Assembly (NCBI GenBank): GCA_001793855.1
Contig: MGIR01000001.1
Span: forward strand, 8,645 to 72,644
Reading direction: 5' to 3'
Source: Candidatus Wolfebacteria bacterium RIFCSPLOWO2_01_FULL_45_19
Lineage (GTDB): Bacteria; Patescibacteriota; Minisyncoccia; UBA6257; GWB1-45-9
DNA length: 64,000 bases
Part shown: positions 1 to 64,000 of the stretch, piece after piece
Position numbering within the stretch: the first letter of the stretch is position 1
How the letters are laid out: each line of letters starts with the position of its first letter
The notes under the pieces: generated by a model
What the model saw: the letters and a program-made list of their open reading frames with translations, nothing else
Databases searched by the model: none
What the model was told of the DNA's origin: nothing
Made by a program: the position numbers and the translations under genes

Positions 1-763
1 CAACGCCTTTTAAATCTTCGTCCAAAGTGTTCTCAAAATAAGGCAGGTGCTTCTTGGGAAAAATACGAATTTCAAACGGCTCGCGAGAAACAAACGGCGC
101 GAAAGCAACGGCGCTGTCATTTTCGTAAATAATTCTCTCTTTCTCCTTCAACTCAAATTCTATCATAACGCAATGCACGCATTTTTTGTTCGCTTGGAAA
201 TAATCCAAAGAACCGCTCAATGAATGTTGTACGTCAGGAGGAACAACGGGAATGGCTATAATTTGATAATGAGGATGATATATGGAAGCGCCCGCGGTAG
301 GACCCCAATTGTGAAAAATGGAAACGTAAGCGATATATTTGTCGTCAAGAAGCATCATGTAGCGATCGCGAAATGCGCGAAAAACAAGTTCGGCGTGTGA
401 AACGGTTAAATTTGGGAAATTTTTGTCGTGGTCGCGAGTTGTAACAACATCATGATATCCGACTCCCGGCAAAATATGATACGGTCCATGTTTCGCGGGA
501 ACGGCTACGATGCGTTCATGGCTGACAGCTGGATATTTATTGGGAATAATCGCCAATTCCCATCCGCGCTTATTCTTATAAACCAAAATCGGCTCCTCAT
601 TTCCCGGCGCTTGAGGATTTTCAAACGGACAACCGCGCGCGGACGCGCCAACACGCTTGATTTTTTTTTGCTTTTCTATCAAGTCGCTTGGGCGGTTGGC
701 GCGGCCCGGCGCCATCACAATCCAGTCACCTGAAACTATGTCTTGTCGTAGTTCAGAATCCAA
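1..763 (-). CDS. galT: galactose-1-phosphate uridylyltransferase (HIT family), 3' end of gene lies beyond window start
   Basis: Minus-strand translation is continuous to the window edge. HPHYQ active-site motif and SGDWIVMAPGRANRP N-terminus resemble E. coli GalT. The track may omit it because it is edge-truncated. The start is probably TTG at 763 or a downstream GTG/ATG. Confidence 0.6.
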   Translation of the reverse strand, partial: MDSELRQDIVSGDWIVMAPGRANRPSDLIEKQKKIKRVGASARGCPFENPQAPGNEEPILVYKNKRGWELAIIPNKYPAVSHERIVAVPAKHGPYHILPGVGYHDVVTTRDHDKNFPNLTVSHAELVFRAFRDRYMMLLDDKYIAYVSIFHNWGPTAGASIYHPHYQIIAIPVVPPDVQHSLSGSLDYFQANKKCVHCVMIEFELKEKERIIYENDSAVAFAPFVSREPFEIRIFPKKHLPYFENTLDEDLKGV

Positions 764-765
764 AG

Positions 766-835
766 TATAGATTTAAGATTTATGATTTAGGATTTAAGAT
801 TCTTACGTCTTAAATCTTACGTCTTAAATCTTTTT
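766..835. repeat. heptamer-tandem palindrome (gatttaN x4 / atcttaN arm) in the galT-mrdA spacer
   Basis: Tandem gatttaagatttatgatttaggatttaagatt is followed by its reverse complement, cttacgtcttaaatcttacgtcttaaatc. Confidence 0.7.
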
Positions 836-2680
836 TAATCTATTTTCATAATACCACCTCAAAACATCCTTAGCCATCGGGACAGAAACAAAAGAGCCCT
901 CCGGTACATCCTCTACAATAATAAGAATAGCGATTTGCGGCTCATCAGTGGGGGCGTAGCCGACAAAAATAGCATTTGCTTTAGCACCGCTGTTTGTTTG
1001 CGCCGTACCGGTTTTCGCCGCGATGCCGAACGATAAATTCGAAAGCAAATGCGCCGTACCGTATGACTGTTTAACCGCATCTTTCATTCCTTCCCTGACT
1101 TCCGTTATGGCATTTCCCCAATCTTGCCGTGAAAGCACTTGCGGTTCGCCCTCAACAAGCCGCGGTTCGTAAAAAGTTCCGCCGTTCGCGATTGCGGCAA
1201 TGTAATTGAGCAATTGAATTGGCGTAACCAAAAAATCACCTTGCCCGATGCTTACGTTGTATGTATCGCCAATACGCCATATCTCGCCCGTGCGCGATTC
1301 TTTATATTCCGGATCAGGAAGCAGTCCCTCCGCTTCTCCAGGCAAATCAATGCCTGTTTTTTTACCAAAACCGAATTTTTCCCACCATTCCTTAAGCTTT
1401 ACTATGCCCAAACCTTTTATATCTTCAAAACCGCCTCCGGCCGCGTAAAAATATATGTTGCTGGAGCGCGCTATTGCCGAACGCAAGTTTACCCAACCGT
1501 GAGGTTTCCAGTCGCGAAAAACGCTCGGCTGTGACGGAAAATAGGGGTTTGGGATTTCAATGAAACCTGCGGAAAAAATATTGGTCTCAGCCGTTACAAC
1601 CCCCTCAATCAAAGAGGCAAGAGCCACAAGCGGCTTAATGGATGAACCAGGATTGTAAATTCCGGAGACGGCGCGGTTAAAAAACGGTTTGCGCGGGTCC
1701 TCTAAAATTTTCTTTCTTTCTTCGCTTCTGTCCGGATAAGAAAAAGCGTTGGCCTCATAATTCGGAAAGCTGAACAAACTTAGGATTTCTCCGTTTTGCG
1801 GATTAATGGCGATGCCTACGCCGGAAGAACGTCCGAGCGCGGACAGCGTTTCCTTAAAACGTTGGAAAAAGTATTTTTGAAATTCCGCGTCAATTGTCAA
1901 TTTAAGAACCGTGCCGTCTTTCGGTTCAACGACCATTTGTTCGCCAAGCCGTTCACCCATCGCGTTTCTATAAATTATAAATCTGCCGCCTTCCCCTCTT
2001 AACACACCGTCATATTGCAATTCCAAACCGCCCCTGCCTATCAAGTCATTCGTATAAAGAGAGGGATTTTTGGCGATATCTTCCCGCGAGACCATTCCGA
2101 CATATCCAAGCACAGAAGAAAAAACCGGGTCGTCTTCATAATTTCTTATATAGTCCTCGCTTATTACAAAAATGGACGGGCTGAAACTTTTTATGCGTAT
2201 AACTTGTTCGTACGTTATTCCGCGAGCGATAAGAATTTCAGGATTTTTCTCAATATTCGTTTCTTTCAGCAATGATTTGAGTGAATCGCCGTCAATCAAC
2301 TTCGCCGTCTCAAGAGCGCCAATAATCGCTTCTTGTTCCTCTGAGGAGGCCTTTATAAATTTATGAGTCCGCAAACGCACATTAAATCCGGGAATGTTTT
2401 TTACAAGCGGGTTGTCAAAACGGTCAAGAAACAGACCCCGTTGCGCCTCGATTATTCTGACTTCATTTGCGTTGGCTTCGGCGCGCCTGCCGTAAAATTC
2501 TCCCTTGACGTAAACAAGATATAAAGAGCGCCCCGCTGCCATTATGGTGGCGGCCACTATTATTAACGCGAGAAGACGCAATGCCGATTCGGAAAGTGGG
2601 AGCTCTATCGTTTCCTCGTCTTTCGCGACTATCGCATCTTCAAGGTTCGGAGGAGGACTATTTTTTCTTCGCCAAAACAT
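824..2680 (-). CDS. mrdA: penicillin-binding protein 2 (peptidoglycan D,D-transpeptidase)
   Basis: SSIK (SxxK) and KTGTA motifs are present. It sits downstream of mreBCD. Confidence 0.8.
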   Translation of the reverse strand: MFWRRKNSPPPNLEDAIVAKDEETIELPLSESALRLLALIIVAATIMAAGRSLYLVYVKGEFYGRRAEANANEVRIIEAQRGLFLDRFDNPLVKNIPGFNVRLRTHKFIKASSEEQEAIIGALETAKLIDGDSLKSLLKETNIEKNPEILIARGITYEQVIRIKSFSPSIFVISEDYIRNYEDDPVFSSVLGYVGMVSREDIAKNPSLYTNDLIGRGGLELQYDGVLRGEGGRFIIYRNAMGERLGEQMVVEPKDGTVLKLTIDAEFQKYFFQRFKETLSALGRSSGVGIAINPQNGEILSLFSFPNYEANAFSYPDRSEERKKILEDPRKPFFNRAVSGIYNPGSSIKPLVALASLIEGVVTAETNIFSAGFIEIPNPYFPSQPSVFRDWKPHGWVNLRSAIARSSNIYFYAAGGGFEDIKGLGIVKLKEWWEKFGFGKKTGIDLPGEAEGLLPDPEYKESRTGEIWRIGDTYNVSIGQGDFLVTPIQLLNYIAAIANGGTFYEPRLVEGEPQVLSRQDWGNAITEVREGMKDAVKQSYGTAHLLSNLSFGIAAKTGTAQTNSGAKANAIFVGYAPTDEPQIAILIIVEDVPEGSFVSVPMAKDVLRWYYENRLKKI

Positions 2681-3098
2681 TAATTTTGAAATTCTTTACA
2701 ACGAAAAAGACTGCTAAAGCTATGGCAATATTCATGGCCGCCTCCGTTAAGTACTGATAAAAACCGGGCGGCAAAAAAACAAGAGTCGCGACCGCCGCGG
2801 CCGCTACAACGAATATGACGCTACCACGGCGAAAATAGTTCGCCGCAAAAATAAGCGCGGCTCCGGCGGCTATAAACAAAATTATTTCCATTTCAAAAAA
2901 TGCCTCGGTTTTCAACACAAAAGCGCCAAAAGACAAAAAGCCGGCGTTAACAAAAAAATTCTGGCTGAAAACAACCAGTGCCGCGAAAACCGCGAGAACC
3001 CAATTCGGCTTAACTCCCCAGACATTAAAAAATCCATACTGCAAAAAAACCGCCATTAAAATAAGAAAAAGGAAAAAGGCCTCACGTTTCATAATCAA
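2658..3098 (-). CDS. mreD: rod shape-determining protein MreD (polytopic membrane protein)
   Basis: Hydrophobic 146 aa protein between mreC and mrdA. Confidence 0.55.
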   Translation of the reverse strand: MIMKREAFFLFLILMAVFLQYGFFNVWGVKPNWVLAVFAALVVFSQNFFVNAGFLSFGAFVLKTEAFFEMEIILFIAAGAALIFAANYFRRGSVIFVVAAAAVATLVFLPPGFYQYLTEAAMNIAIALAVFFVVKNFKINVLAKKK

Positions 3099-3771
3099 TC
3101 ACGTAAATTACTCGCAATTTATTGAGCGAATACGGAATCTCTATACTCGCGGACTTGAAACTTTCTGCCGGAGTGTCAAATACTTCTCCAACCAAACCGA
3201 TGGATAGGCCGTATGGAAAACGCGAATCGGCCAAAACAACCGGAGCGCCTTCGAAAATATTTTCATCTTTTCCAATCATGGTCAGCAATGGATGGTTACC
3301 GCCTCGTAAAAAAGCGTCTATTTCTTCTGCGCCGATGCGAACCGAGATTTCAAAATCCTGGTCAAAAATAGTCCTGACTGAGCTTGTCTTTTCGGACACT
3401 CTGCTCACAAAACCAACAAGCACCTTCTCCCGGGTAACGACCGGCGCCACTTCTTTGATGCCGTCGGCTGTTCCGCCTTGAATTATAAGTTCATTTCGCG
3501 TGTTAAACGGATAACTGGAGTAAACGCGAACAGAAATAAATCCCTCGGTCTCGTTCGGGATATAATTTTCTTCCAACGCAAGCCGGCTCTTCAAAACGGT
3601 ATTTTCTGCCCTGAGTGTTTCCAATTCTTCGGAAACAGCCGAAGAAAAAAAATCGCCCAAACCGATATATAAAGAGCCAAGCGCAACGTTTTTGAGATCA
3701 ACAGCGAAACTTCCAGCGAAAGCAACGACAAGAAAGATGATTGCTAAAAACGAAAATAAATAATTCTTCAT
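3082..3771 (-). CDS. mreC: rod shape-determining protein MreC
   Basis: N-terminal TM segment plus coiled-coil. Position between mreB and mreD. Confidence 0.65.
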   Translation of the reverse strand: MKNYLFSFLAIIFLVVAFAGSFAVDLKNVALGSLYIGLGDFFSSAVSEELETLRAENTVLKSRLALEENYIPNETEGFISVRVYSSYPFNTRNELIIQGGTADGIKEVAPVVTREKVLVGFVSRVSEKTSSVRTIFDQDFEISVRIGAEEIDAFLRGGNHPLLTMIGKDENIFEGAPVVLADSRFPYGLSIGLVGEVFDTPAESFKSASIEIPYSLNKLRVIYVIDYET

Positions 3772-3774
3772 GCT

Positions 3775-4815
3775 TCATGATATGTCCTTTGGTTGCATGG
3801 GCACATTTAGAATATTCTTATAAAATTCAAGCTTCTCTATCGCGACGCCAGTGCCGCGCACAACGCAAGTTAGAGGGTCATCAATCACAACGGTTTTAAC
3901 ACCAAGCTCTTTTTCTATAAGCTGATCCATGCCTCTCAACAAACTGCCGCCGCCGCAAAGATGCACTCCGCTTTTCAGCGTATCGCCTACCAATTCCGGC
4001 GGAGTCATTTCTATAACGTCTCGAATGGCGTCTATTATCAAACGGAGAGAACGCGACATCGCCACGCGCGCCTGAGTATTTTTTATGTTAATTTCTCTCG
4101 GCAAGCCCGTTGCCATATCCCTGCCCCTGATAAGCATTTCAAGACGTTCGTCTATCGGCGTTGCGGAGCCGACTGTTTTTTTTATTTCCTCTGCCGTTGG
4201 CTCGCCTATCGCAAGCTTGAATTCTTCACGAACGAAACGAATCAGATCTTCATTTAATTTTTCTCCCGCGACTTTCAAGCTTAGCGCAGTGACTATTCCC
4301 CCAGTCGATATAACCGCGATTTCCGTGGTGCCGCCGCCTATATCAACTATCATGCTCGCGGTTGATTCGTTTATCGGCAAATCCGCGCCAAGCGCCGCGG
4401 CAAGCGGCTCTTCAATAATATATGCCCTGGCGGCTCCGGCACCGAGAACGGCGTCTTCCACCGACTTGCGCTCAACTTCGGTCAAATTGATCGGAACGCC
4501 TATAACCGCACGGCGATACCTGAAAAAACTGCTTCCAAGCTTTTGAAAAAATTTCTGAAGCATTTCCTGCGCCATATCAAAATCTGATATAACTCCGTTT
4601 ACCAGCGGCTTAACAACCTCTATATGAGATGGGGTGCGGCCAAGCATTCGACTGGCTTCGTGTCCTATCGCGTGTATCTGACTTGTTTTTGTATTCAGGG
4701 CGACCATCGACGGCTCGTTTATGACAATTCCTCTGCCAACTTGATAAATGAGCGAATTAGCGGTTCCAAGGTCAACTCCAAAATCTTGTGAAGCAAATTT
4801 TAAAAATTTAGTCAT
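3775..4815 (-). CDS. mreB: rod shape-determining actin homologue MreB
   Basis: DLGTANSLIY and the full actin fold signature. Confidence 0.9.
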   Translation of the reverse strand: MTKFLKFASQDFGVDLGTANSLIYQVGRGIVINEPSMVALNTKTSQIHAIGHEASRMLGRTPSHIEVVKPLVNGVISDFDMAQEMLQKFFQKLGSSFFRYRRAVIGVPINLTEVERKSVEDAVLGAGAARAYIIEEPLAAALGADLPINESTASMIVDIGGGTTEIAVISTGGIVTALSLKVAGEKLNEDLIRFVREEFKLAIGEPTAEEIKKTVGSATPIDERLEMLIRGRDMATGLPREINIKNTQARVAMSRSLRLIIDAIRDVIEMTPPELVGDTLKSGVHLCGGGSLLRGMDQLIEKELGVKTVVIDDPLTCVVRGTGVAIEKLEFYKNILNVPMQPKDIS

Positions 4816-4839
4816 ATTTTAACTGATACTACGCCAGTA

Positions 4840-6093
4840 TTATAATAATTTCAATATCTTCTCCAAATTCATCGTCCGCATTTCATCAGAATCACGCCGC
4901 TTAACTTCAATCTCATTTTTTGTCTTGTCGCTGATTACCAGCCTGTACGGAATGCCAATCAGGTCGGCGTCGTTGAATTTTTCTCCGGCACTCACGCCTT
5001 CGCGGTCGTCATACAATACTTCAACTCCCGCCTTTTGCAATTTGTCATATATTTTCTGCCCTCTGTCTTCTGTTTTCTGTTTTCTATTTATTGAAATCAG
5101 ATGCGCTTTAAACGGCGCAATGTTCTCCGGCCAGACTATCCCCCTTCCGTCATGAAAAACTTCCACAGCGGTTCCCATCGTGCGACCGAGACCTATGCCG
5201 TATGATCCCATAACAACGTATTTTTTTTCGCCTCGCTCATCGGTGAACCGCAAATTAAACGCCTCAGAATATTTAGTGCCTAAAGGAAAAATATTCCCAA
5301 CTTCAATAGCGCGCTTCTCCATTACCGCGCCTCCACATTTCGGACATTTGTCTCCGGTTTTAAGTTTTGATATTTCTTTATTTTCCGCGTACTCGCACTT
5401 TTCGCAGACGCAAATGGTATCCTCGCCAACGTCGGCAAGAATTTGGAATTCGTGGGTGTTGCTTACGGTAAATTCACCGCCGGCGGCCAAGGTGTAAATT
5501 GATTTAAGGCCGCAACGTTTAAATATTTTATGGTAGGCCTTGGCGACTTTTTGATAATATTTATTCAGATCATTTTCAGAAACGTGGAAGCTATACAAAT
5601 CCTTCATTAAAAACTCACGCCCTCTCAACAGGCCGGATTTGGCTCGCGGCTCATGCCGGAATTTGGTCTGAATCTGATAGGCGGCAAGTGGCAAATCTTG
5701 ATAAGAATTGACGTAACTCGCGGCAATTTCGGCAATAACCTCTTCGTGAGTCCAGCTTATGTTGAAAGACGGCTCGTCTTCGTTTCCGGCAAACACTTTA
5801 TACACCACTCCGACATCCCATCGCCCGGTCGCGGTTAAATAACGCTTGTCATGCAGGGCGGCCATCAACATTTCCTGACCACCGATGGCATCCATCTCTC
5901 CGCGAATAATATCCGCGATTTTTTTAAGCACCCGCCAGCCCAAAGGCAAAAAAGAATAAACGCCCGCGGAATTTTTGTACACAAAACCTCCGCGCGTAAG
6001 CAGTTTAGCGTTAACCGATTCTTCGTCCTTCGGCGCCTCCCGCCTTGTTTTTGAAAAAAGTTCTGATTGTCTCACGCAATCATTATAAAACAC
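4840..6093 (-). CDS. proS: prolyl-tRNA synthetase (short form without editing insertion)
   Basis: Class II motif 2 FRHEPRAKSGLLRGREFLMKDLYSF matches ProRS. C-terminal CxxC..CxxC. Confidence 0.75.
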   Translation of the reverse strand: MFYNDCVRQSELFSKTRREAPKDEESVNAKLLTRGGFVYKNSAGVYSFLPLGWRVLKKIADIIRGEMDAIGGQEMLMAALHDKRYLTATGRWDVGVVYKVFAGNEDEPSFNISWTHEEVIAEIAASYVNSYQDLPLAAYQIQTKFRHEPRAKSGLLRGREFLMKDLYSFHVSENDLNKYYQKVAKAYHKIFKRCGLKSIYTLAAGGEFTVSNTHEFQILADVGEDTICVCEKCEYAENKEISKLKTGDKCPKCGGAVMEKRAIEVGNIFPLGTKYSEAFNLRFTDERGEKKYVVMGSYGIGLGRTMGTAVEVFHDGRGIVWPENIAPFKAHLISINRKQKTEDRGQKIYDKLQKAGVEVLYDDREGVSAGEKFNDADLIGIPYRLVISDKTKNEIEVKRRDSDEMRTMNLEKILKLL

Positions 6094-6907
6094 AAAATTA
6101 TTTTAGTCATGCCCAATAATTAGGGCTTACGAAGCTCTAAATATTACTCCAAAGTTATTTGCGATATATCGCGTGAATCCATCTCCTTGAGCCAGCTCGT
6201 CATTGATTTTTTATACTGCTCCGGCCCATCAAAAAATTTAAGCAAGAGATCTCTCTGCGTTACGGAGGGAAAATTCTTTTTACCGATATAATCCGGAAAA
6301 CTGCTCCATCGGTAGTTTTCTAAATAGGCAAACGCTTTTTTATAATCTTTGACATCTCGCTCTCTCCAATTTGGCGCGAAATAATCAAGCGGATTGCAGT
6401 GAATATAAAATGGGAGGTGAATAAAATGCGCGTCATTATCGACGGCGATACATTTATATCTTCCTTCAAAAAGCGCGCCGGCTCTTTTGTATTTTAGATT
6501 AAAATAATTCGCGTATCCCATATTCAATCGCCGCATAAAAAGCGTCAACCATTCTTTAGAGCGCGCCCTGACGAGTAAATGATAATGATTTTTCATTAAA
6601 CAAAAAGTTAACATCTCAGCCAACAATATCCGCGGCCTTCGCTGTTTTTGTTGCCTCTCAATATTAGGGCTTGCGAAGCCCGAAGGATTAGTTTTGAAAA
6701 GATAGGTATTATTTGGAAGCGGCTGAGCGTCGTTAAATTCAAATAAATTATGAATAAATCTCATAAAATCCTCTTCATCCAAAAAAAGTTTTCTTTTGTC
6801 AACTCCTCTGCTTAAAATGTGGTAAATATTTCCAGGTATAATTTGCGGCCTCATAATAAACATACTCTAGCGCAACACTTAGGGCTTCGCAAGCCCTAAG
6901 TGTTGCG
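6094..6907. mobile_element. REP/RAYT unit: IS200-like tyrosine transposase gene flanked by TTAGGGCTT-NGC-AAGCCCTAA hairpins
   Basis: Hairpins at ~6100-6128 and 6871-6907 (16-17 bp stem), plus a third copy inside the ORF at ~6663-6683. Confidence 0.6.
6144..6863 (-). CDS. REP-associated tyrosine transposase (RAYT, IS200/IS605 Y1 family)
   Basis: YHILSRG and NHYHLLV HuH motif. Confidence 0.7.
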   Translation of the reverse strand: MFIMRPQIIPGNIYHILSRGVDKRKLFLDEEDFMRFIHNLFEFNDAQPLPNNTYLFKTNPSGFASPNIERQQKQRRPRILLAEMLTFCLMKNHYHLLVRARSKEWLTLFMRRLNMGYANYFNLKYKRAGALFEGRYKCIAVDNDAHFIHLPFYIHCNPLDYFAPNWRERDVKDYKKAFAYLENYRWSSFPDYIGKKNFPSVTQRDLLLKFFDGPEQYKKSMTSWLKEMDSRDISQITLE

Positions 6908-6941
6908 GCGCAGACTCAATTCCGCTTACAATATAAGCGGA

Positions 6942-8240
6942 ATGGCGAAATTTCTTACACAAGGCGGGCGGGCACTAAATGGTGAGATAACTTTGGCCGG
7001 GGCGAAAAACGCGGCGACCAAAATGCTGGTCGCTTCTCTGCTGACTGACGAGCAGTGCGAATTTGAAAACTTTCCTGAAATCGGCGACACGGAAATAACC
7101 GCGGAATTGTGCCGGACAATCGGCAGTGAAATTAAAATCAAAAACAATAAAGCCGTCATTCGCACTCCGCGAATAAAACAAACTTCCGCGGTTTCCCTCA
7201 GCAGAAAAAATCGCATTCCCATATTAACTTTGGGACCCCTGCTCGCGCGCGCGAGCGAAGCGGAAATACCCATTTTGGGCGGAGACAAAATCGGACCGCG
7301 TCCCGTGGACATCCATTTGGAAGCGCTTAGAAGCATGGGGGCTGAAATAGAAGCAACGGAAAATGGATACAAGGCGCGAGCTCCGCGCGGCCTGCGCGGT
7401 GCGAATCTGTCTTTTCTCCATCCGAGTGTCGGAGCCACAGAGAACGTCATTCTCGCGGCGACGCTCGCGAAAGGCAAAACAAGAATCCACAACGCGGCGA
7501 TTGAACCGGAAATAATCAGCTTGATAGAAATGCTCCAAAAAATGGGGGCTATAATAGAATTAGGCGCGAACCGAACAGTTTATGTTGAAGGCGTTGAAAA
7601 ACTGCGCGGCGCGAAACATGCCGTAATTCCGGACAGAAACGAAGCGGTTTCATTCGCTTGCCTAGCCGCGGCAACCGGAGGAAAAATAAAAATAAAAGGC
7701 GCGCGGCAAAATCATTTGATAACCTTTCTAAACGCTTTCAGAAAAATCGGGGGCGAATACGAAGTCGACGACGACGGCATAATTTTTTGGAAAAACGGCG
7801 CTCTTCACGGCATAGAAATTGAAACGGACGCACACCCAGGCTTTATGACCGATTGGCAACAACCATTCGCCATTCTTCTTACGCAGGCTAAAGGAACATC
7901 GGTGATTCACGAAACCATATACGAAAATCGCTTTGGTTACGCCAAAGACTTGAATACGCTCGGCGCGAACATACAAATATTTACGAAATGCCTCGGCGAA
8001 TTGCCTTGCCGCTTCAACGGGATGAATCTAAGTCACAGCGCGACAATACACGGAGCGACTCCATTGCGCGGTTCAAAGCTCATAGTGCGCGATTTGCGGT
8101 CGGGCATCGCCCACGTTATCGCGGCGCTTGTCGCATCCGGAGAATCCGTGATTGAAGGAATTGAAGAAATAGACCGCGGATATGAGAAAATAGACGAACG
8201 GCTTAGAACGCTTGGAGCCAAGATTGAGAGAATTTCATAA
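6942..8240 (+). CDS. murA: UDP-N-acetylglucosamine 1-carboxyvinyltransferase
   Basis: MAKFLTQGG...LAGAKNAATK N-terminus. The track ORF starts at 6900, but that extension overlaps the strong hairpin at 6871-6907, so the start is set at 6942. Confidence 0.85.
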   Translation: MAKFLTQGGRALNGEITLAGAKNAATKMLVASLLTDEQCEFENFPEIGDTEITAELCRTIGSEIKIKNNKAVIRTPRIKQTSAVSLSRKNRIPILTLGPLLARASEAEIPILGGDKIGPRPVDIHLEALRSMGAEIEATENGYKARAPRGLRGANLSFLHPSVGATENVILAATLAKGKTRIHNAAIEPEIISLIEMLQKMGAIIELGANRTVYVEGVEKLRGAKHAVIPDRNEAVSFACLAAATGGKIKIKGARQNHLITFLNAFRKIGGEYEVDDDGIIFWKNGALHGIEIETDAHPGFMTDWQQPFAILLTQAKGTSVIHETIYENRFGYAKDLNTLGANIQIFTKCLGELPCRFNGMNLSHSATIHGATPLRGSKLIVRDLRSGIAHVIAALVASGESVIEGIEEIDRGYEKIDERLRTLGAKIERIS

Positions 8241-8358
8241 TTGACTTACTATCAATTTAATGTAAAATTCAAAAATCAAAGTGCAAAATGACAATATAAA
8301 ATTTTAAAATTTTTAACTGTTGTTTTTCATTTTGATATTTACATTTTAAATTTTAACT

Positions 8359-9369
8359 ATGTTTACTCGCAAAATCGGCATAGACCTTGGAACCGCGAAC
8401 ACTATCATATTCGTGCCCGGACGCGGTTTTATAATAAACGAACCAACCATAGTCGCGCTTAACAATTCAGACAATTCGGTTTTGGCGGTTGGCCGCGAAG
8501 CCAAAGAAATGCTCGGACGCACGCCGGAAGACATCACCGCTTACCGCCCTCTTAAAGACGGGGTAATAGCCGACTACTACATAACCAAGGCGATGCTCAA
8601 ATATTTCATCGCCAAAGCCGTCGGCCGTTTCAATTTGTCACGTCCCGACATCGTAATATCCGTTCCAGCCGGCATAACCACCACAGAACGCCGCGCGGTT
8701 ATAAACGCCGCCAAAGAAGCCGGGGCACAAGAGGCATATCCGGTAAAGGAACCCATACTCGCCGCGCTCGGCGCCGGCATTCCAGTAAACGCCCACCATT
8801 CCGGCAATATGATAATAAATATAGGAGGAGGCACTTCGGAGGTAGCCGTTATTTCACTCGGAGGTATCGTGTCATATGCAAGCCAGCGCGTAGCCGGCAA
8901 CAAGTTTGACCAGGCAATCATAAATTATCTGCGTAAAAAATATTCTTTGGCGATAGGAGAACAAACCGCGGAAACTATAAAAATAGAAATCGGTTCCGCC
9001 CTGCCTATAAAAAACAAACTGGAATTCAAACTACGTGGAAGGGATTGCATAACCGGATTGCCCAGAGACCTCGTGGTCAATTCCAATGAAATAGCCGAAG
9101 CGCTTACCCCACATCTTGTGGACATCGCCTCAGCCGCGCAGGGTGTTTTCAACGAAACTCCACCGGAACTAGTGGCGGATATAATGGAAAAAGGCCTAAT
9201 AATTTCCGGTGGCGGCGCGCAGTTAAGGCACATAAACGAGTTCTTTGAACGCGCCGTAGGAGTTCCGTCTTATATAGCCGAAGAACCGCTGTTTTGCGTG
9301 GCAAAAGGAACCGGACTTATACTGTCACACTTGGACGTGTATAAACGAACATTGTTGAACAGAAGATGA
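8359..9369 (+). CDS. second MreB/Mbl-like actin homologue
   Basis: IGIDLGTANTIIF. Paralogue of the 3775-4815 gene. Confidence 0.85.
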   Translation: MFTRKIGIDLGTANTIIFVPGRGFIINEPTIVALNNSDNSVLAVGREAKEMLGRTPEDITAYRPLKDGVIADYYITKAMLKYFIAKAVGRFNLSRPDIVISVPAGITTTERRAVINAAKEAGAQEAYPVKEPILAALGAGIPVNAHHSGNMIINIGGGTSEVAVISLGGIVSYASQRVAGNKFDQAIINYLRKKYSLAIGEQTAETIKIEIGSALPIKNKLEFKLRGRDCITGLPRDLVVNSNEIAEALTPHLVDIASAAQGVFNETPPELVADIMEKGLIISGGGAQLRHINEFFERAVGVPSYIAEEPLFCVAKGTGLILSHLDVYKRTLLNRR

Positions 9370-10052
9370 AACGGGACAAGCTTGAATATTTCAAGAAATT
9401 GCTTGAAAACGGCAAACTTGGTCATACTTATCTTTTTTGGGGAGAAGCAGGCGCAGAAAAATTCGCTTTCGCGAAAAAGTTGATTTCGTTATGGGATGCA
9501 AAATTTCTCGAGACCGCGATTTTGGAAGCTGACAAAGGCGGTACGATAGGCATAGACAAAACAAGGTTCGCCAAACAATTTCTTTTCCAAAAACCTCTCT
9601 ACGCGCCGAGACGCGCGGTAATAATAAACGAAATGGAAAACCTGACGGACGAAGCCCAGAACTCTCTGCTCAAACTCGCGGAAGAGCCGCCGGGAACCTC
9701 TTTGCTTATTGGCATCGCCGTCAACCCAGAAAATTTATTTACGACTCTGTCTTCGCGTTTTTTAAAATTTTATTTCGGAAAAGTTCCGCACGCCGACGGC
9801 TATAACGATAACGCTGTCGCCTTTTTAAAAAATAAGCCGGCACGCGGCAAAATAATAGAAAAAGTGCTGGAAGACGAAAAAGAGAACGAATTTTTTGAAG
9901 GGCTTTTAATAATTTTACGGCGTGATATAATGACCAACTGGCGGCTCATCAAATTCGTAAACGAACGGATTGGGCTAATGCGGCGCTACCAAACCAATAA
10001 AAAACTCCAGCTTCAAGCCATCAAAGAGTTCGTAGACAAACATGGAAGATAA
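9366..10052 (+). CDS. holB: DNA polymerase III delta-prime-like clamp-loader subunit (short)
   Basis: GHTYLFWG P-loop-like box N-terminus typical of HolB. Confidence 0.5.
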   Translation: MKRDKLEYFKKLLENGKLGHTYLFWGEAGAEKFAFAKKLISLWDAKFLETAILEADKGGTIGIDKTRFAKQFLFQKPLYAPRRAVIINEMENLTDEAQNSLLKLAEEPPGTSLLIGIAVNPENLFTTLSSRFLKFYFGKVPHADGYNDNAVAFLKNKPARGKIIEKVLEDEKENEFFEGLLIILRRDIMTNWRLIKFVNERIGLMRRYQTNKKLQLQAIKEFVDKHGR

Positions 10053-11082
10053 AGCGTTTTTTTTAATATTACTGGTTATCTTAGTTTCGGTGGGGATATA
10101 CGCCTACACGACTTCTAACCCCGCCCATGAAGCGTACTTCATGAGCGGGGTTGGCGCGCGCGAAACAACTGCGGCTCCTTTTATTGCAGTATCGGATGAC
10201 GGCGGAAAAACTTTTAAAACGGCCTCAACGCACGACGTCGACGACAATCGGAAGCTTCAGGTTTACGACATTAAATTTATTCCAGGAAACGAAAAACTCG
10301 TCTACGCCGGCACAAATCAAGGACTTTTAATCAGCAAAGACGACGGAATGAACTGGTATCTTTACGCCGACCTTGAAAAAAAACTGGACGAAAAAACGCA
10401 AATATACGGGATAACGCCAAACTTAGATGAACCGCGGCAAATTTTCATCTCGGCTTTTAAAAACGACGTGGGCTATTTGTACGAAACGCGGGATAATTTT
10501 TTCACGCTGGAGAATTTGATTGAATTTGAAAATTCGGCGATATATTCTTTGGATTTTAACGGAGGTCGTCTATATATGGGCCTCTCCGACGGCAGAATTA
10601 TGGAATATTATCCCCGCTCATCCACCTTCAGAGCTTTAGCCGCGCTCGGCTCGCCAATTACCGATGTACTGGCAAAAAACGGAACAGGATTAATTTACGC
10701 CGCCACAAAAAACAAGGGCGTATTCGTTAGCGCGAACGGCGGCAACAGCTTCAAGACAGTTAACGGGAGCTCCGATTACCGCCAAGAAACGACAAGAATA
10801 ACCGGCGACAATCTGATTTATGCCGCCTCTCTTCACGGTCTCGCGCGAACAAACGACGGCGGCAATAATTGGACGGCTCTCAATGCGATTGTGCCGAAAA
10901 ATACGCCGATAAACGCGATGACCGTTGACGAAAACGGCAGTATTTACGCTTCGTCCGGCTCTATGTTATATATAAGCAGAGATTACGGATTCAGCTGGCA
11001 AACTGTTCGGCCGCTCCAGAACGAACGCGAAATTTCCGTAATAAGAGCTTCAAAGAATCGGGTAATAATAGGAACGCAATAA
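10042..11082 (+). CDS. BNR/Asp-box repeat protein with N-terminal TM anchor
   Basis: Repeated SxDxGxTW-like boxes: DDGGKTF, KDDGMNW, NGGNSF, NDGGNNW, SRDYGFSW. Confidence 0.6.
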   Translation: MEDKAFFLILLVILVSVGIYAYTTSNPAHEAYFMSGVGARETTAAPFIAVSDDGGKTFKTASTHDVDDNRKLQVYDIKFIPGNEKLVYAGTNQGLLISKDDGMNWYLYADLEKKLDEKTQIYGITPNLDEPRQIFISAFKNDVGYLYETRDNFFTLENLIEFENSAIYSLDFNGGRLYMGLSDGRIMEYYPRSSTFRALAALGSPITDVLAKNGTGLIYAATKNKGVFVSANGGNSFKTVNGSSDYRQETTRITGDNLIYAASLHGLARTNDGGNNWTALNAIVPKNTPINAMTVDENGSIYASSGSMLYISRDYGFSWQTVRPLQNEREISVIRASKNRVIIGTQ

Positions 11083-11087
11083 AACAG

Positions 11088-11618
11088 ATGGTTGATGACT
11101 TATCAAAAATTGTTGAGTCGCTAAGAAACGAATTAATAGGCACGCGCGGCAATCGCCCTTCGCCTAAAATGGTTGAAAACATACCGGTTGACGCCTACGG
11201 ACAAAAAATGACCGTAAAACAGCTCGGTTCCATAACTATTGTTCCGCCGCGGGAAATAGATATAACGGTATGGGACAAAGAAGCCGTAAATTTCGTCGCC
11301 AAAGCCGTGGAGGCGTCACCTCTCGGCGTAACGGCGAACGTTGAAGGAAATCTCATCCGTCTTAATCTTCCGACTCTGACCGAAGAAAGAAAAAAAGAAA
11401 TTATAAAAATGGTGAAATCAACCGCGGAAGAGCACAGAATAAAAATACGCGCCGCGAGAGACGAAGCAAACAAAAAAATAAAGGATGACGAACGGGATAA
11501 AAAAATAAACGAAGATGAATCGTTCAAGCTGAAAGAAAAAGTGCAAAAGAGCGTTAATGACGCCAACAAAAAAATTGAGGAAGTGGTTTTGGCAAAAATA
11601 AAAGAAATAGAAGAATGA
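11088..11618 (+). CDS. frr: ribosome recycling factor
   Basis: Full-length similarity to Frr. Confidence 0.85.
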   Translation: MVDDLSKIVESLRNELIGTRGNRPSPKMVENIPVDAYGQKMTVKQLGSITIVPPREIDITVWDKEAVNFVAKAVEASPLGVTANVEGNLIRLNLPTLTEERKKEIIKMVKSTAEEHRIKIRAARDEANKKIKDDERDKKINEDESFKLKEKVQKSVNDANKKIEEVVLAKIKEIEE

Positions 11619-12673
11619 TTGTATTTTTAGTCATAGTATTTCTGGTTTTGCTGATTATAGTGCACGAGTTGGGACATTTTTTGGCGGCTAAGCTTTTCAA
11701 AGTCAGAGTGGAAGAATTCGGCATCGGATTTCCGCCACGCCTATGGATTAAAAAGGCAGGTGAAACCGTTTACAGTTTTAATGCCTTGCCGCTCGGGGGT
11801 TTCGTAAAATTATTCGGGGAAAATATAAGCGATGACGAAAAAATATCCGAAGAGGAAAAACAAAGCAGTTTCCAGCACCAACCATCATGGAAACGCGCGG
11901 TTGTTATGTTCGCCGGCACGGGAATGAATTTCATCGCCGGTTGGCTGATTATTTCTTCTATTTTTATGCTCGGCATACCGCCGGGATTGGCAATTTCGCA
12001 AGTTGTAACCGATTCTCCCGCGGAATCAGCGGGTTTTAAAGTTAATGACTTTATTTTGGCAGTAAGCGCCAATGGCGCTTCTGTTTTAGAGCCAAAAACG
12101 CCTGATGAATTCGTAAATTTTGTAAAAGAATTTCGCGGGCAAGAATTGCTTATCGCCGTTAATCGCGCTGGGCAAACAGTGAAACTAAAAACGGTACCGC
12201 GCATAGACGCGGCCGAAAACGAAGGAGCTCTCGGAATAGCCGTGGTCCAAAAGGGCATAGAAAAACTCTATCCACCAGCCGCGATATATGAAGGACTTAA
12301 AACTGCAGCGTCAATTTCTTATTTAATAGCCGCGGCGCTTGGCCAAATGCTTGTCGGCGCGTTCAGCGGCCAGCCGGTGCTTGAAAACCTTGTGGGCCCA
12401 ATCGGCATATTCGGGATAGCAGTTAACGCCGGGCAAATCGGAATAATTTACCTTCTTCAGCTTGTGGCTTTAATTTCTTTAAATCTTATGGTTATAAATC
12501 TTATTCCTCTGGTTCCTTTTGACGGAGGCAAGCTACTATTCATAATTATTGAGAAAATAAAAGGTTCAGCGCTGTCTTTGCGAACTGAACAAACCGCCAC
12601 CGCAATAGGCATCGCGTTGATTATTCCGTTATTTATCGTGGTTATTGTCCGTGATATAATAAAATTTTTCTAA
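11615..12673 (+). CDS. rseP: site-2 protease, M50 family (RseP-like) with PDZ
   Basis: HELGHF zinc motif in the first TM segment, and a C-terminal LDG-like region. Confidence 0.8.
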   Translation: MIVFLVIVFLVLLIIVHELGHFLAAKLFKVRVEEFGIGFPPRLWIKKAGETVYSFNALPLGGFVKLFGENISDDEKISEEEKQSSFQHQPSWKRAVVMFAGTGMNFIAGWLIISSIFMLGIPPGLAISQVVTDSPAESAGFKVNDFILAVSANGASVLEPKTPDEFVNFVKEFRGQELLIAVNRAGQTVKLKTVPRIDAAENEGALGIAVVQKGIEKLYPPAAIYEGLKTAASISYLIAAALGQMLVGAFSGQPVLENLVGPIGIFGIAVNAGQIGIIYLLQLVALISLNLMVINLIPLVPFDGGKLLFIIIEKIKGSALSLRTEQTATAIGIALIIPLFIVVIVRDIIKFF

Positions 12674-13109
12674 TAACTGCCCAGGCGAACAATCCGCCCA
12701 GCAAATCAAAAAATAAATCCTTCATCGTATCGGCAGTGCCCAGTTGTGCCACCGCCATGTAGCCTTTTGAAGAAATAAAAACATCAAAAAAGAACTCAAA
12801 AAATTCCCATAGCACGCCGATAAAAGCCGCGAAACTCAGCGCCAAAATCACGCCCAGCCATTTTGAAAGAATTTCATCCCCACGCCCTAAAACGCCCAGA
12901 TGGCATTCGGGCGACCGCCCGTGAGGGTGATTTAGCCCTATAACACTGCGCGTTCGAAAAATCCAAAATAACAGAACAACGGCCCATGCTCCGCCGACGA
13001 AGTGCATAGGAATGTCAATCCATGGATAAGCAAAATACCACAGATTCAAAATCGCGGCGACATGCGCGACGCCGATTAATAAAAGAATGGTTACTACCGC
13101 TTTGCCCAT
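12642..13109 (-). CDS. hypothetical polytopic membrane protein
   Basis: Four predicted TM segments. No recognisable motif. Confidence 0.4.
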   Translation of the reverse strand: MGKAVVTILLLIGVAHVAAILNLWYFAYPWIDIPMHFVGGAWAVVLLFWIFRTRSVIGLNHPHGRSPECHLGVLGRGDEILSKWLGVILALSFAAFIGVLWEFFEFFFDVFISSKGYMAVAQLGTADTMKDLFFDLLGGLFAWAVIRKILLYHGQ

Positions 13110-13501
13110 TGAGGCGCCCGTCTGGCTTTTTTTAATCCGTATTTTTTTCGCTCCACCATTCTCGAATCGCGAGTCAAAAAGCCGAGTTTTCGCAAACGTT
13201 TTTTTAAAATCGGGTTCAAAACCACAAGCGCCCTCGCGAGACCGTGGCGAATTGCTTGCGATTGAGCCGTCAATCCTCCACCTTCCACTTTGGCGGTAAA
13301 ACTTACGTTATCCAGCTTTAATTCCGAAACGGGCACGACGGCGTCAGCGCGCTGGCGTTCCGTCTTGAAATAATCTTTCAACTGCTTTCCGTTCACAGAG
13401 AATTCCCCACTTTTAGCATAAATCCGGACACGCGCTATCGCGGTTTTTCTTCTGCCGACGGCTTCGTAGTATTTCTGTTTTTTATCAATTTTTTTCACCA
13501 T
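13094..13501 (-). CDS. rpsI: 30S ribosomal protein S9
   Basis: C-terminal KKYGLKKARRAPQWAKR. Confidence 0.9.
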   Translation of the reverse strand: MVKKIDKKQKYYEAVGRRKTAIARVRIYAKSGEFSVNGKQLKDYFKTERQRADAVVPVSELKLDNVSFTAKVEGGGLTAQSQAIRHGLARALVVLNPILKKRLRKLGFLTRDSRMVERKKYGLKKARRAPQWAKR

Positions 13502-13845
13502 TATTCTATAATCAATCTATTCAACCTCTTATCCTTCAACGAATTCTTTGGCAGCATTCCTCTGACGGCATGCCTCAAAACCCACCCCGGATTCCTTGAA
13601 AACGTTTCCTGATATTTTCTTTCTTTAAGATGCCCGATGTAACCAGTGTGCCGGTAGTACGTTTTTTGTTCGGCTTTTTTGCCACTGATCGTAATTTGTC
13701 CAATATTTTTAACAACAATTTTTGCCGTACCCGCATTCTTTTTTTCAAAATCCGGACTGTTTTTCTCCTGCAAAAGAATGGCTATTTCGGAAGCCAGGCG
13801 GCCCAATTTTTTATTTTTCGCGTCAATTATGTAATCCATTTGCAT
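13501..13845 (-). CDS. rplM: 50S ribosomal protein L13
   Basis: Similarity to L13; adjacent to rpsI. Confidence 0.8.
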   Translation of the reverse strand: MQMDYIIDAKNKKLGRLASEIAILLQEKNSPDFEKKNAGTAKIVVKNIGQITISGKKAEQKTYYRHTGYIGHLKERKYQETFSRNPGWVLRHAVRGMLPKNSLKDKRLNRLIIE

Positions 13846-13857
13846 AACTTAAAAACA

Positions 13858-13895
13858 GTTCTTGGGTTCTTCAGTTCTTACGTTCTTTAGTTCTC
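13858..13895. repeat. tandem gttcttNN octamer array (single arm) in the rplQ-rplM spacer
   Basis: gttcttgggttcttcagttcttacgttctttagttctc. Confidence 0.6.
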
Positions 13896-14245
13896 TATAC
13901 AAACTCTATAATCGCCATCTTAGCAGAATCTCTCTTTCTTCGCTTCATTCCTTTGATAATCCTGAGATATCCCCCTTTTCTGTCGACGTAACGCGGGGCT
14001 ATTTCATAATATAACTTCTGCGCCGACTGTTTCGGAAGACGCGAAAGCAAAAGCCGAAAGCTGGCCATAGTTTGCTTTTTAGCCAACGTCAGAAGTTTTT
14101 CCATTTTCGGCCTTAGTTCTTTGGCGCGCGGCTCCGTAGTTTCAATGTTCTCACGCATTATAAGATTGTTCAAAAGCCCCTTTAAGAACGCTCGCCTTTG
14201 TCCCCTTTCTCTTCCGAATTTTCTGCCCTTTTTTCCGTGCCTCAT
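13895..14245 (-). CDS. rplQ: 50S ribosomal protein L17
   Basis: MRHGKKGRKFGR start. Confidence 0.9.
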   Translation of the reverse strand: MRHGKKGRKFGRERGQRRAFLKGLLNNLIMRENIETTEPRAKELRPKMEKLLTLAKKQTMASFRLLLSRLPKQSAQKLYYEIAPRYVDRKGGYLRIIKGMKRRKRDSAKMAIIEFV

Positions 14246-15027
14246 TATTTTTTCTTAGCGGTTTTCTTTGATTTCGCTTTTTTCTCCGGCTTGTCCGCCA
14301 TAACCTTGACGTCGGCGGACTCGGCTGCCTTCATAACCTCTACCGCGGATACTTTTTCAAAATGGTCCTTCAGAATATTGCTCGCCTTATGAAGAGCGGA
14401 AGATGGAGCGATAGTTCCGTCAGTGACTATATGGAAACGCACGCGATTGTAGTCAGTGCGATCTCCGATTCGCATATTTTCCACTTCAAAATTAACTTTA
14501 ATAACCGGCGAAAAGGCGGCGTCCAAAGCTATAGCGCCTATCGGCAGCTTTTCGCTCTTTCTCGCTTCGGACGGAACATACCCCAAGCCCTTTTCAACCG
14601 TTAATTCGGCTTCAAATTCCGCGTTTTTGGCGGTAAGCGTGGCAAGCAAAACTTCGGGCGTTACAAGTTCAATCTGCGCGTTTGTTTTTATATCGGAAGC
14701 ATAAATTTTTTTCTCTCCCTTAACTTTAACAGTCAAAGCCTGCGGTTCATCGGTGTACATTTTGAAGCGCAATTTTTTGAAATTAAGCGAAATCGTTACC
14801 GCGTCTTCGAGAACGTTTTCCATCGCGGTAAATTCATGCCCGATTCCCTTAATCTTAATCTGAGTGACCGCCGCTCCCGGCAAAGAAGAATATAAGACGC
14901 GCCGAAGAGCGTTGCCCATAGTAATGCCATAGCCACTGTAAAGGCCTTCTATTTCAAAAACGCCTTCTTTTTCGTTTTCCGAAACGGTTTTAATCGCCAC
15001 TGTTTCGCTTAAATATTGGTATTTCAT
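14245..15027 (-). CDS. rpoA: RNA polymerase alpha subunit, N-terminal domain only with Lys-rich tail
   Basis: The alpha N-terminal domain is recognisable. The 260 aa protein ends in KPEKKAKSKKTAKKK and has no recognisable alpha C-terminal domain. Confidence 0.8.
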   Translation of the reverse strand: MKYQYLSETVAIKTVSENEKEGVFEIEGLYSGYGITMGNALRRVLYSSLPGAAVTQIKIKGIGHEFTAMENVLEDAVTISLNFKKLRFKMYTDEPQALTVKVKGEKKIYASDIKTNAQIELVTPEVLLATLTAKNAEFEAELTVEKGLGYVPSEARKSEKLPIGAIALDAAFSPVIKVNFEVENMRIGDRTDYNRVRFHIVTDGTIAPSSALHKASNILKDHFEKVSAVEVMKAAESADVKVMADKPEKKAKSKKTAKKK

Positions 15028-15029
15028 GT

Positions 15030-15650
15030 TTATTTACTATAGTAATCCACTACCAGGTTTAAATCAAAGGGCGCTTCTATATTTTTTGGCGCCGATACGA
15101 CCTTGCCGTCAAGCTTATCGTGTTCCAAAACAAGCCACGATGGCGGCTCGTATTTTTTGAGCAACTCCGGCAAATCTACGAACGGCTTTAAATTTTTGGA
15201 CTGCTCTCTGAGCGCTATGACATCTCCAATTTTAACTTTATGAGACGGCGAGGCGGTCTTGCGGCCGTTAACCGTAATATGGCCATGATTCACGAATTGA
15301 CGCGCGACAATTCGTGAAGGCGCGAAACCGAGCCGGTAAACCGCGTTATCCAGACGCTTCTCCAGCAATTCAATCATTTTCTCGCCGGTGACTTCCGGAT
15401 TACGCAAGGCATTCTTAACCAAACGAAGCGTTTGAGAATCATTTAAGCCGTATGTTAGTTTTATTTTTTGATTCTCGCGCCATTGTCTGCCGAGCTCCGA
15501 CATAATCTTTCGCTTTCTTGACTGTCCATGAGCGCCGGGACGATACGGCTTTTTTATCATGGCGCACTTTGGCGAATTGCAGCGATGAGCTTTCAAAAAA
15601 AGCTTCACGCCCAACGCACGTTCTTTTTTTTCTTTTGCTGCTATTGGCAT
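15030..15650 (-). CDS. rpsD: 30S ribosomal protein S4
   Basis: Zn-ribbon-containing N-terminus; S4 domain. Confidence 0.9.
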   Translation of the reverse strand: MPIAAKEKKERALGVKLFLKAHRCNSPKCAMIKKPYRPGAHGQSRKRKIMSELGRQWRENQKIKLTYGLNDSQTLRLVKNALRNPEVTGEKMIELLEKRLDNAVYRLGFAPSRIVARQFVNHGHITVNGRKTASPSHKVKIGDVIALREQSKNLKPFVDLPELLKKYEPPSWLVLEHDKLDGKVVSAPKNIEAPFDLNLVVDYYSK

Positions 15651-16114
15651 TATATTCTGCGAGCTTTTTTCGGCCTTGGACCATTATGCGCTATCGGAGT
15701 TATATCCGCTATTGATAATATATTAAACCCCTGATTGGCAAGGGAGCGCAATGCCGCGTCTCTTCCCGAACTCGCGCCCTTCAACTTTACATGAACATTG
15801 AGCGGCCCGGATTTTCTAACTTTTTCCGTGATGGCGGCGATGATTTTTGAAGATGCGAACGGAGTCGCTTTTTTTGGTCCGGAAAAACCCAAAGCGCCGG
15901 AAGATGCCCATGCGACCACGTTGCCTTTTTCGTCTGTAACGGTAACCATCGTATTATTGTAAGACGCGCTTATATACACGCAGCCCGTTTCTATTTTTTT
16001 GGCCTGCCCGCCCGTTGGCTGGGACGCGCTCTTAACTTCGGCGGGCGTGGATGTCGCTTTTTCTTCTCTTGAAACCTCTTCGGTTATTTTTTCAGCTATT
16101 TTTTTCTTACCCAT
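15650..16114 (-). CDS. rpsK: 30S ribosomal protein S11 (N-terminal extension)
   Basis: Conserved S11 core. Confidence 0.9.
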   Translation of the reverse strand: MGKKKIAEKITEEVSREEKATSTPAEVKSASQPTGGQAKKIETGCVYISASYNNTMVTVTDEKGNVVAWASSGALGFSGPKKATPFASSKIIAAITEKVRKSGPLNVHVKLKGASSGRDAALRSLANQGFNILSIADITPIAHNGPRPKKARRI

Positions 16115-16131
16115 GATATTTACACTTTACA

Positions 16132-16515
16132 TTATTTCAGGTCCACTTTTCTCTTACCGCTGCCGGCGGTCTTGCGAACATTGCCGCGAACAGTGCGCGA
16201 ATTTGTTTTTGTCCGCTGTCCTCTCACCGGAAGGCGCCGCGCATGGCGATTACCGCGATAACTTTGAATTTCTTTCAATCGCTGGATATTCTGCTTTGTA
16301 ACTTGCCGCAGTTCACCCTCAATTTTGAAATTCTTTTCAAGCGTGATCTTTATCTTATTAATCTCATCCTGCGTCAAATCTTTCGCCCTTTTATTCGGAT
16401 TAACTCCGGCGGTTTTCAAGATCACTCCGGAAGAATGCCGACCTACCCCGTAAATATAAGTCAGCGCTATCTCAACTCTTTTATTGTCCGGTATGTTTAT
16501 GCCTGTTATACGCAT
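16132..16515 (-). CDS. rpsM: 30S ribosomal protein S13
   Basis: MRITGINIP start. Confidence 0.9.
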   Translation of the reverse strand: MRITGINIPDNKRVEIALTYIYGVGRHSSGVILKTAGVNPNKRAKDLTQDEINKIKITLEKNFKIEGELRQVTKQNIQRLKEIQSYRGNRHARRLPVRGQRTKTNSRTVRGNVRKTAGSGKRKVDLK

Positions 16516-16580
16516 TTTTGTATATTTATCCCTAAATCAAACTGCGTTTGATCGGGCGAACAATTTGCAATCAAATTGTT

Positions 16581-16697
16581 CTAGCCTTGTCTTTGTTTAT
16601 GCTTCGGTTCTTTTTTGCATACTACATAAAGCCGTCCATTTCTTCGGACGGTTTGACAATTCTTGCATCTTTTTTTAACAGAAGCCTGTACCTTCAT
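16581..16697 (-). CDS. rpmJ: 50S ribosomal protein L36 (38 aa; not in ORF track)
   Basis: Minus-strand translation [38 protein letters not shown]. Confidence 0.85.
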
Positions 16698-16698
16698 T

Positions 16699-16911
16699 TT
16701 ATCTTCTACGAACTAACCTCCCTCTTGCCTTGTCGTATGGACTCATCTCCACCAAGACCCTGTCACCGGGAACAACTCTTATATGATAAAGACGCATTTT
16801 CCCCGCGAGATACGCCAGTATTACGGAATCGTCCGAAAGGCGCACCTTGAAATTGCCTCCCGGCAAAGCTTCTTCTACCAACCCTTCCATCAACCGATTC
16901 TGATCACTCAT
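16699..16911 (-). CDS. infA: translation initiation factor IF-1
   Basis: S1-like IF-1 sequence. Confidence 0.9.
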
Positions 16912-16962
16912 ACAAATATAGAGACAATTTTACAAAACTCATAATCAATAGTCAAGTCCTCG

Positions 16963-18495
16963 TTACTGTATTATTATCCTAACCTTATCCGGGTTGTCGG
17001 GAATGGTTCCAACCCAAAACGGCCAGAAATTTATGCTCCCAGATTTAAAACCGGGCAAAGAATAAATGACCGCCTGCGCGTCGTCTTCCTTTTTCCCAAT
17101 CAAGTTGCGCATAAGCGCGTTTTCTTCAATCGGCCGCGCGAAAACACCTTTGAAATTCACGCGAAAAGAAAGAGATACTCTGTCCTCGCTCAGATTGGCG
17201 CCACTGTAACTTATTTCATATTCTCTAACCGCTATATCCGGATGCGAATCTTTTTTGGCGCGTTCGCGAAGCATCTCAACCAAATCACTCTCTTTGAATC
17301 CAAAAGCGATTCTTTCCGCTTCTCCAAAGACAGAGAATTTGCCGTCGCTGTTTGTTTCTTCGTTAATCACTTGCCTTATTACGCGCGAAGCAAAAGCGCC
17401 TTCTATAAAAACGAAACCGTCGGGAACGTTTTGCGCCAAAGTAATTTTCAACACGTCTTCAAGCGCCTGATTCACCGCTTTTTTCGCGGCGGCTATATCG
17501 CTTTCGGTAGGATATGCTTGTTCTCCTATGAATCCACCATCCATATTCCCGGAAGAAGAACCGTAGAAACCTTCAAAGCGCGGGGTGCCTCTGAATCCCG
17601 GAATTGAAAAACGGGCGACCGGCCCTACATTATATTCGGAACCAGGCTTGTCCGCGGTAACGTTCGCATTGATACTTGACGGCTCAATCTTGCCGCCAAC
17701 AATTTTGGCGCCGGGCACGGTAATGCCGCTGTCCAAACGATAAATCTTGCCGTCCGTGGTTTCAAAACGAGTTGTGGCGACAAGCGGCTGGGGACTGGAA
17801 CTGAAAGCGTTGTAAATTGTCATAACCCCTTTGGCCTTGCGCTCCACGAATCGCTTTCCCGAAGCCGAAAAAACCTGTTGGACATTTTTAGGTTCCGTGA
17901 ACAACGCTCCCGGAATCAGCGCGCCCTCCGCGTCAAAGGCCGCGAGCGATTTATCTGCCTTAACCAATCCGGCGTATTCCCATTCCGTTTTTTGAACATT
18001 TACGATCACTTCTACGCGCGGAAGAACTTTAACCGCGACAAACGCCGTTAAGCCCAAAATAGCTACTGACGCAATCACAAAAAGCGGTTTCTTTAAAAAT
18101 TTTCGAGGCGGCGAAATTTTTTCTACGTAGTCGTTTTGAACTTCCTGAGATTCTTCACGCTGTGATTCCGGCCGCGCTTGGCGCGCAACGTTTCTTCGCG
18201 CCGGAGGAATTATGTCCGAGAACGTCTTTTTTTGGTCAACTCCCCTGAAAAACGGATTGTAGCTTGCTATGCCGACGGATTCGGCAAGTGCCAGAATATG
18301 TTCGTCAACGGACTCGACTATTATTTTCTTTCCGGCGGTGTCCGCCTCACGCTTAAGCAATTCAAAATTCATCACAGATTCTCCAAGCTTGGAAAATCTG
18401 GGCACGTTTAAAACCGCCTCGACGTTTTCGGTATTTATTATTTTTTCAGCTATTGACGAAAGCTCTTCGCTTTTGCCTATAAATATCTTTGCCAT
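16963..18495 (-). CDS. hypothetical single-pass membrane protein (cytoplasmic N-domain, large extracytoplasmic C-domain)
   Basis: TM helix around residue 140. No recognised domain. It occupies the slot where secY-adk-map usually sit. Confidence 0.45.
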   Translation of the reverse strand: MAKIFIGKSEELSSIAEKIINTENVEAVLNVPRFSKLGESVMNFELLKREADTAGKKIIVESVDEHILALAESVGIASYNPFFRGVDQKKTFSDIIPPARRNVARQARPESQREESQEVQNDYVEKISPPRKFLKKPLFVIASVAILGLTAFVAVKVLPRVEVIVNVQKTEWEYAGLVKADKSLAAFDAEGALIPGALFTEPKNVQQVFSASGKRFVERKAKGVMTIYNAFSSSPQPLVATTRFETTDGKIYRLDSGITVPGAKIVGGKIEPSSINANVTADKPGSEYNVGPVARFSIPGFRGTPRFEGFYGSSSGNMDGGFIGEQAYPTESDIAAAKKAVNQALEDVLKITLAQNVPDGFVFIEGAFASRVIRQVINEETNSDGKFSVFGEAERIAFGFKESDLVEMLRERAKKDSHPDIAVREYEISYSGANLSEDRVSLSFRVNFKGVFARPIEENALMRNLIGKKEDDAQAVIYSLPGFKSGSINFWPFWVGTIPDNPDKVRIIIQ

Positions 18496-18978
18496 TTAAA
18501 GAATTCCCAACTCCCGTAAAAATGCTTTATAGTTTTCAATTGCGTGTCCGGCTTCAACCGGAGAAACTTCAAAACCCGGCGTGTGGACTATATTGTTGCG
18601 AAGACGATGCGCGCGCCAAAGCGCGTCCAAACTCCTCATTTCGTCAGTCGGTAGATTGTCCAAGCGGTCCGCCATATGTTCTCCCGGCAAGCCGATTTTC
18701 TTCAAAACGCCGTCAACGAACTTGTCTGCCTCAATAATAGCAATTTTTGCCGCTTCGGGCAAATCAACAGCCGCCCTCTTTTCAATCTCCGACCATTTTT
18801 CGGCAAACACGGCGTTTTTAGCCGTAAGAATACGTTTTTTTTTCATCTCTTGTAAAGAAAAACGCGGTCTAAAATTCAGGCTTTTCCGTAAAACATAAAT
18901 AATGCCCCCAAGCAAAGCGGCTACAAGAACGTACATAATAGTCTTGAAAATTATGAACCCGGATTGAAATATCTCCAT
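18496..18978 (-). CDS. hypothetical membrane-anchored protein with C-terminal Rx4H (HEPN-like) motif
   Basis: N-terminal TM; RLRNNIVH motif. Confidence 0.35.
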   Translation of the reverse strand: MEIFQSGFIIFKTIMYVLVAALLGGIIYVLRKSLNFRPRFSLQEMKKKRILTAKNAVFAEKWSEIEKRAAVDLPEAAKIAIIEADKFVDGVLKKIGLPGEHMADRLDNLPTDEMRSLDALWRAHRLRNNIVHTPGFEVSPVEAGHAIENYKAFLRELGIL

Positions 18979-18982
18979 CTCG

Positions 18983-20275
18983 TTATTTAAACTTCTCTAT
19001 TTCTTCCTCTTCTCCAAATATAGCCAATCCAGCCGGCGGACCGGCCTTGCGGCTTTCAACGCGTTTCAGATGCGGGGCGATAAGAACGAATTGTGTCGGC
19101 GGATGAAAAATAGTCGCGAGACATTCCGTGTTCAACACGAAAGGAATAGAGTGAAAATTCCAATACAGCCAATGCGAAGTGATCACGCGCCCCATAAATG
19201 TCTCCGGTGGAGTTTCTCTGCGCCGATAATTATAAAGAAAGCGCTGTTTACGATACATTATTCTTTTTTTCGCAAAAACATAGGGCCATGCGAACCGCTT
19301 AATCACAGTACTCGCGCTGTAATTCGGGCGAAACGAGTTAAGATTCAGCGCGGAATACTGGTTAAACGCGCCCATCACTCCGCGCCTGGCAAAGGCATCG
19401 AAAAAAATATCTTTTGGCGCGATATAAAGCAATCTTACTACGGCAGCAAAAGCCGACTTTGAAAGATTGTTTTCCACCTCCTCGAGCACAAACGTTTCGC
19501 CGGGAGTCCGCATCACTTTCGCGAAATCCATAGCTCCGGATGGAGCGCTTTTAGCCGCGCCTTTGGTTGCCGATTCTTTTAATTTCGCGATGGTGCCCCT
19601 GTATTTGTCCGCCCAATCCGGTCCGCTCGGAGTTATCAAAATCTGTATGCCGACAAATTCTCCTTTTTTAACTTTGCTTAAAAGTTCAATAAAAGTGGAC
19701 ATCGGGTCAAATTCTTTTTCTTCGGCTGGCGATTCAAATTTGAGATATGTTTTTATCGGATACGCGGATTCTTTTATCAATGCCAATTCCGTCCCCCAAA
19801 TACTCAACTCTCTTTCTTCCATTTCGCGCAAATTAACCGGGATCTGATTGGCGTAATCGTCAACCTCCGAAACTTCAACGTCGGGATAATAAGAAAAAAA
19901 CGCGGCTTCAACCAAACCACGGTATCGCGCGTAGGTTCTTACAAAAAAACGCACTTCGCCCCCTAAGCTGACCATTTCCAAAGAAAAAGGCCTCGTGACT
20001 TCGCCGTCTATGTATTCGTCTTTTAAATTGGCCGGAGAATTGCGGAGCGAATGAATAGCCGCCAAAACCTGCTCCATGGCCCTTACACCTTTTTTTATTT
20101 CACGCGGCATCCTTAATTCCAAAACCGCCCACTCGTTTTCGCTCTTAAACAATTCCTGCCTCCAAAAAAGCCATGCCGACCTAAAAATCGGCAAAAGTAC
20201 GATGGGAATAAAAAACCACCAAGTGGCTTTTATAAAATTCTGTGTTAGTTGTAGAATTAGAAAAAGCGGCTCCAC
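18983..20275 (-). CDS. hypothetical membrane-anchored protein
   Basis: N-terminal TM, 430 aa, no recognised motif. Confidence 0.4.
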   Translation of the reverse strand: MEPLFLILQLTQNFIKATWWFFIPIVLLPIFRSAWLFWRQELFKSENEWAVLELRMPREIKKGVRAMEQVLAAIHSLRNSPANLKDEYIDGEVTRPFSLEMVSLGGEVRFFVRTYARYRGLVEAAFFSYYPDVEVSEVDDYANQIPVNLREMEERELSIWGTELALIKESAYPIKTYLKFESPAEEKEFDPMSTFIELLSKVKKGEFVGIQILITPSGPDWADKYRGTIAKLKESATKGAAKSAPSGAMDFAKVMRTPGETFVLEEVENNLSKSAFAAVVRLLYIAPKDIFFDAFARRGVMGAFNQYSALNLNSFRPNYSASTVIKRFAWPYVFAKKRIMYRKQRFLYNYRRRETPPETFMGRVITSHWLYWNFHSIPFVLNTECLATIFHPPTQFVLIAPHLKRVESRKAGPPAGLAIFGEEEEIEKFK

Positions 20276-20282
20276 TTCAAAA

Positions 20283-21284
20283 TTATACCTCTTTTACGCG
20301 GTATTTTCCATCCGAAGTTCGTTCAAAAAAGTTTTTATTTTGAAGATTCAAAAAAACGGTGTTGGGCTTAAAAAATCTTTCACTCTGCACCGCGAGCAAA
20401 ACATCATTCGCGCGCATCGGGCCTTTTTCTTTCAAAATTCTTCGGATTACTTCCTTCGCTATGCCCGGTTTGTGGCCGTATTCAGCAAGCCCATACATTC
20501 CGCGGCCGACCAAAACAAAACGCTCGTCTTTTATCAATTCGTTGTGAACCGTCTGCGCGTATGCTTTCTTGCTGTTAAAATTCATTTTGTTTATTTCTTC
20601 CGCTATCTCCGAAAAATGCATCGGCTTCACTATCTTTTTAAGAACTATGTGCGCTTTTTCTTTCACGGTTTTCGGATATATTTCGGGCCACTCCGAAAGT
20701 CCGATGTCGCCGTAAGGATTGACGCCAAATCTTTTTGAAATTGAAACGTAATTCAGGCCAACGGCTTCACTAAGTCCGTGAGCTTTGGCCGCGGCGGCGA
20801 AAAGAACGCCAAACTTCCCTTTGTCAATAACTTCGTTTTTATTATCTTTCAAGGACACTTCCAGTTTTTTCAAAAAATTCCGCGTGCGGACCATTGCGTT
20901 TTTATCGGTGTGCCAAAAAGCGTGAAATTCGCCGTCTTCGTCGCGATGAAAAACGGCGCCGTTTACTTTCAAAATAAAAGCGGCCGCGCCGGGAAAACGC
21001 AAAGAAAAGCGGTCAGTTATTTCAACTCCACCGAGCGAACGAAGATACGAAACCGCGTCGGCAACGACTTTCTTGGCTTCTTCGTCGCGGTTGACTGCTT
21101 CGGCCGCGGATTTAAGCGCGGCGACTTCAATCTGACGGACGCGTTCCCGCGTAATTCCATATTTTCCCCCAAGCGCGGCAAGAGTTATTTTTCCCACTCT
21201 GCCGTTAAATCCATAACGAGCGGTCAAAATCTCGCGTTGTTTATCCGTAAGACCGGATAAAAGCCGTTTTAACAGCATTTGCAT
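20283..21284 (-). CDS. sigma-70 region-4 HTH + C-terminal HARE-HTH domain protein
   Basis: N-terminal LTDKQREIL...GITRERVRQIE (sigma region 4). C-terminal MHFSEIAEEI...RFVLVGRGMYGL (HARE-HTH / RNAP delta-like). Confidence 0.6.
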   Translation of the reverse strand: MQMLLKRLLSGLTDKQREILTARYGFNGRVGKITLAALGGKYGITRERVRQIEVAALKSAAEAVNRDEEAKKVVADAVSYLRSLGGVEITDRFSLRFPGAAAFILKVNGAVFHRDEDGEFHAFWHTDKNAMVRTRNFLKKLEVSLKDNKNEVIDKGKFGVLFAAAAKAHGLSEAVGLNYVSISKRFGVNPYGDIGLSEWPEIYPKTVKEKAHIVLKKIVKPMHFSEIAEEINKMNFNSKKAYAQTVHNELIKDERFVLVGRGMYGLAEYGHKPGIAKEVIRRILKEKGPMRANDVLLAVQSERFFKPNTVFLNLQNKNFFERTSDGKYRVKEV

Positions 21285-21315
21285 ACAACGAGTTTAGCAT
21301 TATTTGAGTTAAAGT

Positions 21316-21379
21316 GTCAACCCCGCCTCTGAAATATGTTTCAGAAGCGAGGTTGACAAAACTTTCTCATAGATACAAT
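21316..21379 (+). promoter_or_regulatory. sigma70-like promoter (TTGACA ... TACAAT) embedded in a nested palindrome
   Basis: GTCAACC...TCTGAAATATGTTTCAGA...GGTTGAC overlaps the -35 box upstream of the 21387 ORF. Confidence 0.45.
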
Positions 21380-21386
21380 ATAAAAA

Positions 21387-21725
21387 ATGACTATGGAAAA
21401 CCGCGAAAAACAAGACGAGACGGCCGATGAACGGCCTATGACAGAAACCGAGCTTACCATCAGCAATTGGTTCTGGATTGAGTTTATGAAACGTATGGGA
21501 AAATCCGAAGCCGATCTCCCGGCGCTTATAGAAAAATACGGCGGGCTCGAAGAACATATCTTTTTCAAAAATGAAGAACGCGCGGAACATCTCGACGACG
21601 CGGCGCTTGAATCGCTCGCGCGCGACGCGGAAGCCGTCTTATTGCGAGGAGAGCCGCTTGAATCGCACCCTAAATTGCTCAAGCTTTACAAGCATATTGA
21701 AGCAAAACTATTGCGGGGGCACTAG
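21387..21725 (+). CDS. hypothetical acidic protein
   Basis: ORF with a good upstream promoter. Its 3' end overlaps tRNA-Trp by ~12 nt. Confidence 0.35.
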   Translation: MTMENREKQDETADERPMTETELTISNWFWIEFMKRMGKSEADLPALIEKYGGLEEHIFFKNEERAEHLDDAALESLARDAEAVLLRGEPLESHPKLLKLYKHIEAKLLRGH

Positions 21726-21784
21726 GAATCGAACCCAGATTGGCGGTTTTGGAGACCGCCGTCCTGCCATTGAACGATGCCCCC
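21714..21784 (-). tRNA. tRNA-Trp (anticodon CCA)
   Basis: Manual cloverleaf: acceptor GGGGGCA/TGCCCCC, anticodon loop CTCCAAA, T-loop TTCGATT. Confidence 0.8.
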
Positions 21785-21794
21785 GGATTAAAAT

Positions 21795-21880
21795 CTCTAA
21801 ACCCTTATCTCTAAATCCTAAACGTTTGAAGTTTTGAATTTGAGATTTATTTAGAAATTAGATATTAAAAATTAGGATTT
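21795..21880. repeat. palindromic heptamer-repeat element (ctaaatcc / ggatttag family)
   Basis: The left arm tctaaacccttatctctaaatcctaaac is nearly identical to the arm of the element inside the 16S gene at 32221. Confidence 0.7.
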
Positions 21881-21891
21881 ACATAAAAAAG

Positions 21892-22062
21892 CTACTTTCT
21901 CGCTTCTTTATGCGCGGTATGTTTTCTGCACCAATCACAAAATTTGGAAAGTTCAATCTTTCTTTCAACTTTCTTTTTATTTTTGTGCGCATTATAATTC
22001 ACACGCTTGCATTCGGCGCAGCGAAGCCGCACAAATCTTTCCGATGTTTTTATTTTAGCCAT
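21892..22062 (-). CDS. rpmG: 50S ribosomal protein L33 (56 aa; not in ORF track)
   Basis: Minus-strand translation MAKIKTSERFVRLRCAECKRVNYNAHKNKKKVERKIELSKFCDWCRKHTAHKEARK. Confidence 0.8.
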   Translation of the reverse strand: MAKIKTSERFVRLRCAECKRVNYNAHKNKKKVERKIELSKFCDWCRKHTAHKEARK

Positions 22063-22069
22063 AATTTTG

Positions 22070-22141
22070 AGCCAGCGGGGAGAATTGAACTCCCGCTCTT
22101 TCCCTTACCAAGGGAGTGCTTTACCACTAAGCTACGCTGGC
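22070..22141 (-). tRNA. tRNA-Thr (anticodon GGT)
   Basis: Manual fold: acceptor GCCAGCG, D-loop AGTGGTA, anticodon loop TTGGTAA, T-loop TTCAATT. Confidence 0.7.
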
Positions 22142-22185
22142 GTCAGTATAACACATATTAACACGCTCAACAAGAAAGAAAAGTG

Positions 22186-22257
22186 AGCCACCTCTCGGAT
22201 TCGAACCGAGGACCCACGCTTTACAAAAGCGTTGCTCTGCCGCTGAGCTAAGGTGGC
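22186..22257 (-). tRNA. tRNA-Thr (anticodon TGT)
   Basis: Manual fold: acceptor GCCACCT, anticodon loop TTTGTAA, T-loop TTCGAAT. Confidence 0.75.
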
Positions 22258-22307
22258 GGATTGAATTTTGAAACGCCGCCGAATATAATAATACCACCGG
22301 TGAAAAA

Positions 22308-22394
22308 GCGCAGGTAGTCCCGTAGGGCGCGGGGGCAGACTGTAAATCTGTTGGCCATTGGCCCCGGTGAGTTCGACTCTCACTCTGCGCACCA
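22308..22394 (+). tRNA. tRNA-Tyr (anticodon GTA), long variable arm, CCA encoded
   Basis: Anticodon arm GCAGACTGTAAATCTGT and T-arm GTGAGTTCGACTCTCAC. The D-arm is unusual. Confidence 0.55.
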
Positions 22395-22581
22395 CGTAGT
22401 AACTTTTTGAGCGTATACAAATATTCAGTACATGCGGAATTAATGTATAAAAAGATTGCGGGGTGGTCCCCTGTTTACGTCAAGAATCTTTATGGCGAAA
22501 TAGCTTGAGCCGGTTGATGTTCCGAAGAAGCGGCGGCTAAACTTATTTTTATGATTTTATTTTTCATATGCGCTTTTTATT

Positions 22582-23787
22582 TTAGTAGTAAGTGTAAGTG
22601 GTATAACTTGAATAAGCGCTCCAAGTGCACAACCCGGCGTTCAGAGGAGAGCTAGTATTAGTAGCTTTTCTGGAACCGCCTCCGTAGGGATAACAACTTC
22701 CATCAAACGGCCAGCCATTGGCGTCGGAAGTAGGAACCGTGCCATTTTGAGCGTATAAAGACACTCCAGGACTACTGCAAGCATAAGTAAGATTTGTGCA
22801 GGTCGCGTCACTCATATAACAGTTGAAGCCATTCGTAACTCCGTTCCACGAAACCATCCAAAAGCTAACCGTGTCGGCGCCGGACTGGCAACTACTGGGG
22901 GTCGGCGGGGTACAACTATATGACGCTCCCGGAGTAGCAGTTGATGCACCATTTGCACATTGTCCCAAGAAATTATAGCCTGTGCCAGTAGTGTAATTAT
23001 CCCAATATCTGTTGCAATCCTCATCAATGAGAGGCGTTGCCGAACCGGACCCTCCTACTGCCGAACAAGTCGCATTTTGCGAGAACGCCGCGACTGACGC
23101 GCTGTCCGAAATCCGTTGCAGTCTGATTTGCAGTCCGGTTGCATTCCAAGTCGTTGCGGTAAAGTTATCGCCATTCAATTGAGCGGCCGCGTTGGTCGTG
23201 TTGGCATCGCAATTGTAAGTGGCATAGCTTAAGTCAGTCCATACTGAACCGGTGTAATACTGCAACCGACAGCCGCCCACCCCTCCGTTGCCTGTGCCGG
23301 CAGTCCAGCTGACGGTGAAGTCCCTGCGCCTGACCGTCTGAGTTAAGACAAGCGAAGTCGGCGGAGAAGAGGCGCCCCAAACACAAGAAGTCGCGCCGTC
23401 GCTGGTTTTAACCCAGCCGGTTCCGTTGCAGGCGCAGGTCGTGTAACCTGCAGTCATAGCCAACGATTTGCTTGTTGAAGCGTCACAAGTAAAAGGACTG
23501 GAAGAGTTTATTGGAAATTTTAACGCTCCTGTCGCCTCAATAATCCCGTTAATCGTGAGCTTGCTTGCCGGAGAAACTGTGCCGATGCCGACATTGCCGG
23601 TTCCGGGGTCAAATACTAAACCAGCGGTGCTTGTCGCGTTGCCTACCCGAAACCCGCCGCTCACGTCAAAAGTGTACTCCGGCGTTATTCCGATGCCGAT
23701 GTTTCCGCTACTGAACTTAAGGTTTCCACCGCCGATGCCTGGGCTTAAACTGGCGGGGCCGGTGAATCCGAGCGCGACAAAAACCAA
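22582..23787 (-). CDS. Cys/Thr/Gly-rich secreted or surface protein
   Basis: N-terminal hydrophobic segment. GTGNVGIGT repeats and many Cys. Confidence 0.55.
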   Translation of the reverse strand: MVFVALGFTGPASLSPGIGGGNLKFSSGNIGIGITPEYTFDVSGGFRVGNATSTAGLVFDPGTGNVGIGTVSPASKLTINGIIEATGALKFPINSSSPFTCDASTSKSLAMTAGYTTCACNGTGWVKTSDGATSCVWGASSPPTSLVLTQTVRRRDFTVSWTAGTGNGGVGGCRLQYYTGSVWTDLSYATYNCDANTTNAAAQLNGDNFTATTWNATGLQIRLQRISDSASVAAFSQNATCSAVGGSGSATPLIDEDCNRYWDNYTTGTGYNFLGQCANGASTATPGASYSCTPPTPSSCQSGADTVSFWMVSWNGVTNGFNCYMSDATCTNLTYACSSPGVSLYAQNGTVPTSDANGWPFDGSCYPYGGGSRKATNTSSPLNAGLCTWSAYSSYTTYTYY

Positions 23788-23863
23788 GAAACCGGAAACT
23801 AAGATACTTATTGATATTAATAGATATTTATTGATATTCGTGAATCCAGATTAATTTGTTTGC

Positions 23864-24331
23864 TCACCAGACGCATGCCGTTATGCCGTCGCTGGTTTTA
23901 ACCCAGCCGGTCCCGTTGCAGGCGCAGGTCGTGTAACCTGAAGTCAATGACAATGAGCCGGCATTTGAAGCGTTACAGGTAAAAGGAGCCGATGCGTTAG
24001 CCACCAATTTGAATCCCCCCAAAGTGGATTCAATAATCCCGTTGATCATGAGCTTGCTTGCCGGAGAAACGGTGCCGATGCCGACATTGCCGGTTCCGGG
24101 GTCAAATACTAAACCAGCGGTGCTTGTCGCGTTGCCTACCCGAAATCCGCCGCTCACGTCAAAAGTATATAAAGGCGTTATTCCTAAGCCGGTGTTTCCG
24201 CCAGAAGTTACAAAAAACCCAGAGCCAGTTCCCGGAGAAACCGAAGGGCCTGTAAATCCCAACACAACCGATACAAAGATGCCGGCGGATACTATTATAC
24301 CTGCGGATATCAACAGATATTTATTGATCAT
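23864..24331 (-). CDS. truncated paralogue of the 22582-23787 gene (tandem partial duplication)
   Basis: About 95% nucleotide identity over ~450 bp with 23390-23790. It diverges after TSDG. Confidence 0.5.
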   Translation of the reverse strand: MINKYLLISAGIIVSAGIFVSVVLGFTGPSVSPGTGSGFFVTSGGNTGLGITPLYTFDVSGGFRVGNATSTAGLVFDPGTGNVGIGTVSPASKLMINGIIESTLGGFKLVANASAPFTCNASNAGSLSLTSGYTTCACNGTGWVKTSDGITACVW

Positions 24332-24409
24332 TGCTTATAATTTTTTCTTTGTCTAACATTTTTTTATTATAGCATATTCGACCTTGTTTGTTGGTGGATG
24401 TGGATAAGT

Positions 24410-25363
24410 TCAGGGGCTCCAGTTAATGATGATGTCGGTTACGGTTGGGCCGACGGTTCGTCCAGTATCTGTTTCTAAAATAACTTTGTAGCGCCAGTAA
24501 CGTTTGTCGGTGTGACAAGTAAGGTCAATTTTGGATTGAATATTCGGGCCACCCGGATTGTAAAAATCGCCAACGCTACAGTTGGGTCCTCCGGGTCCGA
24601 CAAACGCGCCGTCGCCGGTCAATTTATCTCCTCCCCAGCCGACGCCGGTATCGCAAGTCGGAGAATTTGTCGCGCCATTGGAACAATTCGCGGCGGCTAT
24701 CCGAAAAAAAACGTTCGTGCCGCTTGGTTGCGTTCCCTGCCACATAATGGTGTTTATGGCGGAGCCGCCCTCAACCTGCGAGTCAAAAATACTTGAAATT
24801 AAAGTTCCTTCCGCGGGGTAGTTTGTCCAGCTTGTTTTGACTTTGTAATTGGAAGTTCCGCAAGTGTTTGGAGGACCGGCGCAATTGAAACTGAACCAGC
24901 CGACATCATTATTCCACGCCCAACCGGAGAAAATTCCCGTGCTCGGGTCAACGGATACTTTATAATTAGATTCCAAACAATTGTCATTTAGGCAGTTGAA
25001 ACTAATCCAGCCGACGCCGTCGTTCCACGCGAAGCCGCCAAGCTCGTTGGTGCTTGTGTTGTTGGTTACCTTAAAATTGCTCTGACCGCATATGTCCCCT
25101 GCCGGCGTTGTTTGGCAATTCAAAATAATTTCTTCGACAGTTGAGCTTGCCCAGCCGCGAAGTTCTGTTTCGTCAACAAAAACGTTGTTAGTGCCGTAAA
25201 AGTCAATCCAACCGATGGAATCGTTCCAGGCCCATTGTGTATATTCGGGTGGATTGTCCGGAATGATATTTGTTACGGCGAAAACCACCAGCCATGACGC
25301 GGATATGGCAGTTATAAATATAATAAAAAATATAATTAGTTTTTTCATACTAATATCCTTCAA
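24410..25363 (-). CDS. secreted repeat protein (~40 aa GWAWNDxxGWIxFNC repeats)
   Basis: N-terminal TM or signal sequence, then four Trp/Cys-containing repeats. Confidence 0.55.
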   Translation of the reverse strand: MKDISMKKLIIFFIIFITAISASWLVVFAVTNIIPDNPPEYTQWAWNDSIGWIDFYGTNNVFVDETELRGWASSTVEEIILNCQTTPAGDICGQSNFKVTNNTSTNELGGFAWNDGVGWISFNCLNDNCLESNYKVSVDPSTGIFSGWAWNNDVGWFSFNCAGPPNTCGTSNYKVKTSWTNYPAEGTLISSIFDSQVEGGSAINTIMWQGTQPSGTNVFFRIAAANCSNGATNSPTCDTGVGWGGDKLTGDGAFVGPGGPNCSVGDFYNPGGPNIQSKIDLTCHTDKRYWRYKVILETDTGRTVGPTVTDIIINWSP

Positions 25364-26531
25364 TCCTTATTTGCCCCGACGTGGCGTAATCAATGTTTGT
25401 TGAAGTGTTAAAACTCGCGGTGGTAGTAGCGGTAATTGGATTGTCTGTCGGATCTGTATAGCCGCCGCTCCAGTCGGTCTGCGAAAACAGGCGGTTAGAA
25501 TGACGGGTAAAATATCTGAACTGGCTGAAAGAATCAGTCGCGGCTAAAATTTCCCAGCCGGAAGTTACGGTTATTTTCTGAGTGGACGGGTCGTCGGTTC
25601 CGCTCACGGCTATTGCTCCGTTCGCGTCTCTATTTACGTTCTCAACATAAAAAGAGCGCATATATCTGTCACTGTTATAAATCTGCCAAATTTCATCGGC
25701 GGATAGGGCGCGGTCGTAAATGCGGACGTCGTCCAGCAGACCGTCAAAATAACCAGCAGAAACACGCCCGATGTCCATCGCCGAAGCGCCAACGCCTGTC
25801 GTGTCGGTTATAGCGACGTGGCGCCAAACCGCTGTAATAGTCGCGGACGCGGAACTGCCGTCCACATACACGATGGAGGCGGGGAAGCCCGTTGCGACAA
25901 CGTTGCTGTTTGCGTCTATTTCAATTTGAGCCGTCCCGTTCATATCAATTATTTTTTTTGATACTATAACATCCGCCTTCATCCAAAACATCACCGTCTT
26001 AATGCCGGCTCCAACATTGCCCAAAACGACATAATCCTCCGTCCCGTCAAATTCCAAACATCTGCTCAATTTGCAGGCGGAAGTTGAGGTCGCGCCGCCG
26101 GTGACTGTGCCGTCGTTATTGTTGTTCGTAGCGTCAAAAGCCGTAGTCGTTCCTACTGCCTCGTCAAATTTCCAGTAACCAACCAAGCCGTTAATAATGT
26201 CATCGCTGATAAGCCCCTCTTCGCCTTGTATAATCGTGGACGTCGCTCCAAACTTAATAAAATATTTATTCGCGGAGCCCTTATCTAAATTGTAAATATC
26301 GTGCCAGTTTTTTTCGGACATTCCCGCAAGCGAAATAAAATATTCGGATGTCAGACCGGCCGCTGTCTGCATCTGTTTGCTCTGCACGTTGCCGCGTAAT
26401 ATTCCCACGATACTAACCACCACTCCGCCGACAATAATGGCGCCAACGGCAATGGCGACGATAATCTCAAGAAGGGACTGCCCTTTTTGAGCTTTTAGCT
26501 TATAGCTTTTAGCTTTTAGCTGATTTTTCAT
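25350..26531 (-). CDS. type IV pilin-like protein with C-terminal LamG/concanavalin-like domain
   Basis: Prepilin leader KGQSLLEIIVAIAV (Glu at +5). LamG_3-like signature FDGLLDDVRIYDRALSADEI. Confidence 0.65.
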   Translation of the reverse strand: MKNQLKAKSYKLKAQKGQSLLEIIVAIAVGAIIVGGVVVSIVGILRGNVQSKQMQTAAGLTSEYFISLAGMSEKNWHDIYNLDKGSANKYFIKFGATSTIIQGEEGLISDDIINGLVGYWKFDEAVGTTTAFDATNNNNDGTVTGGATSTSACKLSRCLEFDGTEDYVVLGNVGAGIKTVMFWMKADVIVSKKIIDMNGTAQIEIDANSNVVATGFPASIVYVDGSSASATITAVWRHVAITDTTGVGASAMDIGRVSAGYFDGLLDDVRIYDRALSADEIWQIYNSDRYMRSFYVENVNRDANGAIAVSGTDDPSTQKITVTSGWEILAATDSFSQFRYFTRHSNRLFSQTDWSGGYTDPTDNPITATTTASFNTSTNIDYATSGQIRIEGY

Positions 26532-26708
26532 TGCAGTTTTTTAATTATTGTTGTCAACATTTTTTGAGCTTCCGTGAGAAATGCTTCAGCTTTAGAAAAG
26601 TCAACGTCTTTGTAAAGCTCTTTGGCTATTAATATTTGCGTTTCAAGCTCCGCGAAAGATTCTACGTACATAAATAATTTCTAAAAGCTACGAGCTAACA
26701 GCTATAAG

Positions 26709-27167
26709 CTATCTCGTGATATTTCCATTTTCCAAAACGCTTACATTGATTATACCGTCTCCGACGGTGGTTAGCAAAGTAAATGTAGCCGTATTATCAG
26801 GGACGCCGCTTATTTTAAGAAAATTGATTATCGTTGAATTTCCCTGCGCCGGAGAGCTGAATTCAATATGCGACGGCAAAGTTACCGAACGATGCGTAGT
26901 TGAAGCGCCACCGATTGTCTCGGCGTAAAAAATATCGTACCTATCCCCGTCACCAGCCGGCGCGTTTACATATACTCCCCAAAAACTTGATTCCAGTTCG
27001 CTTATGGAATTTTGCTGGGCTTCGCGAAGAGTTTGAACAAGCTTGTCTGATTCAAATTCCAAAGTACGTTGAACCCGCAAGTTTTGAATCGTGAGCAAAC
27101 CTATACCGCCGACAATCACCGTTATGCCGAGCGAAATCAGAAGCTCAATTAAGGTAAAACCCTTCAT
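26709..27167 (-). CDS. type IV pilin/pseudopilin
   Basis: MKGFTLIELLISL class III signal. Confidence 0.75.
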   Translation of the reverse strand: MKGFTLIELLISLGITVIVGGIGLLTIQNLRVQRTLEFESDKLVQTLREAQQNSISELESSFWGVYVNAPAGDGDRYDIFYAETIGGASTTHRSVTLPSHIEFSSPAQGNSTIINFLKISGVPDNTATFTLLTTVGDGIINVSVLENGNITR

Positions 27168-28375
27168 ATACTACCAATAAGTTGATAGATCGGAACTATT
27201 ATTGAAAGCGCTATTGTTCCTATTATAACTCCGAGAACGAGAAGCATTGCCGGTTCAAGGAACGACACAAGTGTTTTTATTGAATTGTCTATTTCCGATT
27301 CGTAAAACTTTGAAAGCGTGTCCAGGATGTCTTCCAAATGCCCGGCTTTTTCCGAAATCGCGACAAGATTGACGACAACTTTCGGAAAAACCTGCTCCCG
27401 TCTGAACGCATCGCCGACGGTCATCCCCTTAACGAGGCCCTCGCGCGAAACGCGCATAAGCGCCTCTTTCAATTCCTCCCAACCGACGGCCCGCGAAGTA
27501 ATTTCAAGCGAATCGGTTATATGCAAACCGGCGCGCATAAGAGACGAGAACGTGGAAGTAAATCTCTGCAAAGACGTTTTGCGTAAAACTTCGCCGAGAT
27601 ACGGAACGCGAAACGCGAAACGCTGAAGGACGCGCCTCGCGTTTATGTTTTTTGAAAGCACGTACCAGCCGCCGAAGGCCGCGCTCGCAAGCAAAATAAG
27701 AACATAAATAATATTATTACTGATAAAAAGCCCGACACCGAACACCACTCTGGAGAAAAGCGGCGGCTCAAATCCTCCGGTCATAAAAACTTCGGCTATT
27801 TTCGGCAAAGCGAAAGTAACCAAAAGAAGAAGAATGATGAAAGACGCGGCGAGAAGCACAACGGGATAAATGAGCGCGGAACGGATACGGCCTCGCAGTT
27901 CCTGTTCTCGCTCCAAAGAAACCGACAGGTCCTCAAGAACTTTGTCCAGAGTTCCGGATTTCTCGCCGGCGCGAATAAGATTGACAAACGCGGACGAAAA
28001 AAATTTCGGATATTGCGCGAAAGTGGTGTAAAACGGATTTCCTTTTTCAAGATTTGAGCGTATCTGAAGCAGAAGGGCTTTGATGGTCGGTTTTTCAAAA
28101 TCGTTTATAAGAATGTCTATTGCTTTGAAAAGGTCAGTTCCGGCCCTAAGCATCAGCGCGAGATATTTCGTCAAAAACAACTGATCAAGCGTGGTAAACG
28201 TGGGACCAAAAAGGCGGGCGCGAACCCCACCGCCAAAACCTTTGGCGATTTTTATAGAAATAGGGCGCAGGCCTTGCGCGCCAAGCTTCGCGAGCAATTC
28301 GTCGGTGTTCCCGGCTTCCATGCTATCTTCAACTATTTTTCCTTCCGCGTTAGACGCGACGTAATGGAATAACAT
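27164..28375 (-). CDS. pilC: type IV pilus platform protein PilC / GspF family
   Basis: Two GspF-type repeats and polytopic membrane topology. Confidence 0.8.
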   Translation of the reverse strand: MLFHYVASNAEGKIVEDSMEAGNTDELLAKLGAQGLRPISIKIAKGFGGGVRARLFGPTFTTLDQLFLTKYLALMLRAGTDLFKAIDILINDFEKPTIKALLLQIRSNLEKGNPFYTTFAQYPKFFSSAFVNLIRAGEKSGTLDKVLEDLSVSLEREQELRGRIRSALIYPVVLLAASFIILLLLVTFALPKIAEVFMTGGFEPPLFSRVVFGVGLFISNNIIYVLILLASAAFGGWYVLSKNINARRVLQRFAFRVPYLGEVLRKTSLQRFTSTFSSLMRAGLHITDSLEITSRAVGWEELKEALMRVSREGLVKGMTVGDAFRREQVFPKVVVNLVAISEKAGHLEDILDTLSKFYESEIDNSIKTLVSFLEPAMLLVLGVIIGTIALSIIVPIYQLIGSI

Positions 28376-28379
28376 AATT

Positions 28380-30089
28380 CTACTCCCTAATTACCCGAAG
28401 CACTTCTTCAAGCGTAGTCATGCCTTTTTCCGCTTTACGGAGACCATCTTCAAACATTGAAATCATTCCTTCTTTCCTCGCCAAGTTCTTAAGCGCGCCA
28501 AGAGAAAAGTCGGACGACACTATTAATTTTCGCACGTTTTCGGTAACATTCAAAACTTCAAAAATACCCATTCTGCCGCGATAGCCGGTGTTATTACAAC
28601 TGCGGCAGCCCTTGGCTTTGAACACAAGCTTAGGCGGTTTGAATTCACGGCTTATTCCGAGTTCCTCCCATTGTTTTTTAACCGCTTCAACGACATCCGA
28701 CGATGGTTTTTGCGACTGGATGCAATACGTACAAACGCGGCGCAACAAGCGTTGAGCCAGCACGGCGTTTATCACTGCCGCGACAAGAAAGGCGGGAATT
28801 TTCATATCGGTAAGACGAGGCACCGCGGTTGAGGCGTCATTGGTATGCAAAGAAGAAAGAACGAGGTGGCCGGTCAGCGCGGAGTGCACGGATATTTCAG
28901 CGGTTTCTTCGTCGCGGATTTCTCCGACCATTATTACGTTCGGGTCCTGACGGAGAATGGCGCGAAGTCCGTTCGCAAAAGTGATTCCGGCCTGCGGATT
29001 AATCTGCGTCTGATTGACATACTGAATATCGTATTCTATCGGGTCTTCAATGGTAACGATGTTGACTTCCGGACGGTTTAAAATGTTGAGAATGGAATAA
29101 AGCGTCGTGGTTTTTCCGGAACCGGTCGGGCCGGTAACCAACACTATACCGTAGGTCTTCTGTGTATTTTCTTTAATGGTTTTAACTGTATCTTCTTCCA
29201 TTCCCAATTCTTCAAAAGAAAGCGGTCGCTGAGCCGCGGTCAAAAGACGCATTTCAATTTTTTCCCCGTAAAAAACCGGCATAATCGCGACTCGGACGTC
29301 AACAATTTCTTTTTCTATTTTGTAACGAAATCTTCCGTCTTGCGGACGGCTGTGCTCGTCAAGTTTCAAACCGCTCACGAGCTTTATTCGCGCCGCCATG
29401 GCGTCGCTTATTTCTTTCGGCAGTTTGAGAATTTCATGAAGAATGCCGTCAACGCGGTACCGAATTAAAATAATATCTTCCAGCGCTTCAATATGGATGT
29501 CGGAGGCGCGAAGAGAAAGGGCGTATTTAAGAATATTGTCAACCAGCGCGACAATCGGAACGTCTTTCGCGGCTTCTTCCACGCCCGCGGCGCGCGAACG
29601 AAACGCCTGTCGCACATTTTCTTCCATTATTTTCTGGAAATCTCCGGAGAGTTCTTTGCCGTAAAAAGCATACGCCTTGTTGAGGTCGTCGTCGCTCGCG
29701 AGAAACGGGCGGACTTTGGCGTTGAATCTCCGTTCTATGAGTTCAACTGTTTCAAGATTGCCCGGGTCCTCCATCGCCACATCAAGCGTCCCGTCGGTTT
29801 CGCGGCCGAAAATCACGACGCGCCTCTGGCGCGCAACGTTTTCCGGAAGCATTCTCACTAAATTGTCGTCAAGCTGAATCTCCACGAAATTGGCTTTCCG
29901 GACTCCAAGATATTCGGCTACAATCTCGGCGAGGTAAGTTTGAGTAATTATATTTTTCGAAAGAAGAACGTCGTTTGTTGAGGTGCCGAGGCGCTCGGCT
30001 TCTTCTCTGGCCTGCTCAAAGGCTTCTGCCGTAATAAGACCGGCGTCAGTAAGAATCTGCTTTAACTTATCCGAAGGAATTTGAAGCAT
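28380..30089 (-). CDS. pilB: type IV pilus assembly ATPase PilB / GspE family
   Basis: Walker A GPTGSGKTTT, a Cys4 cluster, and a GspE N-terminal domain. Confidence 0.85.
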   Translation of the reverse strand: MLQIPSDKLKQILTDAGLITAEAFEQAREEAERLGTSTNDVLLSKNIITQTYLAEIVAEYLGVRKANFVEIQLDDNLVRMLPENVARQRRVVIFGRETDGTLDVAMEDPGNLETVELIERRFNAKVRPFLASDDDLNKAYAFYGKELSGDFQKIMEENVRQAFRSRAAGVEEAAKDVPIVALVDNILKYALSLRASDIHIEALEDIILIRYRVDGILHEILKLPKEISDAMAARIKLVSGLKLDEHSRPQDGRFRYKIEKEIVDVRVAIMPVFYGEKIEMRLLTAAQRPLSFEELGMEEDTVKTIKENTQKTYGIVLVTGPTGSGKTTTLYSILNILNRPEVNIVTIEDPIEYDIQYVNQTQINPQAGITFANGLRAILRQDPNVIMVGEIRDEETAEISVHSALTGHLVLSSLHTNDASTAVPRLTDMKIPAFLVAAVINAVLAQRLLRRVCTYCIQSQKPSSDVVEAVKKQWEELGISREFKPPKLVFKAKGCRSCNNTGYRGRMGIFEVLNVTENVRKLIVSSDFSLGALKNLARKEGMISMFEDGLRKAEKGMTTLEEVLRVIRE

Positions 30090-30093
30090 AGTT

Positions 30094-30162
30094 GTAATTT
30101 TGAATTTCTAATTTCAGTCATTTAAAATTGGTTCGAAATTCAAAATTCAAAATTGAAAATTA
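30094..30162. repeat. aaaattc heptamer palindrome
   Basis: taattttgaatttctaatttc ... cgaaattcaaaattcaaaattgaaaatta. Confidence 0.6.
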
Positions 30163-30707
30163 AAACCGAGCCCACTGAATATTATAACAGAGATGGATAT
30201 TGGTAGCCAAAGCCAATATAACGGAATACGCTTTTGTTGTTTATGAATAATGAATAATGAAGTATGAATTATGAGATATATGGACAAGACAGCGGCGAGC
30301 GCATACATCCATCCCGGGTGTCCCGCGAGAAAAAGCGCCCCAGCGGCGATGTACGGCTCTTCCTTTTCAAAAAAGCGGTCTTGGAATTTGCGGTTTAAAA
30401 ATTTCGCGCCGAGCAAAACAAAAAGCGCCGCGAAAAACGCCAAAAACGGCTGGATTAGAAAATTCGTGAAACTGTACAGCGCGAAATAACTGAAGCCGCG
30501 ATACGGCGGAACGAGATAGCTTGCAGGAGGGCCGCCGCCATGCCAAGCAAGAAACTGTTCCCGCATCCAATATGCCTGGATTGCGAAAATTACAATGACA
30601 GACAACCAAAACAGCGTTCTAAAAATTCGCGACTTATGCTCAAAAAAGAAGCGCAGTAGAATCTGCGCTCCCAAAAAAACAACCGCGGCGACTAAGCCAA
30701 CGGTCAT
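30147..30707 (-). CDS. polytopic membrane protein (possibly prepilin-peptidase-like; unassigned)
   Basis: Five to six TM helices between the pilin and pilB. No clear A24 motifs. Confidence 0.35.
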   Translation of the reverse strand: MTVGLVAAVVFLGAQILLRFFFEHKSRIFRTLFWLSVIVIFAIQAYWMREQFLAWHGGGPPASYLVPPYRGFSYFALYSFTNFLIQPFLAFFAALFVLLGAKFLNRKFQDRFFEKEEPYIAAGALFLAGHPGWMYALAAVLSIYLIIHTSLFIIHKQQKRIPLYWLWLPISISVIIFSGLGFNFQF

Positions 30708-31279
30708 ATGGTCAACTTGTTGCCGACTTCGTAAATGGTGGCATTGTTTCCTCCGTCCGTGCCTTCTCTGTCGTCAGTTCCGCTGGACGCGTAGCGTTCG
30801 CTTTCAAGATTCGCGGTCAGTTCGTACTTCAAAGTATCATGGCCATAAGCATAAAAGTAGGTGGCGTCATTAACCGGGTCAAGCGGCAAACCCACCAACG
30901 GCGAGCCGCCGGGTATGGACCCGAAATTAACCCTCACCCATCCGGTGGCGTCAGTCGCGCGCGCAATTGCTACCGTGGTTGTGGCTGTGGCTGTTATTCC
31001 GGCTGAATATCTGGTCGAGCCACTGCAAGTCACAACTGCCTGATCGCCGCCGACAACACATGTAGTCGTGGCTAAACCGTTCTGAAAATCAGGGCTAGAC
31101 ACGGTTGCTAGATACAATCCAAGAGCCGAGTGAACTGTTCCCAGATCGGAAACGCGCTGTGAATCGCGCGCCTGCCTTAAAAGTTCCGCCGGGTTAATAA
31201 CCAAAACCGCGACCGTAGATAAAATTGCCAGAAGGCCGATAACGATAAGGAGCTCTATTAATGTAAAACCTTTTTTCAT
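30704..31279 (-). CDS. type IV pilin (probable major pilin)
   Basis: MKKGFTLIELLIVIGLLAIL. Confidence 0.8.
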   Translation of the reverse strand: MKKGFTLIELLIVIGLLAILSTVAVLVINPAELLRQARDSQRVSDLGTVHSALGLYLATVSSPDFQNGLATTTCVVGGDQAVVTCSGSTRYSAGITATATTTVAIARATDATGWVRVNFGSIPGGSPLVGLPLDPVNDATYFYAYGHDTLKYELTANLESERYASSGTDDREGTDGGNNATIYEVGNKLTI

Positions 31280-31340
31280 AAAATTAATTATATCATACTC
31301 CCCACCCCACCCCGCAAGACGCGAAACTGTGGATAACTTT

Positions 31341-31712
31341 TTACTTCATATAATCTTTGATTCTGACAACAAGCTCGTCTATGGAGGTTTTCGCTTTGAC
31401 GAAATACTCAATCGCGCCCAATTCCTTGCCGGTCTGAATGTCGGATTCTTGTCCAAGGTTTGAAATTATAACAATCTGGCTTTGGCTTAACTGCGGGTCA
31501 CTGCGAATCGCTTCAAGAACTTCAAATCCGGATTTTTTGGGCAAAATTATATCAAGCAGGACGAGGTCGGGTTTTTGGTCGCGCAAAAACTTCAGCGCTT
31601 CTTCGCCGTCAGGAGCGTGAATCACGGTGAAGTTTTCTTTTTGCAAACGCGTCTTCAAAAGAGACGACAAGAACACGTCGTCTTCCACAAGCAAGATGGT
31701 TTTCCCATTCAT
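31341..31712 (-). CDS. single-domain response regulator (CheY-like receiver)
   Basis: LLVEDD ... DLVLLDIILP ... receiver motifs, with no output domain. Confidence 0.8.
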   Translation of the reverse strand: MNGKTILLVEDDVFLSSLLKTRLQKENFTVIHAPDGEEALKFLRDQKPDLVLLDIILPKKSGFEVLEAIRSDPQLSQSQIVIISNLGQESDIQTGKELGAIEYFVKAKTSIDELVVRIKDYMK

Positions 31713-31994
31713 GATTTATATTATAGCAAAACTTTTCTCGTTGTCCCAAGAGTCGAGACTTGATGGCTCATCGACTAATACCATCCCGCCGAAGCGGGGT
31801 CGACACTAGTTTTCATTATTGAAAACTAAGTTTAATTAATCCACGCACAGCTTCCGCTACGCGTGCCTTGTTACGACTTCGTCCGTGTCACCGAACTTAC
31901 CCTAACCCCGCAAAACGGAGTTTTAGGTATTCCCGGCTTCCTTGACGTGACGGGCGGTGAGTACAGGACTCGAGAACGTATTCACCGCGGCATA

Positions 31995-32029
<35 letters not shown>

Positions 32030-32193
32030 AGGGCGAGTTGCAGCCCTCAATCCGAACTTGGGCCGGTTTTAAGGGATTAGCTCCACCTTACGGTTTGGCA
32101 ACCCTTTGTACCGGTCATTGTAGCACGAGTGTAGCCCAGGGCATCAGAGGGCCATGCGGATTTGACGTCGTCCCCTCCTTCCTCCCAGCACTT

Positions 32194-32359
32194 TGTTCGC
32201 AAACGAACAAAGCAATTTCTAAACTCTAATATCTAAATCCTAAACAAATTTTAAAAATCAAATCTCAAATTCGAAACGTTTGGAACATTTGAATTTGGAA
32301 TTTTGAGATTGTTTAGAGATTAGGATTTCGAATTTAGGATTTCTTTGCGCTTGTGCGCA
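32194..32359. repeat. ~165 nt palindromic heptamer-repeat element forming an expansion in the 16S h40 loop
   Basis: Closed by CAGCACTT/AAGTGCTG. The arms tctaaactctaatatctaaatcctaaac / gtttagagattaggatttcgaatttaggattt match the element at 21795. Confidence 0.7.
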
Positions 32360-32725
32360 AAGTGCTGGGCAGTTTTGCCTGACACGTATAACAGACAATA
32401 GGGGTTGCGCTCGTTTCCCCACTTAAGGGAACGTCTCACGATACGAGCTGACGACAACCATGCAGCACCTGTCCTGACGTCCTTGAGAGACAACACGCCT
32501 TTCAGCATGTCTTCGTCAAGATTTCTAGCCCTGGTAAGGTTCCTCGTTTAGTATCGAATTAAACCTCATGCTCCACCGCTTGTGCGAGTCCCCGTCTATT
32601 CCTTTGAGTTTTAAGCTTGCGCTCGTACTTCCCAGGCGGCCTGCTTAACGCGTTAGCTTCGCCACTCCGAGGGTCGATACTCGAAACAGCCAGCAGGCAT
32701 CGTTTAGGGCGTGGACTACAAGGGT

Positions 32726-33856
32726 TGAATTTGTTACTTCGCGACAATAGTATTATTGTCACGCGAGCCGAACATTTCTGTCGGCTTCTCTATGTTGCCA
32801 TAGAGTCCGGACTATATCTTTATCTGAAAGCCGTCCATCGAGCCAGTTTCTTCTCGTATTCGGATAAAATAACCGAACGAGGAAAGCGGCTCAAACTTAC
32901 AACCTCAGATATCCAGCGTTCTTGAAATTGAGAATCTTTATAGAGAAGTATTGCTTTGCGCAACATGTCCGGCGTTGGTATATGCGGCAGAATGATGCGA
33001 AGAAACTTTTTTAATTCCTCCTGCGATCTGATCCATATCCGCCAATATTGCCGCCGCTCTCCTTTATAGATACGGGATATGGGAGATACGATATTTTTTA
33101 TATCCCATACTACTTTAAGGTAGCGAGATAGTATTTTGACAGATTCTTTGTCAAAGCCATCGGTACAAAATACTCCCTTTCTTCCTCCGTAACTAATAAG
33201 TGAGCCATCATCACACCACCATACGGCGAGCGATAACGGGGTCATTCGGTTCAGCCAAGTGCGTCTAATGCGCAATCGGTTATTTTTATACGTTAAGCGA
33301 TGCAATTCAGTTAACGCTGGCAGATTTCTGCTTATAAACCGCCACTTGCTGTTTACGCTGAAACCGTCGGCCCTTTGGACACTAATACTTTTCTCTCGCG
33401 CTATCTCTTGAAGCATATCTGCTTTCCATAAGAGATAATCTTTTTGTGTTTCCGAATGACGAATTTGTAAATTCGCATTGGCACATTTTTTTTGAATCTT
33501 CAACGAACCGTCTCCTAGGATTGTTCCTAAAATAACGGCTCGCGCTTGATCCGACAAAGGCACATACTTTTTATCATTTTGCATATTATTATTTTATACG
33601 CTCATGACATAATGCGCCAACTATCTTAACTCAATTTCATAGTCTCTACGGGGTCAAACAAAATGAAATTTGAACTTTCAATTTTGCATTCTGTCGACTT
33701 CCCTCGGGATTGTCCGTCCGACAGGACGGAGTTCCCCGATACAGCTAGATGCTCACCCCGACGTCGCCGTCGAGGGGGACACCTTTGACAACCCCGATTT
33801 ACATCGGGGCTCTTTGTTTCTACGGGCAAAAGGAAAACCCTCCACAAAGATTTCGT
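32726..33856 (-). mobile_element. group I intron in 16S (near E. coli position ~790) carrying a homing endonuclease ORF; boundaries approximate
   Basis: It interrupts GGATTAGATA | CCCTTGTAGTCC. P7 elements GTAGAGACTATG (R) and AAGATATAGTCC (S) are present. Confidence 0.75.
32820..33584 (-). CDS. LAGLIDADG homing endonuclease (double-motif)
   Basis: ILGDGSL and WCDDGSL motifs. Confidence 0.8.
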   Translation of the reverse strand: MQNDKKYVPLSDQARAVILGTILGDGSLKIQKKCANANLQIRHSETQKDYLLWKADMLQEIAREKSISVQRADGFSVNSKWRFISRNLPALTELHRLTYKNNRLRIRRTWLNRMTPLSLAVWWCDDGSLISYGGRKGVFCTDGFDKESVKILSRYLKVVWDIKNIVSPISRIYKGERRQYWRIWIRSQEELKKFLRIILPHIPTPDMLRKAILLYKDSQFQERWISEVVSLSRFPRSVILSEYEKKLARWTAFR

Positions 33857-34457
33857 ATCTAATCCTTTTTGCTCCCCACGCTTTCGTGTCTCAGAGTCAG
33901 GAACGTCCCAGCCAGCTGCCTTCGCCTTTGGTGTTCCGCACGATATCAACGGATTTCACCCCTACACCGTGCGTTCCACTGGCCTCTGACGTCCTCTAGT
34001 TCGGCCGTATCTCTTGCAGCCTCAGGGTTGAGCCCCGAGATTTAACAAAAGACGCACCGAACATCCTACACACGCTTTACGCCCAATAAATCCGGATAAC
34101 GCTTGAGGTCTACGTTTTACCGCTGGTGCTGGCACGTAGTTACCCACCTCTTTCCACAGGGTACCGTCAACCTCGCGCGTAGCGCGAGAACCGAAAAACA
34201 CATGAACGTAAAAACGTAAGAACAAGTTGTTCTTTGGTTTATAGGTTCTTTAGTTTTTTAGTTCTTGTGCTACGCACAAGGCTTCTTCCCCTGCTATCGC
34301 GGTTTACGACCCGAAGGCCTTCTTCCCGCACGCGGCGTCGCTCGATCAGGCTTTCGCCCATTGTCGAATATTCTCGACTGCTGCCTCCCGTAGGAGTATG
34401 CACCGTGTCTCAGTTGCATCGTCGGGGAACAGGCTCTCACCCCCCCTACCGGTCATA

Positions 34458-34492
<35 letters not shown>

Positions 34493-34817
34493 CAGACCTA
34501 AGCCACTCCTGAAGCGATTTGCATCTTTACTCCGACACCCTTGCGGGGTCGGAGATTATTTGGAATTACCTCGTCTTTCGACGAGCTATGCCAAACTTCA
34601 GGGTATGTACTAAGGCGTTACTGACTCGTTCGCCACTGCCTCGCGCCTTGCGCGAGAACAAAAAAACGAAAGAACAAAAGAACTTAAGAACAAAAAGTTC
34701 TTGGGTTCATAAGTTCATGGGTTTTTTAGTCCTTGTGCAAAACACAAGGCCGTTCGACTTGCATGCCTTATCCACGCCGCCAGCGTTCATCCTGGACCAG
34801 GATCAAATCCTCAATAA

Positions 34818-34892
34818 GAGCTTTCAGCTTTTAGCTTATAGCTTATAGAAGGTAACCCCCCTAACAGCTAACAGCTATCAGCTAACAGCTCG
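34818..34892. repeat. agctNNN heptamer palindrome immediately upstream of the 16S 5' end
   Basis: agcttttagcttatagcttatag ... ctaacagctaacagctatcagctaacagct. Confidence 0.6.
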
Positions 34893-35296
34893 AAATACTT
34901 GGGACAACAAGAAAAATTTTGCTTGTTTTACTTAATTTGGACTCTTTTTTATTTTCCTTTTTTATTTTTAAAACAACGGTCAAATCTCTCTGGATTCAAT
35001 AAAACATCCACCGCTAACCCGTCTGCGACGGACTAGCGGTGGACGTCTTCAAATTAAATTATAGAATTGATTTTAAAATGTTAATCGTCCCATCCTTCAA
35101 TCATGTTTCCAGTATAACCGCAGCAAAAAACTTGTCAAGTGATGATTTTAATTGGAAGAATTAAACGCTGTGGATAACTCACTTACATACTCAACGATCG
35201 TTAAGTATGTAAGTAAATTGTTATACTTGCCCCCCATATCTATGCATAGATGTGGGGGCTTGCTTTCAAAAATGGTTTATTATAATATGTGAAACT

Positions 35297-35554
35297 ATGA
35301 AGCCCGATATACATCCGAAATATTATGAAAAAGCCAATGTTCGTTGCGCTTGTGGAAATGAACTCACGGTTGGCTCCGCCAAGCAGGAGTTAAAAGTGGA
35401 AATATGCTCAAAGTGTCACCCATTTTATACAGGACAGGAAAAACTGATTGACACGGCCGGACGCGTGGAGAAATTCAAATCGCGCAAAGCAAGAGCGGAA
35501 GCCGCGCCCAAAAAAGAAAAAAGACCGCGCGCCAAAAAACAAAAGATGTCCTAA
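35297..35554 (+). CDS. rpmE: 50S ribosomal protein L31 (C-terminal Lys-rich extension)
   Basis: [10 protein letters not shown], with CxC...CxxH zinc-type motifs. Confidence 0.85.
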
Positions 35555-35557
35555 GCG

Positions 35558-36274
35558 ATGGTTCAAAAAGTAATTCTTGAAATTCGCGCCGGGGCCGGTG
35601 GAGACGAAGCCGGCATTTTCGCCGGCGACCTCGCGCGCATGTACCAAAAATATGCCGCTCAAAAGGGATGGAGATTTTCTATTATTGATTTTAATCAAAA
35701 CGATTTAGGTGGATATAAAAATTTGTCGGCTGAAGTAGCCGGCGAGAATGTTTATGAGATTTTGAAATATGAGATTGGCGTACACCGCGTTCAACGAATA
35801 CCAAAAACCGAAAAGGGCGGACGCGTGCACACTTCAACCGCCTCGGTCGCGGTTTTGCCGGAAGTGGAAGCAAAAGAAGTAAACTTAAATCTAGGCGATT
35901 TGGAAATAACTTTTTCACGCGGAGGCGGACCGGGCGGACAAAACGTAAACAAGGTTGAAACTGCGGTAAGAGTACTCCACAAACCGACTGGCATCGTCGT
36001 CGCCTCGCGCTCCGAACGTTCCCAGCATGCCAACCGCGAGAAAGCGATGGAGATACTTCGCGCCAAACTTTACGAAGAACAGCGGCGCCAGGCAGTTGGC
36101 TCAATTACCGAACTCCGCCGCGAGCAAATCGGCTCCGCGGAGCGTTCAGAAAAAATACGCACCTATAATTTTCCGGAAGACCGAATCACCGACCACAGAA
36201 TCGGAAAAAAATTCCATAACATAGAAAAGATTCTTGACGGCAACTTGGACCCTATCGTGAAAGCGTTCAGCTAA
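35558..36274 (+). CDS. prfA: class-I peptide chain release factor lacking N-terminal domain 1 (RF1-like, PKT tripeptide, GGQ)
   Basis: It aligns to E. coli RF1 domains 2-4 from [13 protein letters not shown] onward. GGQ is present. There is no room upstream for domain 1. Confidence 0.65.
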
Positions 36275-36289
36275 ATTTTTCGCGTGACG

Positions 36290-36560
36290 CGCCGCCCGTA
36301 TTCCTACCTGAACCGAACCGGTAAGTTTTTCGCGGGTCCTGCCGCCAGTTTTTCTCGCAGACACGCTATCAAATTCCCCAGCGAGGAATTTGCGCTCGCT
36401 CTCGGCCTCGCTCCTCCGACTGCGAGTCGGAGACCATGCCCGCTCGGCCTGCGAGACGGTCTGCTCGCAATAACTGGCGTCACCCGCGAAAACCTACATT
36501 GGTTCCCCAAGAAATACAGGCGGCGTATAAAAAACCTTGTTAAAATCATTTTTTCGCGTT
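36290..36560 (+). other. GC-rich structured non-coding region (candidate ncRNA or infB leader)
   Basis: About 60% GC against ~45% background. It has a long nested helix (CGCGGGT...ACCCGCG, CGCCAGTT/AACTGGCG, GCAGAC/GTCTGC, CTCCGACTgcgAGTCGGAG). The in-frame reading does not look like IF2. Confidence 0.4.
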
Positions 36561-36564
36561 ATTA

Positions 36565-37981
36565 TATGGGAACTATGGCAGAGAAACGTTCGTCAATTGT
36601 TGTTGTAATGGGCCACGTTGACCACGGCAAGACAACACTCTTGGATTACATTCGTAAAACAAACGTAACCGCTAAAGAAGCCGGTGGAATTACGCAGTCC
36701 ATCGGAGCATACGAGATAACCCACCCTTCAACGAGCTCAGGGCAAGCAAGAAAAATAACATTTATAGACACGCCGGGGCATGAGGCGTTTGTGAAAATGC
36801 GCGCGCGAGGAGCCGGAGTTGCCGACTTGGCGATTCTTGTTGTTGCCGCCGACGACGGAGTGAAACCGCAGACAAAAGAGAGTATAAAAATTCTTAAAGA
36901 AACCGAAACGCCGTTCGTTGTGGCGATAAATAAAATTGACAAGCCGAACGCCGATGTTGAAAGAACCAAAGCTGATTTAATGAAAGAAGACGTTTTACTT
37001 GAAGGATTCGGCGGCAGTATAAGCTGGCAGGCGATTTCCGCGAAAACCGGACAAGGCGTGAACGAACTGCTTGATCTTGTTTTGTTGTCGGCTGAAGTTG
37101 AGGACTTTGTTTATAATCCTGAGAATAAAGCGCGCGGAGTTATTGTTGAAGTGGAACAAAGTAGCAGCAGGGGAATTGAAGTATCGGCGGTTGTTAAAGA
37201 CGGCGTGTTGAGGGTCGGAGACGAAATAGCCACTCCGACCGCGGCTGGACGCGTGAAGATTCTTGAAAATTTTTTGGGTAAACGGGTTAAAGAACTTTCG
37301 CCTTCAAGTCCTGCTCTTATTATTGGTTTTGAAAACTTGCCGCAAGTCGGCGAAGAGTTTATGGCTGGCAACGTCGTTTTGAATGTATTGGAAACGCCGC
37401 CGCGGTTAAAGGCCATTCCTAAAACGGGCGCGATAAACATTATTTTGCGCGCGGACGTAGCCGGTTCTTTGGAGGCGATAGCGGATATTTTGAAAGCTTT
37501 GCAAGGAATTGAAATCATAGACGCGACAGTCGGCAAAGTTACTGGCGGCGATGTCCAGCTTGCCATTTCAACCGGAGCCGTAATCGTAAATTTCAAATCC
37601 AAAGTTGAAAAATCAGCGGAAATATTTGCCAAAAACAACGAGGTAAGAATAATTTCCTCAGAAATAATATATAAACTCGTAAAAACAATTGAGGACTTGC
37701 TTAAAGAAGGCGTGAAAGAAATAAAAGGCGAGTTGGAAATACTTGCCGTATTCAGCAAAAAAGGCAATCGTCAAGTTGTGGGCGGCCGCGCTACCAAAGG
37801 TATGCTAAGAAAAGGACGCGCGGAAATATGGAAAGGCGAGGAGCGTTTGGGAGATGGCAAAATTCTTAATCTTCAGGAATCCAAAAAAGATGTGACACAA
37901 TTGTCAGTGGATAAAGAGGGAGGATTGTTTGTGGATTCGGCTGTTATAATAGAAAAAGGCCACCGCGTTATACAGAAATGA
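36565..37981 (+). CDS. infB: translation initiation factor IF-2 (G domain to C-terminus; minimal form)
   Basis: [13 protein letters not shown]1 motif ~10 aa after MGTMAEK. The track ORF extends to 36284, but that part does not look protein-like. Confidence 0.8.
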
Positions 37982-38304
37982 AACATAGGCCGCAGAGAGT
38001 AAGTTCCTTGATAGAACGGGAATTGAGCGCTATAATAATGCGCGAATTGGAATTTGAGAATTGTCTGGTTACCATTACCGGCGTTGAGGTCAATAACAAA
38101 TTGGAGCGAGCGATTGTCAAATTTAGCGTTTATCCGTCTGAGAAATTAAAAGGGGTATCCGCGATTCTTAACAAGTCCAGAGGGCGTTTGCAATTCTTAT
38201 TGGGACGCAAGATTAACATAATGCCGATGCCGCGGATTGAATTTCATGAAGACAAGGGATTGGAAGAAGCCGCGAAAGTGGAAAAAGCGTTGATGAATAA
38301 ATAG
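37978..38304 (+). CDS. rbfA: ribosome-binding factor A
   Basis: KH-like RbfA sequence. Confidence 0.75.
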   Translation: MKHRPQRVSSLIERELSAIIMRELEFENCLVTITGVEVNNKLERAIVKFSVYPSEKLKGVSAILNKSRGRLQFLLGRKINIMPMPRIEFHEDKGLEEAAKVEKALMNK

Positions 38305-38315
38305 AATTAAAATAT

Positions 38316-38390
38316 GGCCGAGTAGCCAAGTGGTAAGGCAGGGGACTGCAAATCCCTTACACGAGGGTTCGATTCCCTCCTCGGCCTCCA
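38316..38390 (+). tRNA. tRNA-Cys (anticodon GCA), CCA encoded
   Basis: Acceptor GGCCGAG/CTCGGCC, anticodon loop CTGCAAA. Confidence 0.8.
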
Positions 38391-38391
38391 A

Positions 38392-38479
38392 GCCCGGGTG
38401 GCGGAATGGTATACGCAAAGGACTTAAAATCCTTGGCTCCTAACGGGGCTTGTGGGTTCGACTCCCACCTCGGGCACCA
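38392..38479 (+). tRNA. tRNA-Leu (anticodon TAA), long variable arm, CCA encoded
   Basis: Anticodon arm AAGGACTTAAAATCCTT; T-loop TTCGACT. Confidence 0.8.
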
Positions 38480-38749
38480 CGTTGGAAAAGTCAAATCGGC
38501 TGGGGCTTCGCGGCCTTCGGCCGCGACCAAATCGTAAGGATTTTTCGGGGCAAAAAGAAATTCCCGATTCCCTTAAAAGCAGAAAAGAAAAATTTTCAAA
38601 TACTCCCAAGAGGCGGCACTTGCCGCCTCTTGACTTTTGTGGTCTAAAATGCTAGACTTGAGCATTATCGGAATCATAGTTAACCGATAATCTGTGACCG
38701 TAGCGGTTGCAGAAAGCACATTCCGAAACAAACACGAAAGGAGGTTCAT

Positions 38750-39139
38750 ATGAGTCTTGAACAGAACAAGACGTTCGCGTCTGAACTCGAAGCCGAGCTG
38801 CGGGAAGCTGGTCTCCCGTCCGACCCGAGTCAAATCGTTGGCCATCTCTATTGGTTTGGGTGTGAACATGGTTCGCACCATCACATTCTCTCCGGAACGA
38901 TTCAGGCCATCGAGGTTTCCGACGAGGGAGGTCTCGACCTCTACATCACAAATCCTCGTTTCTGGGGCGAGCGGCTCATTAGCATCAAGTACAGCAACAA
39001 GTGGATGGCCTACGTGGACGTCAAGCCTCGTGAGTGGAGCGACGAGGCACTGGAGCGAATGTCCGAAGAAGAGCACGAGCGCGCGATCCAAGAAGACATC
39101 GCGGCCAAGTTCTTCGAGGGCGAGTTCCAACTTCTCTAG
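38750..39139 (+). CDS. hypothetical acidic protein in a GC-rich islet, with a canonical Shine-Dalgarno
   Basis: AAGGAGG sits 7 nt upstream of the ATG, ~58% GC, with its own terminator. The antisense 223 aa ORF is not preferred. Confidence 0.45.
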   Translation: MSLEQNKTFASELEAELREAGLPSDPSQIVGHLYWFGCEHGSHHHILSGTIQAIEVSDEGGLDLYITNPRFWGERLISIKYSNKWMAYVDVKPREWSDEALERMSEEEHERAIQEDIAAKFFEGEFQLL

Positions 39140-39164
39140 TCGCGCATGCCTCCCACTAACATCG

Positions 39165-39201
39165 AAAGCGGTATGGTTCGCCCTGCCGCTTTTCTCTTTT
39201 T
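39165..39201 (+). terminator. rho-independent terminator
   Basis: AAAGCGG...CCGCTTTTCTCTTTTT. Confidence 0.55.
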
Positions 39202-39467
39202 CAATTTTTGATTTAAGAATTTTCATAAAAGAATTTGCCGCCAATCAACACATTTTTTAATAACTTTTAAATTGAAAAAATGTACTGAAATGAGTTATTA
39301 TTAACTCATTAGAAAAACTTGAAATTGTCATTCGTGCGGCTCCGCCGCCTTTCCGAATTTTCGCGGGCCTTCGCCTCGCCGAAGTGGCTTCGGCCACGCA
39401 GGCGGGGGGAATTTTCCGGAAAAATGTGTTTGGACTAATTCAAGAATACTGCACCACGTAAAATACA

Positions 39468-40529
39468 ATGCGAATTCTTGCCATTGAAACAAGTTGCGAC
39501 GAAACAGCTATAGCTGTTGTGGATGCGAAAGGCGGCCTGAAACGGCCGCGTTTTAAGATTGTCGCGAATGAAGTCGCTTCACAGATTAAAATACATCGCC
39601 CGTTCGGCGGCGTTGTCCCGAATCTTGCTAAGCGAGAACATATAAAAAACCTCCCCATTTTATTTAAAAGAATTCTTAAAGCTAAAGGCTTAAAGCTAAA
39701 AGCTGATATTATCGCCGTTACCGTTGGACCAGGGCTTGAACCGGCGCTGTGGACCGGAATTAATTTTGCAAAAGAGCTCGCGAAGAAATATAAAAAACCG
39801 CTTATCGGTGTTAACCATATGGAAGGGCACCTCTACTCGAACTGGTTTTTACCAGTTCGAGAAATTCAAAATTCAAAATTCAAAATTCAAAATTCCATCA
39901 AGACGATTGTTTTTCCAGCAATCGTTTTGGTTGTGAGCGGCGGCCACACCATTCTTTTGAAGATGGATTCTGTAACAAAGCGGAAAAAACTCGGTGAAAC
40001 TCGCGATGACGCGGCGGGGGAGGCATATGATAAAGTCGCGCGATTGCTTGACTTGCCGTATCCCGGCGGACCGGAGATAGAAAAGATAGCCAAAAGAGGA
40101 AATTCCGAAGCCGTACAATTTCCGCGCCCTATGCTTAACCAGAAAAATTATGACCTCAGTTTTTCCGGCCTAAAAACCGCAGTTTTGTATTATCTGCGTG
40201 ATAACCCTCTAAAAGCCAAAAGCTTAAAGCTAAAAGCTGATATCGCCGCTTCGTTTCAGCAAGCCGCGATTGATGTTCTTGTCGCAAAAACGATGAACGC
40301 CGCTAAGGAATACAAAGCTAAATCCGTGATGCTTTGCGGCGGAGTAGCCGCAAACAAAGCTCTTCGCAAAGAACTTAAAATTCAAAGCTTAAAATTTAAA
40401 GCTGATTTTTACGCTCCGGAATTTGCGTTGAATACGGACAACGCGGCAATGATAGCCGCCGCGGGTTATGTAAGTTTTTTGAAAAAGAAAAAACTGCGTC
40501 TGACCGCGCAGTCAAATCTCAGCTTGTGA
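39468..40529 (+). CDS. tsaD: tRNA N6-adenosine threonylcarbamoyltransferase TsaD, with a repeat-derived internal insertion
   Basis: Collinear with E. coli TsaD (HMEGH, GGHT, DDAAGEAYDK). It has ~14 extra residues (REIQNSKFKIQNSIKT) encoded by gaaattcaaaattcaaaattcaaaattcc. Confidence 0.85.
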   Translation: MRILAIETSCDETAIAVVDAKGGLKRPRFKIVANEVASQIKIHRPFGGVVPNLAKREHIKNLPILFKRILKAKGLKLKADIIAVTVGPGLEPALWTGINFAKELAKKYKKPLIGVNHMEGHLYSNWFLPVREIQNSKFKIQNSIKTIVFPAIVLVVSGGHTILLKMDSVTKRKKLGETRDDAAGEAYDKVARLLDLPYPGGPEIEKIAKRGNSEAVQFPRPMLNQKNYDLSFSGLKTAVLYYLRDNPLKAKSLKLKADIAASFQQAAIDVLVAKTMNAAKEYKAKSVMLCGGVAANKALRKELKIQSLKFKADFYAPEFALNTDNAAMIAAAGYVSFLKKKKLRLTAQSNLSL

Positions 40530-40971
40530 GTTCTTCTTTTAGCATTTGCGAAATTTTGTTTCCGTCTGCTCTGCCCTTCACTTGCGGCATTATTAATTTC
40601 ATTGTTTTGCCAAAATCCTTTTGACTTTGCGCGCCTGATTCCGCAACAGATTTTTTAACAATCTCGCGCAGTTCTTCATCCGGCATCTCCGGAGGCAGAT
40701 ACCCTTTTAATATCGCGGCTTCGCTCTCTTCTTTTTTTGCCGATTCTTCGCGCCCGCCTTTTTTGTATTCCACGGCGGCGTCTTTTCGTTTTTTGAGTTC
40801 GCTGTTTATTACGGGGATAATTTCGTCATCGGAAAGCCCCATGTCTTTTTTGCGCAGTTCTATCTCTTTGTTGGCGATTGCCGCGGACAGCATACGCAAG
40901 GTTGAAAGCCGCAAGGCGTCGCCGCTTTTAAGCGCTTGTTTGATGTTATCGGTTATTTTTTGCTTAAGCAT
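40519..40971 (-). CDS. yqeY: GatB/YqeY domain protein
   Basis: Similarity to YqeY from MLKQKITDNIKQALKSGD onward. The track ORF's N-terminal extension is probably spurious. Confidence 0.7.
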   Translation of the reverse strand: MLKQKITDNIKQALKSGDALRLSTLRMLSAAIANKEIELRKKDMGLSDDEIIPVINSELKKRKDAAVEYKKGGREESAKKEESEAAILKGYLPPEMPDEELREIVKKSVAESGAQSQKDFGKTMKLIMPQVKGRADGNKISQMLKEELTS

Positions 40972-41000
40972 ATTAAAAGTATAAATTGAATCGTGAGACA

Positions 41001-41028
41001 TTGACAAGTTTCGGGGTATGTTTATAAT
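41001..41028 (+). promoter_or_regulatory. consensus sigma70 promoter (TTGACA-16-TATAAT) for rplJL
   Basis: Seen directly in the sequence. Confidence 0.65.
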
Positions 41029-41031
41029 ACG

Positions 41032-41115
41032 ATAAAGCCGCAGATAATGGGCAGGGAATACCCAAGAGTCCCGTTGAGGCGTATGGCGGCTTTGGGTCGT
41101 TTTTTTATTTGCATT
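41032..41115 (+). promoter_or_regulatory. L10 (rplJ) leader with attenuator-like hairpin
   Basis: AAAGCCGC...GCGGCTTT helix followed by a U-run; position typical of the L10 autoregulatory leader. Confidence 0.45.
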
Positions 41116-41610
41116 ATGCTCACGAGAAAACAAAAAGAAGAATCGGTTAAACATGGCAAAGAGCTTTTACAAAAGAGCCGAAATTTGATTTTGGTTGATT
41201 TTAGCCGCGCGCCCGCGGAAGCGATGCGGCGATTGCGCCGGGTGATTAAAGACAAGCAATCCCAGCTTAAAGTTATAAAAAAGCGTTTACTTGGCTTGGT
41301 TTTAAAAGCAGCAGGCGCTGATTTTGATTCGGCGAAATTCAAGACATCGGTCGGGGCGGTATTTGTTTCTGGAGAGATAACTGACGTTGCCGGAGATTTA
41401 TATAAATTCAGCAAAGAAAACGAAGGCTTCAAAATGCTTGGCGGGTACAATCTTCAAACCAAAGAATTTGTTAGTGACGAATTGCTTAATCGCATAGGGC
41501 AATTGCCGTCGCGTGAGGTTTTGCTTGCTCAGCTTTTGGGAATGTTTACCGCGCCAATGAGGAAATTCCTTATTGTGTTAAACGAGAAAGGCAAAAAGGT
41601 CGTAGCATAA
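41116..41610 (+). CDS. rplJ: 50S ribosomal protein L10
   Basis: Similarity from MLTRKQKEE onward. Confidence 0.85.
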
Positions 41611-41620
41611 TAGATTTAAG

Positions 41621-41980
41621 ATGGAAAAGTACAACGATTTAATTTCAAAGTTGGAGGGAATGAGCGTTGTTGAGCTTGCCGATTTGGTTAAGGCGCTTGA
41701 AGAAAAGTGGGGAGTTTCCGCCGCTATGGTTGCCGCCCCTTCGGCTGGCTTAGGGCAAGCGGAAGAAAAAACGGAATTTGACGTGATTTTAAAAGCTGCG
41801 GGCGAACAGAAAATAAACGCCATTAAGGCAGTACGCGAAATTACCGGTCTCGGACTTAAGGAGGCAAAGGACCTGGTTGACGGCGCGCCAAAGACGGTTA
41901 AACAGAGCGTAAAAAAAGAGGAAGCTGAAGAGATAAAGAAAAAACTGGAGGCCGCCGGCGCGACCGCGGAGGTGCAATAA
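41621..41980 (+). CDS. rplL: 50S ribosomal protein L7/L12
   Basis: Characteristic N-terminal domain, Ala-rich hinge, and C-terminal domain. Confidence 0.9.
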
Positions 41981-41999
41981 ATGCAATAACATCTTCCGC

Positions 42000-42071
42000 G
42001 GGCGGTTAGCTCAGCGGCAGAGCACTGCATTCACATTGCAGGGGTCATAGGTTCAAATCCTATACCGCCCA
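42000..42071 (+). tRNA. tRNA-Val (anticodon CAC)
   Basis: Acceptor GGGCGGT/ACCGCCC, D-arm GCTCAGCGGCAGAGC, anticodon loop TTCACAT. Confidence 0.75.
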
Positions 42072-42076
42072 CAAAA

Positions 42077-42112
42077 AAGGAATACGCAACACGGATTGCG
42101 TATTCCTTTTTT
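42077..42112 (+). terminator. rho-independent terminator
   Basis: AAGGAATACGCAA-cacgg-ATTGCGTATTCCTTTTTT. Confidence 0.75.
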
Positions 42113-42155
42113 AACGGTTTGGGGGTATGATACTGGCGTTCTTTTGAAATTGGGG

Positions 42156-42830
42156 ATGATAATGAATTTCAGAGCCGGTTTAGGAATTGTGTTTGCGGTT
42201 TTGTTTTTGGCTCCAGTATCGTTTTACGCTTTCGCCGCGCCTGAAAATATTGATTTGCAGGCTGTTGTGAAAATTAGCGCGACGCGTGATTCAAGCAATT
42301 ATACATTTAAAGGCGCGCGTCTTCCGAAAAACGGCGAAGGCTCCGGATTCGCGGTAAGTGCGAACAAAATTTTAACCAATGCTCATGTTGTATGGGGCGC
42401 GTCTGTTGTTGAAGTCGTGACATACGACGGAAAAATAATCCCGGCGAAAATCGTTGAATTTGATTCTGATTTGGATATCGCTGTTCTTCGGGTTGATGAA
42501 CGGCTTCCGGCGGTTACGGCGATTCGCAAAAGTTCGGTTGTGCAGGGAGAAGCCGTATACGCGATTGGTCATCCGGAAGGACGACCGGACTGGACTGTTA
42601 TGCCCGGCGTTGTGAAAAGCGTGTATCACATAAGCAACGGCTTTGAAAAAAACGGAGCCATGATACGGCTTATATTGACTAACGCCATTGGAGAAAGGGG
42701 AGCGAGCGGCGGACCTCTTTTTGATTCAAAGGGACGCGTTGTCGGCATTGTTGCGCGAGTTAACAGAATGCTAGACGGCTGGTTGATTGTAGTACCGATA
42801 ACAAAGGTTTTGGAGAGTTTTGTGTTATAA
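42156..42830 (+). CDS. secreted trypsin-like serine protease (S1 family, no PDZ)
   Basis: Signal peptide. TNAHVV (His), DIAVL (Asp), GASGGPL (Ser). Confidence 0.75.
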   Translation: MIMNFRAGLGIVFAVLFLAPVSFYAFAAPENIDLQAVVKISATRDSSNYTFKGARLPKNGEGSGFAVSANKILTNAHVVWGASVVEVVTYDGKIIPAKIVEFDSDLDIAVLRVDERLPAVTAIRKSSVVQGEAVYAIGHPEGRPDWTVMPGVVKSVYHISNGFEKNGAMIRLILTNAIGERGASGGPLFDSKGRVVGIVARVNRMLDGWLIVVPITKVLESFVL

Positions 42831-42848
42831 TTTATTATTATAACTAAT

Positions 42849-43454
42849 ATGCATACGCTTCCTAAATTGTCTTACGCTTACGACGCGCTTGAGCCGCACA
42901 TTGACGCGCGGACAATGGAAATTCACCACGGCAAACACCATCAGACCTACGTTGATAAACTCAACGCGACACTGAAACTCTTCCCGGATTTGCAAACAAA
43001 AACTGTTGAAGAGCTTTTGAGCAATATCAGCGAAGTTCCGGAGGACATTCGCCAGGATGTCATAAATTACGGCGGAGGCCATGCTAACCATTCTCTGTTT
43101 TGGCGGATTATGTCTCCGAACGGTCAAGGGCCGGAAGGTGAATTGGCCGACGCCATTGTTAAGACATTCGGAGGCCTTGACGGTTTCAAAGAAAAATTTA
43201 CAAATGTCGCGCTGAATGTTTTTGGTTCCGGATGGGCTTGGCTGATAGTTGCCAAGGACGGTTCTTTGAAGATATGCCAGACTCCGAATCAGGATAGCCC
43301 GCTCACAAATGGCGACAGGCCAGTTCTTGTCCTGGACTTGTGGGAGCACAGTTATTATTTGCTTTATCAAAATCGTCGCGGCGATTACGCGAAATCGTGG
43401 TGGAACCTGATTAATTGGCAGGAGGTATCTAAATTGTGGACAAATAGGGGATAA
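42849..43454 (+). CDS. sodA: Fe/Mn superoxide dismutase
   Basis: HHGKHHQTY and DLWEHSYY motifs. Confidence 0.9.
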
Positions 43455-43601
43455 ACGAAGCGCCGATGTAGATTTTACGGCGCTTTTTTGATACTTGCGT
43501 GACTTGCGTCTTTTTTTGCGTTTTTTTAAAAGGTGGGGTATTGTTATATGTAGGTGGGGAATTGTGGATAAATATGGGGATAACCACCGCATTCTGGGGA
43601 T

Positions 43602-44033
43602 ATGTTCATAGGAGAATATCAACATAATTTGGATTCAAAGAGCAGGGTTGCGGTGCCTTCAAAGTTCAGGGCTAAACTTTCCAGTGGCGCGATTATCACG
43701 CGCGGTTTGGATTATTGTTTGTTTGTTTTCGGTTCCAAAGAATGGGAATCGCTGGCGCAAAAATTAACGTCGCTTCCTTTGGCGCAGGCGAACTCGCGCG
43801 CTTTTGTCCGTTTGATGCTTGCCGGCGCGATGGACGCAGTTCCGGACCAACAGGGCAGAATTCTGATCCCGGATTATTTGAGGCGTTACGCGGATTTAAA
43901 AAAGCAAGTTGTGATAGCCGGTTTATATAATCGAGTTGAAATATGGGATTCCGAGAAATGGCAGGAATACAAGAAGAAGACCGAAGGCGCTTCCGACGAG
44001 ATAGCCGAAAAGTTGGGAGAGCTCGGGATTTGA
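43602..44033 (+). CDS. mraZ: transcriptional regulator MraZ
   Basis: Similarity to MraZ. Confidence 0.8.
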   Translation: MFIGEYQHNLDSKSRVAVPSKFRAKLSSGAIITRGLDYCLFVFGSKEWESLAQKLTSLPLAQANSRAFVRLMLAGAMDAVPDQQGRILIPDYLRRYADLKKQVVIAGLYNRVEIWDSEKWQEYKKKTEGASDEIAEKLGELGI

Positions 44034-44956
44034 TGCACGTTCCCGTTCTTTTAAACAAAGCTATTGAGTTGCTTGACCCGAAGCCCGGAGAATTCTTCAT
44101 TGACGGTACTTTCGGAAACGGAGGACACGCGGCCGCGATTGTTGAAAAAATTTTTCCCGGCGGAAAGCTTTTGGGAATCGATTGGGACAAAAAGGTGATT
44201 GCAAACGGCAAAAACGTAATTTTAGTGAACGATAACTACAAAAACATTCCAATGATTTTAAAAGAGAAAAAATTAGGCAAGGCAGACGGATTACTGCTGG
44301 ATTTGGGAATGTCATCCGACCAGCTGGAATCTGCCGGTTGGCGGACCGGACGCGGCTTCAGTTTCAAAAAAGATGAACCTCTGGATATGCGCTACGGCGA
44401 CGATTCGGTAACTGCCGCGGAAGTTGTCAACACCTTCGGCGAGGACGCGCTTGTGGAAATTTTCAAAAAATACGGAGAGGAACGATACGCGCGGCGAATA
44501 GCGGAAAAAATCGTTGAACAAAGAAAGAAGTCGCGCATCATAACCACTTTCCAGCTTTCAAGAATTGTGGAAGACGTTTATCGCCATCGTAGCGGGCGAA
44601 GCTACTCCGAGCGGCCGCCTTACGCGGCCGAGCCGTCAGGCTGTAGGCTCGGACGCTCTAGGATTCATCCTGCCACCAAAATTTTTCAAGCGTTGCGGAT
44701 ATATGTAAATAATGAATTGGAAAATCTGGATAAAATTTTAGACGCCTTGCCGCTTGTCCTAAAACAAGAAGGAAGAGCGGTTGTCATATCATTTCATTCG
44801 CTGGAGGACAGAATTGTTAAAAATAAATTCAAAGAAATGTCGGCTCAAAACATCTTAAAAATTTTAACAAAAAAACCGGTTACGCCGGATGACGTTGAAG
44901 TCGCAGCGAATCCGAGAAGCCGTTCCGCGAAATTACGCGCGGCACAACTGTTATGA
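44033..44956 (+). CDS. rsmH: 16S rRNA (cytosine1402-N4)-methyltransferase RsmH
   Basis: MHVPVLL start overlapping mraZ; SAM-binding motifs. Confidence 0.85.
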   Translation: MHVPVLLNKAIELLDPKPGEFFIDGTFGNGGHAAAIVEKIFPGGKLLGIDWDKKVIANGKNVILVNDNYKNIPMILKEKKLGKADGLLLDLGMSSDQLESAGWRTGRGFSFKKDEPLDMRYGDDSVTAAEVVNTFGEDALVEIFKKYGEERYARRIAEKIVEQRKKSRIITTFQLSRIVEDVYRHRSGRSYSERPPYAAEPSGCRLGRSRIHPATKIFQALRIYVNNELENLDKILDALPLVLKQEGRAVVISFHSLEDRIVKNKFKEMSAQNILKILTKKPVTPDDVEVAANPRSRSAKLRAAQLL

Positions 44957-45261
44957 CAATCATTCAACCATATAAAAAACTAAATATGTCTTTTTACGCG
45001 CTGGGAGCATCGGCTCTGATAATTTTGTGCAGTGTTTGGGCGATTTATCTTTATAACAGCACTGTTAATACGCGTTACGCGATATCGGAAAAAACTAAGT
45101 CGCTTGAAGAATTGAGTGTTGAAAACGCCGACTTCCGAAGCGCGGTTTCGCGACTTATAAGCTCAGAAAACATGGAATTGTCGGCCGAACGGCTTAATCT
45201 AAAAAAAGAAAGACATCCGGAATATTTTTCAACCAAATGGCCGCTCGTTTCTCATTTCTAA
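44953..45261 (+). CDS. ftsL: FtsL-like cell division protein (single TM)
   Basis: Position between rsmH and ftsI; TM helix plus coiled-coil. Confidence 0.5.
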   Translation: MTIIQPYKKLNMSFYALGASALIILCSVWAIYLYNSTVNTRYAISEKTKSLEELSVENADFRSAVSRLISSENMELSAERLNLKKERHPEYFSTKWPLVSHF

Positions 45262-46865
45262 TAATTTGTTTTTTCGCGTTTTATTCCGCATTAGTTTGGA
45301 ACCTTTACAATATTCAAATAGAAAAAGGAAATTATTATGTTGGGCGGGCTTTGGCGCAGAACGAAGCGCGCGGTTTTTTTGACCCAAAGCGCGGGCGAAT
45401 TCTTTTTACGGACAAGAACAAAAATTTTTCCCCCGCGGCAATTAACCGGGAGAAGCTTTCAATTTTTGCCGCGCCAAAAGAAATAGAAGACGTTTCTGAA
45501 GCAGCGCATATTTTGGCTCCGATTTTTGGTTTGGAGCCCACGCGTTTGGAAGCCAGATTTCTAAGAGAGAATTCTTTGTACGAACTGCTTGACGGGCGGC
45601 CGAGCGAGGAGCTTGTAAAAGAGATTAAAGAACTTAATTTACGCGGCATATATATAGGAACGCGGCTTTCGCGTTATTATCCGCTTGGAGAGTTGGGAGC
45701 TCACCTGCTTGGTTTCATTGCTCCGACTGCGGAAGATGACAATTTCGCGGGTCGTTACGGCTTGGAGACGTATTATGAAGAGCGCCTTGCCGGCAAATCT
45801 GGTGAGATTACCGGCGAACGTTTGCTAAGTCCGGTTCACGGCGATGATTTGGTTTTAACAATTGACCCGGCTATTCAGGAACGCGCTTCGGCGATTTTGG
45901 AAAAACTTATTAAAGATTATCGAGCCGAAGGCGGAACCGTCATGGTACAAAATCCTTCAACGGGAGCGATTCTTGCCATGCACAGCGAGCCGTCGTTTGA
46001 CCCCAACGAGTATTATAAATTTTCTTTCGGTCACTTCACTAATCCTGTCGTTGAAGCGGTCTACGAGCCGGGTTCAATTTTTAAAGTGATAACGATGGCT
46101 ATCGGGCTTGATGCCGGAAAAATTACGCCCGACACGACTTATTTTGACGGTGGCTCGGTAACTTACAACACGCATACTATCCGCAACTGGGATTTGAAAG
46201 CGCACGGCACTATCACAATGACACAGGTTCTTGAAAACTCCGTGAATACAGGAGCGGTTTTCGCCGAGCGTCAAGTGGGGCACGAAAACTTTTTAAGTTA
46301 TTTGAAAAAATTCGGATTTGATTCTAAAACCGAAGTAGATTTGCCGGGAGAGGTCGCCGGTAATTTGAAAAATTTGGATGGTTCCAGCCGCGACATAAAT
46401 TTCGCGAATGCTTCTTTCGGACAGGGCGTCGCTGTTACGTCCCTGAATTTATTAAGAGCGATTTCCACCATCGCGAACGGCGGAGTTATGGCGCGTCCGT
46501 ATCTTAACGCGGAACTTCAACCGAAAAACGAGGGAAGGATTATTTCGGAAGGAGCGGCAAAACAAACCGTTGATATGATGGTTTCGGCGGTTGACAAAGC
46601 GCGTGTTGCCGCCATACCTTATTATTCGGTGGCAGGAAAAACCGGAACGGCACAAGTGCCGGATTTAAAACGCGGAGGATATACCAAAGACGTCATCAAT
46701 ACTTATATCGGATTTGCTCCCGCTTACAATCCTCAGGCAGTGGTTTTTATCCGGCTGGACAAGCCGTATGGCGCGCCGCTCGCGGGATTAACGGTAGTTC
46801 CGTCATTTCGCGAGCTTATGGAATTTGTGCTGAATTACTATAATGTTTCACCTGACAGATTGTGA
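45237..46865 (+). CDS. ftsI: penicillin-binding protein (FtsI/PBP3-like transpeptidase)
   Basis: SIFK (SxxK) and KTGTA motifs. Confidence 0.8.
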   Translation: MAARFSFLIICFFAFYSALVWNLYNIQIEKGNYYVGRALAQNEARGFFDPKRGRILFTDKNKNFSPAAINREKLSIFAAPKEIEDVSEAAHILAPIFGLEPTRLEARFLRENSLYELLDGRPSEELVKEIKELNLRGIYIGTRLSRYYPLGELGAHLLGFIAPTAEDDNFAGRYGLETYYEERLAGKSGEITGERLLSPVHGDDLVLTIDPAIQERASAILEKLIKDYRAEGGTVMVQNPSTGAILAMHSEPSFDPNEYYKFSFGHFTNPVVEAVYEPGSIFKVITMAIGLDAGKITPDTTYFDGGSVTYNTHTIRNWDLKAHGTITMTQVLENSVNTGAVFAERQVGHENFLSYLKKFGFDSKTEVDLPGEVAGNLKNLDGSSRDINFANASFGQGVAVTSLNLLRAISTIANGGVMARPYLNAELQPKNEGRIISEGAAKQTVDMMVSAVDKARVAAIPYYSVAGKTGTAQVPDLKRGGYTKDVINTYIGFAPAYNPQAVVFIRLDKPYGAPLAGLTVVPSFRELMEFVLNYYNVSPDRL

Positions 46866-46945
46866 AAACTAAAGAACATAAGAACATAAGAACGTAAGAA
46901 CGGTTTTGAGTTCATCAGTTCATTCGTTCATAAGTTTTTAAGTTA
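46866..46945. repeat. aagaac/gttctt octamer palindrome
   Basis: ctaaagaacataagaacataagaacgtaagaac ... gttcatcagttcattcgttcataagtt. Confidence 0.7.
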
Positions 46946-46953
46946 TACAAGAT

Positions 46954-48189
46954 ATGAAAGAGGCAATAATTAAAATTTTGCAGTATATATTAAAGAAGCT
47001 TGCTCAGCTGACTGTCTGGCGATATGAGCCGGGCGTTATTGTGATTACGGGTAATGTAGGCAAGACATCGACTAAAGAAACCATAGCCGCGGTGTTGCGA
47101 AACGGCCGTAATATACGTTATTCCAGCGGAAATTTTAATAACGAGCTTGGCGTACCTCTTACGATAATAGGCGACTGGGACAAAATAAGCGGGTGGTTTT
47201 TTTGGCCAAGAGTTTTAATAATGGCTGTTTTTCAGCTTATTTTTAAAAACGGAAATTATCCGGAATTGTTGATTCTTGAATACGCGGCGGGCAAGCCCGG
47301 AGACATAAAATATCTTTTAGAGATAGCGCGGCCCCAGATAGGCGTTATTACCGCGATAGGAGAAATTCCCGCGCACGTGGAATTTTTTAGCGGTTCCGAC
47401 GCCGTAGCAAGGGAAAAATCGCGCGTAGTGGAACATTTGCCATCCAACGGTTTCGCGGTTTTAAATTTTGACGATGAAGTTGTAATGGATATGAAAGAGC
47501 GGACGCGGGCGCATGTCATAACTTTCGGTTTCGGGGAGGGAGCGGAAGTAAGAATAACAAATTTTGAAATTCGCTCCGAAAACGGCAGGCCGGACGGCAT
47601 ATGGTTCAAATTGGTTTACGGCGGAAATGTCGTTCCGTTTAACTTGAAAGGAGTTTTCGGAAAACCGCAGGCGTATGCCACGGCGGCTGCGGCGGCGGTG
47701 GGAATTGTTTTCGGAGCAAACCTCGTTAAATCGGCCGAAGCCCTTGCCGGCTACCGCCCGATTAAAGGAAGAATGAGCTTGCTTCCGGCAATCAAAATGG
47801 CTTACATTATTGACGACAGTTACAACGCCGCGCCGCTTTCAATGCGTTCAGCGCTTGACACATTGAAAGCTCTTAAGGTCTCCGGAAGAAAAATAGCGGT
47901 TCTCGGTGATATGCTTGAAATAGGCAGATACGCGCTTGAGGCGCATGAAGAGATCGGGCGAATGGCGGCAAAGACGGCGGATTTTCTGATTACGGTCGGG
48001 CCGCGGGCAAAATTTATCGCCGAACACGCCGTAAGGCACGGTTTGTCGAAAAGGCGAGTGATGTCGTTTGATGTTGTTGAAGACGCCATCAAACCGGCGC
48101 AGGATATGATTAGGAAGGGTGACGTTGTATTGGTTAAAGCGTCCAGAGCAATTCAGTTGGATAAATTAGTGAAAGCTCTTATCGTCTAG
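46954..48189 (+). CDS. murF: Mur ligase family protein (probable UDP-MurNAc-tripeptide--D-Ala-D-Ala ligase)
   Basis: ITGNVGKTSTKE ATP-binding motif. Position after ftsI. Confidence 0.6.
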   Translation: MKEAIIKILQYILKKLAQLTVWRYEPGVIVITGNVGKTSTKETIAAVLRNGRNIRYSSGNFNNELGVPLTIIGDWDKISGWFFWPRVLIMAVFQLIFKNGNYPELLILEYAAGKPGDIKYLLEIARPQIGVITAIGEIPAHVEFFSGSDAVAREKSRVVEHLPSNGFAVLNFDDEVVMDMKERTRAHVITFGFGEGAEVRITNFEIRSENGRPDGIWFKLVYGGNVVPFNLKGVFGKPQAYATAAAAAVGIVFGANLVKSAEALAGYRPIKGRMSLLPAIKMAYIIDDSYNAAPLSMRSALDTLKALKVSGRKIAVLGDMLEIGRYALEAHEEIGRMAAKTADFLITVGPRAKFIAEHAVRHGLSKRRVMSFDVVEDAIKPAQDMIRKGDVVLVKASRAIQLDKLVKALIV

Positions 48190-48290
48190 TTTGGCCTAGG
48201 ACATCCCGCACCTTTCGTTTTAAAACGAAAGGTGCGGGACAAGTCAGCTTCCTTGCCCCGCATTAAAATTTAAGCAAAACTTAACAATAT

Positions 48291-48363
48291 GGCCCCATCG
48301 TCTAGTGGCCCAGGACATCAGCTTCTCAAGCTGAAAACACGGGTTCGATTCCCGTTGGGGCTA
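48291..48363 (+). tRNA. tRNA-Glu (anticodon CTC)
   Basis: D-arm TCGTCTAGTGGCCCAGGACA like E. coli tRNA-Glu. Anticodon loop TTCTCAA. Confidence 0.75.
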
Positions 48364-48403
48364 CGGAATTTTTAGTGCGTGGTCAAGACGAGAGCGTTAT
48401 AAA

Positions 48404-48437
48404 ACGAATACGCGCGGCGCCGCGCGTATTCGTTTTT
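48404..48437 (+). terminator. rho-independent terminator
   Basis: ACGAATACGCGCGGCGCCGCGCGTATTCGTTTTT. Confidence 0.7.
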
Positions 48438-48528
48438 GTTCGGGATTCGAACCCGGAAATGGATTTGATATTTTTCGGAATGCGTGATAGTTTGTATTTC
48501 AGCACGTTTCACAAAAAAGGAATGCGAT

Positions 48529-48948
48529 ATGTCGAAAGCGAAAGATTGGCTGAGAAAAAGAAAGCATCAAGGATATTCTTACGCCGAAGTGGTCGCAGAA
48601 ATTGAGCGCCGCGTCGCCGGGAATTATATCTTTTCAAAAGCGGAGAACGAAAAGCGTTTGTTTGACGCGCTTGAGCGGGTTGACTTATTGTTCTGTTTAT
48701 CCGCCACCCTTCACGATTTTCTTGAAGAACAGAGAATGACGCTCGGACAGCTTTTTGAACAGCTTGACGATTTGGATATGAATGATGGCATAGAACGAGC
48801 GCTTAATCCATTTCCTAAAGGATCCAAAGAGGACAAGGACGAAATAAAAACCTGCGGCATTATAGATATGTTTTATCCCGGTAAAGATCTGGACATAGAG
48901 CGCGATGCTTATTCAGAACTCCTTGTTTCAAGGCGAAAAAATAAGTAA
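48529..48948 (+). CDS. hypothetical protein
   Basis: ORF followed by a terminator at 48952-48978. It sits downstream of tRNA-Glu and a tRNA T-arm fragment. Confidence 0.4.
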   Translation: MSKAKDWLRKRKHQGYSYAEVVAEIERRVAGNYIFSKAENEKRLFDALERVDLLFCLSATLHDFLEEQRMTLGQLFEQLDDLDMNDGIERALNPFPKGSKEDKDEIKTCGIIDMFYPGKDLDIERDAYSELLVSRRKNK

Positions 48949-49080
48949 CTTGAGCCGCCCGGCATTGGGCGGTTTTTTACATGTATGATATTATGTGAAT
49001 AAGCCAAGCGTTCAAGTTGTGAATAAAATGATGTTGTTGCAAAAAGTGTCGTGAGGGATAAACTATAAGTAAGGTCTTGT

Positions 49081-59690: not shown

Positions 59691-60349
59691 GTAACAAAAT
59701 ACGCCCGGACGCGTTTCGTCTGGGAATAACTAAAAATTGGAGCTCGAGATGGTTCAAAAGAAGAAACTTTCAGTCCTTTTTAGAGGAGGATGTTTTGATT
59801 AGGAAAACAATTCAGGATAAAATTTCATCCGCCGGCATAGCAGGAATAGATATAGAAAAAACAGGTGATTCGTTTCGAATCACAATCAAAGCCGCGAAAC
59901 CCGGCTTTGTTATAGGCCGCGGAGGAAAAGGTATTGAAGAGCTGACGCGCGAAATAGAAAAAAAACTCGCCAAATACAGAATCGGCAAAAAACCGTCGTT
60001 AAGCGTTAACGTGGAAGAGCTTAAGAGAAGCGATGTATCCGCCGCGGTACTTGCCCAAAATATCGCTTGGGATTTGGAAAAACGTCAATCCGCGAGAAGA
60101 ACGATGAAAAAATATCTTGAAGCGATAATGCAAAATCGTGACGTTAAGGGCGCGAAAATACGTCTCTCCGGCAGGATTAACGGCGCGGAAATATCCAGAC
60201 GTGAATGGTTGGCAAAAGGCGCGATGCCGCTTCAGACCCTAAGAGCCGATATTGATTACGGCACAGCGACTGCGTTTACTTCCTCTGGAACCATCGGCTT
60301 GAAGGTGTGGATATATAAAGGCGAATTATTTGAAGACTCTAAACACTAA
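59687..60349 (+). CDS. rpsC: 30S ribosomal protein S3
   Basis: KH and S3-C domains. Confidence 0.9.
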
Positions 60350-60354
60350 ATTTC

Positions 60355-60768
60355 ATGCTTGTTCCAAAAAAAGTAAAACATAGAAAGTGGCAGAAGGGCC
60401 GTTCCAAAAAACGTACGGTTGAAACGCGCGGAACCAAACTTGAATTTGGAAGTTTTGGCCTTCAGTCTCTCGGGGCGAGTTGGGTTAACTCAAGGCAAAT
60501 TGAAGCTGGCCGAAAAGCGATAACGCACCATATGAAAAGAGAAGGAAAATTATGGATAAGAATTTTTCCGGACAAGCCGATTACAAAAAAACCACCGGAA
60601 GTGACAATGGGCGGTGGCAAGGGTGCTGTGGAAGAATATGTTTTTCCGGTAAAGCCCGGAAGAATAATTTTTGAATTGGATGGCGTTACGAAAGATATCG
60701 CGGAGGAAGCGCTACGGCTAGCCGGGCATAAATTGCCGGTAAAAACAAAAATAGTTTCAAAAATATGA
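60355..60768 (+). CDS. rplP: 50S ribosomal protein L16
   Basis: Conserved sequence. Confidence 0.9.
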
Positions 60769-60965
60769 AGCGTAAAGAATACGAAGAATTAAAAGCAAAA
60801 CCTGTCGTGGAATTACAAAAAGAGCTACGGGTGGCAAGGGAGCGTTTGAGGGCGCTTAAATTTGATTTGGCCGCCGGGAAAACCAAAAATGTTCGGGAAC
60901 TGCGTTCTTTGAAAAAAGATATAGCCAGGATTTTAACGATATTGCGAGAAACTAAGAAATTATGA
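60765..60965 (+). CDS. rpmC: 50S ribosomal protein L29
   Basis: Position and similarity. Confidence 0.8.
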
Positions 60966-61213
60966 AACTGAAAGAACAAGTAAAAAAAAGAAAATTGGAA
61001 GGCATTGTCGTTTCGGACAAGATGCAGAAAACAAGAGTGGTTGAAATAACGCGGTTTAAGAAAAATCCCAAATACTTGAAGTATTACAAAGTAAGCCGCA
61101 AATTTAAGGCGCATGACGAGAATAACGAATACAAGACGGGGGATAAGGTTGTTATTGAAGAAACAAGGCCGCTGAGCAGGGAAAAGAGGTGGAGAATCGT
61201 GCAAAAGATTTAA
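60962..61213 (+). CDS. rpsQ: 30S ribosomal protein S17
   Basis: Conserved sequence. Confidence 0.85.
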
Positions 61214-61274
61214 GATATAAGATTTAAGAAGTAAGAGTCTTAAATCATAAACCTTAAATCCTAAATCTAAACAA
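61214..61274. repeat. taagat/atctta heptamer palindrome
   Basis: agatataagatttaagaagtaagagtc ttaaatcataaaccttaaatcctaaatct. Confidence 0.6.
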
Positions 61275-61643
61275 ATGATACAAGAACGCGCAATATTAAA
61301 AGTAGCCGACAATTCCGGAGCGAAAACAATTCGCTGTTTTCGCGTTTTGGGAGGAACAAGACGGCGTTACGCGCGAATAGGCGACGTATTTGTCGCTTCT
61401 GTTCAAGTCGCGGAACCTCGCAAGGCGTTAAAGAAAAAAGACATTGTTAGGGCAGTTGTGGTAAGACAAAAGGCTCCTATGCGAAGAGCCGACGGCTCTT
61501 ACGTCAGATTTGACGAAAACGCTGCGGTAATAATAGACGAAAAACGCCAGCCAAAAGCATCGCGCGTTTTCGGACCAATGCCGCGTGAATTAAAAGAAAA
61601 AGGTTTTGAATCCATAATAACAATGGCGGAAGAAATTGTATGA
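61275..61643 (+). CDS. rplN: 50S ribosomal protein L14
   Basis: Conserved sequence. Confidence 0.95.
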   Translation: MIQERAILKVADNSGAKTIRCFRVLGGTRRRYARIGDVFVASVQVAEPRKALKKKDIVRAVVVRQKAPMRRADGSYVRFDENAAVIIDEKRQPKASRVFGPMPRELKEKGFESIITMAEEIV

Positions 61644-61945
61644 ATATCAAAAAGAACGACGCGGTAAAAATTATAGCCGGGAAAGATAAAGGCAAGACGG
61701 GCAAGGTCATACTCGTGGATTATAAAAAAGGCAAACTTACGATAGATGGCCTGAATTTGTATAAAAAGCATGTCAGGCCTAAGCGCAAAGGCGAAAAAGG
61801 GCAGATTATTTCAACGCCAAGATCCATTGACGCTTCAAACGCCATGCTTGCGTGCGGTTCATGCGATAAGGCGGTTCGTGTCGGCTATCGCGTCGAAAAC
61901 GGTCAAAAACAAAGAATATGCAAAAAATGCAAAGCGATAATTTAA
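61640..61945 (+). CDS. rplX: 50S ribosomal protein L24 with C-terminal CxxC...CxxC zinc-ribbon extension
   Basis: KOW core plus CGSCDKAVRVGYRVENGQKQRICKKCK. Confidence 0.85.
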   Translation: MNIKKNDAVKIIAGKDKGKTGKVILVDYKKGKLTIDGLNLYKKHVRPKRKGEKGQIISTPRSIDASNAMLACGSCDKAVRVGYRVENGQKQRICKKCKAII

Positions 61946-62409
61946 AGTTGGAAAAAATAGTTGTTAACGTCGGGGTAGGGCGATTGAGTCAGGCGCCTAA
62001 TTTTTCGGATAAAATTCTTCCGGAAATTGATAAAGAACTTGCTTTAATCACGGGCCAGAAGCCGTCTCCGCGCGGCGCGAAACAATCTATAGCCGGTTTT
62101 AAAATTCGCGCCGGAAATGTTGTTGGACTGAAAGTTACTTTGCGTGGTAAAAGAATGCGCGATTTCTTGAGCCGTTTGGTGAATATAGCTCTACCGCGAG
62201 TAAGAGATTTCAGGGGCGTTGACTTGAAAAATGTGGACAAATCCGGTAATCTTAGCATCGGCTTTCGTGAACACTCCGTTTTTCCGGAAATAAATCTTGA
62301 AACCAGCCGGGTCAATTTCGGATTGGAGGTAACATTGGTGCCGAAGATTCGTATTAGAGAGAAGGCGATTGAAGCATATCGGCAATTGGGAGTGCCGTTC
62401 AAAAAATAA
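61918..62409 (+). CDS. rplE: 50S ribosomal protein L5
   Basis: Conserved sequence. Confidence 0.9.
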   Translation: MQKMQSDNLKLEKIVVNVGVGRLSQAPNFSDKILPEIDKELALITGQKPSPRGAKQSIAGFKIRAGNVVGLKVTLRGKRMRDFLSRLVNIALPRVRDFRGVDLKNVDKSGNLSIGFREHSVFPEINLETSRVNFGLEVTLVPKIRIREKAIEAYRQLGVPFKK

Positions 62410-62500
62410 ACTAAAGAATTAAAGAACCAAAGAACGGAAGAGTAAAGAACGGTTTATGAGTTCTTAAGTTCATAAGTTCTCAAGTTAAACAAATTAAACA
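62410..62500. repeat. aagaac/gttctt octamer palindrome
   Basis: ctaaagaattaaagaaccaaagaacggaagagtaaagaac ... gttcttaagttcataagttctcaagtt. Confidence 0.7.
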
Positions 62501-62502
62501 AA

Positions 62503-62688
62503 ATGGCTAAAACATCGGTAATCGCAAGAGCGAAAAAAAAGCCCAAATATTCAACTCGCATAGTACGGCGATGTTTTCGCTGTGGACGTAAGCGCGGTTA
62601 TATGAGGGATTTCGGGCTTTGTCGCATTTGTTTTCGTGAAATGGCAAGCAGGGGCGAAATACCGGGAGTAAAAAAAGCATCATGGTAA
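62503..62688 (+). CDS. rpsN: 30S ribosomal protein S14 type Z (zinc-binding)
   Basis: CFRCGR...CRICFRE. Confidence 0.9.
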
Positions 62689-63062
62689 CAGATTTATTAA
62701 CGAGAATTAAAAACGCTCAGGCGGTAAAGCATGAACGGGTAAAGCTTCCATACAGCAAAATGAATGAGACAGTCGCTCATTTGCTCTTGAAGCACAAATA
62801 TGTTGCCGGAGTGGTAAAAAAAGGAAGAATGCCAAAACGTATGTTGGAGGTGGAGTTGAAGTATGAAAACGGCTCTGGCGTCATCAGGGGCATAAAATTT
62901 GTAAGCAAACCATCGCGTAGAATTTACGCCGGTTACCGTGATTTAAAATCCGTCAAACAAGGTTACGGCATGCTTATGATTTCTACACCGGAAGGTTTGA
63001 TGAGCGGCTCGGAAGCAAGAAAGAAGAAATTGGGCGGAGAATTATTGTTTGAGATATGGTAA
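62682..63062 (+). CDS. rpsH: 30S ribosomal protein S8
   Basis: Conserved sequence. Confidence 0.9.
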
Positions 63063-63133
63063 ATAATTAAAAACCAAAGAACTAAGGAACGCAAGAATGG
63101 TTTTAAGTTCATTCGTTCATAAGTTTTTAAGTC
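63063..63133. repeat. aagaac/gttctt octamer palindrome
   Basis: aaccaaagaactaaggaacgcaagaatgg ... gttcattcgttcataagtttttaagt. Confidence 0.7.
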
Positions 63134-63141
63134 ATCTAAAC

Positions 63142-63687
63142 ATGTCAAAACTAGCCAAAAAATTAATACCAATTCCGCAAGGAGTAACAATGGAAAAGAA
63201 CGTGGACGCGTTACAGATAAAAGGTCCCAAAGGCGCTCTGTCTTTAAGTTTACTGCCGTACATAGAGGTTTCGATTGAAGAAAACGGAATTCGCGTTTCT
63301 TTTACTACCGACGAGAAGCAGGCGCGGGCTAATTGCGGAACAATGTGGGCCTTGATCAGAAACGCCTTTGAAGGAGTCAGCAAAGGTTTTGAAAAGAAAT
63401 TGGAAATAGAAGGGGTCGGTTATCGTGTTTCAATGGAGGGTAAGGCGTTGGTGCTTAACATAGGTTATTCTCATCCGGTAAGATTTGAGTCGCCGGAAGG
63501 CGTTGAGATTAAAACGGAAAAGAATGTCATGCGCGTATCCGGAATAGACAAAGGACTGGTTGGTCGCGTTGCCGCGCAGATTCGCGCGATGAAGAAACCC
63601 GAACCATATAAGGGAAAAGGAATAAGATATCAAGGGGAAATAATAAGAAGAAAAGCCGGCAAGAGAGTGGCGGGAACCACAACGTAG
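63142..63687 (+). CDS. rplF: 50S ribosomal protein L6
   Basis: Similarity from MSKLAKK onward. Confidence 0.85.
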   Translation: MSKLAKKLIPIPQGVTMEKNVDALQIKGPKGALSLSLLPYIEVSIEENGIRVSFTTDEKQARANCGTMWALIRNAFEGVSKGFEKKLEIEGVGYRVSMEGKALVLNIGYSHPVRFESPEGVEIKTEKNVMRVSGIDKGLVGRVAAQIRAMKKPEPYKGKGIRYQGEIIRRKAGKRVAGTTT

Positions 63688-63719
63688 AAAATAGAATCTA
63701 GAATCTGGAATTTAGAATC
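63688..63719. repeat. tagaatc heptamer tandem array (single arm)
   Basis: gaaaatagaatctagaatctggaatttagaatc immediately before the rplR ATG. Confidence 0.55.
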
Positions 63720-64000
63720 ATGAACAGACAAAAAAAATTGAATAAAATACGAGTTCGGAGGAAGATAAGGGCAAGATCAAGATTGTTTGGCACCCAAGAG
63801 CGTCCGCGGCTCTCGGTTTTTAGAAGTAATCGCAATATGTTTCTTCAGCTCATAGACGATAAAAAAGGCATGACGCTTGCTTCGGTTTCAACTCGCGAAT
63901 TGAAAGAGGCGGCAAGAAAAAAATCAAAAGTCAGTCAAGCCGAACTGATAGCGGCCGCGTTGTTTCAAAAAGCGAAAAAACTGGGAATAACGAAAGCAAT
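63720..64000 (+). CDS. rplR: 50S ribosomal protein L18 (3' end beyond window)
   Basis: MNRQKKLNKIRVRRKIRARSR...RLSVFRSNR. Confidence 0.85.
   Translation, partial: MNRQKKLNKIRVRRKIRARSRLFGTQERPRLSVFRSNRNMFLQLIDDKKGMTLASVSTRELKEAARKKSKVSQAELIAAALFQKAKKLGITKA

What the first reader, a model, noticed from the sequence alone, without database searches (positions are those of the whole stretch)
23390..24331. Recent ~450 bp tandem duplication creating a truncated paralogue of a Cys-rich surface protein
23390-23790 and 23875-24330 are ~95% identical at nucleotide level. The downstream copy keeps the N-terminal ~150 aa, then diverges after TSDG to a new short C-terminus (ITACVW-stop). Such duplications at surface-protein loci can drive antigenic or adhesin variation.
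Basis: seen in the sequence. Interest (0 to 1): 0.5.

Follow-up and report, generated by a model that had tools for sequence, protein, structure and literature searches.

The report
Old tandem duplication in surface-protein gene
A groundwater Parcubacteria genome carries two adjacent, diverged copies of the first ~465 bp of a secreted fibre-like protein gene. The duplication is real but old and patched by gene conversion, which makes it an ordinary paralogue pair, with one unproven hint that the copies can recombine into a single gene.

Summary
The repeat is real: 23372-23835 and 23862-24328, direct, spaced 490-493 bp, BLAST E 9e-88. It is not ~95% identical. Identity is 76.5% over the unit and 75% at protein level. 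Only two tracts are near-identical: 145 nt at 93.8%, including a 74-nt exact run, and 60 nt at 96.7%. Synonymous divergence is ~0.8-1.2 outside the tracts and far lower inside them (Fisher p=2e-8). So this is an old duplication with gene-conversion patches.

Both genes are on the minus strand. The short gene (24331-23864, 155 aa) is therefore upstream. It has the ATG, a promoter-like extended -10 and a signal peptide. It ends at ...TSDGxTxCxW, the natural terminus of a widespread small 4-Cys domain, not a new C-terminus.

The long gene (23835-22582) has lost the ATG (AAT ATC). It adds an fn3-like domain and a Cys-rich module that other bacteria fuse to type IV pilins.

Eleven contigs from separate assemblies contain the junction, so the duplication is not an assembly artefact. 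One contig (L092) carries a clean short/long fusion encoding a 418-aa protein. That could be a real deletion allele or a collapsed assembly; only reads can decide.

The parts
24366..24374 (-). Promoter-like extended -10 element (TGCTATAAT), ending 34 nt upstream of the ATG of the short gene
   Evidence: Read directly from the sequence and located. The two-hexamer scan did not list it because there is no -35 match. Function is inferred, not shown.
23864..24331 (-). Short gene B: 155 aa, ATG start, TGA stop. It encodes a signal peptide (MINKYLLISAGIIVSAGIFVSVVLG|FTGP), a GNVGIGT-type stalk motif and a small C-terminal 4-Cys domain.
   Evidence: ORF. The exact protein is KKU15185.1 / OGM91566.1 and occurs on 13 contigs. 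Relatives end at the same ...C.W. Residues 110-155 are modelled at pLDDT 90-95.
23862..24328 (-). Repeat copy B (467 nt)
23836..23861 (-). 26-nt junction between the copies (AAACAAATTAATCTGGATTCACGAAT in gene orientation). It matches neither copy. No terminator-like site lies between the genes.
23372..23835 (-). Repeat copy A (464 nt), the 5' part of the long gene
22582..23835 (-). Long gene A. The frame is open for 417 codons from ATC at 23835. B's ATG is AAT here. The only ATG/GTG/TTG start that keeps most of the ORF is TTG at 23787 (401 aa), which removes most of the signal peptide. Gene callers disagree, giving 401, 360 or 291 aa.
23579..23652 (-). 74-nt run identical to 24072-24145 in copy B. 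It lies inside homogenised tract 1 (A 23537-23681 / B 24030-24174, 93.8%). The crossover of the fused contig L092 falls inside this run.
   Evidence: The run shows no unusual RNA fold (z = -0.79).
24072..24145 (-). Partner of the 74-nt identical run, in copy B
   Evidence: Short contigs L001, L008, L009 and L011 end at or inside this run or its partner in copy A.
23395..23454 (-). Homogenised tract 2 (96.7% identical to 23885-23944 in copy B). It encodes GYTTCACNGTGWVKTSDG.
23059..23358 (-). fn3-like beta-sandwich that opens the C-terminal module of gene A (..FTVSWTAGTGNGG..)
   Evidence: Pfam fn3 match is weak (E 0.081). The AlphaFold model has pLDDT 82-92 over about residues 1-100. Every listed Foldseek hit up to about E 0.1 is to fn3-type beta-sandwich domains (best E 0.011, probability up to 0.98).
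22585..23058 (-). Cys-rich C-terminal region (IDEDCN..WDN ... YTYY). Its fold was not predicted.
   Evidence: Invariant Cys, Asp and Trp columns are shared with P0002-P0010. pLDDT is below 50. In P0006, P0007, P0009 and P0010 the same module follows a type IV pilin N-terminus.

Best explanation
This is a genuine, lineage-specific and old tandem duplication of the first ~465 bp of a gene for a modular secreted protein. The duplicated part encodes the signal peptide, a GNVGIGT-type stalk and a small 4-Cys domain. The gene sits at the 3' end of a type IV pilus operon in a Rifle-aquifer Parcubacteria genome labelled Wolfebacteria.

The upstream copy became a free-standing 155-aa gene. It has its own promoter-like element and ATG, and its stop falls exactly at the natural domain end. 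The downstream copy stays fused to an fn3-like plus Cys-rich module but has lost the ATG. It probably depends on a weak start (ATC at 23835 or TTG at 23787) or on reinitiation after the short gene.

The copies have diverged to 75% amino-acid identity. Two tracts have been re-homogenised by gene conversion, so the pair still recombines.

Shown: the anatomy, the age pattern, the presence in many assemblies, and the domain boundaries. Inferred: secretion, co-transcription, start-codon use, and a surface or adhesive role.
For: -
- Age: dS is 1.21, 0.84 and 0.98 in the diverged segments, against 0.25 and 0.48 in the segments that contain the tracts. Overall dN/dS is about 0.34.
- Gene conversion: among codons with the same amino acid, 3 of 56 differ synonymously inside the tracts, against 30 of 58 outside (Fisher p = 2e-8). 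The core shows no RNA-structure signal (z = -0.79).
- Reality: the tandem layout is 99.7-100% identical in six contigs that span both copies (L003-L007, L010). Five more contigs contain the junction (L001, L002, L008, L009, L011). The pair is adjacent as UX23_C0004G0041 / 0040 in GW2011_GWB1_45_9.
- Complete short protein: both copies keep all 21 family-invariant residues, including 4 Cys. Seven relatives end at ...C.W.
- Lineage-specific: the closest homologue, P0002 (50% identity), is a single gene lying directly after a 315-aa gene of p317-like size, whose identity was not checked. Seven related pilus operons keep pilC, pilin, p393 and p317 but lack both genes.
- The ATG is lost in copy A.
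Against: - No expression or read data exist, so it is unknown whether the long gene is translated or from which codon.
- If it starts at TTG 23787, the signal peptide is destroyed and the gene may be decaying.
- Gene conversion is inferred from one pairwise comparison with no outgroup orthologue.
- Protein function rests on weak similarities: Bd2133 at E 0.0024, no Pfam, NCBIfam or PHROG family, and low-confidence models outside two domains.
Confidence: 0.8

Rival explanations
1. Recombination switch. In the tandem state, the long gene's fn3/Cys-rich module is poorly made or not exported, because it has no ATG and at best a weak start. Homologous recombination across the identical tract deletes 493 bp. 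That joins the short gene's promoter, ATG and signal peptide to the long gene, switching on or changing display of the module in a subpopulation.
For: - Contig L092 (ERZ28564304, SAMN03202998 scaffold_9911, 6825 bp) carries exactly this product. It matches copy B up to the 74-nt identical run and copy A after it, giving one 418-aa ORF, P0018.
- L092 shares two background SNPs (19521, 22740) with the tandem contig L006, so both forms appear in one strain background.
- The gene-conversion tracts show that the copies do recombine.
- The ATG is lost in copy A.
Against: - Only 1 contig shows the fusion, against 11 with the junction.
- A tandem repeat with an exact core forms a loop in a de Bruijn graph, and assemblers often drop such loops. 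L092 may therefore be a collapsed assembly.
- L092's one private SNP (23576) lies 2 nt from the first A-specific marker, which is suspicious.
- The second chimera, P0013, comes from a protein-level assembly (SRC). Its junction has no DNA homology, so it is probably artificial.
- The deletion would be one-way, not a reversible switch.
- No reciprocal product is on record.
Confidence: 0.2
2. The long gene is a decaying remnant. After the duplication the short gene took over, and the downstream copy lost its start and is no longer made.
For: There is no ATG/GTG/TTG start that preserves the signal peptide. Gene callers disagree on the start, giving 401, 360 or 291 aa.
Against: - The 417-codon frame is intact, with no stop or frameshift in any assembly.
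- All residues invariant among P0002-P0010 are retained in its C-terminal module.
- The signal-peptide segment shows dN/dS of about 0.18 despite saturated dS.
- ATC is a permitted start codon in genetic code table 11 (own knowledge).
Confidence: 0.15
3. A recent duplication, or an assembly expansion.
For: Two tracts are 94-97% identical.
Against: The unit is 76.5% identical with 11 gap columns, and dS is about 1 in the flanks. Eleven contigs from separate assemblies and two deposited genome bins hold the same sequence. Copies this different cannot arise from mis-assembly of one copy.
Confidence: 0.03
4. A template/variable repeat pair of a diversity-generating retroelement.
For: There are two nearby repeats in a surface-protein gene of a CPR bacterium, a group rich in such elements (own knowledge).
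Against: Mismatches are spread over all bases: in copy A, A 33, T 26, C 23, G 23. Indels are present. The repeat covers the 5' end including the signal peptide, not a C-terminal variable region.
Confidence: 0.01

Closest known systems
Recombining tandem or paired paralogues of surface proteins, such as Helicobacter pylori babA/babB chimeras and Streptococcus pyogenes emm/enn fusions (own knowledge, not tested here)
   Same: The paralogues share 5' sequence, show gene-conversion tracts, and have a candidate chimeric fusion that changes which promoter and leader drives the variable C-terminal part.
   Different: Here only one chimeric contig exists and it may be an artefact. One partner is a 155-aa stub rather than a full-length paralogue. 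The organism is an uncultivated Parcubacteria, and no phenotype is known.
Silent-cassette antigenic variation, such as Neisseria pilE/pilS (own knowledge)
   Same: A start-less copy lies next to an expressed copy, and sequence moves between them by gene conversion.
   Different: There are only two copies and no cassette array. The start-less copy is the longer one and carries the unique domains. The possible deletion would be irreversible.
Bdellovibrio MAT (mosaic adhesive trimeric) fibres and phage tail-fibre-like proteins (PMC10769870)
   Same: - The architecture is a signal peptide, a repetitive beta-rich stalk and an exchangeable tip.
- There is a weak sequence match to the Bd2133 beta-helix region (8ond_A, E 0.0024).
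- Relatives that share the GNVGIGT motif carry Peptidase_S74 or Lcl_C tips.
   Different: - The protein is far shorter (155 or 417 aa, against about 1000).
- It has no S74 domain.
- The ~130-aa post-signal domain that defines MATs was not shown.
- Trimerisation is untested, and Foldseek matches are not significant.
Type IV pilins with large C-terminal domains
   Same: The fn3-like plus Cys-rich module of the long gene is carried on a prepilin N-terminus in P0006, P0007, P0009 and P0010. P0006 follows a LamG-type pilin gene, as this locus follows p393 and p317.
   Different: Neither gene here has the N-methylation motif. They have an ordinary Sec-type leader followed by FTGP.

Membership tests
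Tandem segmental duplication (paralogous direct repeat) | Two adjacent direct copies with similarity beyond chance | tested here: met
   Spacing is 490-493 bp and BLAST E is 9e-88
Tandem segmental duplication (paralogous direct repeat) | Present in the organism, not created by assembly | tested here: met
   Eleven contigs from separate assemblies contain the junction. The genes are adjacent in GW2011_GWB1_45_9. Reads were not available.
Recent duplication | Near-identity along the whole unit and low synonymous divergence | tested here: not met
   Overall identity is 76.5% and dS is 0.8-1.2 outside two tracts
Gene conversion between paralogues | Tracts where synonymous sites are far more alike than in the flanking sequence | tested here: met
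   3 of 56 against 30 of 58 synonymous differences, p = 2e-8. Includes a 74-nt exact run. No RNA structure signal.
Recombination-based phase or antigenic variation | Both parental and recombinant alleles coexist in the population | tested here: inconclusive
   One fused contig, L092, plus one chimera from a protein-level assembly, P0013. Assembly collapse is not excluded.
Diversity-generating retroelement target | Template/variable repeat differences confined to adenines | tested here: not met
   The substitution spectrum covers all bases
MAT / tail-fibre-like trimeric fibres | Beta-helix stalk repeats related to solved fibres | tested here: inconclusive
   8ond_A at E 0.0024 over 57 residues. 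Foldseek E is at least 0.19. The stalk is modelled at low confidence.
MAT / tail-fibre-like trimeric fibres | S74 chaperone/protease domain, or the conserved ~130-aa domain after the signal peptide | tested here: not met
   Neither protein has a Pfam S74 match. The post-signal domain was not compared directly.
MAT / tail-fibre-like trimeric fibres | Trimer formation | not testable with these tools
   Only monomer models could be built
Type IV pilin | N-terminal prepilin cleavage/methylation motif | tested here: not met
   Neither gene has an N_methyl hit, while neighbours p393 and the 152-aa pilin do

The most novel reading that the evidence does not exclude
The pair acts as a one-way recombination switch for a host-attachment protein of an ultrasmall episymbiotic bacterium. 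The short gene holds the only efficient promoter, ATG and signal peptide. The long gene is a nearly silent cassette carrying an fn3-like plus Cys-rich binding module. Crossing-over in the gene-conversion-maintained identical tract creates cells that display the full 418-aa protein, as in contig L092.
Probability: 0.2. Interest if true: 0.55.

Novelty: new member of a known kind. Interest (0 to 1): 0.3.

Why it matters
Patescibacteria (CPR) live attached to other microbes. Type IV pili are conserved in the group and thought to mediate that contact (abstract of PMC11623550). How their surface proteins vary is almost unknown.

This locus shows that a variable slot at the end of a conserved pilus operon holds a modular fibre-like protein. 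That protein has been duplicated, partly homogenised by gene conversion, and possibly re-fused. If the fused allele is real, it would be a simple, testable case of recombination-driven variation of a surface protein in an uncultivated lineage. If it is not real, the locus is an ordinary diverged paralogue pair.

The case also shows how a tandem repeat with an exact core can be collapsed by one assembler and resolved by others.

Tried and rejected
- **Family searches:** Pfam, NCBIfam and PHROGs scans of both proteins gave no family, only a sub-threshold fn3 match.
- **Representative genomes, long protein:** the scan found no relative, so the species or this gene is absent from that collection.
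- **Representative genomes, PilB:** the second scan gave only relatives at 65% identity or less. These keep the pilus operon but lack both genes.
- **Metagenome contigs:** a scan with a 44-nt core sequence found nothing, so that collection does not hold this organism. A junction-specific scan would have been pointless.
- **Short protein against clustered proteins:** the word-indexed search returned only its own cluster. The exhaustive HMMER search was needed to find relatives.
- **Structure models:** they are confident only for the 4-Cys domain (B residues 110-155) and the fn3-like domain. Foldseek against PDB gave nothing significant for the short protein.
- **P0013 as a second recombinant:** rejected as evidence. 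It comes from a protein-level assembly, and its junction has no nucleotide homology.
- **Terminator between the genes:** none was found. A hairpin plus T-run at 24236-24218 inside the short gene is within chance expectation.
- **Shine-Dalgarno motifs for choosing the long gene's start:** uninformative, because only 5 of 50 long ORFs in the window have one.
- **Read-through of the short gene's TGA into the long gene:** rejected. The long frame is offset by +1, and the short frame hits TAA 12 codons later (read from the sequence).

Full report

Yes, in outline. A direct tandem repeat lies at 23372-23835 (copy A) and 23862-24328 (copy B). The copies start 490-493 bp apart and are separated by a 26-nt junction that matches neither copy. 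Self-BLAST gives 85% identity over 318 nt, E 9e-88. tblastn finds no third copy in the window.

The stated ~95% identity is not correct. Over the unit, 355 of 464 positions match (76.5%), with 11 gap columns. Two tracts are near-identical:
- A 23537-23681 / B 24030-24174, at 93.8%, including a 74-nt exact run
- A 23395-23454 / B 23885-23944, at 96.7%

**2. Anatomy**

- **Short gene B (24331-23864).** It encodes 155 aa with an ATG start and a TGA stop. A sequence TGCTATAAT (24374-24366), an extended -10 type, ends 34 nt upstream of the ATG (function inferred).
- **Long gene A.** It is open for 417 codons from 23835 to 22582. Where B has ATG ATC AAT, A has AAT ATC AAT.
- **Start of A.** The only ATG/GTG/TTG start that keeps most of the ORF is TTG at 23787. 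That would leave just MVFVALG of the leader. Gene callers in different assemblies chose 401, 360 or 291 aa. ATC at 23835 is an allowed but weak start in table 11 (own knowledge).
- **Between the genes.** No terminator-like site lies there, so co-transcription is likely (inferred).
- **Ribosome-binding sites.** The genome hardly uses Shine-Dalgarno motifs (5 of 50 long ORFs), so they cannot settle the start.

**3. Age and recombination**

A codon alignment gives dS 0.58 and dN 0.20 overall. The pattern is a mosaic:

| Codons | dS |
|---|---|
| 1-30 | 1.21 |
| 31-52 | 0.84 |
| 53-102 | 0.25 |
| 103-125 | 0.98 |
| 126-156 | 0.48 |

Among codons that encode the same amino acid, 3 of 56 differ synonymously inside the two tracts, against 30 of 58 outside (Fisher p = 2e-8). 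Protein-level constraint cannot explain synonymous identity. The core also has no unusual RNA fold (z = -0.79).

The best reading is an old duplication whose copies have exchanged sequence by gene conversion. Mismatches involve all four bases, which rules out a diversity-generating retroelement pair.

**4. Not an assembly artefact, with one exception to explain**

The exact short protein is on 13 contigs.
- Six contigs span both copies at 99.7-100% identity to the window: L003, L004, L005, L006, L007 and L010.
- Five more contain the junction: L001, L002, L008, L009 and L011. Several of these end at or inside the identical run, as expected for graph breaks at a repeat.

The two genes are adjacent as UX23_C0004G0041 / 0040 in Parcubacteria group bacterium GW2011_GWB1_45_9. 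The short protein is also OGM91566.1 of a Candidatus Wolfebacteria bin.

One contig differs. L092 (ERZ28564304, SAMN03202998 scaffold_9911) has a single 418-aa gene, P0018. It matches copy B up to the 74-nt run and copy A after it, a clean 493-bp deletion. Outside the repeat it differs from the window at three positions:
- Two (19521 and 22740) are shared with the tandem contig L006.
- The third (23576, Val to Asp) is private and lies 2 nt from the first A-specific marker.

L092 is either a real deletion allele in the same strain background or a collapsed loop in the assembly graph. I cannot decide without reads.

A second chimera, P0013, comes from a protein-level assembly. Its junction lacks DNA homology, so I discount it.

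**5. What the proteins are**

No Pfam, NCBIfam or PHROG family fits either protein.

*The N-terminal module.* An exhaustive HMMER search with the short protein finds 4910 proteins at E of 0.001 or less. Most are very large, with many copies of the GNVGIGT-type stretch. Some of the relatives scanned carry Peptidase_S74 or Lcl_C tips. The only solved relative is the beta-helix part of the Bdellovibrio fibre Bd2133 (8ond_A, E 0.0024; PMC10769870).

The last ~45 residues (PF.C.A...LTS.Y..C.C.G..WV.TSDG.T.C.W) form a separate small domain with four invariant Cys. It is modelled at pLDDT 90-95. Seven of nine aligned relatives end exactly at that final W. Two continue into other domains, as gene A does. 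The short protein is therefore a complete, recurrent architecture, not a truncation with a new tail.

After the leader, both copies and relatives share FTGP. This suggests signal-peptidase cleavage (inferred).

*The C-terminal module of gene A.* It begins with an fn3-like sandwich. A Cys-rich region of unknown fold follows. In P0006, P0007, P0009 and P0010 the same module follows a type IV prepilin N-terminus. P0006 sits next to a LamG-type pilin gene.

**6. Context**

Upstream on the same strand lies the operon pilB - pilC - pilin - LamG pilin (p393) - W-rich p317. That order is conserved in seven related Parcubacteria loci, the nearest being Harrisonbacteria at 65% PilB identity. None of these has either gene, and what follows p317 varies.

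The closest homologue, P0002 (50% identity), is one gene directly after a 315-aa gene of p317-like size, with no short copy; the identity of that neighbour was not checked. So the ancestral state was most likely a single N+C gene, and the duplication is specific to this lineage.

**7. How it most likely works**

Shown:
- two diverged copies
- conversion tracts
- intact frames
- loss of the ATG in copy A
- natural domain boundaries

Inferred:
- Both genes are transcribed from the element upstream of B, or by read-through from the pilus operon.
- B is made efficiently and secreted as a short stalk plus 4-Cys tip.
- A is made weakly, from ATC or TTG or by reinitiation. It carries the same base plus a binding-type module that other bacteria mount on pili.

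Recombination between the copies keeps the stalk core alike and may occasionally fuse the genes. I put 0.8 on the structural and evolutionary account and 0.2 on the switch reading. The 0.15 I give to the long gene being a decaying remnant concerns only whether that gene is still expressed, and it fits within the structural account.

**8. Comparison and verdict**

The locus resembles recombining surface-protein paralogues (H. pylori babA/babB, S. pyogenes emm/enn). More loosely, it resembles silent-cassette systems (own knowledge). It has only two copies and no proven population heterogeneity. The proteins look like miniature relatives of tail-fibre-like or MAT fibres, but membership is not established.

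Verdict: a real but ordinary paralogue pair and a new member of a known kind. Interest is 0.3.

Noticed in passing
window 24410-31279 (minus strand): A complete type IV pilus operon: two small pilin-like genes, then pilB (28380-30089), pilC (27164-28375), a 152-aa pilin (26709-27167), a 47-aa ORF (26528-26671), a LamG-domain pilin (25350-26531) and a W-rich 317-aa protein with WAWND.GW..F repeats (24410-25363). The pilC-to-p317 order is conserved in seven related Parcubacteria loci, while the gene after p317 varies.
   Followed up: partly
window 26721-26748 and 31217-31250: Strain SNPs are clustered. Four fall within 28 nt (26721, 26738, 26744, 26748; contigs L004 and L005) at the 3' end of the 152-aa pilin gene. 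Three fall within 34 nt (31217, 31235, 31250; L003) in an upstream pilin-like gene. The rest of the ~17 kb is almost invariant. These may be small recombination patches or hot spots in pilin genes.
   Followed up: no
L016 15647-17035: In a related genome, the p317 homologue (462 aa) contains an internal, nearly perfect duplication of about 150 aa (NKWAWNDSFGWMNFF...SFNCSNTSTCGTVSYKV occurs twice). It is followed by a 330-aa secreted protein with tail-fibre-like N-terminal motifs. This is another duplication in the same operon neighbourhood.
   Followed up: no
whole window: Only 5 of 50 long ATG-started ORFs have a Shine-Dalgarno-like motif upstream, so this is a low-SD genome. Start-codon calls for genes such as the long paralogue are therefore unreliable.
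   Followed up: partly
window 21713-22394: Immediately downstream of the long gene lies a tRNA cluster: Trp, Thr-GGT and Thr-TGT on the minus strand, and Tyr on the plus strand. The rpmG gene (L33, 21892-22062) sits between the tRNAs.
   Followed up: no
L010 (window 23638, 23645): One short contig from another sample (ERZ4903055) has two non-synonymous differences (V64G, N66K) inside copy A's otherwise identical core. These are either low-coverage errors or a strain in which the conversion tract has begun to diverge.
   Followed up: partly
window 24218-24236 (minus strand): A hairpin followed by a T-run (TCCGGGAACTGGCTCTGGG TTTTTTGTAA) lies inside the short gene, in a segment specific to copy B. 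The count of such sites in the region is within chance expectation.
   Followed up: no

What the first reader, a model, noticed from the sequence alone, without database searches (positions are those of the whole stretch)
31825..31845. 16S 3' end appears to lack the anti-Shine-Dalgarno CCUCC; genes lack SD motifs, except one ORF in a GC-rich islet
After the conserved AAGUCGUAACAAGG, the sequence runs ...GUGCGUGGAUUAAUUAAAC instead of GGAUCACCUCCUU. No CCUCC occurs in the next ~130 nt. Upstream regions of rpsL, fusA, tuf, rplJ and others show no GGAGG-like motif.

The 38750-39139 ORF is the exception. It has a perfect AAGGAGG 7 nt upstream of its ATG and sits in a ~58% GC islet next to tRNA-Cys/tRNA-Leu. 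That fits recent horizontal acquisition from an SD-using donor.
Basis: inference. Interest (0 to 1): 0.6.

Follow-up and report, generated by a model that had tools for sequence, protein, structure and literature searches.

The report
Parcubacterial 16S without anti-Shine-Dalgarno tail
This groundwater candidate-phyla-radiation bacterium really has a 16S rRNA without the anti-Shine-Dalgarno sequence and genes without Shine-Dalgarno sites, a lineage-wide trait already published for Parcubacteria; the one gene that does carry a Shine-Dalgarno site sits in a small foreign-looking cassette inserted next to a tRNA gene.

Summary
The 16S gene lies on the minus strand (31829-34818). After an intact helix 45, its tail reads GAU-UAAUUAAACU where bacteria normally have GAU-CACCUCCUUU. 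No CCUCC occurs for about 440 nt downstream.

Pairing of gene upstream regions to the canonical anti-SD is weaker than inside genes: mean -1.9 kcal/mol here against -5.1 to -7.2 in an E. coli control. The rewritten tail pairs with upstream regions no better than shuffled tails, so there is no replacement SD.

Fifteen other Parcubacteria genomes carry similar tails (GGAU-YAAUUMAAY). Tsurumaki et al. 2022 already reported anti-SD loss in a Parcubacteria subgroup, so the main point is known.

The exception, ORF 38750-39139, is real. It encodes a conserved 129-aa protein of unknown function with AAAGGAGG 5 nt (not 7) before ATG. Its GC is 55% and its GC3 is 4.3 sd above the other window genes.

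The ORF belongs to a 0.7-1 kb cassette with its own promoter-like site, structured leader and a terminator-like hairpin. The cassette starts right after tRNA genes of different identity in unrelated genomic contexts.

All 12 distinct copies I looked at keep an SD-like motif. Horizontal mobility is supported. 'Recent' and 'from an SD-using donor' remain inference.

The parts
31829..34818 (-). 16S rRNA gene, 2990 nt for a 1533-position model. It carries large insertions and is not followed by a 23S gene within the window.
   Evidence: Rfam RF00177, 1261 bits, model positions 1-1533.
31842..31865 (-). Helix 45 (CACGCGUAGC-GGAA-GCUGUGCGUG), intact.
   Evidence: All pairs are standard in the covariance-model alignment.
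31829..31841 (-). 16S 3' tail GAUUAAUUAAACU, occupying the positions of GAUCACCUCCUUU. There is no anti-SD core.
   Evidence: Covariance-model alignment. No CCTCC until 31387. Related tails in 15 other genomes.
31804..31830 (-). Hairpin directly after or overlapping the end of the tail (CUUAGUUUUC-AAUAAU-GAAAACUAG). It is followed by a GUCGA box that recurs downstream of relatives' 16S genes. Probably pre-rRNA processing or termination structure.
   Evidence: Read from the sequence. Its role is inferred.
32724..33855 (-). 1132-nt insertion in the 16S gene at about model position 784. It holds a LAGLIDADG endonuclease ORF (32820-33584) and a sub-threshold group I intron match (32788-33049).
   Evidence: insertion; Intron_gpI 30.9 bits, E=1.3e-5. 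(PF03161, 1.6e-35).
31341..31712 (-). Response-regulator gene 117 nt after the 16S gene. TATAAT (31725-31720) ends 7 nt before its ATG, so it is a candidate leaderless mRNA.
   Evidence: PF00072. Sequence. Hexamer-distance count.
38392..38479 (+). tRNA-Leu(taa). The cassette begins right after its CCA end. tRNA-Cys lies at 38316-38390.
   Evidence: ARAGORN. Boundary alignment.
38486..39215 (+). Core of the SD-bearing cassette shared with other genomes. Homology to L134 and L135 extends to about 39460.
   Evidence: blastn 81-86% identity to L133-L137, with flanks that do not align. Alignments A3 and A4.
38630..38658 (+). Promoter-like TTGACT-17-TAGACT with TG upstream. It is preceded by the hairpin 38607-38632.
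   Evidence: Consensus scan. The -35 hexamer and the hairpin are conserved in L134-L136.
38664..38712 (+). Two conserved hairpins in the roughly 90-nt 5' leader.
   Evidence: RNAalifold on 4 copies. Pairs are kept through one-sided changes and one two-sided change.
38737..38744 (+). AAAGGAGG Shine-Dalgarno-like motif, 5 nt before the ATG.
   Evidence: Duplex energy -12.3 kcal/mol. All 12 distinct family copies have an SD-like motif; 11 are at -8.3 or lower and L136 is at -5.6.
39165..39205 (+). Terminator-like hairpin plus T-run after ORF129, conserved in all aligned copies.
   Evidence: Inverted repeat I9. Alignment A4. The consensus terminator scan did not list it.

Best explanation
Source organism. 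The window comes from a groundwater Parcubacteria (candidate phyla radiation) genome. Its S7 protein is identical to one recorded for Candidatus Wolfebacteria bacterium RIFCSPLOWO2_01_FULL_45_19.

The 16S tail. The 16S rRNA has an inherited, rewritten 3' tail. The C residues of CACCUCCUU have been replaced by A or U (UAAUUAAAC), so no anti-SD:SD helix can form.

How translation starts. Initiation must be SD-independent, and three features of the window fit that:
- Leaders are A/U-rich and G-poor.
- Many stop/start overlaps within operons allow translational coupling.
- A few promoters place a -10 box 6-7 nt before the start codon, which suggests leaderless mRNAs.
The new tail is not a new anti-SD.

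The one SD-bearing gene. It belongs to a 0.7-1 kb self-contained cassette with a promoter-like site, a structured leader, an SD motif, the ORF and a terminator-like hairpin. The cassette lies immediately after tRNA genes and moves horizontally among Patescibacteria, including lineages that keep the anti-SD. In this host its SD has no rRNA partner.

Shown: tail sequence, SD absence, lineage distribution, cassette boundaries and composition.
Inferred: mature 3' end, initiation mode, direction and timing of transfer.
For: - Tail and helix 45. No CCUCC downstream.
- SD depletion with an E. coli positive control.
- Relatives with independently called genes also lack SD (pooled mean -2.05; 22% at -4.5 or below).
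- The native tail pairs worse than 97% of shuffled tails.
- 15 of 120 genomes sharing this helix-45 type have non-canonical tails, all from Parcubacteria-type records (Jorgensenbacteria, Minisyncoccia, Paceibacteria, Ryanbacteria). Magasanik-, Uhr- and Falkowbacteria keep CACCUCCUU.
- Published precedent: PMC9297842 and PMC6107228.
- Upstream composition is A 40%, G 17%. TATAAT-like hexamers 5-12 nt before starts number 13, against about 2.8 expected from the window-wide rate; upstream regions are AT-rich, so this overstates the excess.
- Cassette.
Against: - The mature 16S 3' end is not mapped.
- Only 64 kb of the genome is seen, so a second 16S copy cannot be excluded here.
- Gene starts come from a crude longest-ORF caller.
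- The cassette has no integrase and no tRNA-derived direct repeat, so the mobility mechanism is unknown.
- If the SD is useless in this host, its conservation in all 12 copies, including copies with SD-less neighbours, is not explained by this account.
- The tails of relatives share a consensus (YAAUUMAAY). This hints at some retained constraint that I cannot name.
Confidence: 0.85

Rival explanations
1. The rewritten tail is a new anti-SD. AU-rich motifs upstream of genes pair with UUAAUUAAAC, making a co-evolved alternative SD:anti-SD pair.
For: The tail is semi-conserved among relatives and upstream regions are A/U-rich. The ladder repeat GUUCAUAAGUUUUUAAGU contains UAAGUUU, which is complementary to AAACUUA at the tail/trailer junction.
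Against: Mean duplex energy of the native tail with 69 upstream regions is -1.22. Upstream regions pair no better than inside-gene controls (-1.14). 97% of shuffled tails pair better. AAACUUA is not conserved in relatives' trailers. Amin et al. found no compensating SD in 128 anti-SD-less taxa.
Confidence: 0.04
2. Artefact or pseudogene. The tail is an assembly or sequencing error or a decayed rRNA copy, and a functional 16S with CCUCC exists elsewhere or further downstream after processing.
For: The gene is unusual: 2990 nt, insertions, and unlinked from 23S.
Against: All 1533 model positions are matched, with conserved cores and helix 45. Fifteen independent assemblies show the same type of tail. 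The genes themselves lack SD motifs. No CCUCC occurs in 440 nt, and a protein gene starts 117 nt downstream.
Confidence: 0.03
3. The GGAGG before ORF129 is kept by selection in anti-SD-less hosts for a reason other than pairing with 16S. Examples are a leader RNA switch (UUCC:GGAG helix) or a protein-binding site. On this view the cassette is a resident, regulated gene rather than a recent import.
For: All 12 distinct copies keep the motif at 5-9 nt from the ATG down to 46% protein identity. Neighbours in 7 loci lack SD. The leader is more conserved than the coding sequence among close copies. RNAalifold predicts a 4-bp UUCC:GGAG/GGAA helix that survives the GGAG to GGAA change in L136.
Against: The helix has only 4 pairs and the evidence is one one-sided change. 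More distant copies have unrelated leaders. Gene GC3 stays far above host values, which fits repeated import better than long residence. Only for this window is the host's 16S tail actually known.
Confidence: 0.2
4. The GC-rich islet is a structured non-coding RNA (such as RNase P, tmRNA or a riboswitch) and the ORF is spurious.
For: GC-rich islets in AT-richer genomes are often RNA genes, and this one lies next to tRNAs.
Against: No Rfam family matches even at E<=1. There are 36 protein homologues with E down to 1e-81, invariant residues and indels in multiples of three. The AlphaFold2 model is confident, with pLDDT 89.5.
Confidence: 0.01

Closest known systems
Parcubacteria subgroup lacking the anti-SD motif (Tsurumaki et al. 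2022, RNA 28:1041, PMC9297842)
   Same: Same phylum-level group, and the same trait. CCTCCT was detected in only 48% of Parcubacteria 16S genes, with the loss concentrated in one subgroup. The paper also describes insertion-bearing rRNAs and shortened r-proteins. In this window uL3 is only 140 aa.
   Different: In the passages read, the paper reports only a motif-detection rate. The replacement tail consensus, the SD statistics, the test for a compensating motif and the SD-bearing cassette are added here.
Anti-SD-less taxa of Lim et al. 2012 and Amin et al. 2018 (PMC6107228): some Flavobacteriia (Chryseobacterium, Blattabacterium), Mycoplasma, Carsonella, Hodgkinia
   Same: Intact helix 45 followed by a tail without CCUCC. 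No SD enrichment, no compensating motif, and the trait is clustered by phylogeny.
   Different: A different phylum. The organism is a free-living or episymbiotic groundwater CPR bacterium rather than an insect endosymbiont or a Bacteroidota member.
Bacteroidia SD-blind ribosomes with a sequestered anti-SD and an SD-bearing rpsU (PMC7797042, PMC13000453)
   Same: Genome-wide absence of SD with one or a few conspicuous SD-bearing genes. Leaders are A-rich.
   Different: Bacteroidia keep the canonical anti-SD and use it for bS21 autoregulation. Here the anti-SD is absent, and the SD-bearing gene is an accessory protein of unknown function.
tRNA-targeted genomic islets and integrative elements
   Same: Insertion exactly at tRNA 3' ends, use of different tRNA genes, atypical composition and non-syntenic flanks.
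   Different: Only 0.7-1 kb in size. No integrase was detected and there is no tRNA-derived direct repeat. No phage or plasmid relatives were found.

Membership tests
Bacteria whose 16S rRNA lacks the anti-SD | Recognisable helix 45 followed by a tail of about 13 nt without CCUCC | tested here: met
   Covariance-model alignment: GAUcACCUCCUUu against GAUUAAUUAAACU. No CCTCC for about 440 nt.
Bacteria whose 16S rRNA lacks the anti-SD | No SD enrichment upstream of genes | tested here: met
   Window mean -1.91, against -5.10 and -7.24 in E. coli with the same method; p=1.8e-9 on the r-protein/EF gene sets.
Bacteria whose 16S rRNA lacks the anti-SD | No upstream motif complementary to the variant tail | tested here: met
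   The native tail pairs worse than 97% of 200 shuffled tails.
Bacteria whose 16S rRNA lacks the anti-SD | Trait shared by relatives, so not a sequencing error | tested here: met
   15 further genomes have GGAU-YAAUUMAAY-type tails. Relatives' genes are also SD-poor.
Parcubacteria anti-SD-less subgroup (Tsurumaki 2022) | Reported overlap with absence of ribosomal protein uL1 | not testable with these tools
   No rplK-rplA region lies in the window. rplJ-rplL (41047-41980; named from the precomputed Pfam hits) is preceded by yqeY. The rest of the genome was not fetched.
Parcubacteria anti-SD-less subgroup (Tsurumaki 2022) | Parcubacteria affiliation | tested here: met
   The S7 protein is 100% identical to one from Ca. 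Wolfebacteria RIFCSPLOWO2_01_FULL_45_19. The next hits are Parcubacteria, Minisyncoccia and Harrisonbacteria.
Bacteroidia-type SD-blind ribosome | Canonical anti-SD retained but sequestered | tested here: not met
   The anti-SD is absent from the gene.
tRNA-integrating mobile element | Insertion at the 3' end of a tRNA gene, in different tRNAs in different genomes | tested here: met
   Found after Leu-taa (window), Leu-caa (L134, L135) and Lys-ttt (L136). Homology starts right after the CCA end in these. L139's copy lies about 170 nt after Arg-tct, but its boundary was not aligned.
tRNA-integrating mobile element | Integrase gene and att direct repeats | tested here: not met
   ORF129 is the only conserved ORF in the shared block. 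No tRNA-derived direct repeat was found.
Leaderless mRNAs | Transcription start at or within a few nt of the start codon | not testable with these tools
   The evidence is only indirect. A perfect TATAAT ends 6-7 nt before the start codons at 20275, 31279 and 31712. 5'-end mapping is needed.
CPR 16S rRNA genes with insertions encoding homing endonucleases | Large insertion in a conserved 16S region carrying a LAGLIDADG ORF | tested here: met
   A 1132-nt insertion at about model position 784. PF03161, 1.6e-35.

The most novel reading that the evidence does not exclude
The ORF129 family keeps a canonical Shine-Dalgarno motif under selection inside genomes whose ribosomes have no anti-SD. GGAGG would then act through a route other than the 16S tail, for example a leader RNA switch or a protein-binding site. 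On this reading the tRNA-adjacent cassette is a new kind of integrase-less mobile unit in CPR bacteria.
Probability: 0.15. Interest if true: 0.6.

Novelty: already known. Interest (0 to 1): 0.3.

Why it matters
Loss of the anti-SD shows that a large and abundant bacterial radiation starts translation without the textbook mRNA-rRNA pairing. That affects gene calling in CPR genomes, because start prediction that relies on ribosome-binding-site models will mislead. It also affects heterologous expression of CPR genes and ideas on how initiation evolves in reduced genomes.

The main fact is already published.

This check adds four things:
- The replacement tail has a shared consensus in related genomes but is not a new anti-SD.
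- SD disuse is also seen in relatives.
- Canonical-tail Patescibacteria may also be SD-poor. This rests on weak evidence from a crude gene caller.
- One mobile cassette keeps an SD-like motif in all 12 copies, a concrete test case for whether an SD can matter without an anti-SD.

Tried and rejected
- Anti-SD further downstream or after an insertion: none within about 440 nt, and a protein gene starts 117 nt after the 16S gene.
- Alternative SD complementary to the new tail: rejected by the shuffle test.
- GC islet as a non-coding RNA: no Rfam match at E<=1, and the protein family is clearly conserved.
- Phage or plasmid origin of ORF129: no tblastn match in the phage or plasmid collections, none in IMG/VR, and no PHROGs family.
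- att-type direct repeats of the tRNA 3' end: none.
- First positive control for the SD test: Actinomycetota loci from the pattern scan showed no SD signal with the crude longest-ORF caller in high-GC DNA. I replaced it with an annotated E. coli region.
The 15 of 120 figure is therefore a sample, not a census.
- Ladder palindromes as conserved initiation elements: they are not positionally conserved. Relatives have 2-8 nt rpsL|rpsG spacers.
- The sRNA-like unit between rpsJ and rplC: no Rfam family.

Full report
WHAT IS AT THE COORDINATES

The window carries one bacterial 16S rRNA gene, on the minus strand at 31829-34818 (RF00177, 1261 bits, all 1533 model positions). The finding's coordinates, 31825-31845, are its 3' end.

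Read on the minus strand, the sequence is ...GAAGUCGUAACAAGG-CACGCGUAGC-GGAA-GCUGUGCGUG-GAU-UAAUUAAACU. The covariance model aligns helix 45 with every pair standard. It places GAUUAAUUAAACU against the consensus GAUcACCUCCUUu. All five bases of the CCUCC core are replaced by A or U.

The next CCTCC on that strand is at 31387, about 440 nt away and inside a response-regulator ORF at 31341-31712. That ORF starts only 117 nt after the 16S gene. An anti-SD 'further downstream' is therefore excluded at the DNA level.

A hairpin (31804-31830) and a GUCGA box follow the tail. The GUCGA box recurs downstream of relatives' 16S genes. These probably belong to pre-rRNA processing. The mature end itself was not mapped.

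DO THE GENES LACK SD SITES?

I called 69 ORFs and corrected several starts by hand or by Pfam. For each I computed the best duplex between the 20 nt upstream of the start and ACCUCCUUA.

- Window, all 69 genes: mean -1.91 kcal/mol, with 16% at -4.5 or below.
- Random 20-mers inside the same genes: mean -2.90, with 24%. Upstream regions pair less well than coding sequence.
- E. coli K-12, 49 kb, same crude pipeline: mean -5.10, with 64%.
- E. coli annotated r-protein and elongation-factor genes: mean -7.24, with 97%.
- The window's r-protein/EF/rpoA set: mean -1.51, with 15% (Mann-Whitney p=1.8e-9).

Four relatives with independently called genes (L145-L148, S7 identity 72-85%) give a pooled mean of -2.05, with 22% at -4.5 or below.

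Upstream regions are A-rich and G-poor: A 40%, T 29%, G 17%, C 14%. SD absence is confirmed.

IS THE NEW TAIL A NEW ANTI-SD?

No. Pairing of GAUUAAUUAAACU with the 69 upstream regions averages -1.22. That is the same as inside genes (-1.14), and 97% of 200 shuffled tails pair better.

WHOSE GENOME IS THIS, AND IS THE TRAIT INHERITED?

The S7 protein is identical to one recorded for Candidatus Wolfebacteria bacterium RIFCSPLOWO2_01_FULL_45_19. The next hits are Parcubacteria, Minisyncoccia and Harrisonbacteria. Contigs encoding the window's ORF129 come from groundwater metagenomes.

I scanned one genome per species for this helix-45 type. Fifteen have non-canonical tails. All fifteen have the CACGC/UGCGU or CACGG/YYCGU stem.

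Their records are labelled Jorgensenbacteria, Minisyncoccia, Paceibacteria or Paceibacterota, Parcubacteria, Ryanbacteria or Patescibacteria. A few carry what look like pipeline labels.

The tails read GGAU followed by UAAUUAAAU, CAAUUAAAC, UAAUUCAAU, UAAUUAAUU, CAUUUAAUU and similar, giving the consensus YAAUUMAAY. Ryanbacteria keeps UCUCCU. Magasanik-, Uhr- and Falkowbacteria in the same scan keep CACCUCCUU.

The trait is therefore lineage-wide and the tail is rewritten to a shared AU-rich form rather than randomised. I cannot say what constrains it.

IS THIS KNOWN?

Yes. Tsurumaki et al. (RNA 2022, PMC9297842) state that the CCTCCT motif is found in only 48% of Parcubacteria 16S genes. They say the loss lies in a subgroup that overlaps the uL1-lacking group, and that SD helices probably do not form there.

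Amin et al. 2018 (PMC6107228) list 128 anti-SD-less taxa elsewhere. None of them has a compensating SD. My full-text searches found no other paper on SD use in Parcubacteria.

HOW DOES INITIATION PROBABLY WORK HERE? (INFERENCE)

Three features of the window fit SD-independent initiation:

- Leaders are A/U-rich and G-poor.
- Many adjacent genes overlap stop and start codons. Examples are rplC/rplD, rplW/rplB, rpsS/rplV, rplN/rplX/rplE and rpsN/rpsH (coordinates; the last four names are by operon order, not scanned). This allows translational coupling.
- TATAAT-like hexamers end 5-12 nt before start codons 13 times. About 2.8 are expected from the window-wide rate, an underestimate because upstream regions are AT-rich. 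A perfect TATAAT ends 6-7 nt before the starts at 31712, 31279 and 20275. This suggests some leaderless mRNAs.

A crude analysis of canonical-tail Patescibacteria loci also showed no SD enrichment (mean -0.80). That would fit SD disuse preceding anti-SD loss. The caller is too crude to lean on, and it failed on a high-GC control in the same call.

THE EXCEPTION ORF

ORF 38750-39139 has AAAGGAGG at 38737-38744, with a 5-nt spacer before the ATG.

It is a real gene:
- It has 36 homologues, with E-values down to 1e-81.
- The alignment has invariant SDEG and other positions.
- The AlphaFold2 model is confident, with pLDDT 89.5.

It is compositionally foreign. GC is 55.4%. GC3 is 0.685 against 0.472 +/- 0.049 (z = +4.35). 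Its codon usage is the most atypical of the 69 genes.

It is part of a self-contained unit:
- an upstream hairpin at 38607-38632;
- a promoter-like TTGACT-17-TAGACT;
- a leader of about 90 nt with two conserved hairpins;
- the SD motif and the ORF;
- a terminator-like hairpin plus T-run at 39165-39205.

DNA homology to other contigs (L133-L137, 81-86% identity) begins immediately after the CCA end of a tRNA gene. It ends at about 39215 (L136) or about 39460 (L134, L135). The tRNAs differ: Leu-taa here, Leu-caa in L134 and L135, and Lys-ttt in L136. L139's copy lies about 170 nt after Arg-tct, though its boundary was not aligned. The flanking genes are unrelated.

No integrase and no tRNA-derived direct repeat is present. 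No phage or plasmid relatives exist in the collections searched.

THE UNEXPECTED POINT ABOUT THE CASSETTE

All 12 distinct copies I could read have an SD-like motif 5-9 nt before the conserved ATG. Eleven are at -8.3 to -12.7 kcal/mol and one is at -5.6. One copy counts only after moving the called start to the conserved Met.

In seven of the loci the neighbouring genes lack SD motifs. Gene GC (47-56%) exceeds locus GC (41-48%) in six of those seven loci; in L140 the two are equal at 38%.

Copies also occur in other settings. One is in a 58%-GC contig whose QueA is closest to Uhrbacteria, a group that keeps the canonical tail. Another is in a Doudnabacteria MAG.

The most economical reading is a small gene cassette that spreads horizontally among Patescibacteria from a GC-richer, anti-SD-bearing pool. 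In this host its SD has no partner.

Selection on GGAGG for another purpose is not excluded. RNAalifold predicts a 4-bp UUCC:GGAG helix in the leader that survives the GGAG to GGAA change in L136.

VERDICT

The HGT reading is supported as mobility; it is not demonstrated as recent, nor as coming from an SD-using donor.

Noticed in passing
window 46866-46950, 51468-51552, 54350-54450, 57355-57450, 62405-62490, 63060-63135, 13856-13894; also inside the 16S gene at 34655-34723, 34205-34266, 32214-32321: 'Ladder' palindromes built from 7-8-nt tandem units in inverted orientation, for example (AAGAACNN)4-6 ... (NNGTTCTT)4-5. The six that were folded give 4-6-bp helices separated by symmetric internal loops (dG -14 to -20 kcal/mol, z -2.2 to -6.4). 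The motif occurs 12 times against 0.15 expected. They sit 1-22 nt before start codons of tuf, rpsG, rplW and three downstream genes (a Mur-ligase gene at 46954 and the ORFs at 62503 and 63142, which were not scanned). Similar tandem arrays lie inside the 16S gene. They are not positionally conserved, since relatives have 2-8-nt rpsL|rpsG spacers. However, L146 has a ladder with a different unit, (TAGCTTT)4...(ACTAAAA)5, at the same place before tuf..
   Followed up: partly
window 56020-56215 (+), between rpsJ and rplC: A GC-rich sRNA-like unit with TTGACA-17-TATAAT, a GGAGG at 56066 and a strong terminator-like hairpin plus T-run at 56186-56215. No plausible ORF and no Rfam family at E<=1. Relatives L145 and L146 have only 60-70 nt here, with a hairpin..
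   Followed up: partly
window 32724-33855 (-): A 1132-nt insertion in the 16S gene at about model position 784. It holds a LAGLIDADG homing-endonuclease ORF (32820-33584) and a sub-threshold group I intron match (30.9 bits). There are further insertions of 93, 103 and 133 nt..
   Followed up: partly
window 31341-31829: The 16S gene is not followed by a 23S gene. A response-regulator gene starts 117 nt downstream, so the rRNA genes are unlinked. In the scan, several anti-SD-less relatives also show no 23S downstream, while L101 and L088 do..
   Followed up: partly
window 54132-54320 (+): A small ORF of about 62 aa between fusA and tuf ([39 protein letters not shown]...). It is conserved in L146 (8577-8756). 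Function unknown..
   Followed up: no
window 56310-56732 and 14245-15027: uL3 is only 140 aa and matches only the central part of the Pfam model. RpoA is 260 aa with no C-terminal-domain hit. Both fit the reduced ribosomal and RNA-polymerase proteins reported for CPR bacteria..
   Followed up: no
window 23395-24328: A 493-nt tandem duplication (1.9 copies, 78% identity) spanning the 401-aa and 155-aa ORFs on the minus strand (22582-23787, 23864-24331)..
   Followed up: no

What the first reader, a model, noticed from the sequence alone, without database searches (positions are those of the whole stretch)
32726..33856. Group I intron with a double-motif LAGLIDADG homing endonuclease inside the 16S rRNA
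The conserved 16S stretch GGATTAGATA-CCCTGGTAGTCC (E. coli ~785-805) is split by ~1.13 kb. This region contains the group I P7 strands (GTAGAGACTATG ... AAGATATAGTCC) and an ORF with LGDGSL and WCDDGSL motifs.

rRNA introns with homing endonucleases are characteristic of CPR bacteria. Exact splice boundaries could not be fixed by eye: no obvious omega-G precedes the 3' exon.
Basis: partly seen in the sequence, partly recalled or inferred. Interest (0 to 1): 0.6.

Follow-up and report, generated by a model that had tools for sequence, protein, structure and literature searches.

The report
Endonuclease-carrying group I intron in 16S
The single 16S rRNA gene of this Candidatus Wolfebacteria genome is interrupted at its most conserved loop by a mobile self-splicing (group I) intron that carries a homing endonuclease, which is a known habit of these bacteria, but this intron and about half of its relatives end in A instead of the near-universal G.

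Summary
On the minus strand, a 1,131-nt insertion (window 33856..32726) splits the 16S rRNA between U793 and A794. It has a group I ribozyme fold. On 16 homologous introns, 93% of cells pair versus about 40% in slid controls, and 27 of 60 pairs show compensatory changes. A 254-aa LAGLIDADG_2 endonuclease sits in the P8 loop. It has two motifs, and its model matches I-WcaI and I-SceI. Rfam's group I model stays below threshold (30.9 vs 50 bits), probably because the ORF splits the core.

The window is Candidatus Wolfebacteria (CPR). Introns of this kind in CPR rRNA genes are already published (Tsurumaki 2024).

Colinearity with the conserved 790 loop, the U793•G pair with a conserved guide sequence, and P10 all place an A at the 3' end. 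Among 73 unique relatives, 38 end in A and 35 in G. The A-class has a conserved GA/UC P9.0 pairing just before the terminus, and P7 is unchanged. One precedent is published (Coxiella 23S). Splicing itself was not tested.

The parts
31829..34818 (-). 16S rRNA gene (2,990 nt; host of the intron plus three short insertions)
   Evidence: RF00177, 1261 bits, model 1-1533
32726..33856 (-). Group I intron, 1,131 nt, inserted between U793 (33857) and A794 (32725) of the 790 loop
   Evidence: Colinearity with GGAUUAGAU|ACCC in the window and 98 loci
33861..33867 (-). S1, exon strand (16S 783-789, AAGGAUU)
   Evidence: Pairs with intron bases AAUCUUU. Present in essentially all relatives at 5-9 bp, with covariation at 784 (G:C 25, A:U 12, G:U 12, C:G 2)
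33846..33852 (-). S1, intron strand (AAUCUUU)
33857..33859 (-). P1, exon strand (GAU; U793 is the 5' splice-site U)
   Evidence: Pairs with GUC of the guide sequence; U793•G in 16/16 sequences
33791..33849 (-). L1 region with two hairpins (CUUUGU..ACAAAG and GCCCCGAUGUAAAUCGGGGU); relatives have one hairpin here
   Evidence: Sequence inspection and alignment A1
33778..33783 (-). Internal guide sequence 5'-GGU·GUC-3' (P10 strand followed by P1 strand)
   Evidence: Invariant in 16/16 sequences and complementary to the ligated exons GAU·ACC
33756..33775 (-). P2 hairpin (CCUCGACG-GCGA-CGUCGGGG)
   Evidence: 8/8 pairs have compensatory changes; 96.9% of cells paired
33741..33748 (-). P3 5' strand (CUAGCUGU)
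   Evidence: Pairs with 33617-33624; 96% of cells paired, with G•U/G-C and C-G/U•G exchanges
33704..33739 (-). P4 (UCGGGG/UCCCGA) enclosing P5 (UCCGUCC-UGUC-GGACGGA)
   Evidence: 4/6 pairs compensatory in each helix; the same pairing appears in the RF00028 alignment
33651..33703 (-). P6 (GGG..CCC closing a long A/U-rich hairpin)
   Evidence: GGG/CCC invariant; RF00028 alignment
33639..33646 (-). P7 5' strand G(A)GACUAU, with bulged A and the G-C guanosine-site pair
   Evidence: Invariant; pairs with 32809-32815
33625..33638 (-). J7/3, 14 nt (GAAAUUGAGUUAAG), conserved, in the place where subgroup IA introns carry P7.1/P7.2
   Evidence: Alignment A1
33617..33624 (-). P3 3' strand (AUAGUUGG)
32820..33584 (-). 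Homing endonuclease ORF, 254 aa, LAGLIDADG_2, in the P8 loop; its stop codon UAA abuts J8/7
   Evidence: PF03161 E=1.6e-35; model matches I-WcaI and I-SceI; 815 homologs
32809..32821 (-). J8/7 (AAGAU) plus P7 3' strand (AUAGUCC)
   Evidence: RF00028 alignment; invariant; 83-93% identical to sequences in several phage genomes over a 37-42-nt stretch
32806..32807 (-). J7/9 GA, the P9.0 5' strand
   Evidence: Pairs with U32728 and C32727. In 38 omega-A introns the pairing is GA:UC x35, GG:CC x2, GA:UU x1
32788..32805 (-). P9 (CUCUAUG-GCAA-CAUAGAG, GNRA loop)
   Evidence: 5/7 pairs compensatory
32740..32785 (-). P9.1 (GCCGA-CAGAAAUGU-UCGGC) and P9.2 hairpins
   Evidence: P9.1: 5/5 pairs compensatory. 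P9.2: from sequence only
32726..32739 (-). 3' tail AAGUAACAAAUUC-A: conserved GUAACA, P9.0 strand UC, and terminal A (omega position, 32726)
32723..32725 (-). P10, 3' exon strand (ACC; A794-C796)
   Evidence: Pairs with GGU of the guide sequence in 16/16 sequences

Best explanation
This is a mobile group I intron with a core resembling subgroup IA (phage T4 td type). It sits in the 790 loop of the 16S rRNA of a Candidatus Wolfebacteria (CPR) bacterium and carries a monomeric two-motif LAGLIDADG_2 homing endonuclease in its P8 loop. Shown here: the fold, the insertion site, the protein family, and the non-G terminus. Inferred mechanism: the pre-rRNA folds into P3-P9. The guide sequence GGU·GUC pairs the 5' exon (GAU, with U793•G) and later the 3' exon (ACC). 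Free guanosine bound at the unchanged G-C site in P7 attacks after U793. The released exon then attacks after the terminal A (32726). That terminus is held in place by P9.0 (GA/UC), P10 and the P9.1/P9.2 tail rather than by a terminal G. This restores the universal GGAUUAGAUACCC loop. The endonuclease is expected to cut intron-less 16S alleles at this site and so spread the intron among Parcubacteria.
For: Fold: 60 proposed pairs scored on 16 introns give 93.4% of cells paired versus 38-44% when partners are slid. 27 pairs show changes on both sides, and 0/500 shuffles reach any of the five measures. RF00028 aligns P4-P5-P6-P7 and J8/7-P7-P9 in the same registers. Site: the same junction appears in the window and 98 loci. 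Guide sequence: invariant and complementary to both exon ends. Protein; D25 and D125 are invariant and D126 nearly so. Selection: the ORF is full-length (253-271 aa) in all 19 introns checked, and 815 homologs were found. CPR 16S genes are usually single copy (PMC11270868), so the intron must be removed for the ribosome to work. Terminal A: 38 of 73 unique relatives end in A, with P9.0 GA:UC and one GG:CC exchange. The omega state changes at least four times on a rough endonuclease tree, which suggests both states are viable. One G-ending relative ends UUCG|ACCCC, a single transition away.
Against: RF00028 does not reach its gathering score (30.9 vs 50 bits; no hit in the whole-window scan). 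P1 and P10 rest on invariant bases, so they have no covariation support. In the window P1 is only 3 bp. P8 pairing is unclear in the window. The P7 guanosine site is the standard G-C pair, which from published mutagenesis (my recollection) should disfavour a terminal A. No RNA data were available, so splicing and exon ligation are inferred. The subgroup assignment rests on resemblance to td recalled from memory, and P7.1/P7.2 are absent.
Confidence: 0.8

Rival explanations
1. The ribozyme performs only the first step (or hydrolysis). Without a terminal G the exons are never ligated, and the mature 16S works as two pieces nicked in the 790 loop.
For: The terminal base is A while the P7 G-site is unchanged. 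The same gene has three further hairpin insertions of the type that are often excised without ligation (the RNase III-type route is described in PMC11270868), so fragmentation may be tolerated in this organism.
Against: P10 and P9.0, whose known role is in 3' splice-site choice and ligation, are conserved in the A-class, and P9.0 shows a GG:CC exchange. The omega state flips between G and A among close relatives, which is hard to reconcile with two very different rRNA end-products. The 790 loop is a functional, universally conserved site. One published bacterial rRNA group I intron lacking the canonical omega-G is described in its title as self-splicing (title).
Confidence: 0.1
2. The insertion is removed by host RNases like an intervening sequence, and the ribozyme-like core is a decayed relic.
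For: The Rfam score is sub-threshold, and the terminus is non-canonical.
Against: The core helices keep pairing through many compensatory changes across divergent hosts. P7, J8/7 and the guide sequence are invariant, which indicates selection on the RNA. No long terminal hairpin joins the two intron ends, unlike the three short insertions.
Confidence: 0.05
3. The intron does end in a G further upstream (for example the G of GUAACA), and the mature 790 loop of these bacteria carries extra bases.
For: A conserved G lies 11 nt upstream of the junction.
Against: G-ending relatives have the same GUAACA motif followed by 3-6 bases and then their own terminal G directly before ACCC (L013, L038, L068, L080). 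GUAACA is therefore an internal element. An 11-nt insert in the universally conserved 790 loop is implausible.
Confidence: 0.03

Closest known systems
Group I introns with LAGLIDADG endonucleases in CPR/Patescibacteria rRNA genes (Tsurumaki et al. 2024, PMC11270868; Brown et al. 2015 as summarised in PMC9698310)
   Same: Same host group, same gene, same class of ribozyme and endonuclease. Recurrent insertion sites with LAGLIDADG_2/_3 ORFs, and spread by homing.
   Different: That survey did not define splice boundaries (it says so) and does not mention the terminal base. It calls CPR enzymes single-domain; this one is a single Pfam domain but a two-motif monomer.
Phage T4 td and other subgroup IA phage/bacterial introns
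   Same: From memory of the td sequence, the P4-P5 core (CGGGGAAC..ACAAUCCCG), P9 with a GNRA loop and an AACAUA(U)G-type 3' tail look alike. The J8/7-P7-P9 stretch is 83-93% identical to sequences in Staphylococcus, Bacillus (AR9, PBS1) and Vibrio phage genomes.
   Different: No P7.1/P7.2 helices, only a 14-nt J7/3. The ORF is in P8, not P6. The guide sequence lies after a hairpin-bearing L1. An extra exon-intron helix S1 is present. The terminal base is A.
Coxiella burnetii 23S rRNA group I intron lacking the canonical omega-G (Raghavan et al. 2007; only the title was seen)
   Same: A bacterial rRNA group I intron without a terminal G, reported in its title as self-splicing.
   Different: Different gene, site and host. 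It is a single element, whereas here it is a clade of dozens with endonucleases. I recall that the Coxiella terminus is an A, but I could not read the paper.
[quoted passage not shown] 2012; cited in PMC4853749)
   Same: Bacterial 16S genes with group I introns, including subgroup IA3. From memory, one of them sits at about position 795.
   Different: Gammaproteobacterial hosts. Identity of site and homology with this intron were not checked because the paper is not held.
I-SceI and I-WcaI (PDB 1r7m, 6x1j)
   Same: LAGLIDADG_2 family, monomer with two motifs, encoded in group I introns of rRNA genes. Foldseek E = 8e-7 and 3.6e-8 over 214-224 columns.
   Different: 19-24% identity. About 30-40 extra C-terminal helical residues. 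The target is a 16S site.

Membership tests
Group I intron (Rfam RF00028) | Core helices P3-P4-P5-P6-P7-P9 in canonical order, including the P3/P7 pseudoknot | tested here: met
   93.4% of cells paired versus 38-44% slid; 27 pairs with compensatory change; 0/500 shuffles
Group I intron (Rfam RF00028) | P7 guanosine-binding site (bulged base plus G-C pair) and conserved J8/7 | tested here: met
   G(A)GACUAU / AUAGUCC and AAGAUA are invariant in 16/16 sequences and nearly so in 73
Group I intron (Rfam RF00028) | P1 formed by a guide sequence with a U•G pair at the 5' splice site, and P10 with the 3' exon | tested here: met
   GGU·GUC is complementary to GAU|ACC in 16/16 sequences. There is no covariation because both sides are invariant, and P1 is only 3 bp in the window
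Group I intron (Rfam RF00028) | Terminal guanosine (omega-G) before the 3' splice site | tested here: not met
   The terminal base is A (32726). 38 of 73 unique relatives end in A and 35 in G
Group I intron (Rfam RF00028) | Covariance-model score at or above the gathering threshold (50 bits) | tested here: not met
   30.9 bits, E=1e-5 in a local scan. 13.8 bits for the 5' half alone. No hit in the whole-window gathering scan
Group I intron (Rfam RF00028) | Guanosine-dependent self-splicing | not testable with these tools
   Needs in vitro transcription or RNA-seq
Subgroup IA (td-like) | P7.1/P7.2 helices between P7 and P3' | tested here: not met
   Only a conserved 14-nt single-stranded J7/3 is present
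LAGLIDADG_2 homing endonuclease (I-SceI type) | Pfam PF03161 above its curated cut-off | tested here: met
   122.9 bits versus 25; E=1.6e-35
LAGLIDADG_2 homing endonuclease (I-SceI type) | Two LAGLIDADG helices, each ending in a catalytic acidic residue, in one chain | tested here: met
   ILGTILGDGSL (D25) and LAVWWCDDGSL (D125/D126). D25 and D125 are invariant in 15 homologs and D126 nearly so. They align to the I-WcaI motifs
LAGLIDADG_2 homing endonuclease (I-SceI type) | Pseudo-dimeric alpha-beta fold | tested here: met
   Model pLDDT 76, pTM 0.78. Best PDB matches are I-WcaI, I-SceI and I-DmoI with probability 1.00
LAGLIDADG_2 homing endonuclease (I-SceI type) | Cleavage of the intron-less target site | not testable with these tools
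   Needs an enzyme assay
RNase III-type intervening sequence | The insertion is essentially one long hairpin whose base joins the two ends, with no catalytic core | tested here: not met
   True of the three short insertions but not of this one, which has the group I core

The most novel reading that the evidence does not exclude
A large, actively spreading clade of natural group I introns in Parcubacteria 16S rRNA completes exon ligation with a terminal adenosine while keeping a guanosine-specific P7 site. A G-C-containing P9.0, together with P10 and the P9.1/P9.2 tail, would substitute for omega-G docking. G and A termini have interchanged repeatedly, so omega-G would not be obligatory in this lineage.
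Probability: 0.55. Interest if true: 0.6.

Novelty: new member of a known kind. Interest (0 to 1): 0.4.

Why it matters
The intron itself is ordinary for CPR bacteria. It is the kind of insert that doubles the length of their 16S genes and sits inside the binding site of the common 785F/806R primers, so PCR surveys miss them.

The part worth a specialist's attention is the 3' end. The terminal G is treated as a defining feature of group I introns because it occupies the same site as the guanosine cofactor. Here there are dozens of natural, apparently functional introns with A at that position. Close G-ending relatives serve as built-in controls, and a covarying P9.0 helix offers a candidate compensating element. 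That is a ready-made comparative set for asking how 3' splice-site choice can work without omega-G.

The work also gives exact boundaries for annotating the mature 16S. It shows that the 'single-domain' LAGLIDADG_2 proteins of CPR are two-motif monomers.

Tried and rejected
- Rfam at gathering threshold on the whole window and on 8 related loci found no RF00028 hit for this intron. One call on 18 loci failed. Scanning the 5' half alone to use truncated-hit mode gave only 13.8 bits.
- I first read the intron's 5' end (AAUCC/AAUCU), which pairs with exon GGAUU, as P1. I rejected that because the splice site would lie in the loop, there would be no U•G pair, and colinearity would fail. It is kept as a separate helix, S1.
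- I considered CUCAA/UUGAG as P3. I rejected it because the window has no complement, and the local hairpin P2 covaries instead.
- I looked for an upstream G as omega and rejected it (see rivals).
- P8 pairing (UCUGU/ACAGA in relatives) is not convincing in the window and is left open.
- P9.0 in the G-ending class is only partly consistent (AA:UU and AU:AU in many, unclear in others).
- BLASTN of the 5' core against phages found nothing.
- I could not read Raghavan 2007, Hicks 2011 or Salman 2012. A search for Cbu.L1917 found nothing. The supplement of Tsurumaki 2024 held as text had no site table.

Full report
**What is there.** Rfam places a full-length bacterial 16S rRNA on the minus strand at 31829..34818 (1261 bits, model 1-1533). 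At 2,990 nt it is about twice the normal length. Read on that strand...GGGGAGCAAAAAGGAUUAGAU is followed by 1,131 nt and then ACCCUUGUAGUCCACGCC. The universal 790-loop sequence GGAUUAGAUACCC is therefore split between U793 (window 33857) and A794 (32725). The insertion is 33856..32726, exactly the coordinates given.

**Origin.** The 254-aa ORF (33584..32820) is 100% identical to a hypothetical protein of Candidatus Wolfebacteria bacterium RIFCSPLOWO2_01_FULL_45_19. It has 815 homologs at E<=1e-5, and those that carry a source name are from Parcubacteria-group (CPR) bacteria. No 23S or 5S gene lies in the 64 kb.

**The protein.** The protein is a two-motif LAGLIDADG_2 enzyme.
- It matches Pfam LAGLIDADG_2 (PF03161) at E=1.6e-35 over residues 15-167, a span that contains both motifs.
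- By sequence, the closest solved structures are I-WcaI (6x1j) and I-SceI.
- An AlphaFold model built on 15 homologs (pLDDT 76, pTM 0.78) matches I-WcaI, I-SceI and I-DmoI. All are single-chain two-motif enzymes. The matches span 214-224 columns at probability 1.00.
- D25 (motif 1) and D125 (motif 2) are invariant among the 15 homologs, and D126 is nearly so.
- 'Double-motif' is therefore right. Tsurumaki et al. describe CPR enzymes as single-domain, but that refers to Pfam domains, and PF03161 spans both motifs.

**The RNA: related loci.** I fetched 18 loci from species-representative genomes and 80 from metagenomes that encode relatives of the endonuclease at 43-100% identity.
- The eight loci scanned with Rfam have the ORF inside a 16S gene.
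- Wherever the contig reaches the flanks, the 5' flank is GGATTAGAT and the 3' flank is ACCC(N)(N)GTAGTCC.

**The RNA: the fold.** After trimming the ORF and the large P6 inserts, 16 introns were aligned (A1). I read off the helices by comparison and then scored them.
- Of 60 pairs, 93.4% of cells are standard pairs, against 38-44% when the 3' partners are slid by 1-3 columns.
- 27 pairs show changes on both sides.
- None of 500 shuffles reaches the observed value on any of the five measures.
- P2, P4, P5, P9 and P9.1 carry most of the compensatory changes. P3 shows wobble/Watson-Crick exchanges. P6 (base), P7 and J8/7 are invariant.

**The RNA: Rfam.** The group I model gives only 30.9 bits (gathering score 50) when the insertion is scanned locally, and there it aligns J8/7-P7-P9 correctly. 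On the 5' half alone it gives 13.8 bits, but it aligns P4, P5, P6 and the P7 5' strand exactly as I assigned them. Most likely the low score reflects the 765-nt ORF in the P8 loop, the long L1 and the 14-nt J7/3, but I did not test this on an ORF-less copy.

**The RNA: resemblance to known introns.** The core resembles subgroup IA introns such as T4 td. That comparison is from memory of the td sequence. The J8/7-P7-P9 stretch is 83-93% identical to sequences in Staphylococcus, Bacillus and Vibrio phage genomes. P7.1/P7.2 are absent.

**Splice sites.** A conserved 5'-GGU·GUC-3' lies between a hairpin-bearing L1 and P2. It is complementary to the 5' exon end (GAU, with U793 opposite G) and to the 3' exon start (ACC), in the canonical order of P10 strand followed by P1 strand. 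In four relatives the complementarity extends to eight bases, AGAU·ACCC/GGGUGUCU. Together with colinearity, this fixes the site as S793. Both sides are invariant, so the assignment has no covariation support, and in the window P1 is only 3 bp.

Separately, the first bases of the intron (AAUCC in most relatives, AAUCUUU in the window) pair with exon positions 783-789. This helix, S1, is found in essentially all introns and covaries with exon position 784 (G:C, A:U, C:G). The splice site lies in its 5-nt loop. S1 is therefore either a pseudoknot partner stacked under P1 or an alternative conformer. I could not decide which.

**The 3' end.** With the 5' site at U793, the last intron base in the window is A32726 (..GUAACAAAUUC-A|ACCC). 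Shifting the register by one or two bases gives A or C, never G. This is not an oddity of one sequence.
- Among 73 unique 3' regions, 38 end in A and 35 in G.
- The more distant endonuclease relatives mostly end in G, and a rough NJ tree roots in G.
- The A-ending class has J7/9 = G(G)A, and the two bases before the terminus are UC in 35 cases. They are CC in 2 cases, where J7/9 is GGC, and UU in 1 case. This fits a P9.0 helix immediately 5' of the terminal base.
- Many G-ending introns have AA:UU or AU:AU at the same place.
- P7 and J8/7 do not differ between the classes.
- One G-ending relative ends UUCG|ACCCC, a single transition away from the A form.
- On the tree the state changes at least four times, including G-ending introns nested inside the A clade.
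- The conserved GUAACA upstream occurs in both classes and is followed in G-ending introns by their own terminal G. Its G is therefore not a hidden omega.

**Does it splice?** No RNA data were available. The argument for splicing is indirect.
- CPR genomes usually have one 16S gene.
- The 790 loop is indispensable.
- The ribozyme core and the ORF are under evident purifying selection in many host lineages.
- Metatranscriptomes support removal of CPR rRNA inserts in general.
- A bacterial 23S group I intron lacking the canonical omega-G has been reported as self-splicing; I saw only the title.
- The main rival is first-step-only chemistry leaving a 16S nicked at 793/794. It cannot be excluded, but it fits poorly with conserved P9.0/P10 and with the repeated G/A interchange.

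**Comparison with what is known.** Endonuclease-bearing group I introns at recurrent sites of CPR 16S and 23S genes are published. Bacterial 16S group I introns are also known from giant sulfur bacteria. The object is therefore a new, unannotated member of a known kind. What I did not find described in the papers I could read is the A terminus of this lineage with its P9.0 signature, the S1 exon-intron helix, and the exact boundaries.

**Scores.** The finding as stated is correct and ordinary for CPR. The omega-A clade raises its interest to moderate. Confidence is about 0.9 that this is a group I intron with a LAGLIDADG_2 endonuclease at S793. Confidence is about 0.55 that the A-ending form completes both splicing steps on its own.

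Noticed in passing
window 34648-34740 (-) and 34174-34276 (-): Two short ORF-less insertions in the same 16S gene (helix-6 and helix-17 regions, about 93 and 103 nt). They are about 80% identical to each other, and each folds into one long imperfect hairpin (z -6.9 and -9.4). This looks like one hairpin element present at two sites of one gene. The exact motif GTTCTCGCGC occurs only at these two places in the window.
   Followed up: partly
window ~32195-32365 (-): A third ORF-less insertion of about 170 nt in the 3' major domain of the 16S. It has two short G+C hairpins flanking a long A/U-rich hairpin (MFE -63 kcal/mol, z -8.6) and no Rfam match. It may be an expansion segment or an RNase III-type intervening sequence.
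   Followed up: partly
window 1-64000: No 23S or 5S rRNA gene lies in the 64 kb around the 16S. The bases just downstream of the 16S 3' end appear to be protein-coding, so the 16S is unlinked from the other rRNA genes. Seven tRNA genes are scattered through the window (21714-22257, 38316-38476, 42000, 48291).
   Followed up: no
L001, L004, L005, L007, L008, L009, L013, L014 (P6 of the homologous intron): In several relatives the P6 loop holds an extra insert (P6 is 108-292 nt in seven of them, against 16-45 nt in the compact introns; larger in L001). Some contain a small ORF preceded by an AGGA-like motif (for example L005, L007, L009). This would be a second passenger in the same intron. It is absent from the window.
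   Followed up: no
L002 3699-4031; L007 4465-4797; L008 5507-5620: Relatives carry further group I intron hits above the Rfam threshold, and one group II domain hit, in or downstream of their 16S genes. The window's 16S has none of these.
   Followed up: no
window 33846-33867 (-) and all related loci: A conserved 5-9-bp helix forms between 16S positions 783-789 and the first bases of the intron. It covaries with exon position 784 and places the 5' splice site in a 5-nt loop. Its role is unresolved: either a pseudoknot with P1 or a competing conformer.
   Followed up: partly
L006 (JAUYPG010000045.1): One locus with this bacterial-type 16S intron comes from a bin labelled Nanoarchaeota archaeon. 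The flanking rRNA sequence matches the CPR loci, so the contig is probably mis-binned.
   Followed up: no

What the first reader, a model, noticed from the sequence alone, without database searches (positions are those of the whole stretch)
35558..36274. Release factor missing domain 1
The 238-aa protein aligns to RF1 domains 2-4. It has the codon-reading tripeptide PKT (RF1-type PxT) and GGQ. It starts at the position equivalent to E. coli RF1 residue ~110, and rpmE ends only 3 nt upstream, leaving no room for an N-terminal domain.

Domain 1 contacts the L11 stalk and RF3. Losing it, as in PrfH-like factors, suggests a reduced termination system.
Basis: partly seen in the sequence, partly recalled or inferred. 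Interest (0 to 1): 0.6.

Follow-up and report, generated by a model that had tools for sequence, protein, structure and literature searches.

The report
Release factor 1 lacking domain 1
This ultra-small (Patescibacteria/Parcubacteria-type) bacterium, like a whole clade of its relatives, makes a stop-codon-reading release factor RF1 with no N-terminal domain, the part that in other bacteria touches the ribosome's L11 stalk and the helper GTPase RF3; this suggests a simpler way of ending protein synthesis.

Summary
ORF 35558..36274 (+) encodes a 238-aa protein that aligns end to end with RF1 domains 2-4 (E. coli RF1 residues about 107-342). It carries PKT, GGQ and the other RF1 codon-reading residues. 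It starts 3 nt after the rpmE stop codon.

It is not an artefact. All 120 closest database homologues (74-87% identity) begin at the same point. About 35 independent contigs show the same short gene behind at least three different upstream neighbours. dN/dS is 0.06-0.10.

On a tree of the core region the short genes form one clade. That clade sits inside Patescibacteria RF1s that still carry a shortened (about 75-110 aa) or full N-terminal domain. This points to stepwise loss.

It is an RF1 orthologue, not PrfH: NCBIfam scores are RF1 369, RF2 237 and PrfH 77 bits.

All three stop codons are used in the window, TAG included, so RF1 activity is needed.

Most likely it is the housekeeping UAA/UAG release factor, working without the L11 or RF3 contact, as engineered E. 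coli RF1 lacking this domain does.

I could not establish whether RF2 is also truncated, whether RF3 is absent, or whether a second RF1 exists elsewhere in the genome. No paper describing this was found. Verdict: a new variant of a known kind, of moderate interest.

The parts
35297..35554 (+). rpmE (ribosomal protein L31). It is the upstream neighbour, and its stop codon lies 3 nt before the RF1 start.
   Evidence: Pfam PF01197 E = 1.2e-29; sequence read. The rpmE-prfA order is also seen in L001/L002.
35558..36274 (+). prfA encoding a 238-aa RF1 without domain 1 (coordinates include the stop codon)
   Evidence: The 120 closest homologues are the same length class; the few longer entries examined are miscalled starts. 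dN/dS is 0.06-0.10.
35591..35611 (+). G-A-G-G-D-E-A (residues 12-18). This is the tip of the helix that reads the first stop-codon base in RF1.
   Evidence: Invariant in alignment A1 (G12, G14, G15, D16, E17, A18). Aligned with RAGTGG(D/E)EA of solved RF1s. The functional assignment comes from published RF1-ribosome structures (my knowledge).
35567..35848 (+). Domain 2 (codon-recognition domain); corresponds to the C-terminal half of Pfam PCRF
   Evidence: PF03462 profile positions 101-194 of 194, residues 4-97, E = 4e-44
35801..35809 (+). PKT tripeptide (the RF1-type PxT 'anticodon'), residues 82-84
   Evidence: Sequence. P82 and T84 are invariant in A1. The middle residue varies among relatives (K, A, E).
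35873..36199 (+). RF-1 domain: domain 3 with the GGQ loop, plus the start of domain 4
   Evidence: PF00472 profile positions 3-116 of 116, residues 106-214, E = 2.7e-37
35933..35941 (+). GGQ catalytic motif, residues 126-128
   Evidence: Sequence; invariant in A1
36116..36175 (+). Switch-loop region [20 protein letters not shown] (residues 187-206)
   Evidence: Aligned with [20 protein letters not shown] of T. maritima RF1; mostly invariant in A1
36572..37981 (+). infB (a short IF2), the downstream neighbour. The conserved part starts near the Met at 36572. The mechanical ORF starts at 36284.
   Evidence: Pfam GTP_EFTU and IF-2 domains from residue 102 of the ORF. Context only; not part of the factor.

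Best explanation
This is the organism's ordinary, functional prfA gene. Its product has lost the N-terminal helical domain 1 during evolution.

Shown from sequence:
- The remaining 238 residues are a complete RF1 core.
- Domains 2 and 4 carry the RF1-type stop-codon reading head.
- Domain 3 carries GGQ, the motif that triggers hydrolysis of peptidyl-tRNA.

Inferred from homology and from published work on E. coli RF1 with this domain deleted:
- The protein binds the ribosomal A site at UAA and UAG and releases the finished protein.
- It does so without the contact that domain 1 normally makes with the N-terminal domain of L11 at the stalk base.
- It also has no docking surface for the recycling GTPase RF3, so it must leave the ribosome spontaneously.
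- This fits a slow-growing, genome-reduced bacterium that very probably has no RF3.

The loss is ancient and clade-wide within the Parcubacteria/Paceibacteria part of Patescibacteria. It appears to have gone through intermediates with a shortened domain 1. UGA, which is used as a stop codon here, must be read by a separate RF2 that I could not locate.
For: Identity as RF1:
- NCBIfam scores are RF1 369 and 358 bits, RF2 237, PrfH 77.
- T. maritima RF1 matches at E = 1.6e-82 over residues 3-235.
- The AF2 model has pLDDT 84 and superposes on ribosome-bound RF1 at TM 0.80.

Intact functional residues: GxGG(D/E)E, VQR, PxT, R-V-H-T-S-T, GGQ and the switch loop are all conserved.

Real and selected:
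- The 120 nearest homologues at 74-87% identity are almost all 238-253 aa and start M..K(V/I)[10 protein letters not shown]. The four of the five longer entries that were read have non-homologous miscalled extensions.
- In the GTDB and metagenome samples, 36 of 166 RF1 loci have fewer than 60 open codons upstream.
- Upstream neighbours differ: rpmE in the window and L001, a divergent response-regulator gene ending 3-32 nt away in L089 and L090.
- dN/dS is 0.06-0.10 with saturated dS.

Orthology and history:
- An NJ tree of the core puts 35 of 36 short loci in one clade.
- That clade is nested in a 77-member group whose other members have N-domains of about 75-115 aa.
- More distant Patescibacteria (Andersenbacteria, Spechtbacterales) keep a full domain 1.

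Need for RF1: TAG ends Pfam-validated genes in the window, namely rbfA, L17, a Mur ligase and the T2SSE ATPase (for T2SSE the homologous 569-aa gene in L001 carries the Pfam call, 24). No other RF homologue is in the window.

Dispensability of domain 1: Baranov et al. 2006 (PMC1586002) summarise Mora et al. 2003.
- Deleting the N-terminal domain does not affect codon specificity or in vitro release.
- Truncated RF1 works in vivo.
- The domain is needed to stimulate RF3.
- RF3 orthologues are not found in small genomes.

Pallesen et al. 2013 (PMC3677378) show that domain 1 bridges the L11 N-terminal domain and RF3 domain 3.
Against: - No whole genome of the clade could be searched. A second, full-length RF1 elsewhere is therefore not excluded, and the absence of RF3 is assumed, not shown.
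- RF2 of this clade was never found, despite several targeted searches.
- No biochemical data exist for any of these proteins.
- On E. coli ribosomes lacking L11, RF1 is reported to be inactive (reviewer's comment citing Tate et al. 1984 in PMC1586002). The stalk contact therefore matters in E. coli, and its loss here may need compensation that I did not find. Only three clade-specific substitutions were seen. The more basic core is shared with Patescibacteria that keep domain 1.
- The tree is a quick NJ tree without support values. Three loci with an N-domain of about 80-110 aa fall inside the 'short' clade, so the number of losses is uncertain.
Confidence: 0.8

Rival explanations
1. It is an extra, specialised paralogue, such as a PrfH-like or rescue-type factor, and a normal full-length RF1 is encoded elsewhere in the genome.
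For: It lacks domain 1, as PrfH does (one search lists a weak PrfH match of 77 bits). The rest of the genome could not be inspected.
Against: - It scores 369 bits on RF1 against 77 on PrfH, where the cut-off is 166.65.
- It keeps PxT and every RF1 reading residue.
- No RtcB domain turned up among the window ORFs scanned against Pfam. It sits in the rpmE-prfA-infB housekeeping context.
- It is about 55-60% identical to RF1s of unrelated phyla, as expected for a slowly evolving orthologue.
- On the tree it descends from within Patescibacteria RF1s that have domain 1.
- None of the 120 nearest database relatives is a genuine full-length protein.
- No second RF lies within 10 kb in about 165 loci.
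Confidence: 0.07
2. Domain 1 is supplied in trans by a small separate polypeptide (a split gene), so the functional factor still has it.
For: Nothing direct. Domain 1 is an independently folding helical bundle, and the rest of the genome was not seen.
Against: - tblastn of ten domain-1 sequences found nothing in the window; the best hit was E = 0.1.
- No conserved small ORF accompanies the gene across the different contexts.
- The graded shortening seen in related lineages looks like decay rather than fission.
Confidence: 0.05
3. It is an assembly, frameshift or gene-calling artefact, or a decaying pseudogene.
For: A truncated gene in a single metagenome-derived sequence would normally raise this suspicion.
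Against: - An intact rpmE fills the upstream space.
- The same start recurs in dozens of independent assemblies from JGI, ENA, NCBI and Logan, including contigs of 588-829 kb.
- dN/dS is 0.06-0.10.
- All catalytic and decoding motifs are intact.
Confidence: 0.01
4. Stop-codon read-through of rpmE (same frame, TAA-GCG-ATG) yields an L31-RF1 fusion in which L31 replaces domain 1 as a ribosome anchor.
For: rpmE and prfA are in the same frame and 3 nt apart in the window.
Against: The arrangement is not conserved. In L001 the two genes are 49 nt apart and in different frames. In L089 and L090, prfA is not next to rpmE at all. The stop is TAA, and nothing suggestive of recoding was noticed by eye; no scan was run.
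Confidence: 0.02

Closest known systems
Canonical bacterial RF1 (PrfA; TIGR00019 / NF001859)
   Same: Domains 2, 3 and 4 match residue for residue. It is about 60% identical to T. maritima RF1 by my count from the printed alignment, and Foldseek gives 43-45% to E. coli RF1. It has PxT, GGQ, the switch loop and the helix-tip GxxE. The rpmE-prfA gene order occurs in other bacteria too (B. subtilis, my knowledge). The predicted fold equals ribosome-bound RF1.
   Different: The first 105 residues or so, which form the helical domain 1 that contacts L11 and RF3, are absent. It therefore falls below the NCBIfam equivalog cut-offs (369 against 400, and 358 against 423), and NCBI names it only 'PCRF domain-containing protein'. 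prmC is not adjacent to it. In the sample, prmC follows prfA in 37 of 99 full-length loci and in none of 65 short or shortened loci.
Engineered E. coli RF1 lacking the N-terminal domain (Mora, Zavialov, Ehrenberg and Buckingham 2003, as summarised in PMC1586002)
   Same: The same architecture, with a deletion boundary in the same region. The reported properties are what I infer here: codon specificity and peptide release kept, and no functional interplay with RF3.
   Different: That protein is a laboratory construct in a cell that has RF3, and it supports only slow growth. This one is the natural form, fixed in a large lineage and under strong purifying selection.
PrfH / RF-H (TIGR03072)
   Same: It lacks domain 1, keeps GGQ and has a domain 2/4-like head.
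   Different: PrfH has a divergent decoding head without PxT or SPF. It is encoded next to rtcB and spreads sporadically by horizontal transfer. It works in rescue of damaged ribosomes (PMC6514570). The present protein meets none of these features (gene contexts).
ArfB / ICT1 / C12orf65 (mtRF-R)
   Same: They are reduced members of the same superfamily that act without RF3 and have GGQ.
   Different: They keep only the GGQ domain plus a basic tail and do not read stop codons. Here they match only residues 106-139.
Mitochondrial mtRF1a
   Same: An RF1-type factor. Solved structures match at E = 3e-68 (7nqh). That human mtRF1a carries the same PKT tripeptide is my recollection and was not checked here. 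Mitochondria also lack an RF3 (my knowledge).
   Different: mtRF1a keeps an N-terminal domain. The aligned region starts at residue 111 of a 362-residue chain.

Membership tests
RF1 (PrfA) | Best profile match is to RF1 rather than to RF2 or PrfH | tested here: met
   NF001859 369 bits and TIGR00019 358 bits, against TIGR00020 237 bits and TIGR03072 77 bits
RF1 (PrfA) | Score at or above the curated equivalog cut-off, meaning a full-length match | tested here: not met
   369 against 400, and 358 against 423.25. The shortfall is explained by the unmatched profile positions 1-103 and 1-112.
RF1 (PrfA) | Four-domain architecture with the N-terminal helical domain 1 (the GTPase- and L11-interacting domain) | tested here: not met
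   PCRF matches only profile positions 101-194 of 194. The alignment starts at E. coli residue about 107-111. rpmE occupies the upstream DNA.
RF1 (PrfA) | PxT tripeptide and the accompanying RF1 reading residues (helix-tip G..E, Q of VQR, I/V-H-T after the loop) | tested here: met
   P82-K-T84, G12..E17, Q79 and V90-H91-T92 are all invariant or conservative in A1
RF1 (PrfA) | GGQ motif in domain 3 | tested here: met
   G126, G127 and Q128 are invariant. RF-1 domain E = 2.7e-37.
RF1 (PrfA) | Peptide release specifically at UAA and UAG | not testable with these tools
   Needs a biochemical release assay. Indirect support: TAG is used as a stop codon in validated genes of the window.
RF1 (PrfA) | It is the single RF1 orthologue of the genome | tested here: inconclusive
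   There is no second RF homologue in the 64-kb window or within 10 kb in about 165 loci. The tree places it among vertically inherited Patescibacteria RF1s. Whole genomes could not be scanned.
PrfH (RF-H) | Profile score at or above the cut-off of TIGR03072 | tested here: not met
   77.2 bits against 166.65. The solved PrfH structure matches only at E = 1.3e-13, whereas RF1 matches at 1.6e-82.
PrfH (RF-H) | Encoded directly downstream of an rtcB-type RNA ligase gene | tested here: not met
   The upstream gene is rpmE in the window and L001, or a divergent response regulator in L089 and L090. No RtcB appears in the listed neighbourhoods.
PrfH (RF-H) | Decoding head differs from both RF1 (PxT) and RF2 (SPF) | tested here: not met
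   It has a canonical PxT and the RF1 residues
RF2 (PrfB) | SPF tripeptide and the RF2-specific motifs (GVHRLVR, QIRSYV) | tested here: not met
   It has [11 protein letters not shown] and EKIRTYNF instead
ArfB | GGQ domain plus a C-terminal basic tail, with no codon-recognition domain | tested here: not met
   Only residues 106-139 match ArfB, at 45.5 bits against a cut-off of 100. Domains 2 and 4 are present.

The most novel reading that the evidence does not exclude
A large, ancient clade of Patescibacteria terminates all translation without any contact between the class-I release factors and the stalk or GTPase centre.
- RF1 has no domain 1 (shown).
- RF2 may lack domain 1 too (unknown).
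- There would be no RF3.

Living relatives preserve the intermediate steps: a full domain, a remnant of about 80 aa, and none. These would then be natural 'minimal' bacterial release factors. They could also bear on the old idea, raised in the discussion of Baranov et al. 2006, that domain 1 and RF3 were late additions to a two-module ancestral factor. A stronger version holds that the loss co-evolved with changes in L11 or the 23S stalk base, or with an unknown replacement partner.
Probability: 0.3. Interest if true: 0.7.

Novelty: new variant of a known kind. Interest (0 to 1): 0.55.

Why it matters
Reviews describe the RF1/RF2 domain architecture as almost universally conserved in bacteria (PMC6514570). 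Here the housekeeping RF1 of a very diverse lineage lacks the whole L11- and RF3-interacting domain and is under strong purifying selection. Every one of the 120 nearest of 8000 scored database homologues is of this short type.

This is nature's own version of the E. coli deletion experiment. It shows that the domain is dispensable for life, at least in slow-growing, genome-reduced cells.

It also gives experimenters three things:
- A ready-made minimal RF1 for structural and kinetic work.
- A graded natural series for asking what domain 1 contributes, whether on-rate, stalk docking or RF3-driven recycling.
- Another item for the list of trimmed translation parts in Patescibacteria. The same window also has a short IF2 and a 140-aa L3.

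There is a practical side too. These genes fall below NCBI's RF1 cut-off and are named only 'PCRF domain-containing protein'. Automated surveys could therefore wrongly score these genomes as lacking RF1.

Tried and rejected
1. Hidden domain 1. I looked for it upstream, in other frames and anywhere else in the window with tblastn, using nine domain-1 sequences from related loci (most of them Patescibacteria) plus the E. coli one. Nothing scored better than E = 0.1.

2. PrfH, ArfB or RF2 membership. All rejected on profile scores and motifs.

3. RF2 of this clade. I tried hard to find it, to see whether it is truncated too. Every attempt failed:
- tblastn in the window and in 165 loci found no second RF.
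- An X-masked RF2 consensus query returned only Bacilli-like full-length RF2s.
- An exhaustive RF2 domain 2-4 profile search of 1.84 billion cluster representatives listed its best 150. All of those either have domain 1, are fragments, or are gene calls starting at the conserved internal M(F/L)SGE motif.
- Cluster names were uninformative.
- Context look-ups of two candidates showed a gut Firmicute and a Gram-negative bacterium.
- An IMG/VR scan returned 22 RF2-like loci on contigs catalogued as viral, with no sign of this clade. I did not inspect them further.
- A chimeric query (RF2 head plus this clade's domain 3) returned Verrucomicrobia and Chitinophagaceae RF2s.
These searches say nothing about whether the clade has RF2. 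They only show that I could not reach it.

4. Mislabelled Patescibacteria genomes. I searched the plasmid and phage collections for one that could be read in full; none turned up.

5. AlphaFold-database fold search. I wanted it for organism names, but the library was not available.

6. Compensatory changes in the short RF1 core. The net charge is higher than in full-length RF1s overall (+5.4 against -0.5). However, Patescibacteria RF1s that keep domain 1 are just as basic, at about +4. Only three positions are clade-specific. I therefore claim no compensation.

7. L31-RF1 read-through fusion. Rejected because the frame and the adjacency are not conserved.

8. Literature. Seven of the searches combined release factor, RF3 or prfC with CPR, Patescibacteria or Parcubacteria. 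None found a description of this truncation.

Full report
**What is in the sequence**

ORF 35558..36274 on the + strand (ATG to TAA) encodes 238 residues. The gene directly upstream, 35297..35554, is ribosomal protein L31 (Pfam E = 1e-29). The two genes are in the same frame.

The protein matches only the second half of Pfam PCRF (profile positions 101-194 of 194) plus a complete RF-1 domain. NCBIfam aligns it to positions 104-338 of 347 of the RF1 model. Solved RF1 structures align from E. coli residue 111 and T. maritima residue 86 onward, with E = 1.6e-82. PKT is at residues 82-84 and GGQ at 126-128.

tblastn with ten RF1 domain-1 sequences found nothing in the 64-kb window; the best hit was E = 0.1. 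tblastn with the protein itself found no second release-factor homologue there.

**What organism this is**

The window carries a 16S rRNA gene stretched to 2990 nt by an insertion that encodes a LAGLIDADG endonuclease. It also carries type IV pilus genes, ribosomal protein operons, a short IF2 and a 140-aa L3. The closest homologues of the factor that carry a source name are labelled Parcubacteria group, Candidatus Paceibacterota or Patescibacteria group. This is a Patescibacteria (CPR) genome of the Parcubacteria/Paceibacteria type.

All three stop codons end long ORFs: roughly 45 TAA, 21 TGA and 14 TAG among 80 ORFs. TAG ends Pfam-validated genes such as rbfA, L17 and a Mur ligase. TGA ends EF-G, IF2, TsaD and MraW at their normal lengths. 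The standard code therefore applies, and both RF1-type and RF2-type activities are needed.

**It is not an artefact**

A search of 5.8 billion proteins returned 8000 scored homologues. The best 120, at 74-87% identity, are almost all 238-253 aa. Five entries are longer, and the four I read have unrelated, miscalled N-terminal extensions ahead of the same M..K(V/I)[10 protein letters not shown] start. Several lie on contigs of 200-660 kb.

Scans of GTDB genomes and JGI metagenomes gave 166 RF1 sequences in all, counting the window and E. coli. In 36 of them fewer than 60 codons are open upstream of the core. One of these, L082, is an alphaproteobacterial outlier that keeps prmC next to prfA.

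The upstream neighbour differs among genomes. It is rpmE in the window and on the 660-kb contig L001. It is a divergently transcribed response-regulator gene ending 3-32 nt away on the 588-kb and 364-kb contigs L089 and L090. L091 shows a third arrangement.

Pairwise dN/dS against seven relatives is 0.06-0.10, with saturated dS. The gene is real, old and under strong purifying selection.

**It is RF1, not PrfH**

Profile scores are RF1 369 bits, RF2 237, PrfH 77 (cut-off 166.65) and ArfB 45. All elements known to read UAA and UAG in RF1 are present and invariant in an alignment of 28 short proteins. They are the GxGG(D/E)E helix tip, the Q of VQR, PxT, the V-H-T stretch after the loop, and the switch loop. 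The middle residue of PxT varies among relatives (K, A, E), as it does in RF1s generally.

The AlphaFold model (pLDDT 84) superposes on ribosome-bound RF1 chains with TM 0.80. No rtcB gene lies nearby. The protein misses the NCBIfam RF1 equivalog cut-off (400) only because about 103 profile positions have nothing to align to. That explains the vague public name 'PCRF domain-containing protein'.

**Evolutionary picture**

Patescibacteria RF1s come in three length classes:
- A full domain 1 of about 105-115 aa, for example in Andersenbacteria L067 and Spechtbacterales L057.
- A shortened N-domain of about 75-90 aa that lacks the first helix and an internal segment relative to E. coli, for example in Kaiserbacteria L010 and Paceibacterota L018.
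- No N-domain at all.

A neighbour-joining tree of the shared core places 35 of the 36 short loci in one clade of 39. That clade is nested in a group of 77 whose other members are the shortened class. Three members inside the 'short' clade (L129, L133, L142) still have an N-domain of 80-110 aa. The loss may therefore have happened more than once, or the quick tree may be imperfect.

Either way, the short factor descends from ordinary Patescibacteria RF1s. This argues for orthology and against a horizontally acquired paralogue.

**How it most likely works**

Shown: a complete decoding head and a complete catalytic domain.

Inferred: it binds the A site at UAA or UAG, opens up, and places GGQ in the peptidyl-transferase centre, like any RF1.

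What it cannot do is make the domain-1 contacts. In E. coli, domain 1 touches the proline-rich helix of the L11 N-terminal domain, and together with RF3 domain 3 it forms a bridge that RF3 uses to eject the factor (Pallesen et al. 2013, PMC3677378).

Baranov et al. 2006 (PMC1586002) summarise the published deletion work of Mora et al. 2003:
- It is not needed for in vitro release.
- Truncated RF1 functions in vivo.
- The domain is needed to stimulate RF3.
- RF3 is non-essential and not found in small genomes.

The simplest reading is that this lineage lost RF3-assisted recycling, or never depended on it. The domain that served that function then decayed. The factor leaves the ribosome by spontaneous dissociation, and RRF (present at 11088-11615) and EF-G then recycle the ribosome.

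**What I could not settle**

- Whether RF2 in these genomes also lacks domain 1.
- Whether prfC is truly absent.
- Whether L11 is altered.
- Whether a second RF1 exists elsewhere in the genome.

The tools return only 20 kb around a match, and every attempt to fish out an RF2 from this clade failed. No RF3, L11, L1 or PrmC homologue is in the window; the only RF3-like hit is EF-G. prmC follows prfA in 37 of 99 full-length loci but in none of the 65 short or shortened ones. This is a statement about gene order only.

I looked for compensating changes in the core. The higher positive charge is shared with Patescibacteria that keep domain 1, and only three positions are clade-specific.

**Comparison with what is known, and novelty**

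Functionally the closest thing is the engineered E. coli RF1 with its N-terminal domain deleted. Among natural proteins, PrfH, ArfB and ICT1 are reduced relatives, but they are accessory rescue factors with altered or missing decoding heads.

A review of release-factor evolution describes the three-module RF1/RF2 architecture as nearly universal and mentions CPR only in a figure legend (PMC6514570). The literature searches that combined release factor, RF3 or prfC with CPR, Patescibacteria or Parcubacteria found no description of this truncation. The library does not cover subscription journals, so prior mention elsewhere cannot be excluded.

I rate it a new variant of a known kind. Earlier deletion experiments make the mechanism unsurprising. 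What is new is that the housekeeping factor of a huge bacterial lineage has this form, and that living relatives preserve the intermediate stages.

Noticed in passing
window 36289-36530 (+), between prfA and the conserved start of infB: A GC-rich stretch of about 240 nt folds into one long imperfect hairpin (MFE -108.8 kcal/mol, z = -4.2 against shuffles). The mechanical infB ORF reads through it, but the IF2 homology starts only after it. There is no Rfam match at E <= 1, and a 23-nt probe taken from it has no second copy in the window. It could be a structured leader, a small RNA or an inserted element.
   Followed up: partly
window 31829-34818 (-): The 16S rRNA gene is 2990 nt long against a 1533-nt model. 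It is interrupted by an insertion carrying a 254-aa LAGLIDADG homing-endonuclease ORF at 32820-33584 (-). This is a known hallmark of CPR rRNA genes. No 23S or 5S gene is nearby.
   Followed up: partly
window 56310-56732 (+): The ribosomal protein L3 ORF is only 140 aa, where bacterial L3 is usually about 210. It matches only a middle part of the Pfam L3 profile. A 327-nt non-coding gap follows rpsJ (55650-55982). Either L3 is strongly reduced or its start is unusual.
   Followed up: no
window 36284-37981 (+): IF2 is short. Homology to the GTPase domain begins at about residue 100 of the ORF (Met at 36572), giving a protein of about 470 aa without the long N-terminal domains of E. coli IF2. 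Its TGA stop overlaps the rbfA start (ATGA).
   Followed up: no
window about 34-36 kb: Cumulative GC skew reaches its minimum here, and gene orientation switches: almost all genes to the left are on the - strand and almost all to the right are on the + strand. This suggests that the replication origin lies near the 16S/rpmE region. No dnaA was identified among the window ORFs that were scanned against Pfam.
   Followed up: no
window 35552-35560: rpmE and prfA are in the same reading frame, separated only by TAA GCG. This is not conserved in relatives (different frame in L001, not adjacent in L089 and L090), so it is probably coincidental.
   Followed up: yes
window 3778-4815 (-) and 8359-9366 (+); 6147-6863 (-): There are two full-length MreB paralogues, plus MreC and two PBP2-type transpeptidases, in a genome of this reduced type. 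An IS200-like Y1 transposase ORF lies between the two MreB genes.
   Followed up: no
window 20286-21284 (-): A 333-aa protein combines a sigma-70 region 4 motif at its N-terminus with a HARE-HTH domain. It lies just downstream of tRNA-Trp, where secE-nusG-rplK usually sits in other bacteria. The rplK cluster is not in the window.
   Followed up: no
loci L029, L034 (RF1) compared with protein P0285 (RF2); also P0269, P0293, P0294: Unusual sequences flanking GGQ, such as [13 protein letters not shown], occur both in the two Bacteroidota-labelled RF1 loci and in RF2 cluster representative P0285, whose source organism is not known. If the lineage is the same, this would fit the published idea of gene conversion or co-evolution between the two paralogues in domain 3 (PMC4530459 listed).
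   Followed up: no
loci L129, L133 (metagenome contigs Ga0209518_1000143, Ga0209541_10025556): These RF1s are 64-66% identical to the window protein and fall inside the 'short' clade. Yet they keep an N-terminal helical domain of about 80 aa whose sequence (MNQDIQKKLGEALKEYDVLEMGVAESFKWPREK...) looks unlike the other shortened domain-1 remnants by eye (no alignment was run). It may be a different remnant or a replacement.
   Followed up: no

What the first reader, a model, noticed from the sequence alone, without database searches (positions are those of the whole stretch)
36290..36560. GC-rich, extensively base-paired ~270 nt element between the release factor gene and infB
About 60% GC against a ~45% background. 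It has nested long-range pairings (CGCGGGT/ACCCGCG, CGCCAGTT/AACTGGCG, GCAGAC/GTCTGC) and a central perfect hairpin CTCCGACT-gcg-AGTCGGAG.

The ORF track reads it as an IF2 N-terminal extension. The translation lacks IF2-like features, and the IF2 G-domain begins right after MGTMAEK at 36565. It is a candidate ncRNA or regulatory leader.
Basis: seen in the sequence. Interest (0 to 1): 0.55.

Follow-up and report, generated by a model that had tools for sequence, protein, structure and literature searches.

The report
Nested palindromic repeat element, not infB leader
The GC-rich folded stretch in front of infB is real and non-coding, but it is a copy of a repeated, apparently mobile hairpin element with a nearly invariant core of about 97 nt shared with other Parcubacteria-type bacteria, and this window's copy is a hybrid of two genomic copies.

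Summary
Window 36275-36528 is about 60% GC against 45% overall, all the named pairings exist, and it folds far better than shuffles on both strands. It folds best on the minus strand.

- **Not an IF2 extension.** Orthologous IF2 proteins are 475-500 aa.
- **Matches no Rfam family.**
- **Unlikely to be an infB leader.** A promoter-like site conserved in a sister species lies downstream of the element, and sister species have no element at either flanking locus.

What it is instead:
- It is a set of nested imperfect palindromes around a unit of about 172 nt.
- That unit occurs at two loci in this Candidatus Wolfebacteria species, after prfA and before infB.
- Its inner part, about 140 nt, recurs at unrelated loci in two AT-richer contigs from other bacteria, one of which shares gene order with the window.
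- The core of about 97 nt is about 97% identical between these organisms, although a syntenic tRNA-Val is only 72% identical.
- The closing stem has diverged through compensatory changes.

The window's copy joins the 5' flank of the prfA copy to the core and 3' flank of the infB copy. The prfA-infB adjacency therefore arose by recombination or mis-assembly across the repeat.

Best reading: a new mobile, structured element, with how it moves unknown. A genuine new ncRNA family on the minus strand is not excluded.

The parts
35558..36274 (+). prfA-like release factor 1 (238 aa, lacks the N-terminal domain). Its stop codon directly abuts the element.
   Evidence: ORF list. Pfam PCRF + RF-1 on identical proteins. 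Relatives are 238-250 aa.
36275..36322 (.). Outer 5' layer of the palindrome. It is identical to 'copy 1', the copy that follows prfA in other assemblies.
   Evidence: Three-way alignment A1. L085-L090 match the window up to 36494.
36323..36495 (.). Repeated unit of about 172 nt. It is near-identical in both genomic copies and is bounded by inverted ends AGTTTTTCGCGGGT / ACCCGCGAAAACCT.
   Evidence: (repeat I3).
36341..36480 (-). Part homologous to elements in other bacteria (L100, L101): closing stem, core and two hairpins. The minus strand is the folding strand.
   Evidence: Covariance model R1 scores 163.7 bits here and 146-169 bits in L100/L101. Consensus fold is -42.3 kcal/mol on the minus strand against -32.1 on the plus strand.
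36362..36458 (-). Nearly invariant core, about 97 nt. It differs from L100/L101 by two substitutions outside the apical hairpin.
   Evidence: Alignment A2, columns 29-135.
36370..36392 (-). Invariant hairpin: 8 perfect pairs CAAATTCC/GGAATTTG, or 10 pairs with a 3-nt loop in the consensus fold.
   Evidence: (repeat I8).
36414..36432 (-). Apical hairpin, the variable part of the family. Its loop differs between copy 1 and copy 2, and L100 has a different, longer hairpin here.
36496..36528 (.). Outer 3' layer. It is identical to 'copy 2', the copy upstream of infB in L097, and is absent from the prfA-linked copy.
36537..36565 (+). Promoter-like site for infB (TTGTTA-17-TATTAT). It is conserved in the sister species and lies downstream of the element.
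   Evidence: Similarity to L081 starts at 36531.
36575..37981 (+). infB (short IF2, about 468 aa). An alternative ATG is at 36566.

Best explanation
Window 36275-36528 is non-coding DNA built as nested imperfect palindromes.

**What it is**
- Its inner 140-172 nt is one copy of a dispersed, insertion-like structured element.
- The element has a nearly invariant core of about 97 nt, predicted (not established) to form a three-way junction, and a fast-evolving closing stem that keeps its pairing.
- It sits inside further hairpin layers specific to this lineage.
- It was inserted into intergenic DNA of this Candidatus Wolfebacteria species at two or more loci. It is neither an infB leader nor part of IF2.
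- The copy in the window is a hybrid of the prfA-linked and infB-linked copies. The prfA-element-infB arrangement results from recombination between the two copies or from an assembly join across the repeat.

**Shown**
- The element is non-coding and structured.
- It has two copies in the species.
- It is absent from sister species at both loci.
- It has homologues at unrelated loci elsewhere.
- The closing stem has changed by compensatory substitutions.
- The window's copy is a hybrid.

**Inferred**
- The element spreads as a hairpin-forming single strand (the window's minus strand) that lands in the loops of existing hairpins. The HUH/Y1 transposases encoded in this genome may mobilise it.
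- Once in place it mainly acts as a substrate for recombination.
- It may also act as a transcription barrier or a stabiliser of RNA 3' ends.
For: **1. Absent at the orthologous sites in sister species**
- In L091, L092 and L095 (RF1 81-83% identical), prfA overlaps the convergent SLT_2 gene or lies 15 nt from it.
- L081 and L082 have tRNA-Ser(GCT) about 120 nt or less upstream of infB with no element.

**2. Two copies in the same species, even in the same assembly (ERZ4903072)**
- One lies after prfA (L085-L090). The other lies between tRNA-Ser and infB (L097).
- They are identical from 36323 to 36494 apart from one substitution and a changed loop in the apical hairpin. Their flanks differ.

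**3. Polymorphic between strains**
- In strain GW2011_GWB1_45_9 (L083, L084, L098, L099) the tRNA-Ser/infB spacer holds different hairpin rods instead.
- The spacer after prfA differs between assemblies by the presence or absence of hairpins.

**4. Homologues elsewhere in other gene contexts**
- L100 lies between mraZ and tRNA-Val. L101 lies between murB and hpf.
- L100 and L101 share a unit of about 190 nt at 90% identity.

**5. The core is far more conserved than the hosts**
- The core is about 97% identical.
- Between the same organisms tRNA-Val is 72% identical, L10 43% and L12 66%, and GC content is 38% against 45%.

**6. The closing stem keeps its pairing**
- Four pairs have changed on both sides. 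Overall, 97.6% of cells are paired, against 26-48% when the partners are slid.

**7. The minus strand is the folding strand**
- The single-sequence fold has 7 G-U pairs on the minus strand against 2 on the plus strand. Several G-U pairs are conserved in the consensus fold.
- A copy-1 variant gives a G-U pair on the minus strand and a C-A mismatch on the plus strand.

**8. The window's copy is a hybrid**
- The window equals copy 1 up to 36322 and copy 2 from 36422.
- The 565-aa ORF created by this junction is known from one contig only.
- The junction coincides with a switch in GC skew. In the alternative arrangement, the flanks continue the skew of their own side.

**9. Y1 transposase genes are present**
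- One is at window 6144-6863. Another is at L098 3253-3966.
- Their only NCBIfam hit is the REP-associated tyrosine transposase model, below its cut-off.
Against: - Only two copies in this species and three lineages in all were found. The copy number per genome is unknown.
- Target-site duplication is unclear. TA flanks copy 2 on both sides, but copy 1 has it on the 5' side only.
- The short hairpins that flank the Y1 genes are not found in the element, so the link to those transposases is circumstantial.
- A core far more conserved than its own closing stem points to sequence-level selection, which fits a functional RNA as well as a mobile element.
- No copy was found in phage, plasmid or IMG/VR collections.
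- Nothing here shows transcription or movement.
Confidence: 0.55

Rival explanations
1. It is a genuine, so far undescribed structured ncRNA gene family of Parcubacteria-type bacteria. It would be transcribed from the window's minus strand, about 140-190 nt long, with a three-way-junction core. It would act in trans or as a ribozyme or protein partner. The extra palindromic layers in this species would be secondary.
For: - The 97-nt core is about 97% identical between organisms whose tRNA-Val is 72% identical. The closing stem meanwhile has diverged by about 30% through compensatory changes, which argues for selection on the core sequence and not just recent transfer.
- The only two substitutions in the core (A2 columns 29 and 100) are complementary, C-G to U-A, in an alternative helix.
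- G-U pairs favour one strand.
- There is no coding signal. The apical hairpin shifts the reading frame between homologues.
Against: - Sister species lack it at both loci.
- It is duplicated with near-identical sequence in one species, and one copy is missing from a strain that is 99.5% identical.
- It has no conserved gene context.
- No promoter-like or terminator-like site was found at the element on either strand.
- The inner helices are invariant, so they are not supported by covariation.
- Single-sequence folds disagree on the inner structure.
Confidence: 0.27
2. It is a cis-acting 5' leader, or a read-through regulator, of infB on the plus strand.
For: - It lies directly upstream of infB in this window.
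- It folds stably on the plus strand too.
Against: - A conserved promoter-like site lies between the element and the start codon.
- Conservation with the sister species and with other assemblies starts at 36529-36531.
- IF2 genes 99.5-99.9% identical at the DNA level are preceded by other sequences in other strains.
- The other copy of the same unit lies after prfA, next to a convergent gene.
- The plus strand folds less well.
Confidence: 0.03
3. It is simply a strong hairpin that ends or insulates the rpmE-prfA transcript, with no other identity. It would be a terminator or a block to 3' exonucleases that grew by local palindrome expansion.
For: - It begins one base after the prfA stop codon.
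- In the other arrangement it lies between convergent genes.
- This genome uses long perfect hairpins in many spacers.
Against: - No terminator-like site (stem followed by a T run) was found at the element on either strand. By eye, the T runs precede the stems and the A runs follow them, on both strands.
- Copy 2 lies between divergent genes, tRNA-Ser and infB.
- Local growth does not explain a near-identical core at unrelated loci in other bacteria.
Confidence: 0.1
4. It encodes an N-terminal extension of IF2, as in the deposited 565-aa annotation.
For: An open frame runs from GTG 36284 into infB.
Against: - The closest IF2 relatives are 475-500 aa.
- The same gene carries a different 'extension' (542 aa) or none (471 aa) in other assemblies.
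- Three of the six frames are open across the element, as expected for GC-rich palindromic sequence.
- The 81-aa minus-strand ORF, searched against 1.84 billion proteins, matched only similar spurious ORFs.
Confidence: 0.01

Closest known systems
MITEs and similar bacterial palindromic repeats (Correia elements, Rickettsia palindromic elements, ERIC); comparison from general knowledge
   Same: - Non-coding, 100-250 nt, with inverted ends, and folds into a long hairpin.
- Found in intergenic DNA at more than one locus.
- Present or absent between close strains.
- Acts as a recombination or assembly breakpoint.
   Different: - Only two copies were seen in the species.
- No clear target-site duplication and no matching DDE transposase was found.
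- The core is far more conserved across hosts than the ends, with compensatory change in the stem.
- It is nested inside further palindromes.
REP/REPIN elements with RAYT (Y1/HUH) transposases
   Same: - Imperfect palindromes in extragenic space.
- The genome encodes Y1_Tnp proteins whose only NCBIfam hit is the REP-associated tyrosine transposase model.
- Those genes are flanked by inverted short hairpins.
   Different: - The element is 5-10 times longer than a REP and is branched.
- The hairpins that flank the Y1 genes are not in the element.
- The Y1 proteins score below the curated RAYT cut-off.
- High copy number was not shown.
Structured RNAs tied to mobile elements (IS200/IS605 omega RNAs, IS110 bridge RNAs, TIGR stem-loop arrays; PMC12045711)
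   Same: - A highly structured non-coding module of 100-200 nt with a conserved scaffold.
- TIGR-type systems occur in CPR bacteria.
   Different: - No TnpB, IscB, IS110 or Tas gene lies next to any of the five contexts seen.
- There are no large loops carrying box C/D-like motifs and spacers.
- It is not in a tandem array.
- No Rfam match.
Housekeeping ncRNAs of similar size (6S, SRP, RNase P)
   Same: Its size, its GC-rich stable fold and its intergenic position.
   Different: - No covariance-model match.
- It is duplicated, polymorphic between strains and absent from sister species at these loci.

Membership tests
Any Rfam 15 family (RNase P, 6S, SRP, tmRNA, riboswitches, ribozymes) | Covariance-model score at or above the family's gathering score | tested here: not met
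   - No match at gathering scores in the window.
- The only match with E<10 in 36150-36700 (SAM_alpha, 11.5 bits) lies inside infB, outside the element.
- No match over the homologue in L100, or over the other rods in L083 and L086.
infB 5' leader / cis-regulatory UTR | Lies between the gene's promoter and its start codon | tested here: inconclusive
   A promoter-like TTGTTA-17-TATTAT at 36537-36565, conserved in L081, lies downstream of the element. It is a prediction only, with no transcript data.
infB 5' leader / cis-regulatory UTR | Conserved upstream of orthologous infB genes | tested here: not met
   - Absent in L081 and L082.
- Replaced by other sequence in L083 and L098, whose infB region is 99.5-99.9% identical to the window's at the DNA level.
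IF2 N-terminal domain | A homologous extension in orthologues | tested here: not met
   - The closest IF2 relatives are 475-500 aa.
- The 'extension' differs between assemblies: 565, 542 and 471 aa.
MITE | Terminal inverted repeats | tested here: met
   AGTTTTTCGCGGGT / ACCCGCGAAAACCT, 14 nt and 93% complementary, bound the duplicated unit.
MITE | Target-site duplication | tested here: inconclusive
   TA flanks copy 2 on both sides (L097). Copy 1 has TA on the 5' side only.
MITE | Several copies, with filled and empty sites | tested here: met
   - Two loci in the species.
- Empty orthologous sites in sister species.
- The infB-linked copy is missing in strain GW2011_GWB1_45_9.
- Whole-genome copy number was not measured.
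MITE | A related autonomous element whose transposase matches the ends | not tested
   Only 64 kb of window plus short contigs were available. No candidate was seen.
REP/REPIN-RAYT system | Short (20-40 nt) palindromes at high copy number in extragenic space | tested here: not met
   - The element is 140-250 nt.
- There is one copy in the 64-kb window.
REP/REPIN-RAYT system | A RAYT gene flanked by the same repeats that are dispersed in the genome | tested here: not met
   - The Y1 genes are flanked by their own 15-19-nt hairpins, which are absent from the element.
- The Y1 proteins score 29-40 bits against a cut-off of 80 for NF047646.
Intrinsic terminator | GC-rich hairpin followed by a run of U | tested here: not met
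   The scan found no such site at the element on either strand. By eye, T runs precede the stems and A runs follow them.
TIGR stem-loop array (PMC12045711) | Tandem hairpin units whose loops carry two 8-12-nt spacers flanked by box C/D motifs, next to a Nop-domain Tas gene | tested here: not met
   - A single element, almost fully paired, with 3-4-nt loops.
- The neighbours are rpmE, prfA, infB and rbfA.
- The rest of the window was not scanned for Tas.

The most novel reading that the evidence does not exclude
The nearly invariant core of about 97 nt, on the window's minus strand, is a new class of functional structured RNA or single-stranded-DNA module in Patescibacteria. It could be, for example, a ribozyme, a guide scaffold or a recognition scaffold that drives the element's own spread into hairpin loops. 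Sequence-level selection on it would be stronger than on tRNAs.
Probability: 0.25. Interest if true: 0.75.

Novelty: new variant of a known kind. Interest (0 to 1): 0.45.

Why it matters
- **Annotation.** The deposited 565-aa 'hypothetical protein / IF2' (OGM91579.1) includes a spurious 94-97-aa extension, depending on the true start codon.
- **Assembly.** The 218-kb contig is either chimeric or rearranged at about 36.3-36.5 kb. The apparent GC-skew minimum there should therefore not be read as a replication origin.
- **Biology.** Small, streamlined CPR genomes are not expected to carry dynamic, nested palindromic repeats. One such repeat has a core conserved far beyond the level of the host tRNAs, which makes it a concrete, testable candidate for a new mobile structured element or ncRNA family in an uncultured lineage.

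Tried and rejected
**Searches that found nothing useful**
- Rfam at gathering scores and at E<10: no family matched.
- ARAGORN found no tRNA or tmRNA in the element.
- blastn against the window found no second copy in 64 kb.
- The genome-contig scan with IF2 was swamped by the universal MGHVDHGK pattern. Its best hit was 42% identical and held no homologue of the element.
- An exact 23-mer scan of JGI metagenomes returned only the contig already known.
- IMG/VR exact patterns and phage and plasmid blastn found nothing.
- A concatenated six-frame peptide query with poly-G linkers failed, probably because the linkers saturated the word index.
- Literature searches on CPR with RAYT, MITE, palindromic repeats or structured RNA found nothing specific.

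**Ideas considered by eye and dropped**
- *Hammerhead.* CUGANGA-like strings occur in the neighbouring 'type B' rod, but their order and conservation do not fit, and Rfam gave no hit.
- *HDV-like ribozyme.* GGCAUGGUC and CCUCGCUGG resemble HDV sequence, but the order of helices does not fit.
- *K-turn or box C/D.* Not followed up.
- *integron attC.* The R'/R'' boxes are not met.
- *6S RNA.* There is no central bubble.
- *DnaA boxes next to the L100 and L101 copies.* They are better explained as MraZ operator repeats.
- *attL/attR of an island.* The segment between the copies would hold essential genes.

**TIGR stem arrays.** Rejected on anatomy.

Full report
**1.

Window 36275-36528 lies between the stop codon of a 238-aa RF1-like gene (35558-36274) and infB.
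- GC reaches 0.60 in 150-nt windows over 36300-36499, against 0.454 for the whole window.
- The central hairpin pattern does not occur in shuffled sequence.
- The region 36275-36565 folds to -107.2 kcal/mol on the plus strand (z = -5.5) and -130.4 kcal/mol on the minus strand (z = -6.9).
- The first in-frame ATG is at 36566. Alignment with the sister-species gene favours 36575 as the start.

**2. Not coding, and not a known RNA**
- The closest IF2 relatives are 475-500 aa.
- The identical IF2 has been called at 565, 542 and 471 aa in different assemblies, because the upstream sequence differs.
- Three of the six frames are open across the element.
- Rfam gives nothing at gathering scores. At E<10 the only match in 36150-36700 lies inside infB, outside the element.
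- The organism is a Candidatus Wolfebacteria (Parcubacteria) population from groundwater. The 565-aa ORF is OGM91579.1, on a 218-kb contig.

**3. Not an infB leader**
- In the closest other species (L081, IF2 74% identical), DNA similarity starts at window 36531.
- That stretch holds TTGTTA-17-TATTAT directly before the start codon. The same site is at window 36537-36565.
- In L081 and L082 a divergent tRNA-Ser(GCT) lies about 120 nt or less upstream of infB, with no element.

**4. The element is an insertion, and it is repeated**
- Relatives with RF1 81-83% identical (L091, L092, L095) have prfA overlapping the convergent SLT_2 gene or lying 15 nt from it.
- Six other contigs of the same species (99.3-99.9% identical) follow the window only up to 36494. 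They then continue into another hairpin rod ('type B') and SLT_2-L25-FBA, not infB.
- infB-side contigs match the window only from 36529 (L083, L084, L098) or from 36288 (L097).
- L097 carries a second copy of the element between tRNA-Ser and infB.
- The two copies are identical from 36323 to 36494 apart from one substitution and a changed loop in the apical hairpin. That stretch is bounded by inverted ends AGTTTTTCGCGGGT / ACCCGCGAAAACCT. The outer flanks differ.
- Both copies occur in one assembly, ERZ4903072 (L087 and L097).
- In strain GW2011_GWB1_45_9 the tRNA-Ser/infB spacer holds other rods instead: 'type C', plus a 73%-identical paralogue of type B.
- The spacer after prfA varies between assemblies by the gain or loss of hairpins.

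**5. The window's copy is a hybrid**
- In alignment A1 the window equals copy 1 up to 36322 and copy 2 from 36422. The stretch between is common to both.
- The resulting prfA-infB adjacency, and its 565-aa ORF, are known from one contig only.
- The cumulative GC skew of the window has its minimum at about 36 kb, and gene orientation switches there.
- In the alternative arrangement the flanks keep the skew of their own side. The SLT_2 side is -0.08, like the window's left part. The left flank of infB in L098 is +0.09, like the right part.
- The switch is therefore produced by the junction. It reflects either a recent inversion between inverted copies or a chimeric assembly across a repeat of about 170 nt. 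I judge mis-assembly somewhat more likely, but could not test it.

**6. Homologues in other bacteria**

I searched the spurious 81-aa minus-strand ORF over the element against 1.84 billion protein representatives. Three similar spurious ORFs came back. The contigs of two of them were fetched.
- L100 (49-kb contig, GC 38%) has the element between mraZ and tRNA-Val/L12.
- L101 has it between murB and hpf.
- L100 shares the gene order L10-L12-tRNA-Val...mraZ with the window. Even so, tRNA-Val is only 72% identical, L10 43% and L12 66%.
- The element's core (window 36362-36458) differs from L100 and L101 at two positions outside the apical hairpin.
- The closing stem has diverged with four pairs changed on both sides, and 97.6% of cells are paired against 26-48% when partners are slid. 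This rests on one evolutionary split, so it is suggestive only.
- The inner helices are invariant, so covariation says nothing for or against them. Single-sequence folds disagree on the inner structure.
- The two core substitutions are complementary in an alternative helix.
- The consensus fold is -42.3 kcal/mol on the window's minus strand against -32.1 on the plus strand. Conserved G-U pairs, and a copy-1 variant that is G-U on the minus strand but C-A on the plus strand, point the same way.
- L100 and L101 share about 190 nt at 90% identity in different contexts.
- In L100 the unit separates MraZ-box-like repeats from mraZ by about 330 nt. In the window such boxes lie about 20-40 nt from mraZ.
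- Model R1 finds only the known copies in 213 kb of held sequence.
- Phage, plasmid and IMG/VR collections have none.

**7. Interpretation**

Several facts fit a mobile or otherwise spreading structured repeat best (confidence 0.55):
- absence from sister species;
- duplication with identical sequence;
- polymorphism between strains;
- different contexts in other bacteria;
- nesting inside the loops of other palindromes.

How it moves is inferred, not shown.
- The genome encodes two Y1/HUH transposase paralogues. Their only NCBIfam hit is the REP-associated tyrosine transposase model, below its cut-off.
- Such enzymes act on single-stranded hairpins. However, the short hairpins that flank those genes are not found in the element.
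- A TA duplication is seen at one copy only.

The main rival is a genuine new ncRNA family on the minus strand (0.27). It is kept alive by a core that is much more conserved than its own stem and than the host's tRNA, which implies selection on sequence. The two readings are compatible if the conserved core is the functional RNA or DNA module of a mobile element.

The remaining readings are unlikely: a plain terminator (0.10), an infB leader (0.03) and an IF2 extension (0.01).

**8. Novelty and score**

The element belongs to no Rfam family and meets the definition of neither REP/REPIN nor a classical MITE in full. It resembles them in behaviour. I rate it a new variant of a known kind, with interest 0.45. 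It has practical consequences for annotation and for the integrity of this contig.

Noticed in passing
window 31829-34818 (-): The 16S rRNA gene spans 2,990 nt for a 1,533-position model, so it holds about 1.4 kb of insertions. These include a LAGLIDADG endonuclease ORF (32820-33584). L085 lacks about 96 nt at 32655-32752. A sub-threshold group I intron hit lies in the matching part of L086 (160-421).
   Followed up: partly
window 35558-36274 (+): The RF1 homologue is only 238 aa and starts 4 nt after rpmE, so the usual N-terminal domain is missing. The 120 closest relatives are mostly 238-253 aa, so this is a trait of the lineage and not a truncation.
   Followed up: partly
window 6144-6863 (-), with hairpins at 6121-6139, 6665-6683 and 6880-6898; L098 3253-3966 (-): A Y1_Tnp (IS200-like/RAYT-like) gene has three copies of its own 19-nt hairpin (TAGGGCTT-NNN-AAGCCCTA): upstream, downstream and inside the coding sequence near codon 60. 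The 62%-identical paralogue in L098 has the same layout with a different hairpin (CGTAGTCSGACTACG).
   Followed up: partly
window about 34.8-36.5 kb: The cumulative GC skew is V-shaped. Gene orientation switches here, from mostly minus-strand genes on the left to mostly plus-strand genes on the right. This would look like a replication origin, but it coincides with the hybrid repeat junction.
   Followed up: partly
window 36537-36577: The -10-like TATTAT ends at 36565, 9 nt before the likely start codon at 36575. In L081 the gap is 8 nt. infB may be leaderless or have a leader of only a few bases.
   Followed up: no
L086 3879-4053; L083 776-935; L083 536-775: Other hairpin 'rods' occur in the same species. 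Type B exists as two paralogues that are 73% identical. They share a core (CTCGGAGGCGC.AAAAGCTTGGT ... TTTT.GCGCCGAGAG), have compensatory changes and carry different inserted hairpins. Type C is a rod of about 240 nt. All of them fold better on the minus strand of these loci. Hairpins are gained or lost between L085, L086 and L087.
   Followed up: partly
window about 48204-48239 and 48401-48436; 34849-35251 (-): Perfect 16-bp palindromes flank tRNA-Glu. The AT-rich region upstream of the 16S gene holds several perfect hairpins of 20-26 bp (z = -7 on the minus strand).
   Followed up: no
L100 about 5290-5340; window 43563-43583: Repeats of the form TTATCC(A/C)C(A/C) look like DnaA boxes but sit upstream of mraZ in both genomes, so they are probably MraZ operator repeats. 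In L100 the element lies between them and mraZ.
   Followed up: partly
L098 about 3976-3990; L101 about 2620-2640: The 9-mer GTAGTCGGA is shared between the hairpin that flanks the L098 Y1 transposase gene and the apical hairpin of the element in L101. The structural register differs, so this may be chance.
   Followed up: no
L101 3270-3440; L100 10095-10131: The AT-rich genomes that carry the homologous element also hold other nested palindromic rods. One 37-nt piece is identical between L100 and L101.
   Followed up: no
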